Of a DNA stretch of 64,000 nucleotides, positions 1-64,000 are shown piece after piece; the stretch's first letter is position 1, and every line of letters begins with the position of its first letter. The notes beneath the pieces were generated by a model. The model was not told the DNA's origin. It was given only the letters and a program-made list of their open reading frames with translations, and did not search any database. The DNA comes from a virus (Duplodnaviria; Caudoviricetes): positions 1 to 64,000 of the IMG/VR virus record IMGVR_UViG_3300014059_000008; one strand, written 5' to 3'. The translations under genes and the position numbers were made by a program.

Positions 1-230
1 CAGCTGAGGTCCGCGTCGCTGAGGTCCGCGCCGCTGAGGTCCGCGCAGCTGAGGTCCGCGTCGCTGAGGTCCGCGCCGATGAGTTTCGCGCAGCTGAGGT
101 CCGCGCCGCGGAGTTTCGCGCAGCTGAGGTCCGCGTCGCTGAGGTCCGCGCAGCTGAGGTCCGCGCCGCTGAGTGAATCACCTTCAGTGCTGATAATTAT
201 TTTGCCGGTTAATCGGTGCTTGATGTCCAT
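1..230 (-). CDS. Pentapeptide-repeat protein, truncated by the window edge (not in ORF track)
   Basis: Reverse complement reads [57 protein letters not shown]...; 15-bp repeat unit; GGAG RBS upstream of ATG at 230. Confidence 0.9.
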
Positions 231-313
231 GGTGTTACTCTCCGTGCTGGTGGTTTGTTTGTATGGCTGCAATCATGGCGCGGGGAAAGTGCAGGCCGTT
301 GACCCTGCTGATG

Positions 314-577
314 CTATGCGCTCAGGGGGCGATCAAACCACAAGTAGCCAGTGCCCATGGCATTACCAGCAAAGACCTCTTTTGCATTCTTTGGCAGCGT
401 GCCTCGATATAGCTTCCGCTTGCTCCATCCGTTGTGGATACCTGGAAAGATATAGAGTTTCCCATCTTCCCCTTTTCCTATCCAGGTGGTTAGTCCGCCA
501 TCCCATAGAGGCTGTGGGCGCATCTGCAGGGCTTCGGCGATGTTCTTTGGTTTTGCTGTCTCTGTTGCAGGTGTCAT
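314..577 (-). CDS. Hypothetical protein
   Basis: ORF 314..769; probable start MTPATE at 577, directly after the upstream stop. Confidence 0.6.
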   Translation of the reverse strand: MTPATETAKPKNIAEALQMRPQPLWDGGLTTWIGKGEDGKLYIFPGIHNGWSKRKLYRGTLPKNAKEVFAGNAMGTGYLWFDRPLSA

Positions 578-578
578 G

Positions 579-974
579 TTAGTTGCCCGCCTTGACTGAT
601 GGGTTAGCTGCGTCAAATGCCGCAAGTGCTGCCAGCGCTTCGCTCTCGCGCTTGTGAGCTGCAGATCCTGGAAATGAGCCACGGCTGCAGTTAGCAAGAC
701 GAGTCGCCAGTACCTCTCGCTGCTCTGCAAGGGTCTGCGGAATAGCGCTCTGCGCCTCGTGGATTGCATGAGCCTCTGTCAGCGTCAGAGCATACTTTCC
801 ATTGAGAGCGTGAGTCATGGTGTATCCAGACATCGTGATCGGCGCTGACAGAGGAGCAATGATGGACCGACATGACTGAACTTCACCGGCCAAGTTGATC
901 TCAATCATAGTGCGGCTGATTGCCTTGATCGTTAAATGGCCCTTGCTTGTCATACGGTCTACTTGCGTCGTCAT
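579..974 (-). CDS. Hypothetical protein
   Basis: Start MTTQVD at 974 with GGAG RBS; downstream of candidate promoter. Confidence 0.65.
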   Translation of the reverse strand: MTTQVDRMTSKGHLTIKAISRTMIEINLAGEVQSCRSIIAPLSAPITMSGYTMTHALNGKYALTLTEAHAIHEAQSAIPQTLAEQREVLATRLANCSRGSFPGSAAHKRESEALAALAAFDAANPSVKAGN

Positions 975-1023
975 TGTCTTGCTCCAGGTTGTGGTTCGGA
1001 CCAGCGCTGCGTCCATGTCCAAA

Positions 1024-1066
1024 CTTGTATTACACCACGGCGCGCTGTGCAAGTCTTTTTGTGCAA
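1024..1066 (-). promoter_or_regulatory. Candidate leftward promoter with conserved 19-bp element (copy 1)
   Basis: TGCAAGTCTTTTTGTGCAA at 1048-1066 is identical to 33781-33799; minus strand reads TTGCAC-17 nt-TACAAG. Confidence 0.55.
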
Positions 1067-1159
1067 GATTGTGATCTTTTTTTTCGTGTCCGTCGGCGCG
1101 CTAGCGGTTGCGAGTCTTTTTGTGTTGCCATGTGCCGTATTGTCTGGCGTATTGGCACT

Positions 1160-1414
1160 ATGCACAAAGACCAAAAGCGCGGTGAGCGCATACGAGAGCT
1201 AAGGCAGGAAGCCGAAATGACACAGGACGCACTGGCAGCGAAGGCGCAGTGCGGCAGCAAAACCACCCGTAACGGCTCCTCGATTAGTTGGATCGAGGCC
1301 GGGAACGGCTTTCATGTTGACATGCTTATGGGCGTGTCCAGTGCGCTGGCGAAGGCACTGAAGAAAGAGCAGAAAGCGGTGGTCCTCTACCTGCTCCTGG
1401 GGGTGTGGAAGTAG
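1160..1414 (+). CDS. XRE/Cro-C1 family HTH regulator
   Basis: GERIRELRQEAEMTQDALAAKA...SISWIEAG; divergent from leftward genes. Confidence 0.8.
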   Translation: MHKDQKRGERIRELRQEAEMTQDALAAKAQCGSKTTRNGSSISWIEAGNGFHVDMLMGVSSALAKALKKEQKAVVLYLLLGVWK

Positions 1415-2380
1415 CTAGACGACGATGCGGACGGCGCGGTGAGTCGGCGCAGCGGTGACGTGAGAAAGCGCTTTGGTGTACAGCTGCTGCGCCGCTGCTA
1501 GGAAGTCCGCCAGCGTTGCGACCGATGTGATGGAAGTCTGCGACCCGGCATCAGCCATCGCGTGATAGGTAGTGCTGGGCACATGCAAGTTCCACTGCGT
1601 TAGTTCGTCATTCACCAAGTCATACGTGCCAGCCGGAACTGTCGGGACGGGAGCGGTGACGATGTTCGTGTTATCGGCGAGCGCGTGGCTTGCAGTCGGT
1701 GGGTGCGCTATGAACTTGGTCCGCATCTCAGTGAGAAGTGCCAGCCAGACGATCCACTCCGGCCCATCGACGGCATCGTAGGTGGCGTTGACTGCGCTGA
1801 TCTTGTTTCCAGTGTCAGCCACCGAGTGAACACCGCCGGAAGTCAGGACGACGTGATCATTCCACAGCGCTTTGAGCAGATTGGTGCGCTCGATTCCTTT
1901 GAGAGGGGTCCAGTCCATGGCCGAGAATGACGTGGGCGTGCCGACGTTGTTCAGGGTATCGACGGCTGCATGCCAAACGCCGCCAGTGTTCAGCCGGTGC
2001 GCTTCGTACTTGGCCGTAGCATCGTTGACCAGCACGCGCGCCGCTTCGGACAGTGCCGCTTCGATCGGTCCCCAGGGGGCCATGGTCGCCGTGATCGTGT
2101 GGGCGGCATCTGGCACCTTGTGTGCGTAGATGTGATCGCCCACGGTGACATCGGCCAGCGCGAAGTGGCCGTTGATGTAGTCCTTGGCGGCCAGCACGAT
2201 CGCTGCAGCTTCGGCCAAGCTCGTGGGATTGGCGCTCCCAAGTAGCGCGGGAAGAAGCGTGTCTGCGTCGTACTCGGGGCCGTCGTAGTGCGAAAATCCG
2301 CTCGACAGCGAAGCATGAATCGAGTTGTGGGCTGCAGCTGCCGCTGGGGACATATACGCTGCGTGAACTTGCTGTGCCAT
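1415..2380 (-). CDS. His-pair repeat protein, last gene of tail module (putative virion protein)
   Basis: Start MAQQVH with TAAGGAG RBS; 5-6 repeats of helix-H-x(5-14)-H-x-x-x-D; paralogous to 21533..22078. Confidence 0.6.
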   Translation of the reverse strand: MAQQVHAAYMSPAAAAAHNSIHASLSSGFSHYDGPEYDADTLLPALLGSANPTSLAEAAAIVLAAKDYINGHFALADVTVGDHIYAHKVPDAAHTITATMAPWGPIEAALSEAARVLVNDATAKYEAHRLNTGGVWHAAVDTLNNVGTPTSFSAMDWTPLKGIERTNLLKALWNDHVVLTSGGVHSVADTGNKISAVNATYDAVDGPEWIVWLALLTEMRTKFIAHPPTASHALADNTNIVTAPVPTVPAGTYDLVNDELTQWNLHVPSTTYHAMADAGSQTSITSVATLADFLAAAQQLYTKALSHVTAAPTHRAVRIVV

Positions 2381-2393
2381 GGCTGGGGGCTCC

Positions 2394-3965
2394 TTATGCG
2401 TATCGGATGACAAGGCTCAGCAGTGCGCACTGAGTCTTAGGGGCTGGGGAGATATCTGCAGGGGGGCTCACGATCACGGCGTTTGATACGCCGGTCACAG
2501 CCTTGACGACGCTATGCACCAAGTTGATCGTAAGGTTTGCCGGTGCGCGCGTGGTGGGGGCTGGGTAGCGCGTGGGCGGTGACGTGTCGCCCGGACCGAG
2601 GTTGGCGAACATCTCTAGGATGTTATCGCGCACGCCTTCTAGGAGGCTCGACCCAGGCCAGATGGTCGCGCCCGCAGACGGGGCTACCGATAGCGCTGGC
2701 GAGATATTAAAGCCCGTGGCGTCTACGCTGATCACCGAGCACTGCTCTAGGTAAGTGGGCGGGCCGGTCTGGATTGCGATGCGCGAAGTGACCGCCACAG
2801 ATCCGCGCGGGTCGGTGGTGGTGTTGATTCGCAGCGTCGTACATCCGACATCCGCCGTGAGCGTGCCTAGCCAGTCGGGGCCGTATCCAGGGCCACCAGT
2901 TAAACGGATGTCGACTGGCACGAACTGATCCATGAAGTCGGTAAACAGCCAGTCGTGACCACCGATGGCGACGTACCCAGGATTGCCGTCCGTTGGGGGC
3001 TGCGGTGCGATGGCGGTCTGAATCTCGCCGATGCGTACAAGCCCCAGGTGTCGAGCAAAGCGCACGCCTTGCGGCACTAGGTCTGCAGTCCCAGGTCCCC
3101 GAAACTCGGAGTAGACAAAGCCCTCTGCCACCCCTGGCTGTTCAAGCATCAGCAGCAGCGCTTGTGCGCGGTTATTGGCAGCTGGGCGCTCGGCATCAAA
3201 GTCTTGCATCGCCCGCGCCCACTCCTGCAGGGATTGCTGATCTGAGCCGCCGCCCAGCTCTTGCACTTCGCAGGTGGGGTTTTCGACAGGGGATGCGAAC
3301 TCTAGGATCGTGCCGTATTCCAGGTTTCCGATAGCGCCCGCGTTTACCGCTTCGATTGGAAGCAGCGCGCCCGGCTCAGGGTACAGCTGGTCAACGGTCG
3401 GGACTGGTGGCGTCTTGAACCGGCCATGGATGACCAGCGCGCCCGACCCTGGCAGGTCTTTGATGGCGTAGTAGTCGGTATTGATCCCGAAGATGTCACC
3501 GACAGACATACCGCTCACGTTGGACACGACGACGGTGTTTGGCACCATTGGGTCGTAGGCCACAACGGTCTTGTTCGCCCAGACGGCAAGCGTCACCGTG
3601 CTCGCGAGCGTGGTTTTGATCTGCACCCCGGATGGGTCCGAAAGAAGCGCGTTGGCTGGCTGGATGGTGAGGTTTGAGCCTCGGTACAGCGCAAAGCCTG
3701 AGGACTTCGCAGCGTCCTTGCGTGCGATACCGCGCTTGATCCCGTGCTGCACCAAGTAGGCCAGCGCTGCGGTGTTCGGAAAGATCTGCTGCAGCGCGAA
3801 CTTGATATGCCCAAAGATCGGCAGCAGCACCACAGAGAGCACGCGGCTTTGCTGGTCGTAGTCTGAGCCGAGCGATAGCGACGCCTCGGGTAGCAGCTTC
3901 TGGATCACGTTCTTGGCGTGAGTCCTGATCTCGTCGAGCTTGGGGATAACGAACTCGTCAGCCAT
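2394..3965 (-). CDS. Baseplate J-like wedge protein (Mu gp47 type)
   Basis: QIFPNTAALAYLVQHG..RGIARKDAAKSSG, EAVNAGAIGN, GGGSDQ, RGPGTADL motifs; follows gp46-like gene. Confidence 0.9.
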   Translation of the reverse strand: MADEFVIPKLDEIRTHAKNVIQKLLPEASLSLGSDYDQQSRVLSVVLLPIFGHIKFALQQIFPNTAALAYLVQHGIKRGIARKDAAKSSGFALYRGSNLTIQPANALLSDPSGVQIKTTLASTVTLAVWANKTVVAYDPMVPNTVVVSNVSGMSVGDIFGINTDYYAIKDLPGSGALVIHGRFKTPPVPTVDQLYPEPGALLPIEAVNAGAIGNLEYGTILEFASPVENPTCEVQELGGGSDQQSLQEWARAMQDFDAERPAANNRAQALLLMLEQPGVAEGFVYSEFRGPGTADLVPQGVRFARHLGLVRIGEIQTAIAPQPPTDGNPGYVAIGGHDWLFTDFMDQFVPVDIRLTGGPGYGPDWLGTLTADVGCTTLRINTTTDPRGSVAVTSRIAIQTGPPTYLEQCSVISVDATGFNISPALSVAPSAGATIWPGSSLLEGVRDNILEMFANLGPGDTSPPTRYPAPTTRAPANLTINLVHSVVKAVTGVSNAVIVSPPADISPAPKTQCALLSLVIRYA

Positions 3966-4351
3966 TAGAGCTGTACCTCAAAAGTGGTGCTACTTGGTTT
4001 GCCTGCAGCGTCGCGAAAGGACACCTTGGTGACGATGGACGGGTCGATGCGGTCCCGGCCTGTGACCTCGGTAGTGACCAAGAGGTCTACTAGCTCTCCT
4101 TCATCGACCATGGGCTTCAGCGTGCGCTCAATCTCTTGGCTGATCACCACGTCGATGTCGTCGGTGATTTTCTTGATCTCGTGGAGCTTTGAGCCGATGC
4201 CCGGATAGGCGGGTGAGCTGTTGTATTCCAGCGCCACCAGAAACAGCACACGGGTTATCAGGGTGTCGTCGAGCTTGCGCTCACCACGGACCATGATCCA
4301 GTCGCGCGTTTCGGGGTCGATTGCTCTTGATATGCGCGCAAGTCTAGCCAC
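3965..4351 (-). CDS. Baseplate wedge subunit (Mu gp46/gpW-like)
   Basis: GIGSKLHEIKK...IERTLKPMVDEG; size and position. Confidence 0.75.
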   Translation of the reverse strand: MARLARISRAIDPETRDWIMVRGERKLDDTLITRVLFLVALEYNSSPAYPGIGSKLHEIKKITDDIDVVISQEIERTLKPMVDEGELVDLLVTTEVTGRDRIDPSIVTKVSFRDAAGKPSSTTFEVQL

Positions 4352-4405
4352 GGTGGTAGTCTCGTTTAGTCACCGGCCTACCCTATCACGAAAGGTTTTT
4401 TACCA

Positions 4406-5041
4406 ATGCGCAAAGCGTTAGCCCTCCTACTCGTCTTGGCTCTCCCGGCATGCGGTGCCGCTGGGAGCCAACGTCCCTATGTGCCGCCAGCTGCCACAGA
4501 CATGGCGCAGCCGCCAGCACTTGAGCAGATCCCAGCTGGGCCTGACTCGTCCGGCAATGATGTCAGGCTCCTGTGGGTGCGGACCACTGGCGGGGCGCGC
4601 GTCCGGCTGGGCCAGCGCGTGCATGCTGTCGAGCTGTCGCAGGCTCTTGGCGCTCCCGTGCAGTGCTTGTTTGAGGAGTCAGGGGTCGATGGGTCGTATG
4701 CGTGCGTACCAGCTGGCCCGGTTGCGGTGCTGGCACAGACCTACTACTTTGACCAGGCATGCACGATGCGGCTGCATGTGGAGACACCAGAGTGGCGGTC
4801 TTGCTTCTCACCAGCGCCCATGGTCGGCACCTACTACACTGCAGCGCCTGGAACATCCATCAGCTGCGTTAACAAGGCCCGCTCGTTTACGCTCAAGCGC
4901 ATCAGCACCCCGCAGATCGTCTACTACCAGAACGGCGGAAAGTGCGTCACCTATGGCACCGGGCAGACCAGCAATAACTACTGGCTACTAGACAAGGAAG
5001 TGACCAGCATGCTCCCCACGGGCAGGCTAGGCGTAGAGTAG
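4406..5041 (+). CDS. Cys-rich lipoprotein, moron-like, antisense within the baseplate cluster
   Basis: MRKALALLLVLALPA-C lipobox; several Cys; fills the gap between two minus-strand genes exactly. Confidence 0.75.
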   Translation: MRKALALLLVLALPACGAAGSQRPYVPPAATDMAQPPALEQIPAGPDSSGNDVRLLWVRTTGGARVRLGQRVHAVELSQALGAPVQCLFEESGVDGSYACVPAGPVAVLAQTYYFDQACTMRLHVETPEWRSCFSPAPMVGTYYTAAPGTSISCVNKARSFTLKRISTPQIVYYQNGGKCVTYGTGQTSNNYWLLDKEVTSMLPTGRLGVE

Positions 5042-5614
5042 CTACTCCGACTTGCTGAGCGTCGAGGCAGTCTGGATCTTGTAGACGGCCTCGAATGTCA
5101 TCTCGACCACAGGCTGCGGCAGCAGTCCGACTACGACGATAGGACCAAGAGCTGTGGTAGTCCCCTTGGCATCGACCATGGTGATCGTGATCTGAAACGT
5201 CGAGCCGGTGACTTGGTTGCCAATGACGATGACTCGAACCCCGCCTACTTCGTCATCCTTGCGCGCTATCCCCCGAGTCGCATTCTTACCCAGGATGATC
5301 TCGTCGGACTTCACCGCCACAACCTGCGGGTCTTTGTCGAGCGAGTACATCCTGCTCTGACCGCGCACGATCTTTGGCAGCTTTGAAACCACGTCACGGT
5401 CGGAAAGCGCCACAATCTCCGTGGTGTTTCCAGACCGGAATGCTAGGCCGTCTCTGCTGTTCTGCCTGGATGAGTCAAGCGGGAAGGTCTGAAACCCTGC
5501 AGGCTGCAGGATGCGCCGCTTCTCAATCTCCCCGCCATCGCAGTACTCGCCCGAGCCACGGATCTCGCCCACGTCGTCGAGGTAGAACTTCCAGAAGTCT
5601 GAAGGATCGAACAT
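5042..5614 (-). CDS. Baseplate spike/assembly protein (Mu gp45/gpV-like)
   Basis: RILQPAGFQTFP, VRGQSRMYS, IILG..ATRGIARKDDEV; position. Confidence 0.8.
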   Translation of the reverse strand: MFDPSDFWKFYLDDVGEIRGSGEYCDGGEIEKRRILQPAGFQTFPLDSSRQNSRDGLAFRSGNTTEIVALSDRDVVSKLPKIVRGQSRMYSLDKDPQVVAVKSDEIILGKNATRGIARKDDEVGGVRVIVIGNQVTGSTFQITITMVDAKGTTTALGPIVVVGLLPQPVVEMTFEAVYKIQTASTLSKSE

Positions 5615-5616
5615 GG

Positions 5617-6858
5617 CTAGAGCACGATAGCGCCTTTCGGCACTAGGGTCAGCTCTGTTGTCGTGGCGTTCTTTTGGTCGCGGGTCTTGCGCAGCACCCG
5701 GCCCGTAATAAGCGCGGGCTCGTCGATCTTCGGACGGGGTAGCTCGTCGAGAATCAGCGCCATTGTGTTGACGGTGTAGGCATAGTTTGCTTTGTTGCGA
5801 TGCCCAGCGAGGACGTAGCTGAAGGTGATGTCATTGGCGTTGCGCATCGCCAGCGCCCGCTGCGCCAGACGGTTTGCCTCATCGGCGTTCGTTGGGTTTG
5901 TGTCCCGAAGGAAGCGCCTACGGGGCCAGATGAATGGCTTGGTCGTGTTGGCGATGCCAGCGATCTTGGGCTTGCTCTTGGTGCTGGCCCGATGCTTTAC
6001 GTTGGGGTCTGCGCTTCGGTACAGCGAGCCGCGCCCCAGGATATGCACGCTCGTGGCCGTGGCGGTGTTTGAGAGCCGCCGGAATCCGCTCAGCACATTG
6101 GAGCGGTCAGGGTTTGAGCGCATGCGAGTGATCCGGTAGAGCGGATCTTGCTCGTAGTCTGGGGCGACGAAGCACAGCGACCCATCCGCCATAAAGTACG
6201 GGATGACACCCAGGTTTTCAGCGTGGCGGTGGATAAAATCCCATTCTGTTTCGCCTGGGTGTGGCTGCACGTCGGCTAGCGTGGCCTGCACGAATCCCGT
6301 CCGTGCCTTGCCAACATCTACAGAGCCGCGCGAGGTCTTGATCGTCTTCTGGCTTGCGATGCGCTTACCGGTCAAAAGAGAGCGGTTTGCGATGTCATCG
6401 GCCACGATCTGAAGCTCTAGGCCCTTGCCGCGATACTTGGCCAAGATGGACTCGGCAATCTCGGGAAGCGTTGTCAGCGATGAGATCTTGAGCTTGGGGT
6501 CTACCTCATTGCTTAGCAGAAGCGAGGCCGGGTCCATGCCCTGCACTTTGATGTACGCTTGCCCGTCATTGTCCTCGACGATGGTTTGCTCGCTGATGAT
6601 CCCCGTCCCAAGCAAGATGCCATCTAGCTCTAGTCGGACGATCGCATCGGGCACCGTGAGCGCGCAGACTCGCTCGATGTACTCCTCGGGTGGGACATCA
6701 TTGCCAGCGCCAGTTAGACCGAGCGTGAAAGAGAAGTGATTGGCCGGGGTGAACAGGTTTTCATTGAACTCGTACTCGGTCCACGTCGAGAGCCTACGCC
6801 CAAGATCGCGCGTTGGTCCCGACGACACCACAAGCTGTACACGTTCCTCGTTAGCCAT
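5617..6858 (-). CDS. Baseplate hub protein (Mu gp44/P-like)
   Basis: WTEYEFNENLFTPANHFSFTL, QGMDPASLL, QPHPGETEWDFIHRHA. Confidence 0.85.
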   Translation of the reverse strand: MANEERVQLVVSSGPTRDLGRRLSTWTEYEFNENLFTPANHFSFTLGLTGAGNDVPPEEYIERVCALTVPDAIVRLELDGILLGTGIISEQTIVEDNDGQAYIKVQGMDPASLLLSNEVDPKLKISSLTTLPEIAESILAKYRGKGLELQIVADDIANRSLLTGKRIASQKTIKTSRGSVDVGKARTGFVQATLADVQPHPGETEWDFIHRHAENLGVIPYFMADGSLCFVAPDYEQDPLYRITRMRSNPDRSNVLSGFRRLSNTATATSVHILGRGSLYRSADPNVKHRASTKSKPKIAGIANTTKPFIWPRRRFLRDTNPTNADEANRLAQRALAMRNANDITFSYVLAGHRNKANYAYTVNTMALILDELPRPKIDEPALITGRVLRKTRDQKNATTTELTLVPKGAIVL

Positions 6859-7886
6859 TACAGATCCAGGAACCTGACGCGAGAACCAGCCGGGTACTGC
6901 GTGCCATCGAGCGGGTTGTTCCTCATGATCTCGTCAGCTCGTGACGCATCCTGGTACAGCTCCATGGCAATCTCGCACGCGGTCATGTCTCTGTCGGTGA
7001 AGTACTCGATGAGCCGCGCCGACCGCTCTTGCGCTTCTAGTCCAGCACGAACAACGTCAGCTTGAACGCCCGTAACCTGCTGAAGCACCTCTGCGTTGTC
7101 AGCGAGTTGCAGCTCTGGCGTGTCCAGAATCTCCGCAAATCGCGCCTTGACCCGCTCAGCCTCGGCCTTGATGTCGTCAGCGGTAGCCTCTTCATTCCGT
7201 AGGAACTCCTCAAATGATGCGACAAGCTCAGTGAACGGCGGCAACTTCGCGGCGATGTTGACGATAGCGCGCGATGGGAACTGCGGGATCTGCGGGTTAG
7301 GCGGAACGGGCGTCTGCAGCAGGTTCTCGACTTGGCTGATCTGCGAGAGCACATTGGCAATCGCGCCCTGAATCGGGTTGAACCGCGTAGGTGCTGGTGC
7401 TGCGAGCGCTGCAACGGCTTGGTCTACAGCCGCTGCTGCAGACTTGGCACCGGCCAGCGGGTTGCTTTCAACGATGTCGAGCTGCTTACCGTTGGGGTCG
7501 AGTACTTGCTCAAAGACGTACTGAACCTTGCAACCGTTCAGTACGTCGGTGGTGTACTTCGGAGAGAACTGCGAGAAGTGGCCGTAGACTTCGCCGTACA
7601 GCTGCGTGCGCAGATAGCCGTTGCGCGGCAGCTGGCAGCGGCGACGCATCTGCATGAACTTCTGTGGCCACTGGTTTTCATAGCCATCCACGCCGTTGAC
7701 AAAAGCCATCTCGCCCGTGATTACCAGCGGAGCGACCGACAGCGCCTCGGCATCCTGGTAGCGCCGATGGGGGCTACGGTACTTGGACCACTCCATGAGA
7801 AAGCCGGACTCGTCCCACTGTGTGATGGGGAACGGGCCTATGCCGTCGTAGTAGGCTGGCGCTCTGTACTTGTTCTCATCGGCCAT
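6858..7886 (-). CDS. Mu gp43/N-like 'DNA circularisation' tail protein with C-terminal LysM-like domain
   Basis: N-terminal PAYYDGIGPF; C-terminal IAMELYQDASRADEIMRNN...YPAGSRV. Confidence 0.8.
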   Translation of the reverse strand: MADENKYRAPAYYDGIGPFPITQWDESGFLMEWSKYRSPHRRYQDAEALSVAPLVITGEMAFVNGVDGYENQWPQKFMQMRRRCQLPRNGYLRTQLYGEVYGHFSQFSPKYTTDVLNGCKVQYVFEQVLDPNGKQLDIVESNPLAGAKSAAAAVDQAVAALAAPAPTRFNPIQGAIANVLSQISQVENLLQTPVPPNPQIPQFPSRAIVNIAAKLPPFTELVASFEEFLRNEEATADDIKAEAERVKARFAEILDTPELQLADNAEVLQQVTGVQADVVRAGLEAQERSARLIEYFTDRDMTACEIAMELYQDASRADEIMRNNPLDGTQYPAGSRVRFLDL

Positions 7887-7932
7887 GCGGGTCAGGGTAT
7901 CAGCGCCACCGATGCAGCGCTAGGCACAAACT

Positions 7933-7970
7933 AAAAACCCCGCCCCGTCTGTTTAAGGACGAAGCGGGGT
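7933..7970 (-). terminator. Intrinsic terminator
   Basis: Minus strand ACCCCGCTTCGTC-CTTAAACA-GACGGGGCGGGGT followed by a T run. Confidence 0.7.
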
Positions 7971-8032
7971 CGCGCTTAGACACCGGCAGGAGTACAGGCG
8001 CACGCAAAGACTAAGCGGGCACCCGGTAGCAG

Positions 8033-8437
8033 TCAAGGGGAAGGTGGGTCAACTTCGGAAATTAGCTGCATAGGCACCTCGCCCGGCTTTAGAGTTCCGG
8101 GGTCTGAGGCAAACAGAAATCCGCGTGTATTACCCATGTCGGTCTGCTCTGTTTCTCCCTTTGATTGCACGCGCTGCGCACACTCGCCATTGACGCAAAA
8201 CTTTGGAAACACGCAGGTTGGATAGCACTGCTTTGATACTGTGGCTGCTGGCTGCGGCGGCTGCGTCTGTACAGGGGCCTGCACATGAGCGCGATTGCCA
8301 CGCCGGACCGGCACCGCGTCTTGCTCGTCTCGGTCTGATACTCCAGAGCATAGATGCAAGACTGCTATGGCCATGAGGCCCATACCACCAAGCGATGCAA
8401 GGCTTACCGGTTTGTGTTGCTGCTTTGCTACGGTCAT
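8033..8437 (-). CDS. Membrane-anchored protein with small Cys motif
   Basis: Start MTVAKQ overlaps upstream stop (ATGA); hydrophobic segment, then CYPTCVFPKFCVNGEC. Confidence 0.55.
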   Translation of the reverse strand: MTVAKQQHKPVSLASLGGMGLMAIAVLHLCSGVSDRDEQDAVPVRRGNRAHVQAPVQTQPPQPAATVSKQCYPTCVFPKFCVNGECAQRVQSKGETEQTDMGNTRGFLFASDPGTLKPGEVPMQLISEVDPPSP

Positions 8438-8718
8438 TTGCTGCCCTCTTGCTCGATACCGTCTTTTTTGTTGGCGCACTGATGCGCCGATTTGATTGCT
8501 AGCTCTGCGAGGTCTGCGTACTTGGTTGCCAGCAAGCGCTTTGTTTCTTCGTGCGATTGCTGATCTAAATCTGGGCCTCTGCGCCTCAGCCAATCCAATC
8601 CTAAGATAATCACGACGACGCCAGCGGCAGCGCCTAAGTTCTTCCAGGACGCCACTTTTTCAACTACGTCCCCGACTATCGGGATGTCCTGCAGTACTGC
8701 CGCCAAAAGAAAGGTCAT
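8434..8718 (-). CDS. Small membrane protein, possible holin
   Basis: 94 aa; one hydrophobic helix (LGAAAGVVVIILGL) followed by RRR and a charged tail. Confidence 0.4.
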   Translation of the reverse strand: MTFLLAAVLQDIPIVGDVVEKVASWKNLGAAAGVVVIILGLDWLRRRGPDLDQQSHEETKRLLATKYADLAELAIKSAHQCANKKDGIEQEGSK

Positions 8719-8723
8719 GGTCT

Positions 8724-10586
8724 TTAGTTTTGCCCAGCGCGGTTATTCTGTCGAGTCCCAGATATTGCAGCCTTGCGCGTTTGCTTGGCTTCGCTGGTGA
8801 CTTTTGCGGATAGACCGTCGGCAACTTGGACGTTTACATCTACTTTTATTCCCATCTCTTGCTGCTTTGCAATGAACGCATCCATCATTTCCTTGGTAGC
8901 TGGCTTTAGGACCTCAGCAGCAGATGTGGTTTTCATTACATCCTTGTCGTTTATCAACCTGTTTCGCGCAGACGAGGTATCGCTACCAGTTCCACTCAGA
9001 ACAACGCCAGCTATAGCGCCCTCGACTGCCATCTTGGCCTTTGGCCCAACTGCCCCAGCAATCCCACTTGCTACTTCAGCAGCAACCATAGCTTCTGGAT
9101 GCTCAGCCCTGGCAGCACCAAGAGCATTTGAGACAGCAAAGATAGACGGAAACTTCTGATTGATCTTCTGAAGGTGCGTCTGCTCATCTCGGGTTTGGAT
9201 ACCCATAAGCTGCCCTTCCATGCTTCCCGCGCGGTGCTCGTAGTTGCGTTCCAGAATTTCTCGGCCCGCTTGCGCACTCACGTCGCGCAGCTGTTTATAC
9301 TTCTCGCGGCCACGTAATAGGGCCTGGATGCCTTCGCGGGCTTGTTTGTCACGCCAAACGTCATAGAAGACTTTGTACTCAGACGCCTTCTTTGGATCGT
9401 TTTCTGCGGCAATCAAGTCTGCGTCAGTTGCGGGAATCTTGAGCTTGCCGCCCTTCTGTGAGACTGCCAGCTCTGCAAGAAACTTTTCCGGGTCGCGCAG
9501 ATAGCCCTTCTTGTCGATCATCGAAACGCCGGTAGCAGCCTTCAGGCGCTCGTTTGTTTTATCGTCGCCAAACTTGCCCATAAGGTTCTCGGCAAGGTTG
9601 ACGGTCTTATCTGCGTTGCCGGACACACCAGGAGCGTCCGCGATGGCTTGCAGGATTGCTTGGCCTTCGCGAAAGCCAGTCAGTCCGGTGGTCTTGCGCA
9701 TTGCCATGAATTGAGCGATGAACGTGCCGCCTTTGAGGTCGATGTCGCGCGCCTTCAGTGCGCCCTCTTGCTCACCAGCGCGAGTGATGGCCAGCTTCTG
9801 CTCAAGCTCCGATGAAGTCTTGAGGCCAAGGTCTTTCATTGACACGACTTGGCTGTTTACGAATTGCCCGTACTCCTCAGGAGAGATGTCTTGCGCATAG
9901 GCCGCTTTGGCTAGGCGATTCAGCAGCGCGCCTTTGTCATTGTAGGCCAGCTCTAGACCGGCGGATTTTGTCTCTTGGGCCAGCGCCACGGCTTGCACAA
10001 GCTGAGCCTGTGGCGTGTTGTGCAGGATGGATGCCTCTTCGATGTTTTTGCGGACCTGTGCAAACTTGATGGGGTCATTGGTGAGCACCATGCTTCGCTG
10101 CAGCTGGTCGTACTTCTTTTGCAGCTCCATTGCGTCGGCGGTGCTCTCTTCGATGCCTTTGATCTTCCCCAGCTTCAGGATGGCATCCATCTTCTCTTTG
10201 ACCTTCTCGAACGCTTGGTGCATCGCTTGCGCACCGAAGGCCCCGATTTTCATCGCAGTCGCTAGGCGGTCCGCTCCGCTGGCGATGCCGAGCACTTCTC
10301 GCCGCGACTGATTCAGATCTTTGTTCAGCTGCTGACTGATGAGCTTTGCATCGCGCAGCGGCACGCCCGCGCGGACCATGGCCGACTCGAATTGCTTGGT
10401 GTCACCGCCAAGCGTGTTCATGACCGTGCGCGCTTCTTTAAGCGACAAGAGAAGCGTGGAACCGGCAGCGGTGCCAGCTTGCTTGATCTTGTTTATGAGG
10501 TCTTCGGATTCCTTTTTGTTCTCGGCGATTTGCTTTTTGAACTCGCCAGAATCTCGGACCTTAAAGCGGACCTCTACCGTCGCCAT
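8724..10586 (-). CDS. Tail tape measure protein
   Basis: 620 aa, helical Ala/Lys/Glu-rich; lies between chaperone and gp43-like gene. Confidence 0.8.
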   Translation of the reverse strand: MATVEVRFKVRDSGEFKKQIAENKKESEDLINKIKQAGTAAGSTLLLSLKEARTVMNTLGGDTKQFESAMVRAGVPLRDAKLISQQLNKDLNQSRREVLGIASGADRLATAMKIGAFGAQAMHQAFEKVKEKMDAILKLGKIKGIEESTADAMELQKKYDQLQRSMVLTNDPIKFAQVRKNIEEASILHNTPQAQLVQAVALAQETKSAGLELAYNDKGALLNRLAKAAYAQDISPEEYGQFVNSQVVSMKDLGLKTSSELEQKLAITRAGEQEGALKARDIDLKGGTFIAQFMAMRKTTGLTGFREGQAILQAIADAPGVSGNADKTVNLAENLMGKFGDDKTNERLKAATGVSMIDKKGYLRDPEKFLAELAVSQKGGKLKIPATDADLIAAENDPKKASEYKVFYDVWRDKQAREGIQALLRGREKYKQLRDVSAQAGREILERNYEHRAGSMEGQLMGIQTRDEQTHLQKINQKFPSIFAVSNALGAARAEHPEAMVAAEVASGIAGAVGPKAKMAVEGAIAGVVLSGTGSDTSSARNRLINDKDVMKTTSAAEVLKPATKEMMDAFIAKQQEMGIKVDVNVQVADGLSAKVTSEAKQTRKAAISGTRQNNRAGQN

Positions 10587-10589
10587 GGT

Positions 10590-10865
10590 TTATTCCTGTG
10601 GGCTTTCAGATGGGTGAGGGCTAAACGGTAGCCACGAAGCGGGGCGGAACTCGGTGCTGTAGGCGGCTTTCTCGGCTTCCTCTTTGGTTGCCAAGTACGG
10701 GTCATCCGTCGGGATCTTGAGCATGTCCCAGTACGAGACTTGATCGTAAGTTAGGCCGGGGAAGGTCCGTCCGGGCAGGGACAGACATCCACCATAAAAG
10801 TTAAGAATCCCTCCAGCTCCGCCTGCGAGAACTCGGTCCAGTCTATCGGACCGGGCTTTTTTTTT
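10590..10865 (-). CDS. C-terminal part (gpT-like) of frameshifted tail assembly chaperone
   Basis: Open in the -1 frame relative to 10751..11431 from the A9 run to a stop 3 nt before the tape measure ATG. Confidence 0.7.
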   Translation of the reverse strand, partial: KKKARSDRLDRVLAGGAGGILNFYGGCLSLPGRTFPGLTYDQVSYWDMLKIPTDDPYLATKEEAEKAAYSTEFRPASWLPFSPHPSESPQE

Positions 10866-11431
10866 AGGGCCTGCAGCAGCTGTAGATACTTCTTTTCCTG
10901 CCCAAGCATCTGCAGCGTGCTTAGTGGCGCTGATGCCAGGGACACGTTCATGTAGGCCGACCAAAGCGTGTCGAACGCAGCTTGGCCACTGAGCGACTTT
11001 TCCAGGTGGCGCGCATCAGTGAACATCTGCGCGTCTTCGCTGCCCATGTGCTTGTCGAGTTGAATGGTTCCATCTGGCGCTAGGCCAGTCTCTAGCGCAT
11101 AACCATCCAGCACTGCACAGCTCAGCAGATGCAGACGGTACTCGCGCGTGTAGATGTCCTCATCGCCAGGCCTGCCTGCTAGCTCGCACCGCTTGTGCGC
11201 GCGGATCTCGGCATCGGCGATCTCGGGTATGGTGCAAGTTCTGATAGGCACCCATGCGGACTGCGGGCAGTCTGGCCACGGGAACCACTCGTAGCGCTGC
11301 GCCCCGAGCTTTAGCGCCTCAAGAGCGGCAGACTCCGCGCGCTCTTTGACTAGCTCGGTGCGCATCTCTTGGGCCTGCTCTCGGCGGTCCTGCGATGCTG
11401 CAGCTTTGGTTTTAACGGGTCCAACTTTCAC
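10751..11431 (-). CDS. Tail assembly chaperone (gpG-like)
   Basis: Between tube and tape measure; contains LKKKP slippery site. Confidence 0.75.
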   Translation of the reverse strand: MKVGPVKTKAAASQDRREQAQEMRTELVKERAESAALEALKLGAQRYEWFPWPDCPQSAWVPIRTCTIPEIADAEIRAHKRCELAGRPGDEDIYTREYRLHLLSCAVLDGYALETGLAPDGTIQLDKHMGSEDAQMFTDARHLEKSLSGQAAFDTLWSAYMNVSLASAPLSTLQMLGQEKKYLQLLQALKKKPGPIDWTEFSQAELEGFLTFMVDVCPCPDGPSPA

Positions 11432-11455
11432 GTTCTGTACTCCTGCCAGTGGTTG

Positions 11456-11893
11456 CTAGCGCGCCTTGGTGGCTCTACCGCACATGATCACAATGGAGTC
11501 GGCGCTGGGGCTTGCCATCTGCGCCTTTTGGTCGAGGGACTGCGGGAAGCCCTCAAGTCTCCACCGCTGCCCAGACGTGTCGCCCTTGTAGTAAAAATAC
11601 AGGGTGAGGACCTTGGCCTCTTGGATGATCTCCATCCAGTCCACATCGCCGCCGCCATCGACGCGATGCGCTGACTGAAACGTGACCATATTCGTGACTG
11701 GCCCGTTTGACTTTCCAGCGAGTCCGCCCCGCTGATTGTCTGCGCCAAACGTAAAGACCGGCTGCGCGCCGTTTGCTGTTTTGATCTCGACCGTATTGAG
11801 GTCGGCAAGGTACTGGACCCGGCCTCCTCGGACCGCAAGATGCACCTGCATCTGCGCGGCATAGGTCACTAGGGCCTGTGGTTGCTGGGGCAT
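11456..11893 (-). CDS. Tail tube protein
   Basis: 145 aa, beta-rich, directly after sheath. Confidence 0.75.
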   Translation of the reverse strand: MPQQPQALVTYAAQMQVHLAVRGGRVQYLADLNTVEIKTANGAQPVFTFGADNQRGGLAGKSNGPVTNMVTFQSAHRVDGGGDVDWMEIIQEAKVLTLYFYYKGDTSGQRWRLEGFPQSLDQKAQMASPSADSIVIMCGRATKAR

Positions 11894-11905
11894 TTTCGTG
11901 TCTCC

Positions 11906-13414
11906 TTATGCCTTAGTGACTTGCTTGAAAACCGCTTCCCACTGGAGGAAGTGGCCGATGACTTGCAGCGGGATGTTTGGCGTGAGCAGTCGGTCGCTGT
12001 TAGACGGGTGGATCTTGGACTTGATCGCGCCCGACGCGATGATCGTCTCGACGTTGACAAGCTGGCCTTTAGCCCCACGCTCCCGCAGCCGCTCGAACAG
12101 GAAGTCATCGAACAGTGCTGGGGTGAGCACGTTCGGGATGCCGTCTTGGTTCGGCTCGTTGGGATCGTTGTCGGCCAGCTTGTAGCCCTCAAAATGAATC
12201 GGGACGTTGATCTCTAGCTCGTCCGCGATGTCATCAGGCACAAGCACGCACTGCAGCCCTAAGCATGCGTAGTCGGGGTTCCCATCCACGGTCTGAAAGC
12301 GCGTCGTGATAGGGCGGCTGATCTTGCCCACCGTCAGCTGTGTGGGGAACGTCTTAATCGGCGTCAGACCGACGTTGAGCGCTGCAGTCTCCTCTGCATT
12401 GGTGATGCGGTTGGAGTTGGAAACAGGGCCCCGGAAGTTCGCCCACTCTTTACCGGCGATGTTTGCGGCAATGTCTTCGTCGGTGCCTTTGATGATAAAG
12501 ACCGCATACCGAGCGGCCAGCGCGTAGGGCTGCGTCTCTGCGCTCTTGCACCACGCGATCGTGCATCGGTGGGCATTGACCGCAGTAGACACCACGGTCG
12601 CCGTACCGAGCGATCCAGTGTGGCCAGCTACGATGATGCCGCGATGACCGATGAGCGGATCTGCGCGATCATTGGCGTACTGCACCCAGCGGGGCACGCC
12701 AACCGAAGTACTCGACGAGTTGTCAGGGCAGACGATGATCTTGCAGCCAAACGAGGCCAGCGCATCGAGCGCGGTAGACGGATCGGAATCCGTGGTGCCA
12801 ACGGTCGTAACACCAAAGGCGTAGGTGCTGCCCGTGATGCCGCTCGCTTCGTAGCGTGGCGAGAACACGTTGCCGCGAGCGCCCTTGTGGTTCCAGCGAA
12901 AGAGCACCGTGTTCGCGACTGGCGCGGTGGGACAGTACACCGGCAGATCGCGGATCTTGACCATCTCGTTATAGACGGCGGTGGCTTGATCGTTGGCCGA
13001 CATGCCAGGGGCGATCGGCACTTCGACCAGACGCCGGTAGCCCTGGATCTGAATCAGCAGCGATCCGCCAAGCACCGAAGCGCCAGTGATTGTGAGCGTC
13101 TGCTCCGCGTAGTTGCCGCCCAGCGCTTCCGGGTAGCTCACGCCCCACAGCGTTACATCCTGGTTTTCCTCAAACGCCTCACGGACCATGAGGTGCATTT
13201 CGGAGCCGTAGCCCCACTGCGCCGCCGCTTCGTCCTCGGAAATGATGGGGCCATACAGCGTGTTATCGGCAATGGTCGCAACGCCACTGCCTACTTTTTT
13301 TGCATAGCCGGTGAGCACGATGTTGCGCGGTGCTGCACCGGAACTTTGTGGACCCTTGCCGAACTGGACCGACAGAAACATCGCCGGTCTTTTGTTGGCG
13401 GGCGAAATGGACAT
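11906..13414 (-). CDS. Tail sheath protein (Mu gpL-like)
   Basis: EAAAQWGYGSEMHLM, HKGARGN, EETAALNVGLTPI, ISRPITT. Confidence 0.92.
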   Translation of the reverse strand: MSISPANKRPAMFLSVQFGKGPQSSGAAPRNIVLTGYAKKVGSGVATIADNTLYGPIISEDEAAAQWGYGSEMHLMVREAFEENQDVTLWGVSYPEALGGNYAEQTLTITGASVLGGSLLIQIQGYRRLVEVPIAPGMSANDQATAVYNEMVKIRDLPVYCPTAPVANTVLFRWNHKGARGNVFSPRYEASGITGSTYAFGVTTVGTTDSDPSTALDALASFGCKIIVCPDNSSSTSVGVPRWVQYANDRADPLIGHRGIIVAGHTGSLGTATVVSTAVNAHRCTIAWCKSAETQPYALAARYAVFIIKGTDEDIAANIAGKEWANFRGPVSNSNRITNAEETAALNVGLTPIKTFPTQLTVGKISRPITTRFQTVDGNPDYACLGLQCVLVPDDIADELEINVPIHFEGYKLADNDPNEPNQDGIPNVLTPALFDDFLFERLRERGAKGQLVNVETIIASGAIKSKIHPSNSDRLLTPNIPLQVIGHFLQWEAVFKQVTKA

Positions 13415-13439
13415 GGATTCGCTCCTCTGGGAAAGATGT

Positions 13440-13787
13440 TTACGCCGCTACGATGTCTCCATTAGCAAGCGCGGTGCGGAAGTATTGACCGTACGGGCCT
13501 TCGATCGGAACCTCGACCGTGAGGACATCCCCGTTTGCATCCAGGTTGGTCAGATGCACCGGGAAGCCTGACACGAATAGGTCAGAGGTCTGGCTCACGT
13601 AGCCGCCCTTGCCATCTACGTCGATGCCTGGGGCACCTGGCAGCACGATCGATGCCTCTTCGATGATCTGCCCGTCTGGTCCTCGGTTGCACTCACGTAG
13701 GCCGACGTAGTGCCGGTTTCTCGACGTAGAGCGCTGGATGTCTAGCAGCAGTGATCCAGGCACTGCTTTAACGCGCTGTGTTTTCAT
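13440..13787 (-). CDS. Small tail-region protein (Mu gp38-like position)
   Basis: RVKAVPG...YFRTALANGDIV; position before sheath. Confidence 0.5.
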   Translation of the reverse strand: MKTQRVKAVPGSLLLDIQRSTSRNRHYVGLRECNRGPDGQIIEEASIVLPGAPGIDVDGKGGYVSQTSDLFVSGFPVHLTNLDANGDVLTVEVPIEGPYGQYFRTALANGDIVAA

Positions 13788-14557
13788 ACAAAGGCTCCTC
13801 TTTCGGGTGGGACAAGTCCGCTTCTCGATGCGAGCTGTGGATTTAATCTGGCGTCGTCGAGGCTACCAGATTCGAGCCTGTGGCGCAGCAGATAGTCAAA
13901 GTACGCGTATTGGAACGCGGGAAGCTCTAGGCCGAGATTGGAAACGGTGCGCTCCCAGAATTGCTCGACCTCAAACTTTCCGCTCAGCGTGGGGTAGATA
14001 ATTTGCTGACTTGGCCCCATGTAGCCCATCTCGGATTCGTACTGCTGCCATCCGAGAGCGAAGTCTCGCAGCAGCGCCGCATTCAGCAGTTGCCGGTCAT
14101 CCGTGCATCGCTGGGTGTTTGTGAGCACGCGACGAAGGTGCTCGTCAAACTGCTGCAGCAGCGGCCATATGCGCTCCGTCTCGGAGTGCGGAGGAAGAAC
14201 CCACATGAACTTGAATGTCATGGTGGTTCTATCGACGCCAACCGTGTGCGGTCTGCGCACGTTCTTTGATCGCCAGATGGCAAAGAGCGGCCATGAGGGC
14301 TCGCCCTCTTTCACGGCGTCAAAGTTCTTCCCTTGCATCGGGTCTGCCCGAAAGACCGTCTGAATGGGCCGCGTGCCAGGGTTATCAAAGGTGCGCTTAA
14401 AGTCGGCTACCCATCCTTCGCATAGCTTCGGTTCACGCGGTGCGATGTAGCCATCCCCAAGGTGGCGCGTGATGATCGCAGCGAACGCCTCGACTTGGTA
14501 GTCGATGACAACGCGCGGCGAGATCGTCAGGTCCTGTGCTGGCGTGGCTTTGTTCAC
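13784..14557 (-). CDS. Putative tail terminator/neck protein
   Basis: Position between gp10-like/adaptor genes and sheath. Confidence 0.5.
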   Translation of the reverse strand: MNKATPAQDLTISPRVVIDYQVEAFAAIITRHLGDGYIAPREPKLCEGWVADFKRTFDNPGTRPIQTVFRADPMQGKNFDAVKEGEPSWPLFAIWRSKNVRRPHTVGVDRTTMTFKFMWVLPPHSETERIWPLLQQFDEHLRRVLTNTQRCTDDRQLLNAALLRDFALGWQQYESEMGYMGPSQQIIYPTLSGKFEVEQFWERTVSNLGLELPAFQYAYFDYLLRHRLESGSLDDARLNPQLASRSGLVPPERGAFV

Positions 14558-14997
14558 GAGCTCCTCGAAATTCCTACGCCGCCGCTCACGTTGGCACCTT
14601 CGAGCGTGATGATCGGCAGCGCTTCCAGCTCATTCATGTAGTCCGCGTTAAAGCGTATCGCGTCAGCGGTGAACTTGTCCGTGGGGTCTTTGCTGTTGGT
14701 TCGGAATAGCAGCTCAAGCGTCTTAAACACCTTCAGCTGCGTGAGGTCGCCGATGTTTGCAAAATCTTCTAGGCGCAGCGGCGTCGACATCTTTTTCAGG
14801 TCGCGCACGATGTCAGACTCGGCATCGGCGAACCACGGGTCGTACAGCTCCGGCTTGGCGTAGGGGTCTGCGATGGATGCCGCCTCTGCCAGGATCTGCC
14901 CGCGCTTGTCCTTGCGCCAAGTCGGCACGAGGTTTTCGCAGTTGCTGTACCGAGAGCGCAGCCGGTCTTCGTTGCATGGAATTTTGCCAGTAGCCAT
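14554..14997 (-). CDS. Putative head-tail adaptor
   Basis: 147 aa, helical; neck position. Confidence 0.45.
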   Translation of the reverse strand: MATGKIPCNEDRLRSRYSNCENLVPTWRKDKRGQILAEAASIADPYAKPELYDPWFADAESDIVRDLKKMSTPLRLEDFANIGDLTQLKVFKTLELLFRTNSKDPTDKFTADAIRFNADYMNELEALPIITLEGANVSGGVGISRSS

Positions 14998-15000
14998 CGC

Positions 15001-15456
15001 TTACGCTCCTAGTATTTTCTCGAATCGTCGCTCGATGCGCGTCACAAACTCGTCGTCAGATACAGCGCCCCGGATGAAATTCAGCGCTTGCGTGCCTGGG
15101 TGATTCACTTTCTTGGCGAACACAAGACCAGCGGGGCCCTGAAAGGCAAGTGAGCGCGCGTTCTTGGGGCGGATCTCGTGCGGCTTGGTGCCGTATTCCA
15201 GGAATGCAGCAGCCACTGACTCCGCGCGAATAAAACCGATCCATGATTTCTCGCCGCCTTCGGGCTGGGAGAAGATGCCGCCCTGGATGCTTTGCCGAGT
15301 CTCGCCGGTATCATCCAAAAATGGCGCAGCCTTGGCCCGTTGCGCGCCCTCGTCCATCAGCTGCACGATCTCATCTTCGATCGCCATCGGCAGCTCGCGC
15401 TCCGCAAGGTTCTCTAGGTCGCCCCAGGTGTCGCCATCTGGCTCGTAGGAGATCAT
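15001..15456 (-). CDS. HK97 gp10-like tail completion protein
   Basis: DTGETRQSI, AAFLEYGTKPHEIRPKNARSLAF, AKKVNHPGTQALNF. Confidence 0.85.
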   Translation of the reverse strand: MISYEPDGDTWGDLENLAERELPMAIEDEIVQLMDEGAQRAKAAPFLDDTGETRQSIQGGIFSQPEGGEKSWIGFIRAESVAAAFLEYGTKPHEIRPKNARSLAFQGPAGLVFAKKVNHPGTQALNFIRGAVSDDEFVTRIERRFEKILGA

Positions 15457-15950
15457 GCAGCCTCCCCTACTGGCTTGCGCCGATGTCGCGGCTGCTGGGG
15501 TAGTTGCTGAAACGTCACCTGCTCTTGGGGTTCAGGTTCTTTCAGCTGTGGCCGTTCTGCTGGCGGTGCATCTGGATCTGTCGCGCGCAAGTAATCCGCG
15601 TACAGCTCAGCGAAGTTGTGCCCCGGATAGCGTTCATCCAGCCACGCCAAGTACTTGATGCACAGCTCGCGGTCCGATGGCATTCCCGACTCATCGACAG
15701 GCACAATCCGCCACAGCAATGGCTGCGACCTAAAGTAGCGTTCTGCCACTTCCTTGGGCACGATATTCGTCAGCTGTAGGGGATTGCCATCAATCGCTAC
15801 ACCCGGCACCTGATAGCCGCTAAAGAGCGTGCCATTGGTGTTGATGCGCTGCATTCGCACCGGGTCATGGATTCTGACCATGGGGATCATCTGGTTGGAA
15901 TCAACGAGATGAAAGTCGATAGGCGGGGGAGTCACTGCCGGGGTGGACAT
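15453..15950 (-). CDS. Hypothetical head-region protein
   Basis: ORF directly after capsid gene. Confidence 0.55.
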   Translation of the reverse strand: MSTPAVTPPPIDFHLVDSNQMIPMVRIHDPVRMQRINTNGTLFSGYQVPGVAIDGNPLQLTNIVPKEVAERYFRSQPLLWRIVPVDESGMPSDRELCIKYLAWLDERYPGHNFAELYADYLRATDPDAPPAERPQLKEPEPQEQVTFQQLPQQPRHRRKPVGEAA

Positions 15951-15993
15951 GCGCTTACTTTATCAGCAAATCCGCCCCGGCTTCTAGGGCTTA

Positions 15994-17319
15994 CTACGGA
16001 TTGTAGAAGCCTTCCTTCATTGCGGCAGCGCCACTGGAGCCGAGCGCCCAAGCGTGGCTTAGCGTGATGCGGATGGCTTCCTCGTCCTTCTCATAGGCTA
16101 GGCCAAGGTCGCGGATGTTCCAGCCGAAGCCGTGCTGCTGCACAACGTCTTGGCCCGGTGCGCCACGAACGATCCCATAAAATCCACCATGGTCAACGCC
16201 CATGCCCTCGGAAACCATCGGGTCCAGACAGACCGCGATGATCGGCTTGGTGACTTTGTTGTTGATGATCTTGGTGGGCATGTCGTCGATCGTCAGCAGC
16301 GGGTGGCCGTTGTAGATCTCGATCTTGTCGAGGGCCAGCTGCTTCAAGTCATCGGGAACATTGACCATGAGTTCCCACATCGCCGCAGTCTCAAGCGTCG
16401 AGCCGCCCATCTGGCGATTAAGCGACTTGAGCGCGCGTTTCTGGGCCGCATCCATGCACAGCACAGTCATGCGGTTGTTGCGGTACGCGCCATGCAGCTG
16501 GTCGATGAGCGCGTCCAGGTGCTCAAAGGTCACTGCGGTGGGAACGCCAAAGCTCGACTTCTGGCCGGACTCCATCAGCGCAATCAGACCGTCTGGCTGG
16601 TTGGTGGTGGTGGCGAAAATCAGCTCAGCTTGCGCGTCACCGGATGGCAGCGTGCCAACGGTAAATTCGATGAACGCATCCTTGTGAGCCGAGCGCAGCT
16701 TGACTACATCGCCTTGGTTCAGCGCAGCACTCTCCGCTCCGTACTCGGGATCACCAGGAGCCGCATACTGAGCTTTCTTGGTGCCGACCGAGAAACGGAT
16801 GCGGCCATTGCCGTTGACCGACCAGTTGTAGGCGCTGGCGTTGATGGAACCGCTGACAAACGCGGCGGTCAGACTGCCATTGCTGGCAATCGTGCAACTG
16901 TCGGTGTAGCGGCCATTGATGGCAGTCGCCCAAGCGCCGCGTGCCAGCTCTTGCAGAACGAGCATGGCCTTTCCAGCAAGCGGGTCCGATCCCAGCGCGG
17001 GGTTGTTGGTGTAGGCGCGGCGCATGATCGCAGACATGGCGGGCTGCGCAACGGCATCGCGGATCATCGAGCGGATCTCGACGATCTTTGGGTCCTTGGT
17101 GTTCAGGATCGCGGAGTTCGGGGACAGATACTTGATCTCCGTGAACTCTCCGTAGGCCCGACGGAAGTAGCTCTTGCTGTTGCTTCCATCGAGCACCGTG
17201 TCAAAGCTCATGAGCTGAGCCAGCTGGTTCGCGCGGAACGAATTGGCGAAAACCTGCTTGTTGAACATCAGCTCAGTCAGCGCCCACGCGTCGATCTGAG
17301 TAAAAAACTGGCTGGACAT
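15994..17319 (-). CDS. Major capsid protein (HK97 fold) with ~100-aa insertion
   Basis: AING...QPDGL, VTFEHLDALID, YNGHPLL, IRDLG motifs; follows scaffold; strong TAAGGAG RBS. Confidence 0.8.
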   Translation of the reverse strand: MSSQFFTQIDAWALTELMFNKQVFANSFRANQLAQLMSFDTVLDGSNSKSYFRRAYGEFTEIKYLSPNSAILNTKDPKIVEIRSMIRDAVAQPAMSAIMRRAYTNNPALGSDPLAGKAMLVLQELARGAWATAINGRYTDSCTIASNGSLTAAFVSGSINASAYNWSVNGNGRIRFSVGTKKAQYAAPGDPEYGAESAALNQGDVVKLRSAHKDAFIEFTVGTLPSGDAQAELIFATTTNQPDGLIALMESGQKSSFGVPTAVTFEHLDALIDQLHGAYRNNRMTVLCMDAAQKRALKSLNRQMGGSTLETAAMWELMVNVPDDLKQLALDKIEIYNGHPLLTIDDMPTKIINNKVTKPIIAVCLDPMVSEGMGVDHGGFYGIVRGAPGQDVVQQHGFGWNIRDLGLAYEKDEEAIRITLSHAWALGSSGAAAMKEGFYNP

Positions 17320-17395
17320 GGATTAGCTCCTTAGGTGAGAGGCTTCCCTCTCAGGTGATCAATGCGTGGCCGAAGCCCGCGCGGTTAAAACGAAT

Positions 17396-18349
17396 TTACT
17401 TACCAGTAGCCTTGGCAAAGCTGGATGCAAACTCAGCTTGGCTAAACTTCGGACTGCGACCAGGGGTGCCCTGCGGAAAGCTCATCGGGACGCCGCCGCC
17501 TGCAGACCCCTGAAACCCCATCCCAGCTGGCACAGCTTGCCGGAACACTACGCCGTCTGGCGTGTCCAGCCATGCAGTGACGCCCTTGTCTAGCAGCTCG
17601 TGCTTTGGCGTGCCGTCAGTGCCGAGATTGATATACAGCTTACCGTCTGCGCCTCGACCGATAGCACCCTTGAGCATCAGCATCTCGGCTGCAGTGGTGA
17701 CAGCGCTAGAGGTGAGCCGGTACTGGGTGTTGTTTTCCAGTGCCTTGCGCACCGCAAGCGTGGTGTCAACCAGCTTGGCCTTCTCTTCAGCCGCTTCCTT
17801 CTCGGCGCGCATCTTAGCCACTTCATCGCTTAGCTTTTTCTGCGCTGCCAGTGCTTCCTCGTGCTTGCTCTGCATCGACAAGAATGCAGGGTCAGACAGC
17901 AGATTCTGCGCAGGCTGCGGAGCGGGCGCGGGTGGCGGTGCTTGCGGCTGCGGAGGAATCGGTGGCGCTGCAGGAGCGGCTGGCGGTGGAGTCGTGGCAG
18001 CAGCTGGTGCCGGTGGCGCTGGTGGCGTCTGCCCGTTCATGTTATGCAGCAGCTCCTTCATCGTGTTACGGATGAACTCTTGCTGATCCGCCTGAGCCTT
18101 CGCGAATTGCTCATGCGTCACAAACGCCTGCCCCTGTGGTTGTGCAGCTGCAGCTGGCGTAGCAGCCGGTGCCGGAATTGGCGCGGGCGCTGGGGGCGGC
18201 ATGACGGGCGTGATCTGCACAGGTGGGGGCGGGGCAGATCCTCCACCAGTTGCGCCTTCAGCGGATGCGTTCTCGGCCATGATCGAGCACATGGTGCCCA
18301 TCGAGAGACCAAGGGCGGGGATGAGTCCTGCGAGTAACTTCGTGTTCAT
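17396..18349 (-). CDS. Capsid scaffolding protein
   Basis: Pro/Ala-rich N-half, coiled coil, GxG-rich C-terminus; precedes capsid gene. Confidence 0.75.
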   Translation of the reverse strand: MNTKLLAGLIPALGLSMGTMCSIMAENASAEGATGGGSAPPPPVQITPVMPPPAPAPIPAPAATPAAAAQPQGQAFVTHEQFAKAQADQQEFIRNTMKELLHNMNGQTPPAPPAPAAATTPPPAAPAAPPIPPQPQAPPPAPAPQPAQNLLSDPAFLSMQSKHEEALAAQKKLSDEVAKMRAEKEAAEEKAKLVDTTLAVRKALENNTQYRLTSSAVTTAAEMLMLKGAIGRGADGKLYINLGTDGTPKHELLDKGVTAWLDTPDGVVFRQAVPAGMGFQGSAGGGVPMSFPQGTPGRSPKFSQAEFASSFAKATGK

Positions 18350-18398
18350 GATCGTTTTCTCCTACCGGTTTTTTGTCTAAGTGCTGCGCCTATACAAA

Positions 18399-19397
18399 CT
18401 AGACCGCTGGTCCCGAGTGCGGCTTAACGCGCAGCATGGTCAGCTTGGCAGAGTTGGCACCGGCCACGTCGAACAAGCCTTCGATCGTGATATCCGTCTC
18501 GGGGTCTGACAGATCCACGGTGATGTTGCTGGCAGAGCTGGCATTGCTCGACACCACGGCGGTGTCGCCCTTAACGGACGCAGTGGCCATGACTTTGATC
18601 GCGCCCGATGCGCCAGTGGTGACGATATAGGCGTCGAGCTTGATCTCCATCGTGTCGCCAGCGTTGACCGGATCAAGCGCGGCGAAGGTGGCGATGACAG
18701 TACCACCTAGCTTGACGCGCGCCTGAAACGTGGTGAGATATGGGGCCGACAGAGCGACCAGCGCGACAACGCTGAATCCGCCACCAGCCTGCAGCGTACG
18801 CGGATCAATCGTGACCTTCTTGTCAAACTCTGCAAACGCAATGCCGTTGAGGACCGCGCTGTCTGCCAGGGTAATCCCAGACAGAGGAGCCGCCCCAGCG
18901 CGTGACCCAAGGCCAAGCATAATGCGGGAGTTGGGGAAGCCAACACCAACTACGTAGGGGTCCGTCACCCCGGAAGGGTAGTTGCTATCACCGACCTTAG
19001 CGGCAAGGCCATTGGTGCCGACGATGTAGTCAGCGCCAACGGTGGCACCGGCCACTTCGATGTCATCTTCCAGCTCGCGAAGCACGAGGTGCAGACCATC
19101 ATGCTCATCGAGAACGAAGTCAGGCTTGGAGCCAGCGGGCGCAACGTCGAACAGGGCCGAGCTGTTCTCTTCGTCGATGGCTGGCAGCGCCGAACCAACC
19201 AGAACCATGAACAGGCCCTTGGTCAGAAGCGCGGCAACGGTGGAATCTTTGGCGCGGCCAAAGACAAAATCAGGCGAGCACGGCACAGCGCCCGAGGTGC
19301 CGCCGCCCTGGAACTCAAAGCATAGCTTGGAATTGACGGGGCCAGCCGCGAGAACTAGCTCCTCGCCGATTGCTTTGTCGCGTGTATTGGTGGACAT
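18399..19397 (-). CDS. Putative head decoration/fibre protein
   Basis: Beta-rich, 332 aa; between portal and scaffold. Confidence 0.45.
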   Translation of the reverse strand: MSTNTRDKAIGEELVLAAGPVNSKLCFEFQGGGTSGAVPCSPDFVFGRAKDSTVAALLTKGLFMVLVGSALPAIDEENSSALFDVAPAGSKPDFVLDEHDGLHLVLRELEDDIEVAGATVGADYIVGTNGLAAKVGDSNYPSGVTDPYVVGVGFPNSRIMLGLGSRAGAAPLSGITLADSAVLNGIAFAEFDKKVTIDPRTLQAGGGFSVVALVALSAPYLTTFQARVKLGGTVIATFAALDPVNAGDTMEIKLDAYIVTTGASGAIKVMATASVKGDTAVVSSNASSASNITVDLSDPETDITIEGLFDVAGANSAKLTMLRVKPHSGPAV

Positions 19398-19409
19398 GGA
19401 TGCAAGCTC

Positions 19410-21074
19410 CTATTGTGCGGTTACTGCATTAGCAGCCACGCTGTTAAGCGCAGCTGCGCGGATACTATCATATGAGGCTTCTATGGTAGCACCGATCTCT
19501 TGATCAAGTACGTTCAAACGCGCCTCTGTTGCGCTTGGAATCGCGGACCTAATCGTCTTGCTCATGATGTCTTTGAGTGCTTCCTTGCCCCATGGGAGCG
19601 TCATGAGCTTGAGTGCTTCATCGATTTGAGTCGAGTACCTATCGACATCAAACACCGTCGGGCGAATGACCTCAATGTCGGATAGCACTTCCTCGCGAAA
19701 GGACATTGCGCGGCCAGCTATCACGATGAGGTTGCGCTCGCAGGATTCCAGGTTTTTCGCTGCGTTTCTAAGCATGCTACTGGTCTGCTGGAAGCGGATG
19801 CGCATCGCTTCAGCAGTTTCGGTGTAGCGTCGAGAGTTTAGGTCCAGGCCCGAGATCGTATGCAGCATCTCGGTCGTGCCTTCCATGCGCTTCTCGTAGA
19901 CCTCTGCAGCAGCTGGATCTGGCGTGATGAAACGGTGAATGCCCTTGGTGTCGTGATCTTCCACCAGCGCGTTGCCGATACCGACCGACTGCTGCCCCTG
20001 TACCGTCTGAGCTTTGCGCGGCATGATGAGCTGAGAGAACGTCTGCCCACGCATGATATTGCGCAGCTCAGAGTTCTGCTGAAACAGATCCCAGGCCACC
20101 TTGGCAATGTTGTAGATCTGCGGCAGTCCAGACGATGCCACGACGCCAAATCCTTCATCCCATGAGCAGAACTCTACTGGGATGCGCCCGTGGTAGTTCA
20201 CGCCCTTGGTTTCCGAAATGATGCGCCCTGTGTCCGGCTCGAAATACCCGTTGCCCTTAGCGTGCTTCGGTGGTGGCATCAGGATCACGTAGCGCTCCCA
20301 GCGGTCTGGGTAGAGGTACGTGATGTGCTCCTCATAGAGCTTTTCGTCCATCATCGACGTGCGCTTATGCTCGTGCATCGTCGAGATTTTAAGTCCAGTG
20401 ACTTCCCCGCTCGGCTCGATGTCGATGTCGAGAATTTCCTGCGGGCACAGCGGCACCACGTACGGCATGCGCTCGGCCATCGCAGATGCGGTCATCTGGT
20501 CGGGCGCAACGTCTGCGGGCGAATCGACAAGCACGCCGGTCCACCCGAAGATCTGGGTGCGAAGCCCGGTGTTGCGCATGCAGTGCGACATGGACCGCTG
20601 CCGCGAGTCGGCCTTGTCGATCCACTTGGCCAGCGCGGGCGGGATGTTGTTGCGCTGGGGCTCTTGCTGAAACAGCAGCGAGTTCGTGACGCGCACAATC
20701 TTTTCGACGGGATTGTGGTAGGACGCGCACATGATCCGGTCGCGGTAGGCATCCTGGTCTTCACCGCTAAACGCCACCAAGTAGCTCGCCGGGTTCTGGG
20801 TCGCTCGCTTGGCTACGGTTTCTTGAGGCTGCATGTACCGGTCACGCGAATTGATCCACGCAGACCGGCCACGCTCATATGCCCGACGGCCCCAGAACGG
20901 GGCGTCAGGTGCTGGGATGAGGCCGTTCTGGAAGCCGCCGCCACCGACATACGCATCGAGCAGAAAGTTATGCAGGATGCGCTCCTCTTCGTACCCACCG
21001 CGCGTGTAGCGAAGTAGGCACAGCAGCTTGCGCTCTGCCTCACTCTTCTGGCCAAAGTACTCTTCGATATTCAT
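19410..21074 (-). CDS. Portal protein
   Basis: EDQDAYRDRIMCASYHN, GWTGVLVDSP, PYVVPLCPQEILD, GRIPVEF, ETAEAMRIRF. Confidence 0.9.
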   Translation of the reverse strand: MNIEEYFGQKSEAERKLLCLLRYTRGGYEEERILHNFLLDAYVGGGGFQNGLIPAPDAPFWGRRAYERGRSAWINSRDRYMQPQETVAKRATQNPASYLVAFSGEDQDAYRDRIMCASYHNPVEKIVRVTNSLLFQQEPQRNNIPPALAKWIDKADSRQRSMSHCMRNTGLRTQIFGWTGVLVDSPADVAPDQMTASAMAERMPYVVPLCPQEILDIDIEPSGEVTGLKISTMHEHKRTSMMDEKLYEEHITYLYPDRWERYVILMPPPKHAKGNGYFEPDTGRIISETKGVNYHGRIPVEFCSWDEGFGVVASSGLPQIYNIAKVAWDLFQQNSELRNIMRGQTFSQLIMPRKAQTVQGQQSVGIGNALVEDHDTKGIHRFITPDPAAAEVYEKRMEGTTEMLHTISGLDLNSRRYTETAEAMRIRFQQTSSMLRNAAKNLESCERNLIVIAGRAMSFREEVLSDIEVIRPTVFDVDRYSTQIDEALKLMTLPWGKEALKDIMSKTIRSAIPSATEARLNVLDQEIGATIEASYDSIRAAALNSVAANAVTAQ

Positions 21075-21079
21075 GGGAC

Positions 21080-21511
21080 CTAGACGGGTTCCACTTCAGC
21101 GTTGTTCATCTTGACCAGCTCTTCTTGATCAAGACCCAGCTCGACTTCGTACTGCTCAAAGTCAGCGCCTGCCACTTTCAGCGTACACCCGAGCGTCACC
21201 ATGTTGTAGGCGACCTTTTTGGATACGCCAGCGACAAGGTGCTCGATCCATACGGTGTACCGCTTCTGACTCGCTTTGCCATAAAAGTCTAGAAAGGCTG
21301 GCGTGTCTTGCAGTATCCCGGTAGCGCCCGGTGGCTGGTATAGGAGCTTCAGCGCGCGGCACGGTACGACTCGGCTCGGTTGCTCTGGCCGGAAGTACTC
21401 GTACCACACGCGGAAGACCTCAAAGCTGAGTAGCCCGTCGATGGCAGCGGCGTCGCCATAGACCTTACCGTGTCCCTCAGCGATTTTTAGCTTAGTGATT
21501 GTTACGGCCAT
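21080..21511 (-). CDS. Hypothetical protein in head operon
   Basis: ORF with RBS, tightly packed. Confidence 0.55.
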   Translation of the reverse strand: MAVTITKLKIAEGHGKVYGDAAAIDGLLSFEVFRVWYEYFRPEQPSRVVPCRALKLLYQPPGATGILQDTPAFLDFYGKASQKRYTVWIEHLVAGVSKKVAYNMVTLGCTLKVAGADFEQYEVELGLDQEELVKMNNAEVEPV

Positions 21512-21532
21512 AGCGCGACACCGCTCCCCAGG

Positions 21533-22078
21533 TTAGAAGTTTTCGAGGCTCAGCGAGACAGCAGCCGAGTGAACGTGACCCTCATAGTTGCGAAGGATCG
21601 CGTTGATCACGGTGATGTTCGTGGCCGAGTCCACCGGGACCGTCATGATCGCAGGCGTCAAGATGATGCGGTTGTGCGCATCATCGTTGGCAAAATGCTG
21701 ATTGACGGCGGTGCGGTACTGATCGAGTAGAGTCGAGAGCGTGGCAACGTCGGTCGCATCGGGCGCAGTGATTAGCGCCGCGTTGGCAGTGTCGGCAACC
21801 TTGTGCGCGTACGTCGCATCGGCGAAGTGAGCCAGGATGAACGGGCGCAGCGCGTTGGCCTTGGTGATGGCTTCGGCGTGCGTGGTAGCTGGCGCGAAGC
21901 TGGCAGGAACCTGGTTTACCGCGTCGGTCTGGCGTGGGTCGAAGGTGAACGCTTCATTCACCACAGCGTTGTGGACCGCATAGCCGGAACGCTTTTGGTT
22001 ATCGGCATACAGCGCCAGAAGCTGCACGGCAGCAGCAGCCTGGATAGGCGGGGTGCCAAGGATTGACTTCGTGTACAT
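21533..22078 (-). CDS. His-pair repeat protein (paralogue of 1415..2380)
   Basis: AHFADATYAHKVAD versus GHFALAD..IYAHKVPD. Confidence 0.6.
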   Translation of the reverse strand: MYTKSILGTPPIQAAAAVQLLALYADNQKRSGYAVHNAVVNEAFTFDPRQTDAVNQVPASFAPATTHAEAITKANALRPFILAHFADATYAHKVADTANAALITAPDATDVATLSTLLDQYRTAVNQHFANDDAHNRIILTPAIMTVPVDSATNITVINAILRNYEGHVHSAAVSLSLENF

Positions 22079-22105
22079 GGATGGGACTCCGAGGGGCTAA
22101 GTTGT

Positions 22106-22780
22106 TTACGCGGGCTCTCTGATGTCGATGGCAATTTCAGCGTAGGAAATGCCACCTATCACGATAGGGCTTGCGCTTTTGTTCGATCCAACAATTGCGC
22201 CAGTGTCACCCATAACGCGCGGGCGTGCAATACCCGCTGCGCCTGCTACCATTTCTTTGCCGACTACCAGCGCGACCATGGGATCAATCGCTGCGAGCTT
22301 GGTTCCGCTCTCTGCAAACTCCACAGCGGAGTTTTTCGCTACGCTACCCGAGGTAGTCGATACGCCAGACAGCACCGCTTCGTTGTTGCCAGCAGCCTTT
22401 ACGCCGATAAGCTCCCACTCGACGCGGTACTCAGCTTCAGGATTCACATCGGGCGTGATGCTGACAATCGACGCGCACGAAGCGTTGGTCACGATCGCGC
22501 CGCCGCCAGCTGGGATTGAGACTTCCTCCCGGCTGATCACGGGACCGGCGTACTCCCGATATCGCATGACGAACTTGGTCGCCTTGCCCATGGCTCCAAC
22601 GGTAATGCGGACGCGCCATCGCGAGCCGGGTAGTGGGTTTGGCAGCTGCGCGCTGGTGAGTGCTACGGCTGCATCGCCCTTCGGTACAATGGCACCGGCC
22701 CCAGGAGACCGATACTCGACAGCTGGGGCCAGCAGCATGCCGAGCGTGATCATGCTCATTCCAAGGTTGTACTTTTTCAT
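22106..22780 (-). CDS. Putative virion protein
   Basis: Beta-rich Ala/Gly/Val composition; in head operon. Confidence 0.45.
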   Translation of the reverse strand: MKKYNLGMSMITLGMLLAPAVEYRSPGAGAIVPKGDAAVALTSAQLPNPLPGSRWRVRITVGAMGKATKFVMRYREYAGPVISREEVSIPAGGGAIVTNASCASIVSITPDVNPEAEYRVEWELIGVKAAGNNEAVLSGVSTTSGSVAKNSAVEFAESGTKLAAIDPMVALVVGKEMVAGAAGIARPRVMGDTGAIVGSNKSASPIVIGGISYAEIAIDIREPA

Positions 22781-22782
22781 GG

Positions 22783-23646
22783 TTAGTCAGCCTTTGCAGC
22801 AGTGAAGCTGTGCCGCACGTAGTCGATGAAGACCAGCGGGTTCGGGGTGTCGCTGATGATGTTCCACAAGCCGTAGACCTGAGGGTTTAGGCCGGGCAGG
22901 TCGATGACACCAAGCTCTACTCGGTTGCCGCCCCGCACGCAGTATCCCCGGTACTCGGTGCCGACCTTGTGGATCTCTAGCGCATCAAACGAGGGGATGG
23001 CTGGCAGCAGTAGCGGGCTACCCACTGGATCTGCATCAGCAGGCGGATAAGCATAGATCATCTGCACTTTCACAGGCAGATCGGCGTTCGTGTAGTCGGT
23101 GACTACCGAGAAGCCCACGAACTTGGTGAAGTCCATGTCATCAACGCCGTCTTTGTCGCCCATCAGAATCAGCGCGATGCCATCGTTATCCGTGACGGGG
23201 ATGCTCGATACATCCACTTCGCGGACAAAGGACCAAACCATCTGCCAGTTAGCAGGGGCGTTTCCTGAATCCAGGTTCTCAGCTTTGAGAACGCGGCGGA
23301 TGCCTTGCCCAACGGTCTGCATCGCATCAGCAACGCCCTGAATTACAAGGTGGCTCTTGCGGCTGCTGTTCACATCGTAGCGGGTCGTATCGGCTGGCGT
23401 AGTGAACGAGTCGCCACGGGCTACGCCGCCAAGCTCCCAGGTGCCGGTCTTGATCCAGCTTTCATCTAGGTCTGCTCCCTCAAACTCATCGTCCTCTGAG
23501 CTTGCAACCTGGGGCTTCTGGCTGGGGTCCCAAAAGCCAAACGTAGGCCCGCCGCTATTGCCGTCGCCGCCAGTGGTAGCGGTCAGTCCTTCGAGCATGA
23601 CAAGCGATGAGCGCTCATCATCCCACTTAACTGGATGTGTGGACAT
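22783..23646 (-). CDS. Putative virion protein with concanavalin/lectin-like beta-sandwich
   Basis: DDEFEGADLDESW start and VFIDYVR end, typical of ConA-like domains. Confidence 0.5.
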   Translation of the reverse strand: MSTHPVKWDDERSSLVMLEGLTATTGGDGNSGGPTFGFWDPSQKPQVASSEDDEFEGADLDESWIKTGTWELGGVARGDSFTTPADTTRYDVNSSRKSHLVIQGVADAMQTVGQGIRRVLKAENLDSGNAPANWQMVWSFVREVDVSSIPVTDNDGIALILMGDKDGVDDMDFTKFVGFSVVTDYTNADLPVKVQMIYAYPPADADPVGSPLLLPAIPSFDALEIHKVGTEYRGYCVRGGNRVELGVIDLPGLNPQVYGLWNIISDTPNPLVFIDYVRHSFTAAKAD

Positions 23647-23746
23647 GGATTGACTCCTCCGTGCAACCGTTTTCAGGCTGCTGTGTCGTAGATGTAAACG
23701 CGGGGAGTGTACTAGGCAGGGCAGGAATGCAACAGGGAAATGATGC

Positions 23747-24115
23747 CTACCAGCCGCGCTGCTGTGCGCGCTGGGCTCTGCGACCCTTGCGCCTACGTGG
23801 CACTAGGGCGGTCATCTCGTAGGCCGGTGGAGCGAATGGATAGGGCTGTATAGGCATGATGATCGCGGGCTGGTTGCCGATGATGCCTTCGCGCTCTGGG
23901 TGCTCTGGTAGATGCGCTGGGGTCACGGCAAACTTGGACACGTTCACTGCGTGGTAGGACAGTCGCGCCTGCTCTAGCTCGATGACTGCGACCTCTTGCT
24001 CTGGTGTCTCGTCATCTTGCTTTGGCACTGCTGCATGCGCGAATTGGTCCGCCACCAGCACGGGTGTCAGCAGGGCCAGCATCGTTGCTGCGCTTAGTCG
24101 GTTACGGTGATTCAT
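23747..24115 (-). CDS. Hypothetical protein with hydrophobic N-terminus
   Basis: Start MNHRNR with GGAG RBS. Confidence 0.5.
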   Translation of the reverse strand: MNHRNRLSAATMLALLTPVLVADQFAHAAVPKQDDETPEQEVAVIELEQARLSYHAVNVSKFAVTPAHLPEHPEREGIIGNQPAIIMPIQPYPFAPPAYEMTALVPRRRKGRRAQRAQQRGW

Positions 24116-24455
24116 TGGGTGCTCCATGTGAGGCCCTAAACTTTACCACGGCTTGCTCGACGATCTCCCAGGCCAGCGCGTGAGACATGGATCGGTCATA
24201 GGTACCAGTCTCGTGAAACGCATACGGGCCTTGAATCGACTGCGACACCGGGTGCTCGTCAGGCCACAAATCTATCGAGAAGACATCTGCCTTCTGGTGT
24301 GGCTGCAGCTTGTCTTTCGATAGGCTCACTCGCCATGTTTCATGACGCGCCCAGAAGTACAGCGCATGACCATCCACTTCGCCTTCGATCTGCACAGGGC
24401 AGTCAGAGCACGTCACCATTGCCCTGAAACCTTCCTTTTCTACGATGTACGACAT
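24102..24455 (-). CDS. Hypothetical phage protein
   Basis: CPVQIEGEVDGHALYFWARHETW motif. Confidence 0.6.
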   Translation of the reverse strand: MSYIVEKEGFRAMVTCSDCPVQIEGEVDGHALYFWARHETWRVSLSKDKLQPHQKADVFSIDLWPDEHPVSQSIQGPYAFHETGTYDRSMSHALAWEIVEQAVVKFRASHGAPNESP

Positions 24456-24700
24456 CAGGACACCGGCCTCAGCTCCCAGGTCCAGACCCAGCGGCCATGG
24501 GAGACGATGCGCACGGAATCATGCGGGTATATCTGCATGGCCTGCGATCTAGTGACCTGCCAACATGACGCGACAAGGGACCACTTGAATCCTTCGCCTG
24601 GATTGCGGCTAGGTCGTATTGGGAACGTCGGCGGATCTGCCGTTGCTACTTCATCGCTGTGAGTTACGTCGTACATTTTGCCGGTGCCTTTCTTGTACAA
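24455..24700 (-). CDS. Hypothetical protein
   Basis: Coupled to next gene (TGATG); start uncertain. Confidence 0.45.
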   Translation of the reverse strand: MYKKGTGKMYDVTHSDEVATADPPTFPIRPSRNPGEGFKWSLVASCWQVTRSQAMQIYPHDSVRIVSHGRWVWTWELRPVS

Positions 24701-24704
24701 GCCC

Positions 24705-24771
24705 GGACCATTTTCGTGACGCCACGAAATTGATCCAGGTCTGGTGAACTCTTCTAATTTTTCTAACGGTT
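24705..24771. repeat. Two adjacent intergenic imperfect palindromes
   Basis: GGACCATTTTCGTGACGCCACGAAATTGATCC (24705-24736) and AACTCTTCTAATTTTTCTAACGGTT (24747-24771). Confidence 0.6.
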
Positions 24772-24775
24772 GGTC

Positions 24776-25432
24776 CTAGCCTTCGATTGCGGCAGCTTCT
24801 CGTAGGGCTTCCTGGTCTGCAGCTACTGGATCTGCGGCTGGCTCAGCTGGGGCAAGTACTTCGCCCACAGCCTGCACTAGCTCAGCTTCCTCTTTTCCGA
24901 GCACCATAATCACTGACACACCGTCAGCTGGTCCGTAGTTACCTTCGACAGTAAAGCCAGTGATTCCCTGCGATTGCAGCAGGTTGTAGAGGCGCTGCGT
25001 TTCGGATATCAGTGCATCTTTCTTGGTGACGACAAAGGCGTGCTGGATCTCTAGTGTGCGCTGCTCTGGTGGCTTGGATTTTCCATCGCCGCAGTCAGTG
25101 ACATAGAAACCGTTTTCCTTCAGCAGCTTGACCAGCGGCGCAATGCCTGGGTCCGGCTCGCAGTCGCAGCCTCCATTGGCGATATTGACTGCGCCAGCTG
25201 CTAGCAAGGTATGTTCTTCGGTGATGCTGCCCTTTTCTTCGCTCATGTTCGATGTCTCCCTCTGTTTTGCAAAAATGCGGTCTGCCAGTTTTTCTAGCTT
25301 CCGCCTGTTCATGATGCGGTCAGTAAAAACGTACACCGCCAGCAGCACTGTCTGAACCACAAACGCCACCAAGCCAGCGCAGCCGATAGCAATGATGGTG
25401 GATTGCGTATCAGTCACGGACCACCTTCCCAT
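24776..25432 (-). CDS. Hypothetical protein with N-terminal transmembrane helix
   Basis: DPGIAPLVKLLKENGFYVTDCGDG. Confidence 0.55.
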   Translation of the reverse strand: MGRWSVTDTQSTIIAIGCAGLVAFVVQTVLLAVYVFTDRIMNRRKLEKLADRIFAKQRETSNMSEEKGSITEEHTLLAAGAVNIANGGCDCEPDPGIAPLVKLLKENGFYVTDCGDGKSKPPEQRTLEIQHAFVVTKKDALISETQRLYNLLQSQGITGFTVEGNYGPADGVSVIMVLGKEEAELVQAVGEVLAPAEPAADPVAADQEALREAAAIEG

Positions 25433-25658
25433 TTACGACTGAGCACTTCAGTCCCGATTCGCGCATGCGCCGCGTCTGCTCCAGGTCAAAATACAGGGCA
25501 TCGAGTTTATGTAACCTCTCACGGAATACTGCTAACTCCTGCGGAGTCAGTTCGGTAGCTGGTTTTTTCTTTCTGGCAGGAAGCATTTTTGCAATGCATA
25601 TAATCAGCGCCGACCCCGTGGCTAAAACACCGCATGTCATAGTTATGTTATCAATCAT
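25410..25658 (-). CDS. Small membrane protein
   Basis: Hydrophobic N-terminus. Confidence 0.45.
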   Translation of the reverse strand: MIDNITMTCGVLATGSALIICIAKMLPARKKKPATELTPQELAVFRERLHKLDALYFDLEQTRRMRESGLKCSVVNGKVVRD

Positions 25659-25792
25659 CGCCTAGCTCTTTTCATGCAGTTTATCTGTAAGCTCACACCA
25701 GCGGTCGGTCATTGTTTGGCGTGGCGGCAGAATTATTCTAGCCAGCACTACCGCGCAGCCAGAAAATCCAAGCACAAACAACAAAACGTCAC

Positions 25793-26011
25793 TCACTTCC
25801 CCTCCGTGCTGATCGTCTCAATGTCTTCCCACTTCACGATTCGGATATCGGTGCCCTTGACCGCTTCTGCCATGCGTTCGAGCTTATGAAGCACGCTCTC
25901 TTTGGCTTGCTGGTGGATCTTCTCCATGCTTAATTCCGACCCCCAGATTCCATCTGCTTTGATTCGCAGTGTCACTACTACCGATGCGCTCGCACTGATT
26001 CTCTTTGCCAT
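25793..26011 (-). CDS. Hypothetical protein
   Basis: GGCAGGAGT RBS. Confidence 0.6.
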   Translation of the reverse strand: MAKRISASASVVVTLRIKADGIWGSELSMEKIHQQAKESVLHKLERMAEAVKGTDIRIVKWEDIETISTEGK

Positions 26012-26037
26012 CTCGTACTCCTGCCTTGGTTGACGTT

Positions 26038-26511
26038 CTACCAGTCCGGGGTGCCGTTCTTCACTAGACCACCGTATCGATCAAACCGTTCGTGCGTGGC
26101 CCCGTATATTTTGCGCTTTCGTTCAAGGGTTTGTATCTCAAGTTCAACCTTGTGCCAGTTAGCTAGTGCATCTTTGAGTAGCACAAAGGCCCTACGGGCG
26201 ATGCCTTCAGCATATTCGCGGTCATCGAAGACAGCATGAAATGACGTGCTCCTGGTAAGCACCATGCCGTCTTCGCCGACTGTGCGCGGGTACGTCGTGA
26301 CCGGCGCTCGGTCGATGACGTTGTATGTGTGACCGTCCTCGCGCAAGTCCACATAAAACCCATTGTCGCACTCGCGCACTTGGCACTTGATATTCAGAGA
26401 GTCCCACTGTTTCTGGTCCTCGGTTCTGTCGTCTTCCGTCAGTGGCGAGTTCGGATCGACCGATACGATGCAGCGCTCAAAATCTACGTATGCCAATGGT
26501 GGATCTGTCAT
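26038..26511 (-). CDS. Hypothetical protein
   Basis: GGCAGGAGT RBS. Confidence 0.6.
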   Translation of the reverse strand: MTDPPLAYVDFERCIVSVDPNSPLTEDDRTEDQKQWDSLNIKCQVRECDNGFYVDLREDGHTYNVIDRAPVTTYPRTVGEDGMVLTRSTSFHAVFDDREYAEGIARRAFVLLKDALANWHKVELEIQTLERKRKIYGATHERFDRYGGLVKNGTPDW

Positions 26512-26535
26512 CTGCCGTACTCCTGCCTTGTCTCG

Positions 26536-26709
26536 CTAGTTGGGAAGCCGGTGAATCACCAGCATGACCCCATGTTCGTTCTCTTCCAGTGTCGGAGCAC
26601 ACCAGCACTCGCGCTCTTTTGGGTCTGTCCTGTGCTCCCTGCCTACAGTCGGGAAGATATGCACTGAGTCATCATCGACCGGGAAGATGGGGCAGACCTT
26701 CCATGCCAT
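26536..26709 (-). CDS. 57-aa His/Cys protein (below ORF-track cut-off)
   Basis: MAWKVCPIFPVDDDSVHIFPTVGREHRTDPKERECWCAP...VIHRLPN; TGATG-coupled to upstream ORF. Confidence 0.55.
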   Translation of the reverse strand: MAWKVCPIFPVDDDSVHIFPTVGREHRTDPKERECWCAPTLEENEHGVMLVIHRLPN

Positions 26710-26888
26710 CAGCTGCCTGCTCCGGTAAACACGCTATCCGGGTCAGAGCATGAACCATCCATGGTGCTGCGCTCGATGTCATTCACTGGCGGGTGCTGTT
26801 TTCCGCAGTGAGAGCAGACACCAAGCGTGCGACCATCGCTTAAAGGTGGCGGAACGCGCGTCTCGTATCGCGGTGGCTTGCGCGCCAT
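26709..26888 (-). CDS. 59-aa protein with CxxC (below ORF-track cut-off)
   Basis: MARKPPRY...CSHCGKQH...; TGATG-coupled on both sides. Confidence 0.5.
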   Translation of the reverse strand: MARKPPRYETRVPPPLSDGRTLGVCSHCGKQHPPVNDIERSTMDGSCSDPDSVFTGAGS

Positions 26889-27625
26889 CAGTTATCGCCA
26901 AGATACGCATGTGCCAGCTCTGCAATGGCCGCTGCGCTCTCGCGAGTCCATGGGCGGATTTTTCCCTCTTGCGCTGCAAAGTGCCGCGACCCTGCCAGGA
27001 TGGTGATGCTCACGCCATCAGGCACACCACCGTTTCTAGCGCAGTCGTCGATGCCAAGCTGACGGCATGCGGCCACCGATATTTCCAGCTTGCCAGACTT
27101 CTGCGGCCCTACGTCGTAGCCTTGAGCCCAGATCGTCACCCCTTTGTAGGTGATGGCTGCTAGGTCGCCCAGACCTACGCCACGATCGCGGAGCATGGTT
27201 CCAGGCAGCACCCACCCAGCTACTTGCGATGAATCGAAGTATCTCCTTGGGTCGCCTTCTGGGTAGCGCCCATCCACAAGCGCAGTCTCCGAAAGGTACG
27301 CCCCAGCTCCCGGCCCGCTTGTTTGCACAACCTTCTGCCCGGTCATGTTCTCGGGTGCGTCTAAGCCCTTGGGTTCCGTGCGTCCATCTTTCCACAAGCG
27401 GCGCGGGCCTTCATCGTCAGGATGGTAGGCCACAAGCGGCACCATCTGCTGCCCTGGCTCCACGTACAGACCGCGCGCCCGTGCTTCCTCTGCCGTGACT
27501 TGGTTAAGACCATTGGCCCCATCGGCGCACACTGCAGCGCCCAGACCAGTGACCCGGATCACGTCCTCTTGTATCTCTGGCACTTGGCCCCATGCCAGCA
27601 TCAATGCGAGTGCTTCAGCCATCAT
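26888..27625 (-). CDS. GH75 (chitosanase-like) glycoside hydrolase; candidate lysin
   Basis: CADGA, DPRRYFDSSQVAGWVLP, LGDLAAI, YDVGP..GKLEISVAACRQLG resemble GH75 motifs with catalytic Asp/Glu. Confidence 0.7.
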   Translation of the reverse strand: MMAEALALMLAWGQVPEIQEDVIRVTGLGAAVCADGANGLNQVTAEEARARGLYVEPGQQMVPLVAYHPDDEGPRRLWKDGRTEPKGLDAPENMTGQKVVQTSGPGAGAYLSETALVDGRYPEGDPRRYFDSSQVAGWVLPGTMLRDRGVGLGDLAAITYKGVTIWAQGYDVGPQKSGKLEISVAACRQLGIDDCARNGGVPDGVSITILAGSRHFAAQEGKIRPWTRESAAAIAELAHAYLGDN

Positions 27626-27627
27626 CC

Positions 27628-28566
27628 TCAGCCTTTCTTGGCTGCTAGCTCCTGATGTGCCAGCGATGCCAGTGCAATTTCTTTGGCGAGCGGGTCGGGG
27701 AATGTCTCGGCCAACTCGCGGGTGAAAGTCTTGCGGTTCTTGGTGTCTACTCGCGTGCCATCTGGGCTTATGGAGTCCTCACCTGGGAATGGTAGGCCAT
27801 GGAGCGCACCGAAGATCACAGGTGCTGCAGTGCGGCTTAGAACGCAGACCGCTATCTGAGGTTGCCATGGGTTTGGCATATCTGGATCTTGCGGGCAGAA
27901 CTCAGCCACCGCTGCCTTGCTAGACATGAGGGCGGACATCATCCCAGCAAACGTGTCACGCAGTAGCAGCAGCAGTCCGGAGCTTGCGGAGTCAACGCAG
28001 ACATACAGCGTCCCCGACCCGCGCTCATGCCGCTGCAGCAGCACCTTGCCGCCGTCCTGCAGAACATAGCGCCGCACGTGCTCGCCGATGTAGGAAGCTG
28101 AGGCCGGGAACGTGACGATCGGGCTGGGCGGTATGGGCGCGACTTGCTTTGCGATGAAGGCATTCACCACAACCATGCATCCGTCATTGGTTCTGCAGAA
28201 CTCAAGCGCCTTTGCCCATGATCTGCAGACCTCTTCATCATCTGCAGACGCATCAGGCGGCAGCACAAACCGCAGCTCGCTATCAGCCAGGATGTCTAGC
28301 TGTGCCCATTTGCCAGTGGCCGCGCTCGACATGACAAACTCCGCGCTGACTTGCTTGTAACTGGCGCAGTCCTGCACGCTAGGCTCTAGGCTTCCCATGT
28401 TGCTTGCGTCGAACATCTCACAAGCTCCATGGATCGCAGTCTCTGCAAAGCGCTCTCGCAGAACTACCAGCGGAACTAGCCGCCGGACGCGCTCTTTGAC
28501 GCGATGCACACAGTCGCGGCAGTTTGATGCAGCTGGCTTCTCTTGCGTGGGTTGTTCCTCGGTCAT
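27628..28566 (-). CDS. Hypothetical protein with N-terminal Cys cluster
   Basis: CRDCVH...C...C. Confidence 0.6.
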   Translation of the reverse strand: MTEEQPTQEKPAASNCRDCVHRVKERVRRLVPLVVLRERFAETAIHGACEMFDASNMGSLEPSVQDCASYKQVSAEFVMSSAATGKWAQLDILADSELRFVLPPDASADDEEVCRSWAKALEFCRTNDGCMVVVNAFIAKQVAPIPPSPIVTFPASASYIGEHVRRYVLQDGGKVLLQRHERGSGTLYVCVDSASSGLLLLLRDTFAGMMSALMSSKAAVAEFCPQDPDMPNPWQPQIAVCVLSRTAAPVIFGALHGLPFPGEDSISPDGTRVDTKNRKTFTRELAETFPDPLAKEIALASLAHQELAAKKG

Positions 28567-29009
28567 TTCTTTTTCTTCCTGCCGCGCACTTTACTAAAGC
28601 TCATCGAGTGGCGGACTTCGCTAGGGTCTGGGGGTCGCTTGTTAGACGATGGCTTTAGCGCAGCGGCCACGATCTTCTTGCGCATGCACTCCTCGGCTAT
28701 CTTCCTGCAGTGCGCCAAGACTTCTGGGTCGCTTGCCGCAAAGACGATGATGCTGGCAAGCGAGTTCATGGCGAACCTGTGCTGAAAGGACCACATCCTC
28801 ATGACGCCATTGGAGCGCTGAAATAGATGGCATAGGTGCTTGTACCCATATGCCCAATACTGCCGAGCACCTGGGCGCAGCTTCTCACGCACTGGAACGT
28901 CGATGCAGATCTTGGCGCTGATTCGTGATGACTTGTTCGGGTCTTCGTTAGTGACCCCGCTCTCAGCATCATCGAACGGGGTCTTCTTCTTGACGGGTGT
29001 GAATGCCAT
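28563..29009 (-). CDS. Basic hypothetical protein
   Basis: ORF overlapping next gene by ATGA. Confidence 0.55.
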   Translation of the reverse strand: MAFTPVKKKTPFDDAESGVTNEDPNKSSRISAKICIDVPVREKLRPGARQYWAYGYKHLCHLFQRSNGVMRMWSFQHRFAMNSLASIIVFAASDPEVLAHCRKIAEECMRKKIVAAALKPSSNKRPPDPSEVRHSMSFSKVRGRKKKK

Positions 29010-29042
29010 GTTGACGCAGCTTGGCAGGCTGTGTTTAGCGCG

Positions 29043-29681
29043 TCAAGCTGGGAGTTTCAGATCGTAGCTGTAGAAGTCGGTGGTTGATCCGACTCCTGAG
29101 TCAACGCGCGCCACGTAGTCGAACACCTCTTGCAGGCGGCGACGATGCACGTCGTCAATGGCGCGAGCTAGGTCATCTCCTTCTAGGACTGGCGTGATGG
29201 CTCCCCGCATGTGGCCCTTACCGGCCCAGAACGCACAGGCAATGATCGCCCCGCTGCCAGATGCCGCCAGCTCAGTCTCTGGAATCAGATCAATCGTAAG
29301 GTCCCGTCCCACTTCGTAGACATCTGAGTTGATGGCCACCACAAGCGAGAGCAGGTAGCAGCCCGTGCCTCCAGCTTGCTTCTGCACTTCCGCGCCATTG
29401 GCCTCTACGATGGATTTGATGCCATCGACTAGACCGTAAATGGTCGGCGCTTCGGCGTAGCTCTGCAGTAGCTTTGCTTGGTTGCGCGGGTCCTTCAGGA
29501 GCGTCAGCATGCGCATGTCACCGCAGACCCCAAGCACGATGTCGGAGATCTGGCCAGCTGCTTTACTGCTCAGCACGATCGTCTTGGTTTGGTCGCGCTC
29601 AATCGTAGATCCGCACGTAACCCGCCGGTCACTGCAGAAGTACGCTTTCCCGTTTGCTCGTATCGCTAGGATCAATGACAT
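29043..29681 (-). CDS. Ntn-hydrolase, proteasome-beta/HslV-like
   Basis: M-SLILAI...CSDRRVT, TKT, GVCGD, ASGSG. Confidence 0.75.
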   Translation of the reverse strand: MSLILAIRANGKAYFCSDRRVTCGSTIERDQTKTIVLSSKAAGQISDIVLGVCGDMRMLTLLKDPRNQAKLLQSYAEAPTIYGLVDGIKSIVEANGAEVQKQAGGTGCYLLSLVVAINSDVYEVGRDLTIDLIPETELAASGSGAIIACAFWAGKGHMRGAITPVLEGDDLARAIDDVHRRRLQEVFDYVARVDSGVGSTTDFYSYDLKLPA

Positions 29682-29711
29682 CAGACGTTCCTCGGTTTGT
29701 TGTTGTGCTCG

Positions 29712-30068
29712 CTATGGAGCGGTAGTGATGCGCGTAACAGTGCCGCACTGTTGCCAGTACCCAGCATTGCAGATGGCGCGGCGTACTTTCTGCGCAGCTC
29801 GTAGGCCAGCGTCTTTTGTGCGTGAGCCAATTGGTATCCAGTAGCTAGTGACAGTGGTTATTTCTGGCAGCGGCTCATTGAGTTTACTTCCAGGCACTTT
29901 GGATAAGACCTTATCGGCTATTGCCATGATTGCAGCTGTGCATGGTGCGCTCGTGCATTCCTTGACCACAACCAAGACAAACTCGGCCATGGCGTCTGGC
30001 ATCTCTTCGATCTTGATCTCGATGCGCATGCGTTCCTTGTGGTGAGTGCGCCCGCATGCCGTGGTCAT
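29712..30068 (-). CDS. Hypothetical protein
   Basis: ORF in gene-dense strand. Confidence 0.45.
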   Translation of the reverse strand: MTTACGRTHHKERMRIEIKIEEMPDAMAEFVLVVVKECTSAPCTAAIMAIADKVLSKVPGSKLNEPLPEITTVTSYWIPIGSRTKDAGLRAAQKVRRAICNAGYWQQCGTVTRITTAP

Positions 30069-30088
30069 TTGGCATGCGGGGAGGTTAG

Positions 30089-30808
30089 CTACTCGACTGG
30101 CTTAGCTTCCGAGTGAGGTTCATCGCGCTTGGTGATGTCTGGGCATTTGATGTCATCCAGCACAACCGCAAGATGCAACCCCTTTGCCTTGCAGTACGCG
30201 AAAAGGGCCTCAACTTTGGCCAGCGCCTCGCTCGCTCCCTTGCTGTTAGTCGCAGCAAGCAAGCGATTCCAATTATCGTCGTCGGTGTCCGTAATGCACT
30301 GTAGTGTTCCTAGCTTGGTTGCCAGCTCCTCGATACGCTTCTCTTGCCGCTTGATGATCTTTTCCAGCGCTTTTGTGCTTGGCTTGTCTGAGAGAATAGT
30401 GCCGACCTGCAGTTCGGGCGCGATAAATCCCCGAGCTGGCTCGTGCAGCGCGCGAATCTTTGCCGCAGCTTCCTGGGTCTGGCTCAGAGTGTCCAGGCCA
30501 ATACTTTTATTGGTGTCGCTTAACGAGCTCTCGATGCCTTCTTGTTTCTTCTCTTCCATGGTCTTTCTCTCCTCGTTTAAAGCCCAGCAATCAGCGCAGT
30601 CTAGTGAATCAGTGCCGCCGGAACTCCAGGGCACCATGCGCCGACAACTTGGGCAGGTGAATAGTCCACAATGTCTGCAGCCGTGTACCGTCGTGCATGC
30701 CCAGCAACATCCTTTGGTTATGCGCTTTGGCTTTCCGGTAACGCTTGGCCTCGTATTGATTATGCTGACTCGGCGGAACGTGGGGTTAATCAGTGCGTGC
30801 ATTTTCAA
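30089..30808 (-). CDS. Hypothetical protein (Cys-rich N-part, coiled-coil C-part)
   Basis: Several CxxC pairs; internal GGAG-ATG at 30559 may be a second start. Confidence 0.5.
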   Translation of the reverse strand: MKMHALINPTFRRVSIINTRPSVTGKPKRITKGCCWACTTVHGCRHCGLFTCPSCRRMVPWSSGGTDSLDCADCWALNEERKTMEEKKQEGIESSLSDTNKSIGLDTLSQTQEAAAKIRALHEPARGFIAPELQVGTILSDKPSTKALEKIIKRQEKRIEELATKLGTLQCITDTDDDNWNRLLAATNSKGASEALAKVEALFAYCKAKGLHLAVVLDDIKCPDITKRDEPHSEAKPVE

Positions 30809-31013
30809 TCACTTCCATCCAATCAGGTTCTACTGAGTAGCCGCCTGTTTTTCCTTTGACCAGTACAACTGGCGTCCCATGGCCGAGCGCCCAGCACGGG
30901 CTACGGGTCACGGTGTCGAATGTCTGCGCAGGTTGCCCATTGCCAGCCTGTACCGATGTAACTCGTACGGCGGTTCCGATCGGGTGGGTGGCGTTCCATT
31001 GTTCTGGGGTCAT
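30786..31013 (-). CDS. Small phage protein
   Basis: WNATHPIGTAV...TRSPCWALGHGTPVVLV. Confidence 0.6.
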   Translation of the reverse strand: MTPEQWNATHPIGTAVRVTSVQAGNGQPAQTFDTVTRSPCWALGHGTPVVLVKGKTGGYSVEPDWMEVIENARTD

Positions 31014-31456
31014 GATTCATCCTGCCCACGAAAGCACGAGTCCAGGTCTTTGCCATCGACGTTGCGCAGATTCGTGAAGTCTGGCTTGATCGCTACCAGT
31101 GGCCGCGTAGGTCGCGCTGCGGCTCGTGCAAATTTGCGGCGGATTAGACGGGCGATCTTGTTTGGGTTCATGACTCCCAGGAACTTGGTCACGATCTCGG
31201 CAAGCACGCGCTCGGCTGGCATCCGGTACACCAGCGGCGCTCTTGCTCTCTTGATCTTGGAAATCAGCTTGCGGACTTCCTTGCCTGAGACATGCCCCAT
31301 GGACGTGCGCATGGCGCGGAGTTCGCACACAGCGTTCTCTAGGTGCTGCTTTAACTCTTGGGCGCCGACGATCTTCAGCGAGATCTGAACCTTGTACTCG
31401 CGCGGCCTTTGCGCGTCGGCTGGGTAGCGGATGAATGGGTAGTTGATGTCGTTCAT
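31010..31456 (-). CDS. Hypothetical protein
   Basis: Translationally coupled on both sides. Confidence 0.55.
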   Translation of the reverse strand: MNDINYPFIRYPADAQRPREYKVQISLKIVGAQELKQHLENAVCELRAMRTSMGHVSGKEVRKLISKIKRARAPLVYRMPAERVLAEIVTKFLGVMNPNKIARLIRRKFARAAARPTRPLVAIKPDFTNLRNVDGKDLDSCFRGQDES

Positions 31457-31659
31457 CAGCCCCTCTGCTTATGCCCACAGAACGGGCAGAAGTTGATGTA
31501 CACCGTGGACTTATCAGGACGGCGCAGCGCTATCCCTGATATGCGCGTGGCCCCTGTGGTTAGGCTTGTCAGCTCGACCTCATGCAATCCACCGCGTGTG
31601 CTGTTCACTTGGTTCAAGCTGCTGCGTAGATGGTCGCAGCAGATTCCGTCATCAGGCAT
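31456..31659 (-). CDS. Small zinc-finger protein
   Basis: CC...INFCPFCG. Confidence 0.6.
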   Translation of the reverse strand: MPDDGICCDHLRSSLNQVNSTRGGLHEVELTSLTTGATRISGIALRRPDKSTVYINFCPFCGHKQRG

Positions 31660-31662
31660 GGG

Positions 31663-32013
31663 CTATTCCTTCCACTTGTAATCTTCCCAATACTCATCAG
31701 CCGTCACCTTGGCCCACTCCTCAGCAGAAGCTGGCAGACGCTTGACGACATCGGTTAGGACTTCCACCATTTCCATGTGGCGCTCATTGCATCCGCAATA
31801 GTCTGTCGGTGTCACTAAATCACCAGGGCTGCATGCGCATGGTGACATCGTTTGAGCTAGCAGAGTCACTGCATCTTTGATCGCCGTGTCTTTGGTGAGG
31901 CGGCGCTTCTGCTGCGTGTACTTTCTAGGCGGCGCTCGGTAGACGGTGCATGTCTCAGTCGTGATGTCGAGCGCTTCGCTGACCGACTGCCAGTTCATTG
32001 TCTTTTGGCTCAT
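31663..32013 (-). CDS. Hypothetical protein
   Basis: Probable start MSQKTM overlapping upstream stop. Confidence 0.5.
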   Translation of the reverse strand: MSQKTMNWQSVSEALDITTETCTVYRAPPRKYTQQKRRLTKDTAIKDAVTLLAQTMSPCACSPGDLVTPTDYCGCNERHMEMVEVLTDVVKRLPASAEEWAKVTADEYWEDYKWKE

Positions 32014-32660
32014 GCTCCAAGCTCCGTGACAACTACCTGCATCGCTCTGCGGACTAGGGGCCACATGGACGACATGAAATTACGGATGCCTGACTCGTAT
32101 GTCGTGTGGCAATACCACTCATAGGTTTCAAGCCGAACATCGCCAAGTTCATTGCGCACCATCTCGATGTAGTCATCTAGAGAATCTACGCCGTAGACAT
32201 CAAACGCATCGTCATAGAGCTTGCGAGCCAGGTCTTTGGAAATGTGCATCGACTTGCGTAGTGCAATGATGTCCGTGGTGATATTTCGGACCGTTGCAAC
32301 TTCGTCAAACACTTCTGGCCTACTGCTATTCAGCTTGCCAGTAAGGTAAGGCGTATTCATCTGCAGTAGGTGATCAAGAAACGTAGTCTTACCTCCCGTG
32401 TCTTGCCACCGATAAGCCCACGTCCCATGAGAGGAGTGAACGCTCAGCAAGTACGTGCTGTCGATCGTGACCACCGCATAGTCGCCATCGAGCCGGAAGG
32501 TGAAGCGCATGACCATGATGTCGCTTGGTCCGCTGAGTTTGCCCATGCTCAGCACTGCGGACATTTCCTTGGTTAGCAGGTGGTTAATGGTTGCGCAAAA
32601 GGCGTCAAACCATGCTGCGTTTAAGCTCCCTGGGAATATTGCAGGTTTCAGTAGAGACAT
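32010..32660 (-). CDS. Hypothetical phage protein
   Basis: LSVHSSHGTWAYRW...YLTGKL. Confidence 0.6.
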   Translation of the reverse strand: MSLLKPAIFPGSLNAAWFDAFCATINHLLTKEMSAVLSMGKLSGPSDIMVMRFTFRLDGDYAVVTIDSTYLLSVHSSHGTWAYRWQDTGGKTTFLDHLLQMNTPYLTGKLNSSRPEVFDEVATVRNITTDIIALRKSMHISKDLARKLYDDAFDVYGVDSLDDYIEMVRNELGDVRLETYEWYCHTTYESGIRNFMSSMWPLVRRAMQVVVTELGA

Positions 32661-32662
32661 GA

Positions 32663-33235
32663 CTAGCCCTCCCGCTGCATAAAGAAGTTACGGACTGCGA
32701 TCATCTCGGCGTTGCGGTGCATGCTGTGAACAAAGATGAACGGCTGCTTTAGGTTGTGGCCATTGCAGGCGATGTAGTCTTCTGCTCCTTTTCGGGTAAG
32801 GAATGCAGCACAAAACCAGTCGATATACTTGCAGCCCACGCGACGGAACGTGCGGCCACCGATCACCAGCGGTTCGTCTCCGTCATTACGTAGCCGATTC
32901 AGGACGACGGCTGTGTCTTTGTCTGCCTCTTCATAATCGCCATCGCTATCACTCACCCAGATCCAAAAGTCTTCATAGCCAGACTCAAGGCCATCAACGC
33001 GCTGCTTTTGGAAGACAACGAACAGCGGGTCCTGGGTGGCTGCATTGTCCTGTGTCTTCAGGTTGGCGCTCATCTGGCGCAGTAGGTCTTCATTTGTATG
33101 CGCAACTGTCATGTGTACTGGCTCCGCGCTCTGTGGTTTCAGGCCCATCTCATCTAGGTATTCCGGTGTAGCTACCAGCTCTTTGGGGTAGGACGTGATG
33201 ATGACACTGCCGCCGGGTTGTTCTTCGGTTGCCAT
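32663..33235 (-). CDS. Ead/Ea22-like phage protein
   Basis: LKTQDNAATQDPLFVVFQK...FLTRKGAEDYIACNGHNLKQPFIFVHS.RNAEM. Confidence 0.6.
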   Translation of the reverse strand: MATEEQPGGSVIITSYPKELVATPEYLDEMGLKPQSAEPVHMTVAHTNEDLLRQMSANLKTQDNAATQDPLFVVFQKQRVDGLESGYEDFWIWVSDSDGDYEEADKDTAVVLNRLRNDGDEPLVIGGRTFRRVGCKYIDWFCAAFLTRKGAEDYIACNGHNLKQPFIFVHSMHRNAEMIAVRNFFMQREG

Positions 33236-33237
33236 GG

Positions 33238-33522
33238 CTATCCTTGTTCTTTCTCTTGTGGCAACACTTCGGCCAACACTCCAAGAGGCAATGCATCCTT
33301 TGCTATTTCTTTGACGGTCTGAATTACGCTCTCGTGACACCTGATAATTACAATTCCGGTTCCAGTTGGCCCATGCTTCACATCTACGCCGTGGTCCGTC
33401 ATCGTCAAATTGAATAGCTTTTGGTTGATGCGAATGCGCAAGTCATCAATAGATCCAGGAAGGATGACGCTATCGCACCAATCGGATAGCTCTTTCTTCA
33501 GCTCTGCGACTGTTCTTCCCAT
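33238..33522 (-). CDS. Hypothetical protein
   Basis: GGAG RBS. Confidence 0.55.
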   Translation of the reverse strand: MGRTVAELKKELSDWCDSVILPGSIDDLRIRINQKLFNLTMTDHGVDVKHGPTGTGIVIIRCHESVIQTVKEIAKDALPLGVLAEVLPQEKEQG

Positions 33523-33525
33523 GCC

Positions 33526-33720
33526 CTACTCCCCGCCCTCATCCGAAGCATCGTCCACGCAGTAATCCGCTGCCGACTTGCCGCGAATCAGCTCCTGCCG
33601 CCCAGTCCGCCGATTTGCCCGAGCATCAATCGCCTTGGCTCTGCTGCGGTCTGGCGAGTTCCTGCGAGTGCCACCGTGGATCTTGCCGCTCAGCTTCTCA
33701 ACCTTGATCTGTCCGTTCAT
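33526..33720 (-). CDS. Small basic protein, first gene after leftward promoter
   Basis: GGCAGGAGT RBS. Confidence 0.55.
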   Translation of the reverse strand: MNGQIKVEKLSGKIHGGTRRNSPDRSRAKAIDARANRRTGRQELIRGKSAADYCVDDASDEGGE

Positions 33721-33756
33721 CTTGTTTACTCCTGCCGGGGTTGACGTGATGACACT

Positions 33757-33799
33757 GGTGTAGTTTGTTTTCTCCGGGGTTGCAAGTCTTTTTGTGCAA
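33757..33799 (-). promoter_or_regulatory. Candidate leftward promoter with conserved 19-bp element (copy 2)
   Basis: Minus strand TTGCACAAAAAGAC-TTGCAA-17 nt-TACACC. Confidence 0.55.
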
Positions 33800-33958
33800 T
33801 TATTTTAGCCGTAGCAAATCGCTACAATGTTGTCCCAAAATGCTACGGTTGTGGCGTTGCATATGGGGCACTACCGAGTGAGCGCGTACTTGGCACAGCG
33901 CATGCGTATAGCCTACGCCGAACCGTTAAACGTCCCATCTTGGGACATAGGAGCTGCG

Positions 33959-35128
33959 ATGTTGAAGGATGTGCTGCGAGAGTTTGCATTGGCTGTTAAA
34001 GAGAAGGCTGGCGATGTGGCCGATGCGCTGGCGGGTGCCGAGAAAACGCATGTGGTGTCGGAGCGCGCTGAGGTATTCAGGATTCCGATGCCTGATGGCG
34101 TTCCACTCCTAGCGCGAGTGACCACCAAGAGGCTGCGTGTAACGTATGACGGGATGCGAGATCCGCATCAATACAACTGCTACGAGATCTCTACTGCGGA
34201 TAGTCGCGGCTGTACCGTAAGTGGGCCAGGTCCTTTGTCTGATGTTCTGGGTCGGTTCATCTTCCGCGCGACCGGCGAATGCGACTACCTGCGAGTACGG
34301 CCAAGCGCTCTGACCTGCAGCGAGTGCGGTGGATGCGGCATTCTGGGCACTGAGCGCTGCAAGGTTTGCCGTGGGTCTGGCATGCTTCCGATTCGCGAGT
34401 GCATCCGGCACATTGCATTGAATCTGCAGAAGGCAGTTCCGGTAGATGACCACGATGCGCTCATGCACGTGGCCAACGCTGCCATGTTTGAGACTGACGA
34501 GTTTTATTCGATAGTGAGCGCAGAGTGGAAACAGGGCGGACCACTTGAGCTGCTGGATGCAATGCGCGCATGCGTGATCTTTTATCTTGGCGCGCTCGCA
34601 CGGGTGAAAAGCATAGGGAATGTTCCGCAATTCAAGGCCTGTGACGCTGTACCTCCAAGCCCTATCACCTACTGCCAATTCCTGATGGAGAAAGCAGCAA
34701 AGGCAGTGGGCAAGTATGCCGAGATGGTGCATAGCGTGACTCGCTCTATTCCGTACCACCGCTCCGAGTCTGCCCGCTTCATGGTCCTGATGGGCCTGGA
34801 GTCTCAGTCTGGCGGGCTAACGGTGGACAAGTTGGGCATGACGATCTTCACCGAGGTCCGTCCCGATGGCAGCGTCAACGTGCAGGACGCATGGTCGCCA
34901 GAGTTCTTCCGGCATGTGCTGGCGGATACCGGGTCGCAGCTGCATGGCAATCTGCTAGCCGAGTACTGCGCTCGGGTTAGCGAAGTGACCTGGGCCATCG
35001 AGAGCACCGCGCAAAAGGCTGGGATGCTTCCAGGCGAATCGCTGGCGGCATTTATCGAGCGGCTGCGCACCGAGCGCAACGAAGCACAAGACAAGCTGGC
35101 GGAAGCGCTAGAGACACTAAACGGCTAA
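33959..35128 (+). CDS. Hypothetical protein with DnaJ-type zinc finger
   Basis: CSECGGCG...CKVCRGSG; AGGAG RBS before ATG 33959. Confidence 0.65.
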   Translation: MLKDVLREFALAVKEKAGDVADALAGAEKTHVVSERAEVFRIPMPDGVPLLARVTTKRLRVTYDGMRDPHQYNCYEISTADSRGCTVSGPGPLSDVLGRFIFRATGECDYLRVRPSALTCSECGGCGILGTERCKVCRGSGMLPIRECIRHIALNLQKAVPVDDHDALMHVANAAMFETDEFYSIVSAEWKQGGPLELLDAMRACVIFYLGALARVKSIGNVPQFKACDAVPPSPITYCQFLMEKAAKAVGKYAEMVHSVTRSIPYHRSESARFMVLMGLESQSGGLTVDKLGMTIFTEVRPDGSVNVQDAWSPEFFRHVLADTGSQLHGNLLAEYCARVSEVTWAIESTAQKAGMLPGESLAAFIERLRTERNEAQDKLAEALETLNG

Positions 35129-35155
35129 ACGGACACAGGACCTAGGGAGACGACT

Positions 35156-35923
35156 ATGAACGCGAAAACCATGTCGCTAGTACTTGATCGCAACGAACAA
35201 TCGACGAGAACCATTGCGGAGCTGAAGCGATTGCTTCAGGAAAGCAACAACAGCTTCATTCGACTGCAGGCTCTAGTTGGATGCGGCCACCTAGATAAAG
35301 AGCAGACCGAGGCAGCGATCAAGACCATGATGGCCGAGCGTGAGAAGCTGGCCATTACCGGGCGCGAACACGCAGCCCTGATTAGCTCTCTCGATGAAGT
35401 TCCCCTTGGACAGGACGATGGTGAATCCTACGCGGCGTATGCGCTGCGAGTCGGCGATGCGATGCGGGCGCTTAAAGACGACAAGAGCACGCTGCAGAAG
35501 GATCTTCACGAGGCCCGACTAGAGAATGGTCACAACTTATCGGTGGCCAAGGGACTGCAGCGGATCGTGGAGAATCGTGACGCTCAGATCGCACAGCTTA
35601 ATGAATCTGCATCCTCTCTAGCTTCAGCGCTGACTCTTCTCGGGACCATGCACGATGGCGAGCTTGCAAACGAGTTTGTCAGTCGCATGGCCGATGAAAA
35701 GAAGCGGGTCACGCAGAAGCTCGACTTGATAGCCAAGGTCATTGAGCAGCTTCCCGACTCGATGCGGATGCAGCACGGGGAGACGTACGAGCCGTTCCTG
35801 CGGCGCATTCAGAATTCGTATGTCGCTAATGAAGCAACTATTGCCCGCTACGAAGCTACGATCGAGTCGCTCAAGAACCGCGACGCATCCGGCGGACCCA
35901 TTCGCAGACAAGCGCCCAAGTAG
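35156..35923 (+). CDS. Coiled-coil protein
   Basis: Heptad-rich, with repeated xxGE[ST]xxxFxxR units; GGAG RBS. Confidence 0.65.
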   Translation: MNAKTMSLVLDRNEQSTRTIAELKRLLQESNNSFIRLQALVGCGHLDKEQTEAAIKTMMAEREKLAITGREHAALISSLDEVPLGQDDGESYAAYALRVGDAMRALKDDKSTLQKDLHEARLENGHNLSVAKGLQRIVENRDAQIAQLNESASSLASALTLLGTMHDGELANEFVSRMADEKKRVTQKLDLIAKVIEQLPDSMRMQHGETYEPFLRRIQNSYVANEATIARYEATIESLKNRDASGGPIRRQAPK

Positions 35924-35979
35924 CAGCCGCCACAACGACCTACCCTAGACTCGCCAGCTTCATGTGGCACACTTCACCC

Positions 35980-36468
35980 ATGAAGCTACTTCCCCTTCTA
36001 CTTCTCCCCCTACTCACATGCTGCGGCAGATCCTGGGACCTAGACCGCCCTGTCCGTGTTTCTGTGCTTTCTCGCGAGCTAAGCGCTGTGGCCATTGCAG
36101 GCTACTTCGAGAGCGCAGTAAAGCAGCTTGGCGGTACCGTATCGCCCACGGCGGACCAAGTGGTCTACGTGCGATACAACGCCACTGCGGACTGCCGTGG
36201 ATGCACAGAGCTTACAGTCGAGCATGTGGCTTACCATGATGACGAGATCCAGATCCTGCCCCGCATCATGGCAGCGCCAGCAGACATCCTAGAGCACGTC
36301 ATCGCTCATGGCCTGGGTCATGTGCTCGGGTATGAGCGACATCTTCCAGCTGGAAAGAAAGGGGTGATGATGGGGCTTTACGACAACGTGCCGCCGCCTA
36401 AGTCGCGGTACACAGCAGACGACTTGGCGGCGATTGGAACGGGGCGGGTTAGTGGCGGGGTGTTTTAG
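35980..36468 (+). CDS. Lipoprotein with matrixin/metzincin-like domain lacking the catalytic Glu
   Basis: MKLLPLLLLPLLTC-C signal; AHGLGHVLGYERH...GVMM Met-turn; TADDLAAI. Confidence 0.65.
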   Translation: MKLLPLLLLPLLTCCGRSWDLDRPVRVSVLSRELSAVAIAGYFESAVKQLGGTVSPTADQVVYVRYNATADCRGCTELTVEHVAYHDDEIQILPRIMAAPADILEHVIAHGLGHVLGYERHLPAGKKGVMMGLYDNVPPPKSRYTADDLAAIGTGRVSGGVF

Positions 36469-37283
36469 GGCTGGGGCGTGGGACCGGCGATTGCTGCGAT
36501 GTCTGCAGCGACGTTGCCGATGTCATGGCCCGAAGCGTTGATTCGCTTCAGCAGCAGCATGCGCTTCCGTGCTGCCACGATCTGAATCTCTTTGTTGATC
36601 TCGGATGGCTCTAGGCCGACTGATAGGTATGCCGTTAGTGCTGCCCATTCCCATGCTGTAGTTTCTACGGAATTGAGCGCATCCCATGATGGATACTCTT
36701 CCTTTGCCAGCAACATATATGACGCCCACGCATCATACGCAATCTGACCAAGTGGTTTATCGACGGCAGACCGGTACTTCATTGCTGCCTTATAGGCAGT
36801 CTCAGTTTCACGCAGCCGGTCAAGCTCACTAATACCAACGGCAGTCTCGACGCCGATATCTCCGAATGGCAGCGGACATCCAGCCGCTTCTGATGCCGCC
36901 TGATGGAACTCTTCCCGGTCTGCCTGCCCGTTTCCGATAATGCCGTGGCGCATGATCTTCCACTTGCGATCGGCAATGGCAATGCAGAAGTGGCCGTCAT
37001 CGTCTTTTACGATTGATAGGGGGCATGGTGCCGGATTGGATGGTGCATCCTGGGCCGGGTTGGGATCTGGCACTTCGCTTGGCTGCTGGGGATAGGGCTC
37101 CGATGTCCCTTCCATCGCGCGCAATACTTCTGGCGAATCTAGCCCCGTAGTCGGGATGGTGATGCGATTAATCAGCAGGTCCTTTTCCCAGTCTTTGAGC
37201 CCACCGTGAGAGTCGATGAACCGAACGATGTCGCCAATGAAGCTCGTGTCCTGTGGTTTTCCGAAGTGCTTATGGTTTCGCAT
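36465..37283 (-). CDS. Hypothetical protein, paralogue of 37317..38399
   Basis: Shared CPxxI, LGQIAY, AYLSV, IQxxAARKR motifs. Confidence 0.65.
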   Translation of the reverse strand: MRNHKHFGKPQDTSFIGDIVRFIDSHGGLKDWEKDLLINRITIPTTGLDSPEVLRAMEGTSEPYPQQPSEVPDPNPAQDAPSNPAPCPLSIVKDDDGHFCIAIADRKWKIMRHGIIGNGQADREEFHQAASEAAGCPLPFGDIGVETAVGISELDRLRETETAYKAAMKYRSAVDKPLGQIAYDAWASYMLLAKEEYPSWDALNSVETTAWEWAALTAYLSVGLEPSEINKEIQIVAARKRMLLLKRINASGHDIGNVAADIAAIAGPTPQP

Positions 37284-37316
37284 TGCCGTTCCTTTGGTGT
37301 TGGGTTTATTGGCGAT

Positions 37317-38399
37317 CTATGACTTTGGCTCAGGCGCTCGCGGGAATCCGGCGAGTGAGTTGATGAATGTAGCCCTTGCTTGCATCTTTTCAGTTTCGGT
37401 TCCACCGTAAGTATCCAATTGCAGCATATGAAGCCTCTTTCGCGCGGCAATTGTCTGGATGTCCTTCTCGATGTCTTCCGGCGCTGACGACACAGAAAGG
37501 TATGCCCTGTATCCAGCCATGCTCCATTTGATCTGTTCTATCTGCGGCAAGGATTCCCACAATGCTACTCCGCCGTGCATGTTGAATCCCTCGTAGGCAA
37601 TCTGGCCCAACGACTTACCGACACCAGCTCGGGCCTTCATGGCATTCTCGAACTCGCGCGACAGTCTGCACAGCCGCTGCTGATGTTCTTTGGTCGATAT
37701 CTTTTCGGCCCAGATCTCGTCAGTGGTTGGGATGCGCACTACATACGGGCCACCGGCATGGGCAACGGACCCATGCAGCAGCAGCGCCTTCTGGAAGTCC
37801 TCACCCTCCTTGACCTTGTGTCCGATCGTTCCATAGCTGCCGATCGGCCACTTGATGCCGCCGATGACAACGGAGAAGGTGCGGTTCTCTTCCTGGGTGA
37901 TGGTAATGGGGCACGATGGAGACGGCGCATCAGATTGCGTAGTGTTCTGGGCTTGGCTTTCCCAATTGCAAACACGCCCGATGAATAGCTTTTTCAGCTC
38001 ATCGGGAATCATCTCGCTGTCGGAAATGAGTTTGGTTAGGTAGTCGACTACTGATTGCTCTGTGATCGGTTGGCTCATGCTGGCGTCCTTTGGTTTTATG
38101 GGCTGCAGCCCTTGGTTATCTGCGACTAGCTTCTCAATAACTGGCAGTAGGTTCGGAAGATCTACTACGCCAGTGTCTACGCAATACGTACCGGTGATCG
38201 CTGGGATGTCGCTCTCTGGGAACATCTCGGCCAAGAAACCGCCCATGGCCACCAGCATCTGCTCAAACGCCAGACGAGTGAACGGCTTGGCACCGAACTC
38301 CGCATTGACCTTTTCGTTTAGGTCTATGAGCGTCCGAAATACCTTTTTGCTGCAGGTCATGAGCTGGCCTCTCAGCTTGAAATCGATTGCTAGTTTCAT
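37317..38399 (-). CDS. Hypothetical protein, paralogue of 36465..37283
   Basis: Same shared motifs plus ~105-aa N-terminal extension. Confidence 0.65.
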   Translation of the reverse strand: MKLAIDFKLRGQLMTCSKKVFRTLIDLNEKVNAEFGAKPFTRLAFEQMLVAMGGFLAEMFPESDIPAITGTYCVDTGVVDLPNLLPVIEKLVADNQGLQPIKPKDASMSQPITEQSVVDYLTKLISDSEMIPDELKKLFIGRVCNWESQAQNTTQSDAPSPSCPITITQEENRTFSVVIGGIKWPIGSYGTIGHKVKEGEDFQKALLLHGSVAHAGGPYVVRIPTTDEIWAEKISTKEHQQRLCRLSREFENAMKARAGVGKSLGQIAYEGFNMHGGVALWESLPQIEQIKWSMAGYRAYLSVSSAPEDIEKDIQTIAARKRLHMLQLDTYGGTETEKMQARATFINSLAGFPRAPEPKS

Positions 38400-39049
38400 G
38401 AATCGCTTTCCTTCTGTTCAGAGTAAGCCCGCTTGCGCCCATTGGATACTGTCGCCCGCACAAGCTCTGACAACTTCTCAGTCCACTTGTCGGCAATGGC
38501 TTTAATCATTTGGTCCGCGCCATCATGGTTTCCGTCATCAATGGCGCAGAATAGAGCACCTAGCTCTTTCTCTAGTTCTCGTGGCTTAGCGCTAGCAGCC
38601 GCGATGATAGATGGCTCATGTGCGCGCACTTTTGGGTCACGAAAAAAGAACCGTGATGAATTAGAGTCTGCCACAAGAAGCTCTTGCATATGAAGCATGA
38701 CGGATGGCGATACCGTTTTCTGTGTTTCCTCCATCGCATCTTCGATGTTTTGAATCTTGGGTAGCTCATCGATGGATGCTACGCAATGCACACCCATCGC
38801 ATCGAATATCAGCCCCAAGTCATGAGCCCACGAAAACACAGCATCTGGCCGCGTGTCCTCCGCTGCCACTGGCCCACGGATGCAAGACTCACCGACCTCG
38901 TGAAGCGTCATGACCCCGCTTTCATCCTTGCGAATCTCGTAGACCATGCCGGGCTTTAGCGATGGGTCCGCGCCCTTGGTGATTCCAATGATGGCCTTGG
39001 TTTCATCGCTTGGACGAATGACGATGCGGCCTACTGGTGTCGATGTCAT
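38396..39049 (-). CDS. Hypothetical protein
   Basis: Start MTSTPV overlaps upstream stop. Confidence 0.55.
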   Translation of the reverse strand: MTSTPVGRIVIRPSDETKAIIGITKGADPSLKPGMVYEIRKDESGVMTLHEVGESCIRGPVAAEDTRPDAVFSWAHDLGLIFDAMGVHCVASIDELPKIQNIEDAMEETQKTVSPSVMLHMQELLVADSNSSRFFFRDPKVRAHEPSIIAAASAKPRELEKELGALFCAIDDGNHDGADQMIKAIADKWTEKLSELVRATVSNGRKRAYSEQKESDS

Positions 39050-39309
39050 GCCTTCTCTTCTTCCTGCATCTGCTGCCAGCGCGTAAGCGTCACAATGGCC
39101 TCTTGGATATCCTTGCTGATGTCCTTCTGACCGCGCCCGCCTGCAACTAGCAGCTTCTTTATCGCGTGCTGCAGGCATGGGTCGGTGACATCGAACAACT
39201 TAAGAACTCGGTACACATCGACGTGTGAGTACTTGCACGGCTTGTGATAGTGGCTGTAAACCTGACGGATGCCGTCTCTGGATAGGTCTGGTTTTGGGTC
39301 TGTGCTCAT
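39046..39309 (-). CDS. DUF3310-like (T7 gp1.7-related) small protein
   Basis: SHY..VDVYRVLKLFDVTDPCLQHAIKKLLVAGGRGQKDISKDIQEA. Confidence 0.65.
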   Translation of the reverse strand: MSTDPKPDLSRDGIRQVYSHYHKPCKYSHVDVYRVLKLFDVTDPCLQHAIKKLLVAGGRGQKDISKDIQEAIVTLTRWQQMQEEEKA

Positions 39310-39312
39310 GGT

Positions 39313-39564
39313 TCACCGGATCTGAATGCTAAAGCCGTGCGCTACTAGAGTCCTGACGCGCGCTGGTAGGTCTCGGTTCAGAACCTCAACGGTCACGACG
39401 GCAAACTCCGATTTTGTGATCGTAAATGCCACTTGAGAAGAGCACGGTCCAAGGCATGCCTGTAGTAGTGCGTGCTCTGCATCTGATAGCGTCTCGCCTT
39501 CACTGCAGTATGTAAGCACGCTACATTTCTTGCGCTTGCCATGAGGGCTGATGTTTATTTTCAT
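39313..39564 (-). CDS. Hypothetical protein
   Basis: Packed ORF. Confidence 0.45.
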   Translation of the reverse strand: MKINISPHGKRKKCSVLTYCSEGETLSDAEHALLQACLGPCSSQVAFTITKSEFAVVTVEVLNRDLPARVRTLVAHGFSIQIR

Positions 39565-39568
39565 CGCA

Positions 39569-39907
39569 CTAGTCCTTCGGCTGAATCAGGCGAGCATCTT
39601 TTTCTGCTGCTGCAATCTCTTCATCGCTTGGCAGCGGAACACTCGTTGATGTCTTTTGGCGGATAATGCACTGCCCTGAAACTCTCACTAGATGAGAGCC
39701 GCCGACCTCGATGAAATACCATCCATCGCTACCATGCTGCGACTGCAACTGCCCCATCGTGCGACCGTGGTAGACGCGCTTTCCTCCGCTGTAACAGTCG
39801 ATAATTGCAGGCTCTCCAAACGATGTCAGGTTTCCGTATTCTGCATCAGTGCATGCGCATAACGATAGGATGGCAGCTGCTGACATCATTCTCTTTATTG
39901 GTTTCAT
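39569..39907 (-). CDS. Small phage lipoprotein
   Basis: LSLCA-CTDA lipobox; IDCYSGG motif. Confidence 0.65.
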   Translation of the reverse strand: MKPIKRMMSAAAILSLCACTDAEYGNLTSFGEPAIIDCYSGGKRVYHGRTMGQLQSQHGSDGWYFIEVGGSHLVRVSGQCIIRQKTSTSVPLPSDEEIAAAEKDARLIQPKD

Positions 39908-39930
39908 CGTCTCGTCCCTTCTCTTGGTTG

Positions 39931-40245
39931 TTAATTTTCAAACTCTAGCGTCCACGTCATTAGGCTATGAACGTCACTAGGAACCGACGCAACCCATCTC
40001 CGTTTGAACTCTTTACCCAGCGCCTCTGCTTCTTGGTACGACAGCGACGTGCGAATCAGTATGTACAAATACGGAGCATGCAGCATGTAGAGAGATAGCT
40101 TTGTCTTGGCCCCGAAGACTTCAGCAGCTATTTGAATAGCCGTCACCAAGGCAGGGGAAAGATGTTCATGTGCAGAAATGAACTCTTTCTGCATTGCCGT
40201 CAGGGTTCCATAGGCTGCTGCTATTTCTGATAGCTGGGTAGTCAT
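39931..40245 (-). CDS. Hypothetical protein
   Basis: ATGA-coupled ORF. Confidence 0.5.
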   Translation of the reverse strand: MTTQLSEIAAAYGTLTAMQKEFISAHEHLSPALVTAIQIAAEVFGAKTKLSLYMLHAPYLYILIRTSLSYQEAEALGKEFKRRWVASVPSDVHSLMTWTLEFEN

Positions 40246-40526
40246 GGCTGATACCTGCTCAGAACATCAATTACCGCGTCGTACATGGCGACCTCTCTGC
40301 GCTGGGCCGATGCGATAGCCTTGTGCATGTCAGCTTCTTTTATGCGCTGCTTAGGAGCTAGCTTGCATCCTGCCTTGCGCCATTCTGCAGACGTTCCACG
40401 GACATATGCTTCTAACATCTGCGTTCGCCCAGCAAGCGCTTCCGTGATGGCGGTTTTCTTTAGTTTTATAAACAGCAAAAGATCGCCAATGGTAAACGTC
40501 TCTTCCTGTGGAGTTTCTTGGCTCAT
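40242..40526 (-). CDS. Hypothetical protein
   Basis: Probable start MSQETP overlapping upstream stop. Confidence 0.5.
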   Translation of the reverse strand: MSQETPQEETFTIGDLLLFIKLKKTAITEALAGRTQMLEAYVRGTSAEWRKAGCKLAPKQRIKEADMHKAIASAQRREVAMYDAVIDVLSRYQP

Positions 40527-41404
40527 GCACTGCTCCGCGTCAAAGTGGCCACAAACATCTCGCGACACTTCACGCATCCAATCTCTCTGCCATCTGCATG
40601 ACTAAGAGACACCGACGCATCATAGACGGGCTTCTCATCGTCAGATCCACACATAGCACTCATGCCTGCGGAGAATGAGACGTGGCTACCATCTGCAGTC
40701 GAAACTGGTATGCCCTCTTCCTCGAACCACTCAGCTACAGCGCGCTTGATTGAGTCGCAGCACTGCGGAAGAACTTCGCGCACCATCTGCAGCAGCTTCT
40801 GTTTATCGCCTGCGTCGGATAATGGAATCCGATCCAGCCTTCGCTGCAGCAGTATGACCAGCATGTCCACACCTGGATCGTCCACCACTTGCGGCATGAA
40901 CCGGATGAACTCGGCCACGCCACGATCCAGGATGCAGCTGGCAATCTGGTTGCGGAGCTTGCCGCCGGTTCTATCGTCTAGTTCCATCCACCATGCAAAG
41001 TCGTGCGGCTGCTTTCTGACGATGCCGAGCACTGCAACTTGCTTGGTTTTCGACAGAGTGGCGAAATTGCTCTGCGCAACTAAAGCATGCGCCTCAGCTC
41101 CGATGTCAGCGTCTATCTCCCTGGCAAGTTCTAGCAGCTCTCCCGCGTAGTAATCCGATGCAGACTCTGGATCACTTAGAAACTCTCGGGCCAGTTCTGC
41201 GCATGTCAGCCGCACAAGTTGACGCAGGAAGCCTGTCGCCTCTTTTTTGTGCCACTTAATTAAGCTCTGCGCCGTTGTCTCTTCTAGTCGGATGCACAGC
41301 AGCGGCATCTCTGACTCTAGGTGCTCTTTCAGCCATGCTTTGAGTTGACGTGGATGTAGTCGGTCTAGGTGATCTCTTACTGTCCACATGAGCCTATCCT
41401 CCAC
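40523..41404 (-). CDS. Hypothetical helical protein
   Basis: 293-aa ORF. Confidence 0.6.
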   Translation of the reverse strand: MEDRLMWTVRDHLDRLHPRQLKAWLKEHLESEMPLLCIRLEETTAQSLIKWHKKEATGFLRQLVRLTCAELAREFLSDPESASDYYAGELLELAREIDADIGAEAHALVAQSNFATLSKTKQVAVLGIVRKQPHDFAWWMELDDRTGGKLRNQIASCILDRGVAEFIRFMPQVVDDPGVDMLVILLQRRLDRIPLSDAGDKQKLLQMVREVLPQCCDSIKRAVAEWFEEEGIPVSTADGSHVSFSAGMSAMCGSDDEKPVYDASVSLSHADGREIGCVKCREMFVATLTRSSA

Positions 41405-41613
41405 TGCGCAAATCGTCGCCTTGTAGCCCTGTTGTGCATACGTCTATTCCGCGCGGCATCTTGGCGCTGCATCAGGACTAGAAGTTTCCTGGTCTGTCGC
41501 GGGGTCAGTTCTGCATCATCCAGGTCTGCGCGCGATATGCCGGTCAGTATGCAGCGCTCGGTCAGGATGTCGTAGCGGCCATGCTGTAGACGATGGGCGG
41601 TGTGGGGCTTCAT
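41377..41613 (-). CDS. Small basic protein
   Basis: ATGA-coupled ORF. Confidence 0.5.
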   Translation of the reverse strand: MKPHTAHRLQHGRYDILTERCILTGISRADLDDAELTPRQTRKLLVLMQRQDAARNRRMHNRATRRRFAQWRIGSCGQ

Positions 41614-41822
41614 CGCGGCGGCCTATTTTTCTTGGCCCACGCTGCGGTCAGCTTAAAAAGAGCCGTTTCTGCTTTCGATTGTCGATCGAGTTCTTCTTCA
41701 GTCGGGTCATCCACAGTGAGATCGTCAAGCTCCACAAGCAGGTCCAAAACCTTGTGTAGTGCGCGCCCCTGATCACAACTGGCCGACAACTCGACGATCG
41801 CTTGGACTTCTTCGTCATCCAT
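41610..41822 (-). CDS. Small acidic protein, first CDS after the tRNA-like cluster
   Basis: GGAGGA RBS; D/E-rich. Confidence 0.55.
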   Translation of the reverse strand: MDDEEVQAIVELSASCDQGRALHKVLDLLVELDDLTVDDPTEEELDRQSKAETALFKLTAAWAKKNRPPR

Positions 41823-41847
41823 CTACTTGTTCCTCCTGCCAGAACCA

Positions 41848-41922
41848 AGGTGCGCACCGGACTCGAACCGGTAATTCCCATCAACTAGTGATCGGCCTTT
41901 TACCAATTAAAGGTAGCGCACC
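41848..41922 (-). tRNA. tRNA-like RNA 3: full cloverleaf with non-canonical anticodon loop
   Basis: GGTGCGC-TA-CCTT/AAGG-C-CGATC[ACTAGTT]GATGG-GAATT-ACCGG[TTCGAGT]CCGGT-GCGCACC; no U33 or purine 37; G:G mismatch in stem; no encoded CCA. Confidence 0.75.
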
Positions 41923-41929
41923 AAAAGAG

Positions 41930-42013
41930 TGCATCGATCGGGTGATACATGAGGCAGAACGCTCTAAGGCCCAGCCGTAGATCTCCTGACGGCAACACAG
42001 CCCGACCGATGCA
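41930..42013 (-). ncRNA. Structured element between tRNA-like RNAs
   Basis: 13-bp closing stem TGCATCGGTCGGG/CCCGATCGATGCA enclosing a GCCGT/ACGGC hairpin. Confidence 0.5.
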
Positions 42014-42014
42014 G

Positions 42015-42115
42015 TGGACCACCCAGGCTTTGAACCTGGATTATAGCAGCCGTTGGTGAGTCGCTTTCGCTGTGACTCTGCGCCGCTCTAGTTTTACCGG
42101 TTAAACTAGTGGTCT
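42015..42115 (-). ncRNA. tRNA-like RNA 2: anticodon arm replaced by long GNRA-capped hairpin
   Basis: AGACCAC-TA-GTTT[AACCGGTA]AAAC-(51 nt)-CCAGG[TTCAAAG]CCTGG-GTGGTCC-A. Confidence 0.65.
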
Positions 42116-42317
42116 GATTTGCCGGGATTGCCCACCCGGCCTGGGTTGAGAGGTCTTCCAATTCTCTGTCTGACCGCAACTCCGTCAGTTGAGGCCCTAT
42201 CCGGCTTAGGGTTGCCTGCCTGTTTTTGGTACGAGTCCCACGTACTAGCGATGCGCAATATCGCTGCCAGACTGTTACGATTTTAGGGTTCCAAAGCTGG
42301 TCATAACGTCATCCCTG

Positions 42318-42378
42318 CGACCCGTCCAGGGATCGAACCTGGGACCAAGAGCTTGCTCTACCGCTGAGCTAACAGGTC
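42318..42378 (-). ncRNA. tRNA-like RNA 1: tRNA-Lys-like with anticodon stem deleted (61 nt)
   Basis: GACCTGT-TA-GCTC[AGCGGTA]GAGC-AAGCTCTTGGTC-CCAGG[TTCGATC]CCTGG-ACGGGTC-G. Confidence 0.7.
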
Positions 42379-42495
42379 AAACTACGCTCCGATGGTATCG
42401 ATCATATCGAATGCTCGGAGCAACACATACCGCAAGTTTAGCCCAGACGGGCGCGCTCGATACCTTCACGCTAGACGACCGACCTCACTTGGGCA

Positions 42496-42524
42496 TAAGT
42501 ACACAGGTTGCCTAGTAGTGTCAA
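42496..42524 (-). promoter_or_regulatory. Sigma70-type promoter facing the tRNA-like cluster
   Basis: TTGACA-17 nt-TACTTA. Confidence 0.65.
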
Positions 42525-42529
42525 TATCA

Positions 42530-42970
42530 TTATTTCGGCGACCCGTAAGCCAACCATCCAGCATCGACGCCAAGAGCCGCTGCGATGCGCTCCACTACTG
42601 CCCGCGCTGGATCGGTGCGGCCTGATTCATAGCTTCCGACTACCGTGGGGCTTATCTTGGCAGCAGCGGCCAGCTTGCGGATGCTTATCTTGGCCATGGT
42701 CCGCGTGCGCAGCAGGCGATCTGGGAACGTATCTGCGGCTTTTGGTGCTTGCTTTTGCAGCGGCTGTACACGCGGCTCCAGCTCGTAGCCTAGCGCTGTC
42801 AGGATCTTTGACAGGGTGCCGATCTGCATTGTGGTTTTGCCGCCGAGCACCTGGGTGATGTTCGCAGGCGCGCAGCCCATGCGGCGTGCCAGCTCGCGGC
42901 GGCTGACTTTGTGCCGCGTCATCAGCTCGCAGATAATCTCTGTGATGGCTACTTGGGTGCGGTCAGTCAT
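42530..42970 (-). CDS. Regulator with two tandem XRE HTH domains
   Basis: VSRRELARRMGCAPANITQVLGG and ISIRKLAAAAKISPTVVGSYESG...LGVDAGWL. Confidence 0.85.
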   Translation of the reverse strand: MTDRTQVAITEIICELMTRHKVSRRELARRMGCAPANITQVLGGKTTMQIGTLSKILTALGYELEPRVQPLQKQAPKAADTFPDRLLRTRTMAKISIRKLAAAAKISPTVVGSYESGRTDPARAVVERIAAALGVDAGWLAYGSPK

Positions 42971-43461
42971 CGGCACTCCCGAGCAAACTTCAGCGCTTCA
43001 TCATGACCGTGCTGCCGGTCTGCTGCAGCTTTCTGTGCGTCCTCTAGCGTTGGGTGGATGTCAGACGGAAAGACGCTGTGGTTATACGCAAGAGCACCTT
43101 CACTTAGGCCGATAGCGCTTACCTTGTCGGTCGCCGCATAGTAAGCGCGCACTTCCTCGTAGCGCACTTTAACCATACGACCGCCCCGCTTCTCATGCGT
43201 AGGCTTCACGACTCGAAATCCGACAAAATGTATTGTGTCGCCAATCTTGTGCTTTGCCCAAGAGATGGCTACAGCTTTGTCGGCCTCGGACCTGGCTGCT
43301 GCAGCGGAAGACTCTGCTAGCTTTCTGGCTACTGCCTCGGTGGACTTGGGGCACTTGAGCATGTGCGCGTCGTATCCGGCCTGAGTGGTCCACTTGGGCT
43401 GTGGGTAGCGTGAATCGCCGCACTTGTTTGGGCAGCGGTATGTGGTTGGTTTGGTGGTCAT
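42967..43461 (-). CDS. Hypothetical protein with N-terminal C/H zinc motif
   Basis: CPNKC...H..C. Confidence 0.6.
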   Translation of the reverse strand: MTTKPTTYRCPNKCGDSRYPQPKWTTQAGYDAHMLKCPKSTEAVARKLAESSAAAARSEADKAVAISWAKHKIGDTIHFVGFRVVKPTHEKRGGRMVKVRYEEVRAYYAATDKVSAIGLSEGALAYNHSVFPSDIHPTLEDAQKAAADRQHGHDEALKFARECR

Positions 43462-45191
43462 GCTTTTGCGCTCCTCTTGACTAATGGCTTTGCTTTCTTA
43501 TTACGTGCCCACGGGTTTACTGGCTCAATTCCGCGCCTCGCTCTAGCTGATGCCACTGAAGATGAATCTATGCCTAGTGTTTTGGCTAGCTCATTATCTG
43601 AAACCAGACCAAGAGGTTGCGAGTCCCAGTCAATAAACTCAGCGAGCGCTCTAGGAAGTCCAAGCCGTTTTCGGGCCGCACTTACTGTGCTTTTGCAGAT
43701 GCCAAATCGTTTAGCTAGTTCGATATTGGTAGCGTTTTCAAAGAGTTCCTTAGTCCATGTTACTTTTTTTACGTACCTGTTTTCCCCATTAATTCCGCGT
43801 TGTCTTCGTGCATACGAAACTGCTGTTGCTGTTACATTTAGCTTCTTTGCTATTTCTGAGTCTGGCATTTGCCCAAGTGGCTGCTCATCCCAGTTGATCC
43901 ACTTTCTCATGTCTAGTGGCCTTGTTTGGTAGTCCACTCGGGCTATGATCAACGCTAGCAGTTCGGGATCTTCCTTTAGCTCCCGCTCTGCCTGCTCAAT
44001 AACTGCGATCGGTTCAGCTCCTGGCGTCTCATCTGCAATTTGACGCGCTCGCTCCCGAACCTCTGGCGACAGTGGCCGCATCAGATCCACTGCAGACACC
44101 AGCGCGTGATTGCTGCTGTTGTCCGTGAAGTCGAGCACTAGCAGGTCATCCTTCCCTTTTGCTAGCCGGGTCCCGCGTCCGATGGCTTGGCAGTAAAGCG
44201 CTCGGCTCTTGGTGGGCCGCGCCATGACTACGCATGATGTCAGCGGAAGATCCACGCCACGCAGCAGCAGCGCGCAGCTGCAGAGGAACTGGATCTTGCC
44301 CTTCTCGTACTGCTGCAGGATGCGCCGCCGGTCTTGCAACTTCATCTTGCCGTGGATGACAGCAGCCGACTTGGGCGCGTACCGATTGAATACGTCGGCC
44401 AGCGCTTCGGCGTGCGCCACGGTAGCTGCGAACACAATGGATGGCCGATCGCCTGCCAGCTCCATGCTGGGCCTCACAACTTCATGCAGCGCCTTCTCGT
44501 GAATCAGCACGCGCTCTAGGTCTGCATTGGAGTAGTCACCATCTACGGTCTTCACCTTGTCGAGCGTGACAGACTGAATGCGCACCAAGGTTCTGCGGAT
44601 CGGTGACAGGTAGCCCTGAGTGATTAGGTCGCCCATGTACAGCGGCGTGATCACTTTCTCGAATACAGACCCAAGGCTCTTGCCATCTGCGCGGTCCGGC
44701 GTAGCGGTGCATCCAAACACGCGGGCGCTGCTGAAGTAATTAAGCACGTCGCTATAGGACGGGGCCACTCCCAGATCGGCCTCGTCGATGACTATCAGCG
44801 CAAAGGATGCCGGGTCGAACGTCTGCAGCTTCCCAGGGCTGCGCATAGACTGGATGGTGGCGCAGACCACATTGGGCAGGTGCCTTGGGTCTACGCGCTT
44901 CCTGCCTTGCTCTACACCTACGCTGAGTCCGGTCCGCTGGTCGATGACATCTGCAGCCTGACCCACTAGGTGCTCGCGGTCCGCAAGTACCAGGGTGCGC
45001 CCATGGTTCTGGTGAAACATGAACGCCAGCTCAGCAAAAACAAACGTCTTGCCTCCGCCAGTTGGGCAGACGAATAGAGCCGAGCGGCTGTCAGCTAGCG
45101 CGGTGGACGCCTCCATGATCGCGCGCTCTTGGTAGTCTCGGAGTTTGGGTTTCACTTGGAACTCCTGCGACATGCTTCCAGGTTCATCCAA
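43458..45191 (-). CDS. SF2 DEAD/DEAH-type helicase with C-terminal HTH repeats
   Basis: LRDYQ, PTGGGKT, IDEAD, TATPDRADG, QAIGRGTR. Confidence 0.92.
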   Translation of the reverse strand: MDEPGSMSQEFQVKPKLRDYQERAIMEASTALADSRSALFVCPTGGGKTFVFAELAFMFHQNHGRTLVLADREHLVGQAADVIDQRTGLSVGVEQGRKRVDPRHLPNVVCATIQSMRSPGKLQTFDPASFALIVIDEADLGVAPSYSDVLNYFSSARVFGCTATPDRADGKSLGSVFEKVITPLYMGDLITQGYLSPIRRTLVRIQSVTLDKVKTVDGDYSNADLERVLIHEKALHEVVRPSMELAGDRPSIVFAATVAHAEALADVFNRYAPKSAAVIHGKMKLQDRRRILQQYEKGKIQFLCSCALLLRGVDLPLTSCVVMARPTKSRALYCQAIGRGTRLAKGKDDLLVLDFTDNSSNHALVSAVDLMRPLSPEVRERARQIADETPGAEPIAVIEQAERELKEDPELLALIIARVDYQTRPLDMRKWINWDEQPLGQMPDSEIAKKLNVTATAVSYARRQRGINGENRYVKKVTWTKELFENATNIELAKRFGICKSTVSAARKRLGLPRALAEFIDWDSQPLGLVSDNELAKTLGIDSSSVASARARRGIEPVNPWARNKKAKPLVKRSAKA

Positions 45192-45907
45192 AAGTCAGTG
45201 CTAGTACCGAATGCCGTGGCAAGTCTGCGGGCTAGCTCTGGCGCTAGTGATTGCGTCCCAGCGACAATCTTGTCAATCAGCTCTGGGACCACGTTCATCC
45301 GGGTCGCTAGATCTGCATGCGACCAACCACGCGCAGCTAGCTCCTCTTTGACCGTATCGCCCACAATGGACTCTTGCTTCTGCGCTGGTCTGCAATTCCC
45401 ATCTTTCCTGCGGTGCTCGCGCAGTTCCTCTAGCAGCGGGCGCAGCCACTTCCACTCCCCAGCAGTGAAAGATAGGTCTTCGCCAAAGTATCCGCGTCCC
45501 TGTCCTTTGATGGTTTGCTTGCTGAAGTCTTTGCTTGCAAGGTACGCGCTGACACCTGGGTCGCTTCCATGCAGCTGCGCGCCAAACTCTGCTAGCAGCT
45601 CACGCTCTGCCTTCATGCGCTCTACGATGCGCTTGTCTTCTGGGTCTTGCCCAGATGGCGGCATCTGCAGCTGAACGTCTACGCCTTGCTGATCGGTTGC
45701 CATGACAATCCGAAATTGCACATCGCGTAGCGCATTGATTGCCGCCTGCATTTCATCAATCGTCGAGAAGTATTTCGCTTCCTGCAGGATTGGTTGAGTA
45801 CCGCTGCCGGGTGGAGGAACGGGCTGCTGAATCTCAATCAACAGCCTGAACTTTGCTTCTGGATGCGCTGCGAATCGACAAGCTAGCCAGTCTAATTTCG
45901 GCTGCAT
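45152..45907 (-). CDS. Protein with C-terminal HigA/VapI antitoxin-type HTH domain
   Basis: GDTVKEELAARGWSHADLATRM...LARRLATAFGTSTDFWMNLE. Confidence 0.75.
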   Translation of the reverse strand: MQPKLDWLACRFAAHPEAKFRLLIEIQQPVPPPGSGTQPILQEAKYFSTIDEMQAAINALRDVQFRIVMATDQQGVDVQLQMPPSGQDPEDKRIVERMKAERELLAEFGAQLHGSDPGVSAYLASKDFSKQTIKGQGRGYFGEDLSFTAGEWKWLRPLLEELREHRRKDGNCRPAQKQESIVGDTVKEELAARGWSHADLATRMNVVPELIDKIVAGTQSLAPELARRLATAFGTSTDFWMNLEACRRSSK

Positions 45908-46191
45908 TACTTCGGCTCCCACGGCGACACCACGACCGAAGTTTCTACCTCACCGCTTGCGTTCTTCCTCTTGGTCACGCTGACTACCAGCACATACTCA
46001 GGGCATGGGATGGCCTTCCATGTGGCCAGCTTGGCGTCGAACTCTTCCTCTGACATGCCATTGATATCGATCTCTTCCACTTCGTCGGGCCGTGGCACGT
46101 TTCCGACCTTAAAGTGTCCCCAGGTGTTTTTTACAACCTGCCCCACTCTGATGTCTCGATAGCCGTCATAGATCTCGATAGCTGTTTGCAT
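45907..46191 (-). CDS. Hypothetical protein
   Basis: AGGAG RBS before MQTAIE. Confidence 0.55.
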   Translation of the reverse strand: MQTAIEIYDGYRDIRVGQVVKNTWGHFKVGNVPRPDEVEEIDINGMSEEEFDAKLATWKAIPCPEYVLVVSVTKRKNASGEVETSVVVSPWEPK

Positions 46192-46238
46192 CGCCTGTAC
46201 TCCTAGCCCCACATGAGCGGGGCTTGCCGGTATATGGT

Positions 46239-46412
46239 TTATTGCTTTGCCTGCTCCTGGTTGCTTTTCATTTCAACCCAGTGGTGGACATCTGGGCACG
46301 TTGCATTCATGTGCTTAGCCCACGCATCTGCCACATTAATTGCAACCCACTCGCCATGCCCTTGGTCGCCGGTTTTTCTGGTAATCCACGCCACTCTAGC
46401 CATCATATCCAT
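46239..46412 (-). CDS. 57-aa protein flanked by repeated hairpin (below ORF-track cut-off)
   Basis: MDMMARVAWITRKTGDQGHGEW...HHWVE; GAGG RBS. Confidence 0.55.
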   Translation of the reverse strand: MDMMARVAWITRKTGDQGHGEWVAINVADAWAKHMNATCPDVHHWVEMKSNQEQAKQ

Positions 46413-46454
46413 GTCCTCTGTCTTTAAGCCCGCGTTACCGGGGCTTGCCGGTTG

Positions 46455-47051
46455 TTAACGCTTAATTTTGCTAGCTGCGCCCCATGCGGTAGCGCTTTTC
46501 CAAAATGTCGGCGCGTCGTAGTACTTAGTGACCAAGTGGTCCGCCAGCATCTCCAGGGTCTTGTGGACTGGTATCCCAAGCCGGTTCAGATGAAACCGCG
46601 TAAGCCCTCCGCGCTGTGGTAGCGCACCCGGTTCTGGCATTCCGATCACCAGCGCCCGCATGGCATCCTCATCGGTGCCGATAGCTTGGTACTCGCCAAG
46701 AGCCATTCCTAGCTCTAGCCGCGTGTCAAACCCCGGTCTGCTGTTTGGGTCGGTCTTCTCGCCAATGGCGTAGTCCAACCAGAAGACCTGGACCGAGCAC
46801 CGGCTGATTTGCTTGTGCTCCCATGCCGCCGGGTCAAAGTCCGGGTACTGCTCCCGCCCTTGCGCATGAGTTAGACCAGACCCGAACTCGGGAACGCCAA
46901 TGATGACATCTTTATCGCCTAGCCATGGCCGGACTAGCTCGATAAGCTGCTCCCGCCATGGGGAGATCTGAGAGCCATTCTGCGGGCCTGGGGATGGGCC
47001 ACAGAGCATGATGTCGCAAGTCCTAGGGTCGCGGTAGTTGGCAATGATCAT
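46455..47051 (-). CDS. Nucleoside 2-deoxyribosyltransferase-like protein
   Basis: IMLCGPSP, PWRE, AWEHKQI..C.VQVFW, PGFDTRLELG. Confidence 0.7.
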   Translation of the reverse strand: MIIANYRDPRTCDIMLCGPSPGPQNGSQISPWREQLIELVRPWLGDKDVIIGVPEFGSGLTHAQGREQYPDFDPAAWEHKQISRCSVQVFWLDYAIGEKTDPNSRPGFDTRLELGMALGEYQAIGTDEDAMRALVIGMPEPGALPQRGGLTRFHLNRLGIPVHKTLEMLADHLVTKYYDAPTFWKSATAWGAASKIKR

Positions 47052-47187
47052 GGCGGCTGTCCTTTGTTTTGGGGCACGTCGTGTGCCGATGTCCAAGACA
47101 ACTACCGCGACTTTTTGCGCATGTCTACAAAAATGTTACAGAACCCGCGATTTATTTCATCCGTACGTTAAGTCACGCCGGGAACCG

Positions 47188-48795
47188 CTAGCGAATGGCC
47201 CTGCTATACCACTCCTCGGTTTGCATCATCATCCCGCCCGGCATCTCTGCGGCGTGCTGGGAAAGCATGAGCGCCCATGCTGTATCTCCATGTCCACCGT
47301 CTTTGGTGGTGTCTCGCTTCATCTGAAACAGGGGCTTTGACCCGTCGCGGGACACGATTCTGTGCAGGTTTAGAAGGCCACGTATCAGCTCGGCATTGTC
47401 GGGGATTCGCTGCTTACCAGCCTCGAACAGACGCTTGCACCGGGTAGCCATGACTTCTTTTGACTGGATATTGAAATCGACAGCCATAACCCTCTCTCTG
47501 AACTCGGACACGAGCCGTTTGGCCATGTCTCGACCGATGCCGGTAGCGTCTACTGCTGCACGCTGCACGTTGTGCGTATTCAGCTCTTGGCGCACCCACT
47601 CTTCCTGCGTCGCAAAGCTAACACCGCGCCCCGTCTGCACGGTTTCATCCATCCAGTAGTTCTGGTCCTTGCCGATGACATATCCGTCGGGCGCATACCC
47701 AAGCCTGTAGTTTCTGACCAGGGCGCATGGATCAGCGCCAGATCTCGACGACTCTGCTACGTCGAGCCCCGAGAATGCCGCACATGCAGACCGATACCTA
47801 GCCAGCTCATCGCGCAGCTGGTAAGGCCCATAGGTCGCCTTGTCGATTACCTCTCGCGGGATGTACCGCGACGACGACGAGTTAAAGTTGCAGCAGTACT
47901 CTTCGTCAAAGATCTCCTGAAGACCGCACTCAGACCGGATCGCCTCGATTGCCGCCAGCTTGTCTTCTTCGGATGAGCCAGCCGGTGCGCCTTTGAGCGG
48001 GAAGCCATCACGCACAGCCTGATAGATGTCGACCCGGTGTCGAGAGAAGTTCTTGCCAGCATCAGTCATGCTCAGCTCAAAGAACATGGTGTCGTCGCCG
48101 CACGGGGTGCCGATCACTTCGATGGTGAAGCCTTCCGGGTAGCCAAGTGTCGCCATGGACACCGGCTTTGCAGCTGCCCAGATCTGCGCGGCGTACGGCA
48201 TAACGCCAAACTCGTCGAGGATGACATGGCCCTCGAAGCTGCGGATCGTGCGCGGGTTTGCAGCGAATGCTCTCAGCTCTGCCCCATTGGCCAGCCTTAC
48301 CCGGTCCGCTGATGGGTCGCCGAAAATCAAGTCGTCCTGATGTCGAGTGACTTTCTTGCGCTTGGTCTTTGAGTGGATGTGCGCAGTGTGGGCCGGTATG
48401 CCTTTCAGCTCGTCGCAGATGGCCTCTATGACCTCGGGCGTGAGCGGCAAACCGTGGCGCTTAGCGATGTCAATGGCTCTGTCGATGTCGTCCGGGATGC
48501 GGTCCCACCTCTGCACATGCTCGGCACAGCGGCGCAGCATGTCGCGGGCCTGACGGTGACTGGCGCTGATAATGTTGACCGTTGCCCCGGTGGATGGGTC
48601 AAGTCTGCCAGTGCATACGTCATAGCCGACAGCCTTACAGGCCCCGCTGAAGGTCGCGACCTCGGAGCCACCGATACGCCGCGACTTGACCATGATCTTC
48701 AGTCGCGACCTATCAGCCAGCCACCGCCGCTGGTACGCCACAAACGCCAGCGACGCCTTCTTGATCGACCCCGGAATATCACCCAGACCTGCCAC
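47188..48795 (-). CDS. terL: Terminase large subunit (Mu gp28-like)
   Basis: YQRRWLADRSRLKIMVKSRRIGGS, GHVILDEFG, GTPCG, EEYCCNF, GLDVA, VDATGIG, HGDTAWALML. Confidence 0.93.
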   Translation of the reverse strand: MAGLGDIPGSIKKASLAFVAYQRRWLADRSRLKIMVKSRRIGGSEVATFSGACKAVGYDVCTGRLDPSTGATVNIISASHRQARDMLRRCAEHVQRWDRIPDDIDRAIDIAKRHGLPLTPEVIEAICDELKGIPAHTAHIHSKTKRKKVTRHQDDLIFGDPSADRVRLANGAELRAFAANPRTIRSFEGHVILDEFGVMPYAAQIWAAAKPVSMATLGYPEGFTIEVIGTPCGDDTMFFELSMTDAGKNFSRHRVDIYQAVRDGFPLKGAPAGSSEEDKLAAIEAIRSECGLQEIFDEEYCCNFNSSSSRYIPREVIDKATYGPYQLRDELARYRSACAAFSGLDVAESSRSGADPCALVRNYRLGYAPDGYVIGKDQNYWMDETVQTGRGVSFATQEEWVRQELNTHNVQRAAVDATGIGRDMAKRLVSEFRERVMAVDFNIQSKEVMATRCKRLFEAGKQRIPDNAELIRGLLNLHRIVSRDGSKPLFQMKRDTTKDGGHGDTAWALMLSQHAAEMPGGMMMQTEEWYSRAIR

Positions 48796-48800
48796 TATGG

Positions 48801-49583
48801 TTACTTCTTACTGGCCGTCTGCAGGTTTGCAAAGTCATCTATTGCCGGGATTATGTTGCCCTTTGAGTCACGTCGCTCGATGGGGTCTACCGGGCCACCG
48901 GGGAAGTGCATGCCGGTGACAAGGCGAGAGCGCACGGACTTTACCAGCTCGGCCTCCGCTTCTGGGCGCGGTCCGTCGTCATCTGCAAAGTTCTCGGCGA
49001 TGACACTAGTGGCCGCGATGACCGCTTGCGCAGCACCGGGCTTGCCTGACATCGCCTGATGCAGCGCCATAAGCCGGGCCGCGTTTGCAAACTGGTAGTC
49101 CTGGCTATTCTGCCTTCTCGGGTCTGGCGGCAGAGACTGGATGTTGTTGATGAGGTTCATCACAGCCGCTGGGGTGTTCTCGGTGAATCCACACAGGCGA
49201 GCTAGCGACATGAGGATGGTCGATGCTCCCGTGGGGTTCCCCTGCCCAAGTGCCGCCCGGTAGCACTGCAGGAACATGGCCACGATCTGCTCTTTGCTGA
49301 CCGTCGAGCATGACCGGAATTGGTCAAGCCCGCGATCCATCATTGCGTTGGCCATCTTCATGGGCAGCTTGCGGTGGATAAAGCACGGCTTAGGGCACGC
49401 CTTGACGCCAGCAATGCGGTCTTCTACGTCGTGATCCCGCATGAGCTTGGCCCGTATCTCACGCCCGTCGTAGCCCTGAGCAAGATGCTCCTCAATGGCT
49501 AGCAGGGTTTGATCGTCAAGCTGCTCTGCGGTCCACCCCTCTGAATGATCGTCAGCGGGTGCCGGTTCTCTTTTTTTGGCCAT
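48801..49583 (-). CDS. Putative terminase small subunit
   Basis: Directly upstream of terL; N-terminal HTH-like segment and helical core. Confidence 0.5.
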   Translation of the reverse strand: MAKKREPAPADDHSEGWTAEQLDDQTLLAIEEHLAQGYDGREIRAKLMRDHDVEDRIAGVKACPKPCFIHRKLPMKMANAMMDRGLDQFRSCSTVSKEQIVAMFLQCYRAALGQGNPTGASTILMSLARLCGFTENTPAAVMNLINNIQSLPPDPRRQNSQDYQFANAARLMALHQAMSGKPGAAQAVIAATSVIAENFADDDGPRPEAEAELVKSVRSRLVTGMHFPGGPVDPIERRDSKGNIIPAIDDFANLQTASKK

Positions 49584-49602
49584 GGGTCACGCAGCCTTCG
49601 CG

Positions 49603-50217
49603 TTACCTCTGCCTGCTGAGTAGATCCAGCGCTGAGCCGTACTGTGGGCTTCCAGTCGAGAGTGTGCCCGCGCAGTAGATGGACACACCGTCGTCAAACT
49701 GGTTCTTGCCGCAGATGCAGTGGTGCCGGGTCGCAATCTTGACCATCACCCCTTGCGCCTCGACGTGGGCAATCAGCGCATCAGCTACCGAGCGCGCGAT
49801 GCTTTCCGGCGTAGTCAGCCGTCGAGCAAACATCTTGACCAGCCGGTTCATGTTTCCAACGGGTACGGTCCGCCGGTCGCCAGTCCCCAGGTGCTTGGGG
49901 ATGTACGCAATCTTGACCGCCACGCTCATCGGCTGCAGGTGCTCGGCGCAAGTGCTAGCAGATCCCAGGCTTCTGACGGTGACAATGTTCGACGTTGGCA
50001 GCGACACTCGGTATGGGCTCGTGCATTCCGTGGTATGCGCCAAAACATCGGCGGCATTTTGGAAGTAACCTTCGGTAGCCCGTAAATGCGATTGTGCTGC
50101 GTTCTGAGCCGTGTCTAAAACGAGCCGTTCCCGCTCCTCTGGTGGGATTCCAAGCTCGTCTAGCAGGCTTTCTAGGATTGTTCTAATGCGGTTCTCGTCT
50201 CTCATGTGTGCCTCCAA
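49603..50217 (-). CDS. folE: GTP cyclohydrolase I-like protein (divergent)
   Basis: STCAEHLQP..IAYIP..RLVKMFARRL..E.IARSVADAL..GVMVKIATRHHC. Confidence 0.75.
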   Translation of the reverse strand: MEAHMRDENRIRTILESLLDELGIPPEERERLVLDTAQNAAQSHLRATEGYFQNAADVLAHTTECTSPYRVSLPTSNIVTVRSLGSASTCAEHLQPMSVAVKIAYIPKHLGTGDRRTVPVGNMNRLVKMFARRLTTPESIARSVADALIAHVEAQGVMVKIATRHHCICGKNQFDDGVSIYCAGTLSTGSPQYGSALDLLSRQR

Positions 50218-50512
50218 TGTGGCAATGAGAGCTTAACGAGATATAAAAACTTGCGCTATCTCAAAATGTAGTCGATTGATGGATGGGTAATCGGATTACT
50301 TCAGGTGTTCGCGCAGCAGCTGCTTAGACACGGTGCGGTCGGTAATCCACATCAGCCGCCTGAGTGCGTCCGCGATTGAGTCAAAGTAGGCGCGCTGCTT
50401 TCCGGTCCAGCAGATGCAGTGCGCCTTGGGGTCGATGTGGATTTTTACAAGCATGGCACTCGATGCAACGCGGCAACCGCATCGAACTCCTCTTCTGTGA
50501 ATACGACTGGCA

Positions 50513-50869
50513 TCAGTCCATCTCTTGCCCAAGGCTCATGACCACTTCGCGCTCAGTGACCACGCCGTTATGGACTCGCAGCCCTGTTAGACTGTCGCCG
50601 CCTTCCCAGATTACCAGCAGGTCTGCGCTCCCTTGCGTGTACGACAACGCGCGAAACAGAGCCTCCTCATCGTTTGCGCATTCCCCGCACCACTCGACTT
50701 GCCCGATCTGGAACACATCAAACGCCTGGTTTAGCTGCTTAATGTCGTCGATAAAGCATCGCGCGGGCATCTTGCCGCGTAGCTCAGTCGATGCCTTGGC
50801 TAAGTCAGCGGCGTTTATTGTGAGCTTTTCGGTGCCGATGTATTTGATGCTGGTGATGTTGTACGCCAT
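50513..50869 (-). CDS. Hypothetical phage protein
   Basis: GGCAGGAG RBS; VIWEGGDSLTGLRV. Confidence 0.6.
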   Translation of the reverse strand: MAYNITSIKYIGTEKLTINAADLAKASTELRGKMPARCFIDDIKQLNQAFDVFQIGQVEWCGECANDEEALFRALSYTQGSADLLVIWEGGDSLTGLRVHNGVVTEREVVMSLGQEMD

Positions 50870-50882
50870 GGTCCGCTCCTGC

Positions 50883-51083
50883 CTATGTGTTGCGTCCGTA
50901 AATCAGCGGCTTAAGTCGAGCCCGTTGTTTGGCTTTATCGTCTTCCGTAACAGATCTGCCACTTAGCAATGCAGCCACGGTTTCAGAGACGACCAAGTAT
51001 CCGTCCCGCGCTGCAGCTGCAATGCCTCTCAGCTCCGTGCGCTTCCTGGTGATGCAGATGCGATACGGGTTTCCTGAACTCAT
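50883..51083 (-). CDS. Small hypothetical protein
   Basis: ATGA-coupled. Confidence 0.45.
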   Translation of the reverse strand: MSSGNPYRICITRKRTELRGIAAAARDGYLVVSETVAALLSGRSVTEDDKAKQRARLKPLIYGRNT

Positions 51084-51376
51084 AGCTCACTGCTGCCATT
51101 TTCGATGACGTATTTCAGATACCCAGTATGGTTGACACCAAATGCAGCATCACTCATGGACCGCCGCGCTGCTTCATTGGCTTCCCATACTACTTGGGCC
51201 AGTTCTTTTGTGATCGTCAGACCGCCATGTATGGCATTTCCTAGCGCAGACCGCGCTGGCTTACTCATGAATTGCAGGTATCCATCGTCGCGCACACAGT
51301 CTAGCGTAAACAGGTAGGTCTTCCCGCCGTTGGGGTAGGTGAAAACAATCTTGTCGCCCGGCTTCCATTCTTTCAT
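51080..51376 (-). CDS. Hypothetical protein
   Basis: Probable start MKEWKP with AAGGA RBS. Confidence 0.5.
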   Translation of the reverse strand: MKEWKPGDKIVFTYPNGGKTYLFTLDCVRDDGYLQFMSKPARSALGNAIHGGLTITKELAQVVWEANEAARRSMSDAAFGVNHTGYLKYVIENGSSEL

Positions 51377-51544
51377 CGTCGTGTCCTTTTCCTTGGTGTG
51401 GCTATTTTCTGCGAAGACTTTTGATAAGCGCCGCCATGCCTTTGGCTGCTGGTGACTCGCGGATAATCTGCGATGCGCCAACTACTACGGCATCGACTCC
51501 GCGCAGCATGGCGCGCTTGCGGCTGCGCTTGATTCTAGTCTTGG

Positions 51545-51976
51545 TCACTTCTGCACGCCCTCCCAGAACCACACCCAGCGCCCGTGTTGCTCGCCGTAGA
51601 TCATGACCGTTGGCTGCCATGACGCGCATACCATCCTCCATTCCGCTGGCGTCTCAGGCTCAACGGGCATCGTTATCGCAGTGTCTGGACTGTTCACGCC
51701 TACTTGGTGGCTGTAGGTGACTTGGCGCAGCAGCTTTGGCGCTTCGTGTATCTGGTCTGCAATCTTGATTGCTTCGGCTTTTACTTCCGCCCACGTCTTT
51801 CCGTGTGGCCTAAAATGCCGCGCCTGTGCTTTGAACAAATCGCAAGCATCGTACATGCCTCCGTTGAGCCCTTCCCACTCGCCGTGCGCTTTTAGAAACT
51901 CAGGCCAGATGAACGATTTGTTCACGCCTAGGTTTTCTCGGTCGTGCTTCTCTGCGTCAAATTCTCTGAAGCTCAT
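51545..51976 (-). CDS. Hypothetical protein
   Basis: ATGA-coupled. Confidence 0.55.
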   Translation of the reverse strand: MSFREFDAEKHDRENLGVNKSFIWPEFLKAHGEWEGLNGGMYDACDLFKAQARHFRPHGKTWAEVKAEAIKIADQIHEAPKLLRQVTYSHQVGVNSPDTAITMPVEPETPAEWRMVCASWQPTVMIYGEQHGRWVWFWEGVQK

Positions 51977-52449
51977 GCTTCACCAGTTCCCTTGCGCGGC
52001 CCACTCTGCCCCAACTTGTCCAGCTGCAGCCCCTGAGTTATCGCAGCCCAGAAGATATCTGCCGGGCATGCGCCTTGTCTGCGCTCTTTGATGTAGTTGA
52101 CCGCCTCAACCAAACTCATCCCAACGTAGCGACACAGGTACGCAGCCACCAAAGCAACCGAGCGACTTTGACCGACACCGCAGTGAACTAGGACGCATCC
52201 TTTGGCGATATGCTCGGCGATGAATGCAAATGCTGCATCTAGGTGTTTCTCTAGTCCTTTCTCGCCGTCTCGCAGGTCAATCATGTGGACCGGAACGCCA
52301 GCGGGTACTGCGGGCGCTCCATACTGCTCGTCCCATGGAGCAGTGGCGAGAAGAGAGACAACAGCGCAGAAGCCTTCCGTTGCCCTGGATGCGACATCTC
52401 CAATGGCTAGGCGGTCAGTGATGAAGCTGTAGTCGCCGGGCATGATCAA
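51973..52449 (-). CDS. Dual-specificity protein phosphatase
   Basis: VLVHCGVGQSRS (CX5R), upstream DLRD acid loop, AYL...EAVNYIKERR. Confidence 0.9.
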   Translation of the reverse strand: MIMPGDYSFITDRLAIGDVASRATEGFCAVVSLLATAPWDEQYGAPAVPAGVPVHMIDLRDGEKGLEKHLDAAFAFIAEHIAKGCVLVHCGVGQSRSVALVAAYLCRYVGMSLVEAVNYIKERRQGACPADIFWAAITQGLQLDKLGQSGPRKGTGEA

Positions 52450-52658
52450 TTCATCCCCGTTGTTTTCACAGACCCGGCATATTTCAGATCGAACATTGTG
52501 TTCTCTCCGGGCACCTTCACTACATCGAACCGGTGATTCAACTCTACATCGGCAACGATGATCTCGCTCGGTACGCTTCCATTCTCAAGCTCAGTCAGCA
52601 GCTTGTTTATTGCGCGCACCATAATAACTGGCAGCATCTTTTGCTCGGCCTCGGTCAC
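52446..52658 (-). CDS. Small hypothetical protein
   Basis: Overlap-coupled ORF. Confidence 0.45.
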   Translation of the reverse strand: MTEAEQKMLPVIMVRAINKLLTELENGSVPSEIIVADVELNHRFDVVKVPGENTMFDLKYAGSVKTTGMN

Positions 52659-53353
52659 TTAGCACCGTCCTTTGCTGCAATCTTCGCCAGCTTTGCCTCA
52701 GCTTGTGCCATGGCATCCATGAGCGTTGCAGCTTCGCCCATGCGACCTTGTGCCCACCACCCCCAGCCTTCGTGCCCGGTTTCTGGGCATGGCATTGTGG
52801 TGTAAACCACGTACGCCTGCACGTCTGCATCCTCATGTTTCTTGTCGCCCCAGATCCACTTGCCTTCGACTAGGCACATGGGGATGGGGTTGAGGCCATC
52901 GCAATAGCACGATGGATCGAATACGATATTTTTGCGCGCCCAAGCCAGCACAGCTGATGCGTCAATTTGCCCGTCTTTGTCTGCCGTTGGGAATGGTTCG
53001 CTGTCTTTGATGATGCTTGCCTGAGCATCGGAGACAACATCTGCGAGTCTAACGTCAACCAGCTCCCAGCAATCGGCCTCGCCCATTGGTGGGCTGTCGT
53101 CGCAGCCAAAGTCGATGATGTCTTGTTCATCAATCAGCTGGTCAACTTCGATGGTGCGCATTTCACCGACGCGCATCTTGCGAACAAAGTCCGCGATATT
53201 CTCCCGCACTGCATCGTCAGAATGCCCGTGATTCTGTGCGATGAGCTTTTCACCAGCAGCAAACTCCGCGATAGCTTCATTTATCAAAGCATACGCATCG
53301 TCTGACGTTTCTTGGACGCATTCACCGTCTTGATACCACCCGTATTTTTCCAT
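52655..53353 (-). CDS. Acidic hypothetical protein
   Basis: Probable start MEKYGW coupled (TGATG) to ATPase stop. Confidence 0.55.
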   Translation of the reverse strand: MEKYGWYQDGECVQETSDDAYALINEAIAEFAAGEKLIAQNHGHSDDAVRENIADFVRKMRVGEMRTIEVDQLIDEQDIIDFGCDDSPPMGEADCWELVDVRLADVVSDAQASIIKDSEPFPTADKDGQIDASAVLAWARKNIVFDPSCYCDGLNPIPMCLVEGKWIWGDKKHEDADVQAYVVYTTMPCPETGHEGWGWWAQGRMGEAATLMDAMAQAEAKLAKIAAKDGAK

Positions 53354-54378
53354 CAGCTCACATCCATCCTTCCGCCTATAGCCCCAGATTCCCACGCATG
53401 CCCGAGTGAATAGTCTTTCAGCCAGTGCTCTAGTGGTTCTTGCTCTACGCGATTTAGCTCCGTGTAATCAAATGGACGCTCCACTACTACGACATCTTCC
53501 GGCGTCTCTGAGAACTCGCTCACCATGCCAGGGTTGTTTGTGGTCATGACAATCTGGCAGTACTCGGATGCGCGCTTGATCACATCGGCCAGACGGTGAA
53601 GCATGTCCGGGTGAAGTCCGGCGTCTGGTTCCTCTAGTAGCAGGATGCCTGGGTTTTTACGCCACAGAGGCCCCATAAGAAACGCCAGCAACCCAAGGTA
53701 GGTGCGCATGCCTGAAGACAAGTTCTTTGTCAGCACTAAACGTCCGCTTTTCTCCCTCAGTCCTACCGTCGGAAGGTGAGCCAATGTATTGACGATCTCA
53801 AACCCTCGGAAGTCGCCGTACATGGCCTTGAACTCGTGCGTAATCTGCTCTGTCAACATCTTGTCGCCGCCATGCACTGCAGCTGCAAAATACGTCTGCC
53901 CTGCCCTGTTGAACTTGTGAATGTCGAGCATGCAGCGCATCTCGTCGCGCACTTCGTAGGCCATTTCCTTGCGAGCGATTCCAGATACACCGTGGAACTC
54001 GTAGGACAATTTCCGCTGGCCTTCGGTCTTCGTGATCTTCTCGCTCTCTAAGTAACCCTGCCTACGCTGCTGCATCTGGTGAGCAATGACGATCTCGCAC
54101 TCTGACTTAGACTCATCGCTTACTGTGTCACCTTCCATCAGCGCATGGACTTTGATGTCTGGATTCTGAACATCGCGCGCCCATTCGTCGTCGTACAGGA
54201 ACGGCATCTCATGGCTGCGCCCATTGGCGAAGATGTTGAGCATTTCCAGCGCCATCAGCACAGTGCTTTTGCCTGCCCCATGCGGGCCTATCAGCACAGT
54301 GCGGGGCTTTAGGTCTAGCGTGACCGGGGTTGGTCCGAAGCTGCGCAGACCGCTAATCGTTATCGACTTGATTCTCAT
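53353..54378 (-). CDS. ABC-type/AAA_21 ATPase (SMC/AbiEii-like clan)
   Basis: GLRSF, GPHGAGKS, LSSG, LLLEEPDAGLHP, TTNNP, SLGHAWESGAIGG. Confidence 0.85.
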   Translation of the reverse strand: MRIKSITISGLRSFGPTPVTLDLKPRTVLIGPHGAGKSTVLMALEMLNIFANGRSHEMPFLYDDEWARDVQNPDIKVHALMEGDTVSDESKSECEIVIAHQMQQRRQGYLESEKITKTEGQRKLSYEFHGVSGIARKEMAYEVRDEMRCMLDIHKFNRAGQTYFAAAVHGGDKMLTEQITHEFKAMYGDFRGFEIVNTLAHLPTVGLREKSGRLVLTKNLSSGMRTYLGLLAFLMGPLWRKNPGILLLEEPDAGLHPDMLHRLADVIKRASEYCQIVMTTNNPGMVSEFSETPEDVVVVERPFDYTELNRVEQEPLEHWLKDYSLGHAWESGAIGGRMDVS

Positions 54379-54788
54379 CGTCCACTCATCCTTTTTAGGA
54401 TTAGATCTAGGCGCTTACGTAGCGCTGTCACTGACTCTACCGTCTCAAACTTCAGGACCACTTCCGGGCCATCGACTATCTCTCGGAGCATGTGCGGGCG
54501 CGCGATGGACTGCAGCCGGATCTCTTGCTGGCCCGTGGTCATCAGCACCCGGCCATCGCCAAAGCACACGGCTGTGACATTGCCTTCGGCCTGGATGCTG
54601 CGCTGGATTGGTAGCTCCCGCTGGCCTACCGGCTGCTGCTTTGGTCGCGCCTTGTCCGCTTTCGCAATGCGCTGCACGCTAGAGCGGCTTACGTCGTACT
54701 GCCTAGCAACTACACCCTGACGCAGCCCAGACCGCGCCCCAAGCGCAATAAGGGCTCTTTTGGCGTATGGGATGCGCTTAGATCGCAC
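54375..54788 (-). CDS. HTH-containing protein
   Basis: QGVVARQYDVSRSSVQRI. Confidence 0.6.
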   Translation of the reverse strand: MRSKRIPYAKRALIALGARSGLRQGVVARQYDVSRSSVQRIAKADKARPKQQPVGQRELPIQRSIQAEGNVTAVCFGDGRVLMTTGQQEIRLQSIARPHMLREIVDGPEVVLKFETVESVTALRKRLDLILKRMSGR

Positions 54789-55161
54789 GCTTTCCAGCTC
54801 TTAGGATGTTGGCGGCTTGGACCACGATGTCATCGCTTATGCCGTCGAATCCATGCGGGAAGTCTCTTATCAGCCGATAGGATTCATCGACCTCCACAGC
54901 GCGCTTGTGGTCATCGAATGGGCCGATGTACGCGTGCAACTTTTGGCCGATCATGTCATAGCCCCGCGTCCGACTCAGCCACGCGCACGGGTAGTGATTC
55001 ACGGCCTTGACTTGAAACTTCACTCCGACGTGGTCTTCTATGATCTTGGCATCCGACCAGGATATTCCATCCCACAGCGCTACTTGGTCGCCGACCTTCA
55101 GAGAGCGCAGCCACGCGCGGCGCTTCTCGGTCACTTTCTTGGTGAGCACAGGTGCCGTCAT
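54778..55161 (-). CDS. Hypothetical protein
   Basis: WLRSLKVGDQV SH3-like start. Confidence 0.55.
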   Translation of the reverse strand: MTAPVLTKKVTEKRRAWLRSLKVGDQVALWDGISWSDAKIIEDHVGVKFQVKAVNHYPCAWLSRTRGYDMIGQKLHAYIGPFDDHKRAVEVDESYRLIRDFPHGFDGISDDIVVQAANILRAGKRAI

Positions 55162-55164
55162 CGT

Positions 55165-56802
55165 CTACCCCTTCGGCTTGTCAGCCGTCAAAATCACCAC
55201 AGGGATCTGCGTCCCCTCAAAAGCCCCGTCGAATCGCTTAGGCCATGCGAGTTGAAAGCCCGGCAGTAAGTCCTTGCCTACCGATGAAACGGGCAACACA
55301 GCTACAATGCGCCCACCTGGGGCCAGTCTTGCAGCTGCAGCTTCCAGGTGAGCACGCCAGCGACCTTCTGAAAACGGCGGGTTCATCACGATCCGATCGT
55401 ACTGGTCCCAGGTCTTCCCTGACCAATCCAGGAAGTCTGCGCAGACCACCGTGTGGCCCTTGACTTCCAGGATCTTGGCGCGGAGTTCTGCCAGCTCCAC
55501 GCATGTGATCTTGCCAGCGCCCACGATGTCGGCCAGCGCTCCGTTGCCAGCGCTCGGCTCTAGCACCTTGTGACCATCCTGGATTCCAGCCAGCTCGACG
55601 ACTGCAGCGGCCACTTCTGGCGGGGTCGGGTAAAACTGGTGGGCCTTCTGGTCCGGGATGCAGCCCGAGTTTATGACTTGGCGGATGGCTGGCAGCGGGT
55701 CATATCCGAAGTTCCACGCATGAAGCGACTTGTCCCAGGTTCCACCCAGGCATTCGAGCACGGTCTGCACTTCATCCATGACCACCTTGGGCGTCGGAGT
55801 GATCGAGGTTCCGCGCTGGACAATGGCGGTCTTTAGAATTTCTGCGAACCTGTCGCCGTACCTGTCGCGCACGGAGTTTTCCACCGGCTTGCGTGCGTAC
55901 TCGTAGCCAGCGAGCACGTCGAGCACTGCAAACGGCAGCGGACGCATGATCTCGTAACTCACTGCCTTGGCTTTGCGCAGCGGCTTCTCTCTGTGCTCAG
56001 CTGGAATCGCATGCGGGTGAAGGCTGGCCAGCACCTGATTGAGTCGCCACGCCATATCGGGATGGACTTCCAAGTGCGCAGTGCCTTTTTTGTACAGGCG
56101 GATCTTGAGCGCGCCGCCATCAACTATGCACCATTCACCCCACTGGTCTTTTAGCTGCGCCATCAGCATGTTTGACGCGGTGTAGCGCGGCTGGTCCCGG
56201 CCCATGAACTTGGCGATGACGCACCGTAAGTCGTTGATGAGTCCAGACTTGCGGTGCTCGGGGCTGGCGTACTCATTGAGCACATGCTCGATGATCATGC
56301 GCTTTGAGAATCCTTCGGGCTTATTGGTCACATGGGACCGCGACAGCCCGTAGAAGATGCCGTCTACCCGCTCGGCCAGAAACGTGGCGCGCGATGCAAA
56401 CAAGTGGCCAAACGTCTCGCGCACCGTCGTCTCGTCGAAAGCGGGGCACTTCATCTTGGCGATCTGCTCTTGCCACTCGTCGCGCCGCTTCTGGGGCATC
56501 ACCGACAGCACGTCGGTTAGATCCATCGCGCGCTTCCAGTAGTCGGCATTCAGCGCAGCTACCGCACCATCACGACGGAACAAACGCTCCACGTCGTCTT
56601 TGCCAAGCCGATTAAAGTCTGACTTGTTGCCGTCAAGGAAGTAGCCAAGCGCCTTGCGCACCTCGGTTGAGGTAAACGCAACCACCGACTCAATGACCGC
56701 AAGTTCGGCGCGGTACTGCGCGACCAGCTCAGCGATCGGGTCGGACTTCTCGATCTCGCCGCTACGAAAGTACTCTTCAGGCTCTAAAAGCGTTGCTTCC
56801 AT
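55165..56802 (-). CDS. DUF4942-domain SAM-dependent DNA amino-methyltransferase
   Basis: LSRSHVTNKPEGFSKRMI, YKKGTAHLEVHPDMAWRLN; QFYPTP, VLEPSAGNG, IVMNPPF. Confidence 0.88.
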   Translation of the reverse strand: MEATLLEPEEYFRSGEIEKSDPIAELVAQYRAELAVIESVVAFTSTEVRKALGYFLDGNKSDFNRLGKDDVERLFRRDGAVAALNADYWKRAMDLTDVLSVMPQKRRDEWQEQIAKMKCPAFDETTVRETFGHLFASRATFLAERVDGIFYGLSRSHVTNKPEGFSKRMIIEHVLNEYASPEHRKSGLINDLRCVIAKFMGRDQPRYTASNMLMAQLKDQWGEWCIVDGGALKIRLYKKGTAHLEVHPDMAWRLNQVLASLHPHAIPAEHREKPLRKAKAVSYEIMRPLPFAVLDVLAGYEYARKPVENSVRDRYGDRFAEILKTAIVQRGTSITPTPKVVMDEVQTVLECLGGTWDKSLHAWNFGYDPLPAIRQVINSGCIPDQKAHQFYPTPPEVAAAVVELAGIQDGHKVLEPSAGNGALADIVGAGKITCVELAELRAKILEVKGHTVVCADFLDWSGKTWDQYDRIVMNPPFSEGRWRAHLEAAAARLAPGGRIVAVLPVSSVGKDLLPGFQLAWPKRFDGAFEGTQIPVVILTADKPKG

Positions 56803-56861
56803 GCGGCAACACTTGCACGTGGCACTGACACAATCAACTATATTTCGTTATTGATACGGCG

Positions 56862-56956
56862 AAAAAGTGGCGCGCACCGTATGCCAGGCTGGCAGTTGTC
56901 AAGGATTCCTTTACAGCTCAATCTCGACGCATGCCCCGGCACCAAGTGCGCGCCAC
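56862..56956 (-). terminator. Large-loop hairpin followed by T run
   Basis: GTGGCGCGCAC/GTGCGCGCCAC plus TGCCGGG/CCTGGCA stems, then TTTTT. Confidence 0.45.
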
Positions 56957-56973
56957 CCTGCTACCAGCTGCGT

Positions 56974-57330
56974 TTAGCCTTGGACAAAGACCTGCACGCT
57001 AACGTCCGTGGTCCCCTCAGCGATGGCATAGCCAAGGATGGCATCGCCCGAGCCAGCGGCCCGCAGCGCGCCCGTGCCATTGCTGGTGAGGTTGGCACCA
57101 AGAGAGCAAGCGCCCTGCAGAGATAGCAGGTGAGGCTCGCCACCCAGCCAGTCACAAGGGACTGCGGTGTTTTCGTCCACCGTGCCGGTGCAGATCCCGT
57201 GGGCCTTTTCGCCAGATGCCGGAAGACGGATCTCGTACTCACCTGGGGCGCGGCTCTCACCGGTAAGCGTAAATAGCTGGTCATAAACCAGCGTCTCACC
57301 AGTGCGCGCATAGACATTCGTTAGGGACAT
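56974..57330 (-). CDS. DUF2190/capsid-cement-like small structural protein
   Basis: AHGICTG..., LGANLTSNGTGALRAAGSGDAILGYAI; GAGGAG RBS. Confidence 0.6.
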   Translation of the reverse strand: MSLTNVYARTGETLVYDQLFTLTGESRAPGEYEIRLPASGEKAHGICTGTVDENTAVPCDWLGGEPHLLSLQGACSLGANLTSNGTGALRAAGSGDAILGYAIAEGTTDVSVQVFVQG

Positions 57331-57340
57331 GATCACTCCT

Positions 57341-58366
57341 CTACCAACAGACTATTTCTATATGGCCGGACGCACCATTGCCCCCGGCTCCCGAGTTAAA
57401 ACCAAGCGGCGCTCCACCGCCACCGCCACCGCCAGCACCGTAGTTTCCGCCGTTTCCGCCGCGCCCGCCAGCTGCGCCAGATCCACCAGCGCCACCGCCA
57501 CCGCCACCCGTTCCGGGCATAGCTGCACCGGTAGCAGCTCCATTTCCACCTGGAGAGCCAGCTACGCCAGCCGCTCCGCCAGCGCCAGAGGTTCCGCCGG
57601 AAAGGCTGATGGCAGATACCGTCCCGCCTACACCACCGTTTCCGCCTACGACGGTTGTAGATCCGCCACCTCCACCACCGCCACCTGGGGCTGAAAGGGC
57701 AAAGCTGGAAAATGTACCCGCACCGGTTCCGCCGGACCCGCCAGACACTCCGACAAACTGAGCCGTCCCAGCTCCTCCACCGGCTGAAGTAGTTGTGCCG
57801 CCGCCGTTTCCGCCAGCGCCACCTCCGGCCCTCACATAGACGCCAAAAGTCGATGCACCGCCAGCACCGCCAGCTGTTCCGTTCGTGCTGTCTACGGTAA
57901 TGGCTGGCCCACCAGTACCAGCTGCGCCTACGGAATAGGCCACGCTTGCCCCGAGCACCGTAGTTGGGATGCTGTTTTTTATCGTAAATCCACCCGGACC
58001 ACCGCCACCGCCACCGGATGCGGTAGCGCCCCGCCGCCCCGACCCGCCACCGCCACCACCTCCGGTAGCCGACACATCGCAGATCGTCACGCCAGACGGC
58101 ACGGTAAAGTTTCCGCTGCCGCTTGTCAGTAGTGTGTAGGACTTGGGCTGCAGCGGATGCCGGTGGTCTTCCCGCGCAGCTGCAGCGCTGACACCAGCCG
58201 TAGCCGTTCCAGGAGCCAGTGGAAGCGCAGACCCTACCGCAGCAGGTTGCGATGCGCAAACAGCCGCAGAAGCGTAGCCAGACACGCGGCAGAGCACACT
58301 TTCAGCAGCGGCTGCAGGAATCGCTAGTGCTGCTAGTAACGCGAGAGAACCTAGAATCTTTTTCAC
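57341..58366 (-). CDS. Glycine-rich fibre-like protein with signal-peptide-like N-terminus
   Basis: AGVSAAAAREDHRHP, SGNFTVPSGVT...GGGGGG, ends GGNGASGHIEIVCW. Confidence 0.75.
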   Translation of the reverse strand: MKKILGSLALLAALAIPAAAAESVLCRVSGYASAAVCASQPAAVGSALPLAPGTATAGVSAAAAREDHRHPLQPKSYTLLTSGSGNFTVPSGVTICDVSATGGGGGGGSGRRGATASGGGGGGPGGFTIKNSIPTTVLGASVAYSVGAAGTGGPAITVDSTNGTAGGAGGASTFGVYVRAGGGAGGNGGGTTTSAGGGAGTAQFVGVSGGSGGTGAGTFSSFALSAPGGGGGGGGSTTVVGGNGGVGGTVSAISLSGGTSGAGGAAGVAGSPGGNGAATGAAMPGTGGGGGGAGGSGAAGGRGGNGGNYGAGGGGGGGAPLGFNSGAGGNGASGHIEIVCW

Positions 58367-59619
58367 GCCATAATCTCCTCTCCGATTTGCAGATAGATTG
58401 CTTCACCGTCGCACTGCCCGACACGCTGCGTGTACCGTCCCGACGGAATGCTGCTAAATGGCACCGGCATCCCGGCATCATCTCGATACAGCGTCCGATC
58501 GGGGAATCCGCTCACGGGAACGCGGCCACTTCCCCACACAAGCGCCAGCCGGTTTGCCGTTGGCTGCGCTGGGGATACGATGCCCACCATGATCGAGGTT
58601 TCCAAGGTGTTGCCAAGGCATCTGCGGACCAAGATCGGGCTGCGCATGTACGCGCATTGGCCCTCGACAAAAGTGTCATCGGTGCGAACTAGCCACGGCC
58701 CGTTTTGCTGACTTTCTGGCTCTCCTCCTGCAATGTCACCATCGCTGGTAGCAAAAGAGACAGCCGATGCTTGATCAAAAAATACGCGCTCCGTTCCGGC
58801 ACCGTTGGTCATGGTGATCGTGGTTAGCGCGAAATGGAAGCTGCAGCCGTACATCTCAGCGCGAAGTCCGCCTAGCTTTAGCGAGTCGGGGAATATGCAC
58901 CGCGTAGCCTTGACAAGCTCTGTTGTGATCGTCTGCCCAAACTCCGAGTCAGTCGCTGTCAGGTAGTTGCTTTGGATTTCCTTGGTCACATACACCCGGT
59001 CAAAGACCAGCCGCAGGTCACAGCCGCCGCCATTGGCCACTCCCTCTACGATGTCGCAGTCCTCAAGCCTCACCTCGTACTGGTCCGTGCTGCTGCCTGG
59101 GGCGTTTGTGTCTATGGACTGGATCGTGAGCCCTCTACCGCGCAGCTTGGATTCTTGAGAGCCGTCTGCAGTTAGACGCAGCTGGCCAAGGATGGCCCCG
59201 GCTTCAGCGATGATCGATATGGTTTTTGCAGCTGGAAGATCGCCGCCTCCATACGACCATGGGGAGATATGAATCTCGGCAACAGGCTCACCTCTGCCTG
59301 CGAGGTAGGCCAGGGCATCTGGAAGATCTGAGAATGGAGCGTCAATTGAACCATATTGAACCGTCGATGGCTCGCACTGCCCAACGTAGATTTTCGTCGG
59401 CAGAACTTTGGGCTGCACAGCCATGGCACCGCCGCCATCATTGCCGTAGTATGTTCCGGCTGGCAGCGATGGAAGCACCGGTATCGGAAACGCTCCAATC
59501 TCCCCCGCGCTGTCGGTGCCGATGTATGAGTCTGGATTTGTAAGCTGTTCACTGGGTGTTGACTTGGTGCCATCCCAGAGGAGGAGTGATCGGTAGCTCA
59601 TGGCCCAGTAGGGTGCCAC
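58363..59619 (-). CDS. Putative virion fibre/spike protein
   Basis: IYV...GSIDAPFSDLPDAL, beta-helix-like middle, DUF2190-like C-terminus. Confidence 0.55.
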   Translation of the reverse strand: MAPYWAMSYRSLLLWDGTKSTPSEQLTNPDSYIGTDSAGEIGAFPIPVLPSLPAGTYYGNDGGGAMAVQPKVLPTKIYVGQCEPSTVQYGSIDAPFSDLPDALAYLAGRGEPVAEIHISPWSYGGGDLPAAKTISIIAEAGAILGQLRLTADGSQESKLRGRGLTIQSIDTNAPGSSTDQYEVRLEDCDIVEGVANGGGCDLRLVFDRVYVTKEIQSNYLTATDSEFGQTITTELVKATRCIFPDSLKLGGLRAEMYGCSFHFALTTITMTNGAGTERVFFDQASAVSFATSDGDIAGGEPESQQNGPWLVRTDDTFVEGQCAYMRSPILVRRCLGNTLETSIMVGIVSPAQPTANRLALVWGSGRVPVSGFPDRTLYRDDAGMPVPFSSIPSGRYTQRVGQCDGEAIYLQIGEEIMA

Positions 59620-59644
59620 AAGCTGCGGACCATTGGAAGGTTGG

Positions 59645-59902
59645 TTACTGGCGACGAGAGAAGTGGTGCCCCAGCTTGGTTAGCTTGATCTCATACTCGG
59701 CTCGCAAACTGGCCATGACCTGCATGCGCGTCACCCGAGAGGACTTCGGCATCTTAAAGCGCATGATACCGGCATCGAGCTTGGACCTGATCGCAGCCGT
59801 CAGCGAGATCACTTCCTGGTCGCGGTTTGCTTCCAGGTGCGCACGCAGGATCTTGTCTACTTGGTTGCGCGTGAGCCCAACGTCAAAATAGATGGCCTTC
59901 AC
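59645..59902 (-). CDS. Small basic hypothetical protein
   Basis: ORF; start uncertain. Confidence 0.45.
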   Translation of the reverse strand: MKAIYFDVGLTRNQVDKILRAHLEANRDQEVISLTAAIRSKLDAGIMRFKMPKSSRVTRMQVMASLRAEYEIKLTKLGHHFSRRQ

Positions 59903-59958
59903 CTATACGCCAGACTCATACATCCTGATGACTTGCTCGGCTTGCTCTGGGGTGGCCT

Positions 59959-60600
59959 TCATTTCGAGCCCACCTTGTCTGTGGCGATCACCCACACGTA
60001 GGGGTTTACATCCCATGCGTCTGGCCCATAAAGCGCCGTCCATAGCAGCTGGAAAAGATACCGGGGGCGGTCCGTGCGATGCATTATGCGGGTCTTAAAA
60101 AACTCTTTGACTCCTTCGGCTAGCGCATCCTCATCTGTGATGTCTTGCAAGCGCTGCACTTTGATGCTGGAAATGGTGAGCACTGTCTGGCAATACTTGC
60201 GCGGCATGTGGATGCTGGGCGTGCAGCGGGCGATACAGTTCCTTGACGACGGAAGGTAGAAGACATCGGCCAGATTGCTTTCCCATGCTGCGCTCATATC
60301 AGCCGGCCACACGATGCGGTTGCCTTCGTCGTACTCATCGACTGCGTACGTCTCACGCAGCCACAGCCTGTGACCGACCTTGCCATATGGGCAACCGGTG
60401 CCGCGACCGTCTGCGAAGAACGCTTGCGCCTTCGGGATGCTGTCGTTCTCCTTGACGCATGCGAACTTTAGCCCGTGCGGATTCCAGCCCTTAGCCGTCA
60501 GGATGCGCCGAGTCTGCGTCTTCTCTCCGCTTCGGTATGCGCGGGCCATTGGTGCTGCGACCAGCAATGGGTGCTCGGTCTTGTCAGTGCGGGGATTCAT
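59959..60600 (-). CDS. ASCH/PUA-like phage protein
   Basis: GEKTQTRR, CPYGKVGHRLWLRET, PSIHMPR, RLQDITDEDALAEG, NPYVWVI. Confidence 0.8.
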   Translation of the reverse strand: MNPRTDKTEHPLLVAAPMARAYRSGEKTQTRRILTAKGWNPHGLKFACVKENDSIPKAQAFFADGRGTGCPYGKVGHRLWLRETYAVDEYDEGNRIVWPADMSAAWESNLADVFYLPSSRNCIARCTPSIHMPRKYCQTVLTISSIKVQRLQDITDEDALAEGVKEFFKTRIMHRTDRPRYLFQLLWTALYGPDAWDVNPYVWVIATDKVGSK

Positions 60601-60833
60601 TAGTGCGCTCCCAGCTGTGGAAGTTGGTCGCACTTGGTCACTGGCGTGTACGTTCCCCATATGCGAGGCACCACCACAAACCGCGCCATGGTGCCGCACC
60701 GGTAGGAAAACGCCGCCATCATGTCCGGTACGCACATCAGGCAGAAGATGATCGTCAGTGCTAGACCGATGCGTTCTGCGGTCTTTCCTACGAACCACTC
60801 GCCGATCCAGTCGTACTTTAATCGCTTTGCCAT
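60600..60833 (-). CDS. Small membrane protein
   Basis: One hydrophobic helix; GGCAGGAGT RBS. Confidence 0.55.
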   Translation of the reverse strand: MAKRLKYDWIGEWFVGKTAERIGLALTIIFCLMCVPDMMAAFSYRCGTMARFVVVPRIWGTYTPVTKCDQLPQLGAH

Positions 60834-60836
60834 TGG

Positions 60837-61103
60837 TCACTCCTGCCCTTTGCTTACAGCTGCCTGGAACTCCCACTTTCCGTTCTTTAGCTCTACGTCC
60901 CATCCCGCAGATCGACACTCTTGAATGACGACCAAAATATTTTCGTCATCGGCTGCGATTAACGGTCCTTGCCCATACGTATAATATCTGACTACATCAG
61001 GAATGCTGCGCTCTCCTCTGCGCAACTGCAGAGTGAAGTATGTTCGTATCGCGTCGAGCTGGTCTTTTTTGAAATCGCTCTCAGCTTCTCTTGGTGTAAG
61101 CAT
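60837..61103 (-). CDS. Hypothetical protein (similar in style to 61459..61683)
   Basis: MLTP...CRSAGWDV; GGCAGGAGT RBS. Confidence 0.6.
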   Translation of the reverse strand: MLTPREAESDFKKDQLDAIRTYFTLQLRRGERSIPDVVRYYTYGQGPLIAADDENILVVIQECRSAGWDVELKNGKWEFQAAVSKGQE

Positions 61104-61128
61104 GGGTCACTCCTGCCTTGGTGAACAT

Positions 61129-61434
61129 CTAGCTAGCCTCTGAAAACGAGCGCAAATATGACAGCTCATCGTACAGAACACGCCTTTTCGCATCGTTCAA
61201 TTTATCTGCAAATTTCATAGCCATCCACATAGAGGCCGTGGGTATTAGTCCGTCTGTGCTTTCAACATCATGCCGTCGGATCAGGATGTCTTTGCGGCCA
61301 CTGCGCAACACGCGCCCAACTATCCGCTCCTTGCTTTCAATTGTCAGCCGATGGCATGGACTCATGACGCGCACTGCATTGGTTACTCGCGGCATCAGAT
61401 TCCACTGGATTAGATTCAGAGTCTTTCTACTCAT
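61129..61434 (-). CDS. Hypothetical protein
   Basis: AGGA RBS. Confidence 0.5.
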   Translation of the reverse strand: MSRKTLNLIQWNLMPRVTNAVRVMSPCHRLTIESKERIVGRVLRSGRKDILIRRHDVESTDGLIPTASMWMAMKFADKLNDAKRRVLYDELSYLRSFSEAS

Positions 61435-61458
61435 GGCGCTTTCCTTCCTGGGTGATTG

Positions 61459-61683
61459 CTACCTGCTAAACCGCCACGGTCCGTTACCGGTGATCTTCCA
61501 TCCGACTGCGCGGTATCGCTCAAGTATTGCGTTGATGTTCTCTGGGCTCCACGCGCTGCGCACCTTGTTCACCAGGAAGACGCCTTTCGACAAGTGGCTG
61601 TCGAAATGCTCCTCGATGATGCGTTGCTCTGCGGTGTTCTTCACTGTTGCGTTCAATCCTGGTGCTTGGTCTGGGGTAATCAT
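61459..61683 (-). CDS. Hypothetical protein
   Basis: MITP...YRAVGWKI; GGAG RBS. Confidence 0.55.
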   Translation of the reverse strand: MITPDQAPGLNATVKNTAEQRIIEEHFDSHLSKGVFLVNKVRSAWSPENINAILERYRAVGWKITGNGPWRFSR

Positions 61684-61691
61684 GGGGCTCC

Positions 61692-61937
61692 CTATTTCAA
61701 TGGTCCTGTGGGTATTGTCGCGCCCTTGGGCATAAACTGCTCATCTGGCTCGAACCCGTACCGGATGCAGATCGCTGATGAGTATCCGCTTCCGTTGCTT
61801 GTCGCGTCAGCCACGCGCTTCCATAGCGGGTAGATGTAGCGCGACCGACCCGTGCGCCTTAGGCTGTGAATCATGCGCCGGATTATCTCAGTCTCGGATG
61901 GCAACTTAGATACGATGTCTTTGTAGGTTTCACACAA
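61692..61937 (-). CDS. Small phage protein
   Basis: PLWKRVADATSNGSGYSSAICIRYGFEPD. Confidence 0.55.
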   Translation of the reverse strand: MCETYKDIVSKLPSETEIIRRMIHSLRRTGRSRYIYPLWKRVADATSNGSGYSSAICIRYGFEPDEQFMPKGATIPTGPLK

Positions 61938-63042
61938 AGTGATGCCTCACCGGGGTTGATGACTTACATGGGCCATAAAAAGGCGAACTACTCAGTGCTC
62001 TCGTATCTGAGCGATGGCACAAATGATTTGCGCACTCCAAAATGCGACCGTATTGCCGAAGCGAAAAGCCGCACTCATGGCATGTCATGCAAAGCGGCAC
62101 CGCTGCGGATGAAACGGGCGCATCTGGCACCTCTGCAGCCTTCTTATCTGCCAGAACCTTGTCTAGCTCCTGCCACGTCATCCCGTGCGGCTTCAGTGGC
62201 TGGGGGCAGTCTTCGTACTGCCAGCGGTTATCTCCGTTATCGCCAGCACGCCGCCAGACTACAGGCTTCTGCGTTAGGTGCTTGAAACAGATTGATGTGT
62301 CTCCAGTGGGCGCGTCCCACCATTGGACATAGGCGATCATTTCTGGCGTCGGTACTACGTTGCGAAACTCTAGCTTGGCGTCCTTTGCATCGTTGGCTGG
62401 GTCTGGCTCGCCAACATCCAGAACCGGCGGCAGCACATGATCGGCCACCTCCTTGACCACCGGCTTAGTGTCCTCCTCTTCCCAGGCATCAAGTGTAATT
62501 CGCAAGCTGTCGCGCTCCTGGGACACCGTGGCTAAAGCAGAGCGAACATCTACCAGCTCGCCTTTGAGCTTGTTACGTTCTGAGCCTAGTCGCTCGATGA
62601 ATCCTGCAATGTCATCGCTTTCATCGGCTCCATATTCCAAAATGATCTCAAGCAATCGATCCAGCTTGTCTGCAGCCAGCCGATAGAACGCAACTTGCTT
62701 TTCAGCATCAGCAATACCGCGTTCATTCTTTTGCGCTTCGTCGGCAAGTTGCTGTTTAAGATATTCCCGCTCAGCCGTGACAGACTTATTGCTCGCCCGC
62801 ATGTCCGTCAGCTCAGCACGCAAGTTGCGGACTTCCAGCTTCAGGTCTGCGTTTGATTCAAGTGTGTTCTTCACTCGGCGCGTCACTTCGCGCTCGACGT
62901 TGCGCTTTAACTCGTCGAGCTGGAGCTGTAGCAGCTGTAGCTTGTCCAGTATGGAGGTCTGCTCTGGCACTGTGACGGACACGCACTTGCAGCCTGAGTT
63001 ATCGTCGCCACATTTGTTGCATATGTTATTGATCATCGTCAT
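61930..63042 (-). CDS. Coiled-coil protein with terminal Cys clusters
   Basis: CNKC..CKC N-terminus, long heptad region, CHECG...C C-terminus. Confidence 0.6.
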   Translation of the reverse strand: MTMINNICNKCGDDNSGCKCVSVTVPEQTSILDKLQLLQLQLDELKRNVEREVTRRVKNTLESNADLKLEVRNLRAELTDMRASNKSVTAEREYLKQQLADEAQKNERGIADAEKQVAFYRLAADKLDRLLEIILEYGADESDDIAGFIERLGSERNKLKGELVDVRSALATVSQERDSLRITLDAWEEEDTKPVVKEVADHVLPPVLDVGEPDPANDAKDAKLEFRNVVPTPEMIAYVQWWDAPTGDTSICFKHLTQKPVVWRRAGDNGDNRWQYEDCPQPLKPHGMTWQELDKVLADKKAAEVPDAPVSSAAVPLCMTCHECGFSLRQYGRILECANHLCHRSDTRALSSSPFYGPCKSSTPVRHHFV

Positions 63043-63274
63043 TTCCTTCCTCGGTAGAGTCCACAAACACAATCCGTCGGTCGGATAGTTGTCTCACCCC
63101 GTCGGATGTGACCTGGAACATAGGCTTCAACACCATCGGAATGCGCACGGTCTTGTTTGGCTCAAACACACCATCTTCTATCTCATCGGCTACCAGGATG
63201 TTGTCCAGGCTCATGGATCGCAAGTCTTCAGGCGTTGCATCAGCAAGTATCCGCCCTTCTTCACTTTGCCCCAT
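63026..63274 (-). CDS. Small acidic protein
   Basis: Overlap-coupled ORF. Confidence 0.5.
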   Translation of the reverse strand: MGQSEEGRILADATPEDLRSMSLDNILVADEIEDGVFEPNKTVRIPMVLKPMFQVTSDGVRQLSDRRIVFVDSTEEGNDDDQ

Positions 63275-63725
63275 CGTCAGCCCCTTGCTTCATGATGTCG
63301 GCACGTGCTCGGTCTAGCGGCGCGGGCTCCGTGGTTGGGTAGGTCAGTACTTTGTATCCATTGGCTGCTGCATACTTCTCAGCAGCCCTGATGTATGCAG
63401 CACCGCCATGCTGCAGCCAGCGCAGCGCTACGGGAGTTTGCACATCTTCCAGCGTATGCAGCTCTCCAAGGTCGATGCGTCCATGCTTCACGATCTTCTG
63501 CGTTGTCTCGGTTCTTGCCATCACGATCGTGACATACGGGTCACGGCCAGCTAACAGCGCGTCGCGCTCAGCCTGGATCTCTGCGATGCGCTGTGCTGCC
63601 ATATCGGAGGTCATCAGGTAGCAGCGCCGATTGATGTTGGTTTCCTCTGTGTCTAGTGCTGCCACTTTGAGGCTTACTTGCTGTGGGCTCATGGCTGTAA
63701 CCTCGCTGCCTCTTTTCCGTGCCAT
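63261..63725 (-). CDS. Hypothetical protein
   Basis: ORF in gene-dense strand. Confidence 0.55.
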   Translation of the reverse strand: MARKRGSEVTAMSPQQVSLKVAALDTEETNINRRCYLMTSDMAAQRIAEIQAERDALLAGRDPYVTIVMARTETTQKIVKHGRIDLGELHTLEDVQTPVALRWLQHGGAAYIRAAEKYAAANGYKVLTYPTTEPAPLDRARADIMKQGADDGAK

Positions 63726-64000
63726 GTCTCGACGATGCGCGGATTCACAACTTGTGGATCACGCTCAAGTCTGCGGATGCGCTGGCGAGCTTCCTTTTCC
63801 GATAGGCCCCGGACTACCTGAGTCAGCATCGGACCGCGATACCTGCCACCTGACCGCGCCGCTGCGCGCTGTTGCATCGTCGCGTTGGCCAGATCTGGGA
63901 TCTGGTACTCAAGCCGCAGTTCGTAGCCGGTGGCTTTGGCCTGTTCCTGCATGGCCCTGGCTTCTGCAATCGCGCGCTCATTGGCTAGGTGCGATGCGCG
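63689..64000 (-). CDS. Hypothetical protein, probably starting beyond the window
   Basis: Frame of 63689..63952 stays open to the window end. Confidence 0.45.
   Translation of the reverse strand, partial: RASHLANERAIAEARAMQEQAKATGYELRLEYQIPDLANATMQQRAAARSGGRYRGPMLTQVVRGLSEKEARQRIRRLERDPQVVNPRIVETWHGKEAARLQP

What the first reader, a model, noticed from the sequence alone, without database searches (positions are those of the whole stretch)
41848..42524. Promoter-driven operon of three tRNA-shaped RNAs, each with a differently disabled anticodon arm (candidate tRNA-mimic/decoy system)
Seen: ~650 nt with no credible CDS in an otherwise gene-dense genome, downstream of TTGACA-17-TACTTA. It contains three cloverleafs (42318-42378, 42015-42115, 41848-41922) whose acceptor stem, TA linker, 4-bp D stem with GG loop and 5-bp T stem with TTCRA loop all pair properly. 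Only the anticodon arm is abnormal: deleted, replaced by a long hairpin, or with a non-canonical loop. Random decay would not be expected to spare the elbow three times. Known: the tRNA elbow and acceptor stem are what RNase P and the CCA-adding enzyme recognise, and anticodon nucleases (PrrC, RloC, PARIS AriB, VapC) are anti-phage effectors. Inference: these are non-decoding RNAs that act as uncleavable decoys or as RNase P/Z processing signals releasing the structured RNAs between them.
Basis: partly seen in the sequence, partly recalled or inferred. Interest (0 to 1): 0.9.

Follow-up and report, generated by a model that had tools for sequence, protein, structure and literature searches.

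The report
Phage RNA array with tRNA look-alikes
The three tRNA-shaped elements are real, but one is simply an asparagine tRNA gene that lost 11 bases in this one phage. The other two are conserved tRNA look-alikes in a swappable array of structured phage RNAs, and they most likely mark cutting sites rather than act as decoys.

Summary
All three tRNA-shaped elements exist on the minus strand. They lie in a roughly 650-nt non-coding stretch behind a conserved TTGACA -35 box.

- **T1 (42378-42318)** is not a designed mimic. Seven related contigs and three further sequencing runs carry an intact tRNA-Asn(GUU) at this position. This phage alone lacks 11 nt of the anticodon arm. The deletion is real in the source reads (65x).
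- **T2 (42115-42015)** is a conserved tRNA body with a long GAAA-capped hairpin in place of the anticodon arm. That arm is invariant. In other relatives the whole module is replaced by an unrelated UUCG-capped hairpin.
- **T3 (41922-41848)** is conserved in six of the eight related contigs that reach its position. Two acceptor pairs covary. It never has U33, and it sits 25 nt before the next start codon.

The RNAs between these elements are conserved and structured. The best reading is a modular phage RNA array in which tRNA-shaped modules serve as RNase P/Z processing marks, like plant mitochondrial t-elements. This is inferred, not shown. I found no evidence for the decoy idea.

In passing I found a widespread phage family of 57-59-nt tRNA look-alikes without an anticodon arm, often just upstream of genes. 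One lies in a cultured Polaribacter phage. This scan has noted similar tRNA relics ahead of phage genes on other DNA (e1-5894674, e1-5856060, e1-2499602).

The parts
42496..42524 (-). Putative promoter: -35 TTGACA (42524-42519), 17-nt spacer, weak -10 TACTTA (42501-42496)
   Evidence: The sequence is shown. TTGACA and the 17-nt spacing are invariant in window, L018, L023, L026 and L030, while the flanks and the -10 hexamer vary. It does not pass the consensus promoter scan.
42379..42495 (-). Conserved structured leader (GCTCCGA...TCGGAGC hairpin; GGTATCGA can pair with TCGATACC in its loop)
   Evidence: 80-88% identical to relatives. Alignment, fold. The pairings were read from the sequence and are not supported by covariation.
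42318..42378 (-). T1: tRNA-Asn(GUU) gene lacking 11 nt (5' strand of the anticodon stem plus most of the loop). The deletion point lies between 42353 and 42354.
   Evidence: Rfam tRNA 44.9 bits with the arm missing. Homologues in L018, L022, L023, L026, L027, L028 and L030 are intact tRNA-Asn, 58-64 bits. Runs X2 and X4 show 'put in behind 42353: TAACAGGCTCC'; X16 shows the intact arm as a loose end at 42354. The source run X1 confirms the deletion at depth 65.
42216..42317 (-). Conserved RNA module ('mod92'): hairpins GCGAT-ATTGCGC-ATCGC and GTACG-TGGGACT-CGTAC inside a closing stem
   Evidence: 97% identical to the relatives that carry it, against 71-80% for the flanking protein genes at DNA level. 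It is replaced by a different module in L030, X2 and X4. Function unknown; the fold z-score is not significant.
42116..42220 (-). Spacer with an invariant CCCTAAGCCGGATAGGG hairpin, a variable middle part, and the GCCGGG-TGGGCAAT-CCCGGC hairpin
   Evidence: Alignment. The last hairpin keeps pairing through a compensatory one-pair indel (window 6 bp, relatives 5 bp). The middle part is highly variable (table 3).
42015..42115 (-). T2: tRNA body (acceptor, D arm, T arm) with a long hairpin (stem, internal loop, stem, ACA bulge, GAAA tetraloop) in place of the anticodon arm
   Evidence: Fold z = -3.5. Present in L018, L022, L023, L028, L029 and L031. The long arm is 100% identical. Two pairs at its base covary: window UA/UA against GC/GC in L022, L023, L028 and L029; L018 is mismatched. 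The whole module is replaced by a 73-nt UUCG-capped hairpin in L026, L027, L030, X2, X4 and X16.
41923..42014 (-). sp2: 85-nt hairpin RNA with a 12-13-bp closing stem, followed by CUCUUUU
   Evidence: Fold z = -2.9. The closing stem covaries: window GGTCGGG/CCCGATC against GACAAGG/CCTGTC in L018, L023 and L031. There are also compensatory indels in L026 and L030.
41848..41922 (-). T3: conserved tRNA-shaped RNA with a non-canonical anticodon arm (G.G mismatch, C33, U37, discriminator U), 25 nt upstream of the next start codon
   Evidence: ARAGORN call. Alignment A3 shows acceptor pairs 1:72 (AU/GU/GC) and 3:70 (CG/UA) covarying and all other arms invariant. Loop positions 33, 34 and 38 vary (the X2 variant is).
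41610..41847 (-). Conserved UUGGUUCUGGCAGGAGG linker (ribosome-binding site) and the downstream 70-aa ORF (start 41822)
   Evidence: The linker is conserved in all relatives although the downstream ORF differs. ORF list; no Pfam match.

Best explanation
The stretch is a promoter-driven, modular non-coding RNA array of a wastewater phage. It is built from a tRNA gene, tRNA-derived modules and stable hairpin RNAs.

In this phage the tRNA-Asn(GUU) gene (T1) was inactivated by a recent, strain-private 11-bp deletion.

T2 and T3 are conserved tRNA-shaped RNAs that most likely do not decode. They keep the acceptor stem and the D/T elbow, which host RNase P, RNase Z/E and the CCA-adding enzyme recognise. 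I propose that they act as punctuation. Cleavage at their ends would release the conserved structured RNAs between them. At T3 it would also set a short, defined 5' end for the downstream mRNA, whose ribosome-binding site starts about 10 nt after T3.

Shown: the anatomy, the private nature of the T1 lesion, conservation, covariation and module swapping. Inferred: transcription as one unit, cleavage by tRNA-processing enzymes, and that T2 and T3 are not aminoacylated.
For: - **T1:** seven related contigs carry an intact tRNA-Asn(GUU) at this position, and three other runs do too (the 11 nt inserted in X2 and X4, a loose end showing the intact arm in X16). The deletion is confirmed in the source reads.
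- **T3:** compensatory changes at acceptor pairs 1:72 and 3:70. D arm, T arm, variable loop and anticodon stem are invariant. It is 91-93% identical to relatives where unconstrained neighbours are 79-88%. It always lies 25 nt before a start codon, even though the downstream ORF differs.
- **T3 identity:** discriminator U with a class I body fits none of the bacterial identity rules I know for NAG anticodons (established knowledge, not tested). U33 is never present (C in most haplotypes, A in L030).
- **T2:** the long arm is invariant beside a hypervariable spacer. The module boundaries coincide with the tRNA ends. It is exchangeable with a long UUCG hairpin.
- **Intervening RNAs:** sp2 and the GCCGG hairpin covary, including compensatory indels.
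- **Promoter:** the -35 box is invariant across five haplotypes.
- **Second case in the clade:** a tRNA-like element with a shortened anticodon arm (L023:340-407, 55.7 bits) lies 23 nt before another ORF in a relative.
- **Weak hint of expression:** a wastewater metatranscriptome holds contigs of a relative's array. DNA carry-over is not excluded.
- **Precedent:** plant mitochondrial t-elements are degenerate tRNAs, one type lacking the anticodon arm, that direct RNase P/Z cleavage at mRNA ends (PMC5499578, section 25).
Against: - No RNA ends were observed, so cleavage is inferred only.
- T2 has only three haplotypes, which gives little covariation. L018 tolerates two mismatches at the base of its long arm.
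- The minimum-energy fold of T3 is a rod, not a cloverleaf, and no variation discriminates between the two.
- T3 loop positions 35-36 (AG) are constant while position 34 is U, A or G. All three anticodons are Leu. That pattern would also fit a decoding tRNA.
- L022 and L031 have lost most of T3, so it is dispensable in some relatives.
- The -10 hexamer is poor, and the scan found no consensus promoter.
- If processing were the only role, the perfect conservation of T2's 40-nt arm would be unexplained.
Confidence: 0.5

Rival explanations
1. Plain decay. The locus is a remnant phage tRNA cluster. T1, T2 and T3 are all tRNA pseudogenes without function, and their conservation only reflects short divergence times.
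For: T1 is demonstrably a private deletion. L022 and L031 have lost most of T3, and L026, L027 and L030 lack T2. An anticodon-armless element in L005 and L009 evolves at about the flank rate, 93% against 94.7%.
Against: T3 shows two compensated acceptor pairs. In the window lineage, the 3' strand changed at two positions to match a new 5' strand. T2 (91-95%), T3 (91-93%) and mod92 (97%) are much better conserved than the neighbouring spacers (79-88%) and the flanking protein genes (71-80% at DNA level).
Confidence: 0.15
2. Anti-defence decoys. The tRNA-shaped RNAs bind and neutralise host tRNA-targeting defence enzymes such as anticodon nucleases or acceptor-end toxins.
For: The array lies in an accessory, fast-swapping early region with small ORFs, which is typical of anti-defence loci. 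T3 loop positions 33, 34 and 38 vary among otherwise near-identical copies, as expected under an arms race. Phage tRNAs are known to counter PARIS (PMC11464382).
Against: The known countermeasure tRNAs are working, decoding tRNAs. T1 and T2 have no anticodon loop to be recognised by an anticodon nuclease. T1's state is private to one sample. No RNA-repair genes (RtcB, CCA-adding enzyme) and no Ro/TROVE protein are in the genome. There is no direct evidence of any kind.
Confidence: 0.12
3. T3 is a working, unusual tRNA that reads Leu CUN codons. The anticodon is UAG in this phage and AAG or GAG in relatives. T2 is an unrelated structured RNA.
For: Across five haplotypes, positions 35-36 stay AG while wobble position 34 is U, A or G. 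The rest of T3 is under strong constraint with a covarying acceptor stem. It is the only tRNA that ARAGORN finds in the 91-kb genome.
Against: U33 is absent in all haplotypes (C33, or A33 in L030). Position 37 is U. A G.G mismatch sits in the anticodon stem. The class I body with discriminator U73 does not fit bacterial LeuRS identity, which needs A73 (established knowledge). The Rfam tRNA model gives no hit.
Confidence: 0.13
4. The whole 570-nt stretch is one large ornate phage RNA of the GOLLD/ROOL kind, with embedded tRNAs. T2's GAAA loop and the CCUAAG...UAGG hairpin would serve as tertiary or inter-subunit contacts.
For: GOLLD and ROOL are phage RNAs found near tRNA islands, sometimes with tRNAs inside the linker (10.1101/2024.12.08.627333; PMC5737381). 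The size, the dense conserved hairpins and a possible pseudoknot in the leader fit. In L041 a GOLLD RNA ends 3 nt before an armless tRNA look-alike.
Against: There is no Rfam match to GOLLD, ROOL or any other family at E up to 10. Modules are swapped independently among relatives. The receptor-like hairpin persists where the GAAA-bearing T2 is absent.
Confidence: 0.08

Closest known systems
Plant mitochondrial t-elements (tRNA-like processing signals; PMC5499578 section 25, citing Forner et al. 2007)
   Same: They are degenerate tRNAs that keep the acceptor/T-arm, and one type lacks the anticodon arm. They sit at mRNA ends. T3 and the L023 mini-arm element lie 23-25 nt before start codons.
   Different: They belong to organelles, not phages. 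For t-elements, cleavage by RNase P/Z has been shown; here it is only inferred. T2 carries a long, conserved extra arm that t-elements lack.
Ordinary phage tRNA genes and tRNA pseudogenes (Rfam RF00005)
   Same: T1 is a tRNA-Asn(GUU) gene by homology, and its relatives are intact at 58-64 bits. The array sits in a phage early or accessory region, like many phage tRNA clusters.
   Different: T1 lacks the anticodon arm. T2 and T3 do not reach the tRNA model threshold and have non-decoding or aberrant anticodon arms that are conserved across relatives.
GOLLD and ROOL large ornate phage RNAs (RF02032, RF03087)
   Same: Both are phage-encoded, highly structured non-coding RNAs next to or around tRNA genes, with unknown function.
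   Different: There is no covariance-model match. The array here is modular, with independently exchanged parts.
[quoted passage not shown]
   Same: These RNAs keep the tRNA acceptor/T-arm elbow and drop or replace the anticodon arm with a variable extension, as T2 does.
   Different: There is no Rfam match. T2 keeps the canonical cloverleaf connectivity with a true D arm. The phage has no Ro/TROVE partner gene.
RNase P-processed phage regulatory RNAs (P1/P7 C4 RNA, P4 CI RNA; cited in PMC5499578)
   Same: They are small phage RNAs cut out of a leader transcript by RNase P, next to immunity or regulatory genes. Here the array follows a double-HTH regulator gene.
   Different: Those RNAs are hairpin-type substrates without a T loop, and they act by antisense pairing. 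No complementary target was found here, and there is no Rfam C4 match.

Membership tests
Canonical tRNA (RF00005) | Scores above the Rfam gathering threshold (29 bits) | tested here: inconclusive
   T1 scores 44.9 bits, so it passes, but with the anticodon arm deleted. T2 and T3 give no hit at E up to 10.
Canonical tRNA (RF00005) | 5-bp anticodon stem with a 7-nt loop carrying U33 and a purine at 37 | tested here: not met
   In T1 the arm is absent (11-nt deletion). In T2 it is replaced by a 50-nt hairpin with a GAAA loop. T3 has a 4/5 stem with a G.G mismatch, C33 and U37 in all haplotypes, with A33 in L030.
Canonical tRNA (RF00005) | 7-bp acceptor stem, D arm with GG, T arm with TTCRA | tested here: met
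   T1 pairs 7/7 and T3 7/7 with covariation. T2 pairs 6/7 (1:72 mismatched in most haplotypes)..
t-element-like processing signal | tRNA-like acceptor/T-arm structure without a working anticodon arm, placed at the end of another RNA or mRNA | tested here: met
   T3 lies 25 nt before the start codon in all relatives. T2 is flanked by conserved structured RNAs. The L023 mini-arm element lies 23 nt before an ORF.
t-element-like processing signal | Cleaved by RNase P and/or RNase Z in vivo | not testable with these tools
   Only contigs, not raw reads, were available for the RNA run, so no RNA ends could be read.
Phage counter-defence tRNA (e.g. T5 tRNA-Lys against PARIS) | A decoding tRNA of the same specificity as the host tRNA that the nuclease cuts, with a variant anticodon arm | tested here: not met
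   T1 and T2 have no anticodon. T3 lacks U33 and has no canonical identity set.
GOLLD / ROOL | Match to the family covariance model | tested here: not met
   No hit in the window at the gathering threshold, or at E up to 10 in 41600-42800. The same tool found GOLLD in L041 at 263 bits.
YrlA / Y RNA | Ro60 (TROVE) gene in the genome, and an Rfam match | tested here: not met
   No TROVE domain in the 91-kb genome. No Rfam match.
Anticodon-armless phage tRNA look-alikes (family seen here, A6/R1) | 57-59 nt: 7-bp acceptor, TA, D arm, 8-9-nt linker ending in a variable-loop-like GGTC/GTGC, T arm | tested here: inconclusive
   T1 scores 56.4 bits with model R1, against 35-47 bits for its intact homologues. 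But its linker is 12 nt and it arose by a private deletion, so it resembles the family without shared descent or shown function.

The most novel reading that the evidence does not exclude
Phages widely use tRNA bodies stripped of a working anticodon arm as functional RNA parts: 'phage t-elements'. Under this reading T2, T3, the L023 mini-arm element and the 57-59-nt armless family are maintained as processing, stabilising or protein-binding modules at the 5' ends of genes or beside large structured RNAs. The armless family comprises 38 IMG/VR loci with the search pattern, 22 distinct well-paired elements, plus cultured Polaribacter phage Danklef. It is often found right after a terminator and 11-33 nt before terS or tail genes, and once 3 nt after a GOLLD RNA. 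T1 would then be a newborn example of how such elements arise.
Probability: 0.3. Interest if true: 0.75.

Novelty: new variant of a known kind. Interest (0 to 1): 0.5.

Why it matters
For this window, the result corrects an attractive but over-read story. One of the three 'mimics' is a fresh knockout of an ordinary tRNA gene.

What remains is still useful. T2 is a conserved natural 'tRNA scaffold' RNA, and T3 is a conserved tRNA-shaped 5' leader. Both sit in an array whose modules are exchanged between related wastewater phages.

Together with the armless look-alikes seen in many other phages, including a cultured one, this points to a testable idea. Phages may recycle the tRNA fold as a signal for host tRNA-processing enzymes, to cut and stabilise their own transcripts. 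That would be a bacterial-virus counterpart of mitochondrial tRNA punctuation and t-elements. It would also explain many 'tRNA-OTHER/undetermined' calls in phage annotation.

Tried and rejected
- **Close relatives by single proteins in IMG/VR** (HTH, 293-aa protein, helicase): none found.
- **GenBank phages by DNA:** no match for the whole region or for T3. For T2, only a 23-nt chance match.
- **Further IMG/VR pattern scans:** the T2 21-mer, the sp2 conserved block and the T3 D-arm all gave nothing.
- **L024 and L025** (T2 19-mer hits in a 101-kb contig and a gammaproteobacterial MAG) are chance matches inside coding sequence.
- **T2 as an intron-containing tRNA:** ARAGORN with introns allowed gives three mutually inconsistent calls (Leu, Ala, Gly), none with U33. 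Rejected.
- **T2's arm as a K-turn or bulge-helix-bulge intron:** rejected by inspection of the strands.
- **GAAA tetraloop docking into the CCUAAG...UAGG hairpin:** the hairpin stays invariant in relatives that lack T2. Not supported.
- **T3 as an amber suppressor (CUA):** the register does not give a closed stem, and relatives lack CTA.
- **T3 loop pairing with T2's ACTAGT:** no covariation in relatives.
- **attP reading:** no tyrosine integrase in the genome, and relatives carry the full tRNA.
- **Link to queuosine:** the phage has GTP cyclohydrolase I but no TGT or QueC.
- **Consensus promoter/terminator scan:** nothing found.
- **Parts of the stretch without cover in runs X2, X4 and X16** are not evidence of absence.
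- **Not attempted:** structure and complex prediction tools, because no protein partner is proposed.
Full report
**Setting.** The window is the first 64 kb of a 91.4-kb IMG/VR virus record, about 91% complete. It comes from a wastewater sample. Genes around the finding all run on the minus strand:
- large terminase, 48795-47188 (Pfam Terminase_6N/6C)
- an SF2 helicase, 45191-43458
- a double-HTH regulator, 42976-42530
- the roughly 650-nt gene-free stretch
- small ORFs of unknown function from 41822

The genome has no tyrosine integrase, RtcB, CCA-adding enzyme, Ro/TROVE, TGT or QueC.

**The observation.**
- T1 (42378-42318) matches the Rfam tRNA model at 44.9 bits. Four nt stand in place of 15 anticodon-arm positions. 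It folds exactly into acceptor, D and T arms.
- T2 (42115-42015) folds into a tRNA body whose fourth arm is a long hairpin: stem, 3x7 internal loop, 5-bp stem, ACA bulge and a GAAA-capped 2-bp tip. The z-score is -3.5.
- T3 (41922-41848) is the only tRNA that ARAGORN calls in the whole genome, as Leu(tag). It has C33, U37 and a G.G mismatch, and the Rfam tRNA model does not reach E = 10.
- No other Rfam family matches anywhere in the stretch.
- TTGACA-17-TACTTA is present, but the -10 hexamer is poor and the consensus scan finds no promoter or terminator.

**Relatives.** Single-protein scans of IMG/VR and DNA searches of GenBank phages found nothing. Relatives came from three routes:
- homologues of the helicase led to contig L018
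- a metagenome scan with a 19-mer from T2 gave L022 and L023
- a 63-aa hydrophobic ORF lies between T2 and T3 in those relatives, and its homologues led to L026-L031

Public runs from 13 studies, mostly wastewater and sludge, hold parts of the stretch. I laid four of them on it.

**T1 is a private lesion.** In L018, L022, L023, L026, L027, L028 and L030 the element homologous to T1 is a normal tRNA-Asn(GUU), scoring 58-64 bits. The window lacks exactly 11 nt: the 5' strand of the anticodon stem and most of the loop.
- Contigs of two other DNA runs show the 11 nt as an insertion behind 42353.
- The RNA-library run shows the intact arm as a loose end at 42354.
- An independent assembly of the source run reproduces the deleted form at depth about 65, with no variant.

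The remaining 61 nt differ from relatives only by changes that keep the structure. One of these is a compensated pair, A6-U67 to G6-C67. That fits a tRNA that worked until recently. It cannot tell whether the deleted form has any use.

**T2 is a conserved module.** It occurs in six contigs with only three full-length haplotypes (L031 adds a fourth, partial one).
- The 60-nt stretch that holds the long arm and T arm is invariant in window and L018; L022, L023, L028 and L029 differ only in the variable loop and at one T-loop position.
- Differences lie in the D loop, the T loop, position 72, and two base pairs at the foot of the long arm. Those two pairs covary: UA/UA in the window, GC/GC in L022, L023, L028 and L029. 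L018 is a mismatched hybrid.
- The neighbouring spacer, by contrast, has 21 differences in 100 nt in runs X2 and X4.
- In L026, L027, L030 and in runs X2, X4 and X16 the module is replaced, almost exactly at its tRNA borders, by an unrelated 73-nt hairpin with a 10-bp stem and a UUCG cap.
- ARAGORN with introns allowed gives inconsistent calls without U33. I reject an intron-containing tRNA.

**T3 is conserved and constrained.** It is present in L023, L026, L027, L028, L029 and L030. It is truncated in L022 and L031.
- In alignment A3 the variable columns are two covarying acceptor pairs (1:72 AU/GU/GC and 3:70 CG/UA), one mismatch in L028, and loop positions 33, 34 and 38.
- In the window lineage the small ORF upstream of T3 was deleted. 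The 5' acceptor strand changed, and the 3' strand carries the two matching changes. This argues for selection on the stem in this very phage.
- The loops are ACUAGUU, ACUAGUC, ACAAGUC, ACGAGUC (run X2) and AAGAGUC. There is never a U33. Positions 35-37 are constant and position 34 is U, A or G.
- All three anticodons would be Leu. But the class I body with discriminator U does not fit bacterial LeuRS identity rules (my knowledge, not tested). I therefore rank 'decoding tRNA' as a rival only.
- T3 is always followed by UUGGUUCUGGCAGGAGG and a start codon 25 nt downstream, although the ORF differs between the window and its relatives.

**The RNAs in between.**
- The 102-nt module after T1 is 97% identical to relatives. 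The flanking protein genes are 71-80% identical at DNA level. L030, X2 and X4 carry another module there.
- sp2 is an 85-nt hairpin. Its closing stem covaries and shows compensatory indels.
- The GCCGG(G) hairpin keeps pairing through a one-pair indel.
- Upstream of tRNA-Asn, relatives hold four alternative states:
  - nothing (window)
  - a hairpin (L026 and L027)
  - a 68-nt tRNA-Trp(CCA)-like element with a reduced D arm (L018 and L030)
  - a 68-nt tRNA look-alike with a 4-bp/4-nt mini anticodon arm, 23 nt before a 108-aa ORF (L023)
- The -35 TTGACA box and the 17-nt spacing are invariant in five haplotypes, although the gene upstream differs.

So the unit is a modular, promoter-headed array of structured RNAs in which several tRNA-shaped parts do not decode.

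**Interpretation.** The evidence supports a processing-signal reading better than a decoy reading.
- For processing signals: the tRNA ends coincide with module borders. T3 and the L023 element sit at fixed short distances before start codons. The elbow and acceptor stem are what is conserved. Plant mitochondrial t-elements provide a precedent (PMC5499578).
- Against the decoy reading: T1 and T2 have no anticodon loop, T1's state is private, and the phage has no RNA-repair genes.
- Cleavage, CCA addition and charging are all untested.
- The perfect conservation of T2's long arm suggests a further, unknown role such as protein binding or a tertiary contact.
- A GOLLD/ROOL-like single large RNA is not excluded, but it lacks any model match and fits poorly with independent module swapping.

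**Side finding.** Pattern scans of IMG/VR were made for the T1-type D arm and T loop at shortened spacing. They returned 38 loci.
- In 22 distinct elements the acceptor stems are unrelated in sequence but pair at 98.6%. These were selected for at least 6/7 pairs; 24 of the 37 elements parsed reached 7/7 without selection.
- The linker between the D and T arms is 8-9 nt in 21 of 30 well-paired cases. It ends in a variable-loop-like GGTC or GTGC.
- Many lie 11-33 nt upstream of an ORF. In three lineages that ORF is terS (three different PHROG families), and in one it is a tail gene following a terminator-like hairpin.
- One lies 3 nt after a GOLLD RNA.
- Cultured Polaribacter phage Danklef_1 has such a 58-nt element. 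It is annotated 'tRNA-OTHER Undet(NNN)', sits after a terminator hairpin, and lies 13 nt before the next ORF. Its description paper does not discuss it.
- I found no paper describing this family. A 2026 preprint describes other bacterial tRNA mimics that drop the anticodon arm.

Caveats: the search could only find anticodon-arm losses. One pair of relatives shows no excess conservation. T1 scores 56.4 bits with a model of this family, but it arose by a private deletion and has a 12-nt linker.

**Verdict.** T1 is ordinary. T2, T3 and the array are a new variant of known kinds: phage tRNA clusters, tRNA-like processing elements and tRNA mimics. Earlier notes of this scan on other genomes describe similar tRNA relics ahead of phage genes.

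Noticed in passing
L002-L013 and L032-L057 (IMG/VR loci), e.g. L035:6685-6742, L008:5344-5401, L055:5491-5548: A family of 57-59-nt tRNA look-alikes without an anticodon arm. They have a 7-bp acceptor stem (different in every lineage, all paired), TA, a D arm, an 8-9-nt linker and a T arm. Many lie 11-33 nt upstream of an ORF (terS in three lineages, a tail gene in one). Model R1 was built from 22 of them.
   Followed up: partly
L058:595-652 (Polaribacter phage Danklef_1, MT732458.1 43546-43603): A cultured phage carries a 58-nt armless tRNA look-alike annotated 'tRNA-OTHER Undet(NNN)'. It lies directly after a terminator hairpin and 13 nt before the next ORF. This is a ready experimental system.
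   Followed up: partly
L041:6773-7223: A GOLLD RNA (263 bits) ends 3 nt before an armless tRNA look-alike (7165-7223). That element lies 64 nt before a terminase small-subunit gene.
   Followed up: no
L023:340-407: A 68-nt tRNA look-alike (Rfam tRNA 55.7 bits) whose anticodon arm is shrunk to a 4-bp stem with a 4-nt loop, 23 nt upstream of a 108-aa ORF. It is a second non-decoding tRNA body in the same array family.
   Followed up: partly
L018:6393-6460 and L030:321-388: A 68-nt tRNA-Trp(CCA)-like element with a canonical anticodon loop (CUCCAAA) but a reduced D arm. ARAGORN misses it at default settings. It is absent from the window.
   Followed up: no
L023:1286-1477 (also L022, L026-L031); absent between window 41923 and 41922: A 63-aa ORF with two hydrophobic segments lies between T2/sp2 and T3 in all relatives and is cleanly deleted in the window phage. 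It has no Pfam match.
   Followed up: partly
L026:3030-3140, L027 and L030 (same slot as window 42014-42117): A 73-nt hairpin (10-bp stem, inner 6-bp stem, UUCG tetraloop) replaces T2 at nearly the same borders. L030 also carries a different module of about 190 nt, with a TTCGAAT T-loop hairpin, in place of window 42220-42311.
   Followed up: partly
window 42190-42206 (minus strand CCCTAAGCCGGATAGGG): An invariant hairpin whose strands (CCUAAG / UAGG) resemble the GAAA tetraloop receptor. It is conserved even where the GAAA-bearing T2 is absent, so a T2 contact is not supported.
   Followed up: partly
window 49603-50217 (minus): The phage encodes GTP cyclohydrolase I (PF01227, E = 4e-22) upstream of the terminase genes. 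No TGT or QueC is present in the genome, so its pathway context is unclear.
   Followed up: partly
L005:6412-6487 against L009:916-991: The tRNA-Met(CAT) next to an armless element differs between two 95%-identical contigs by a cluster of changes in and around the anticodon stem.
   Followed up: no
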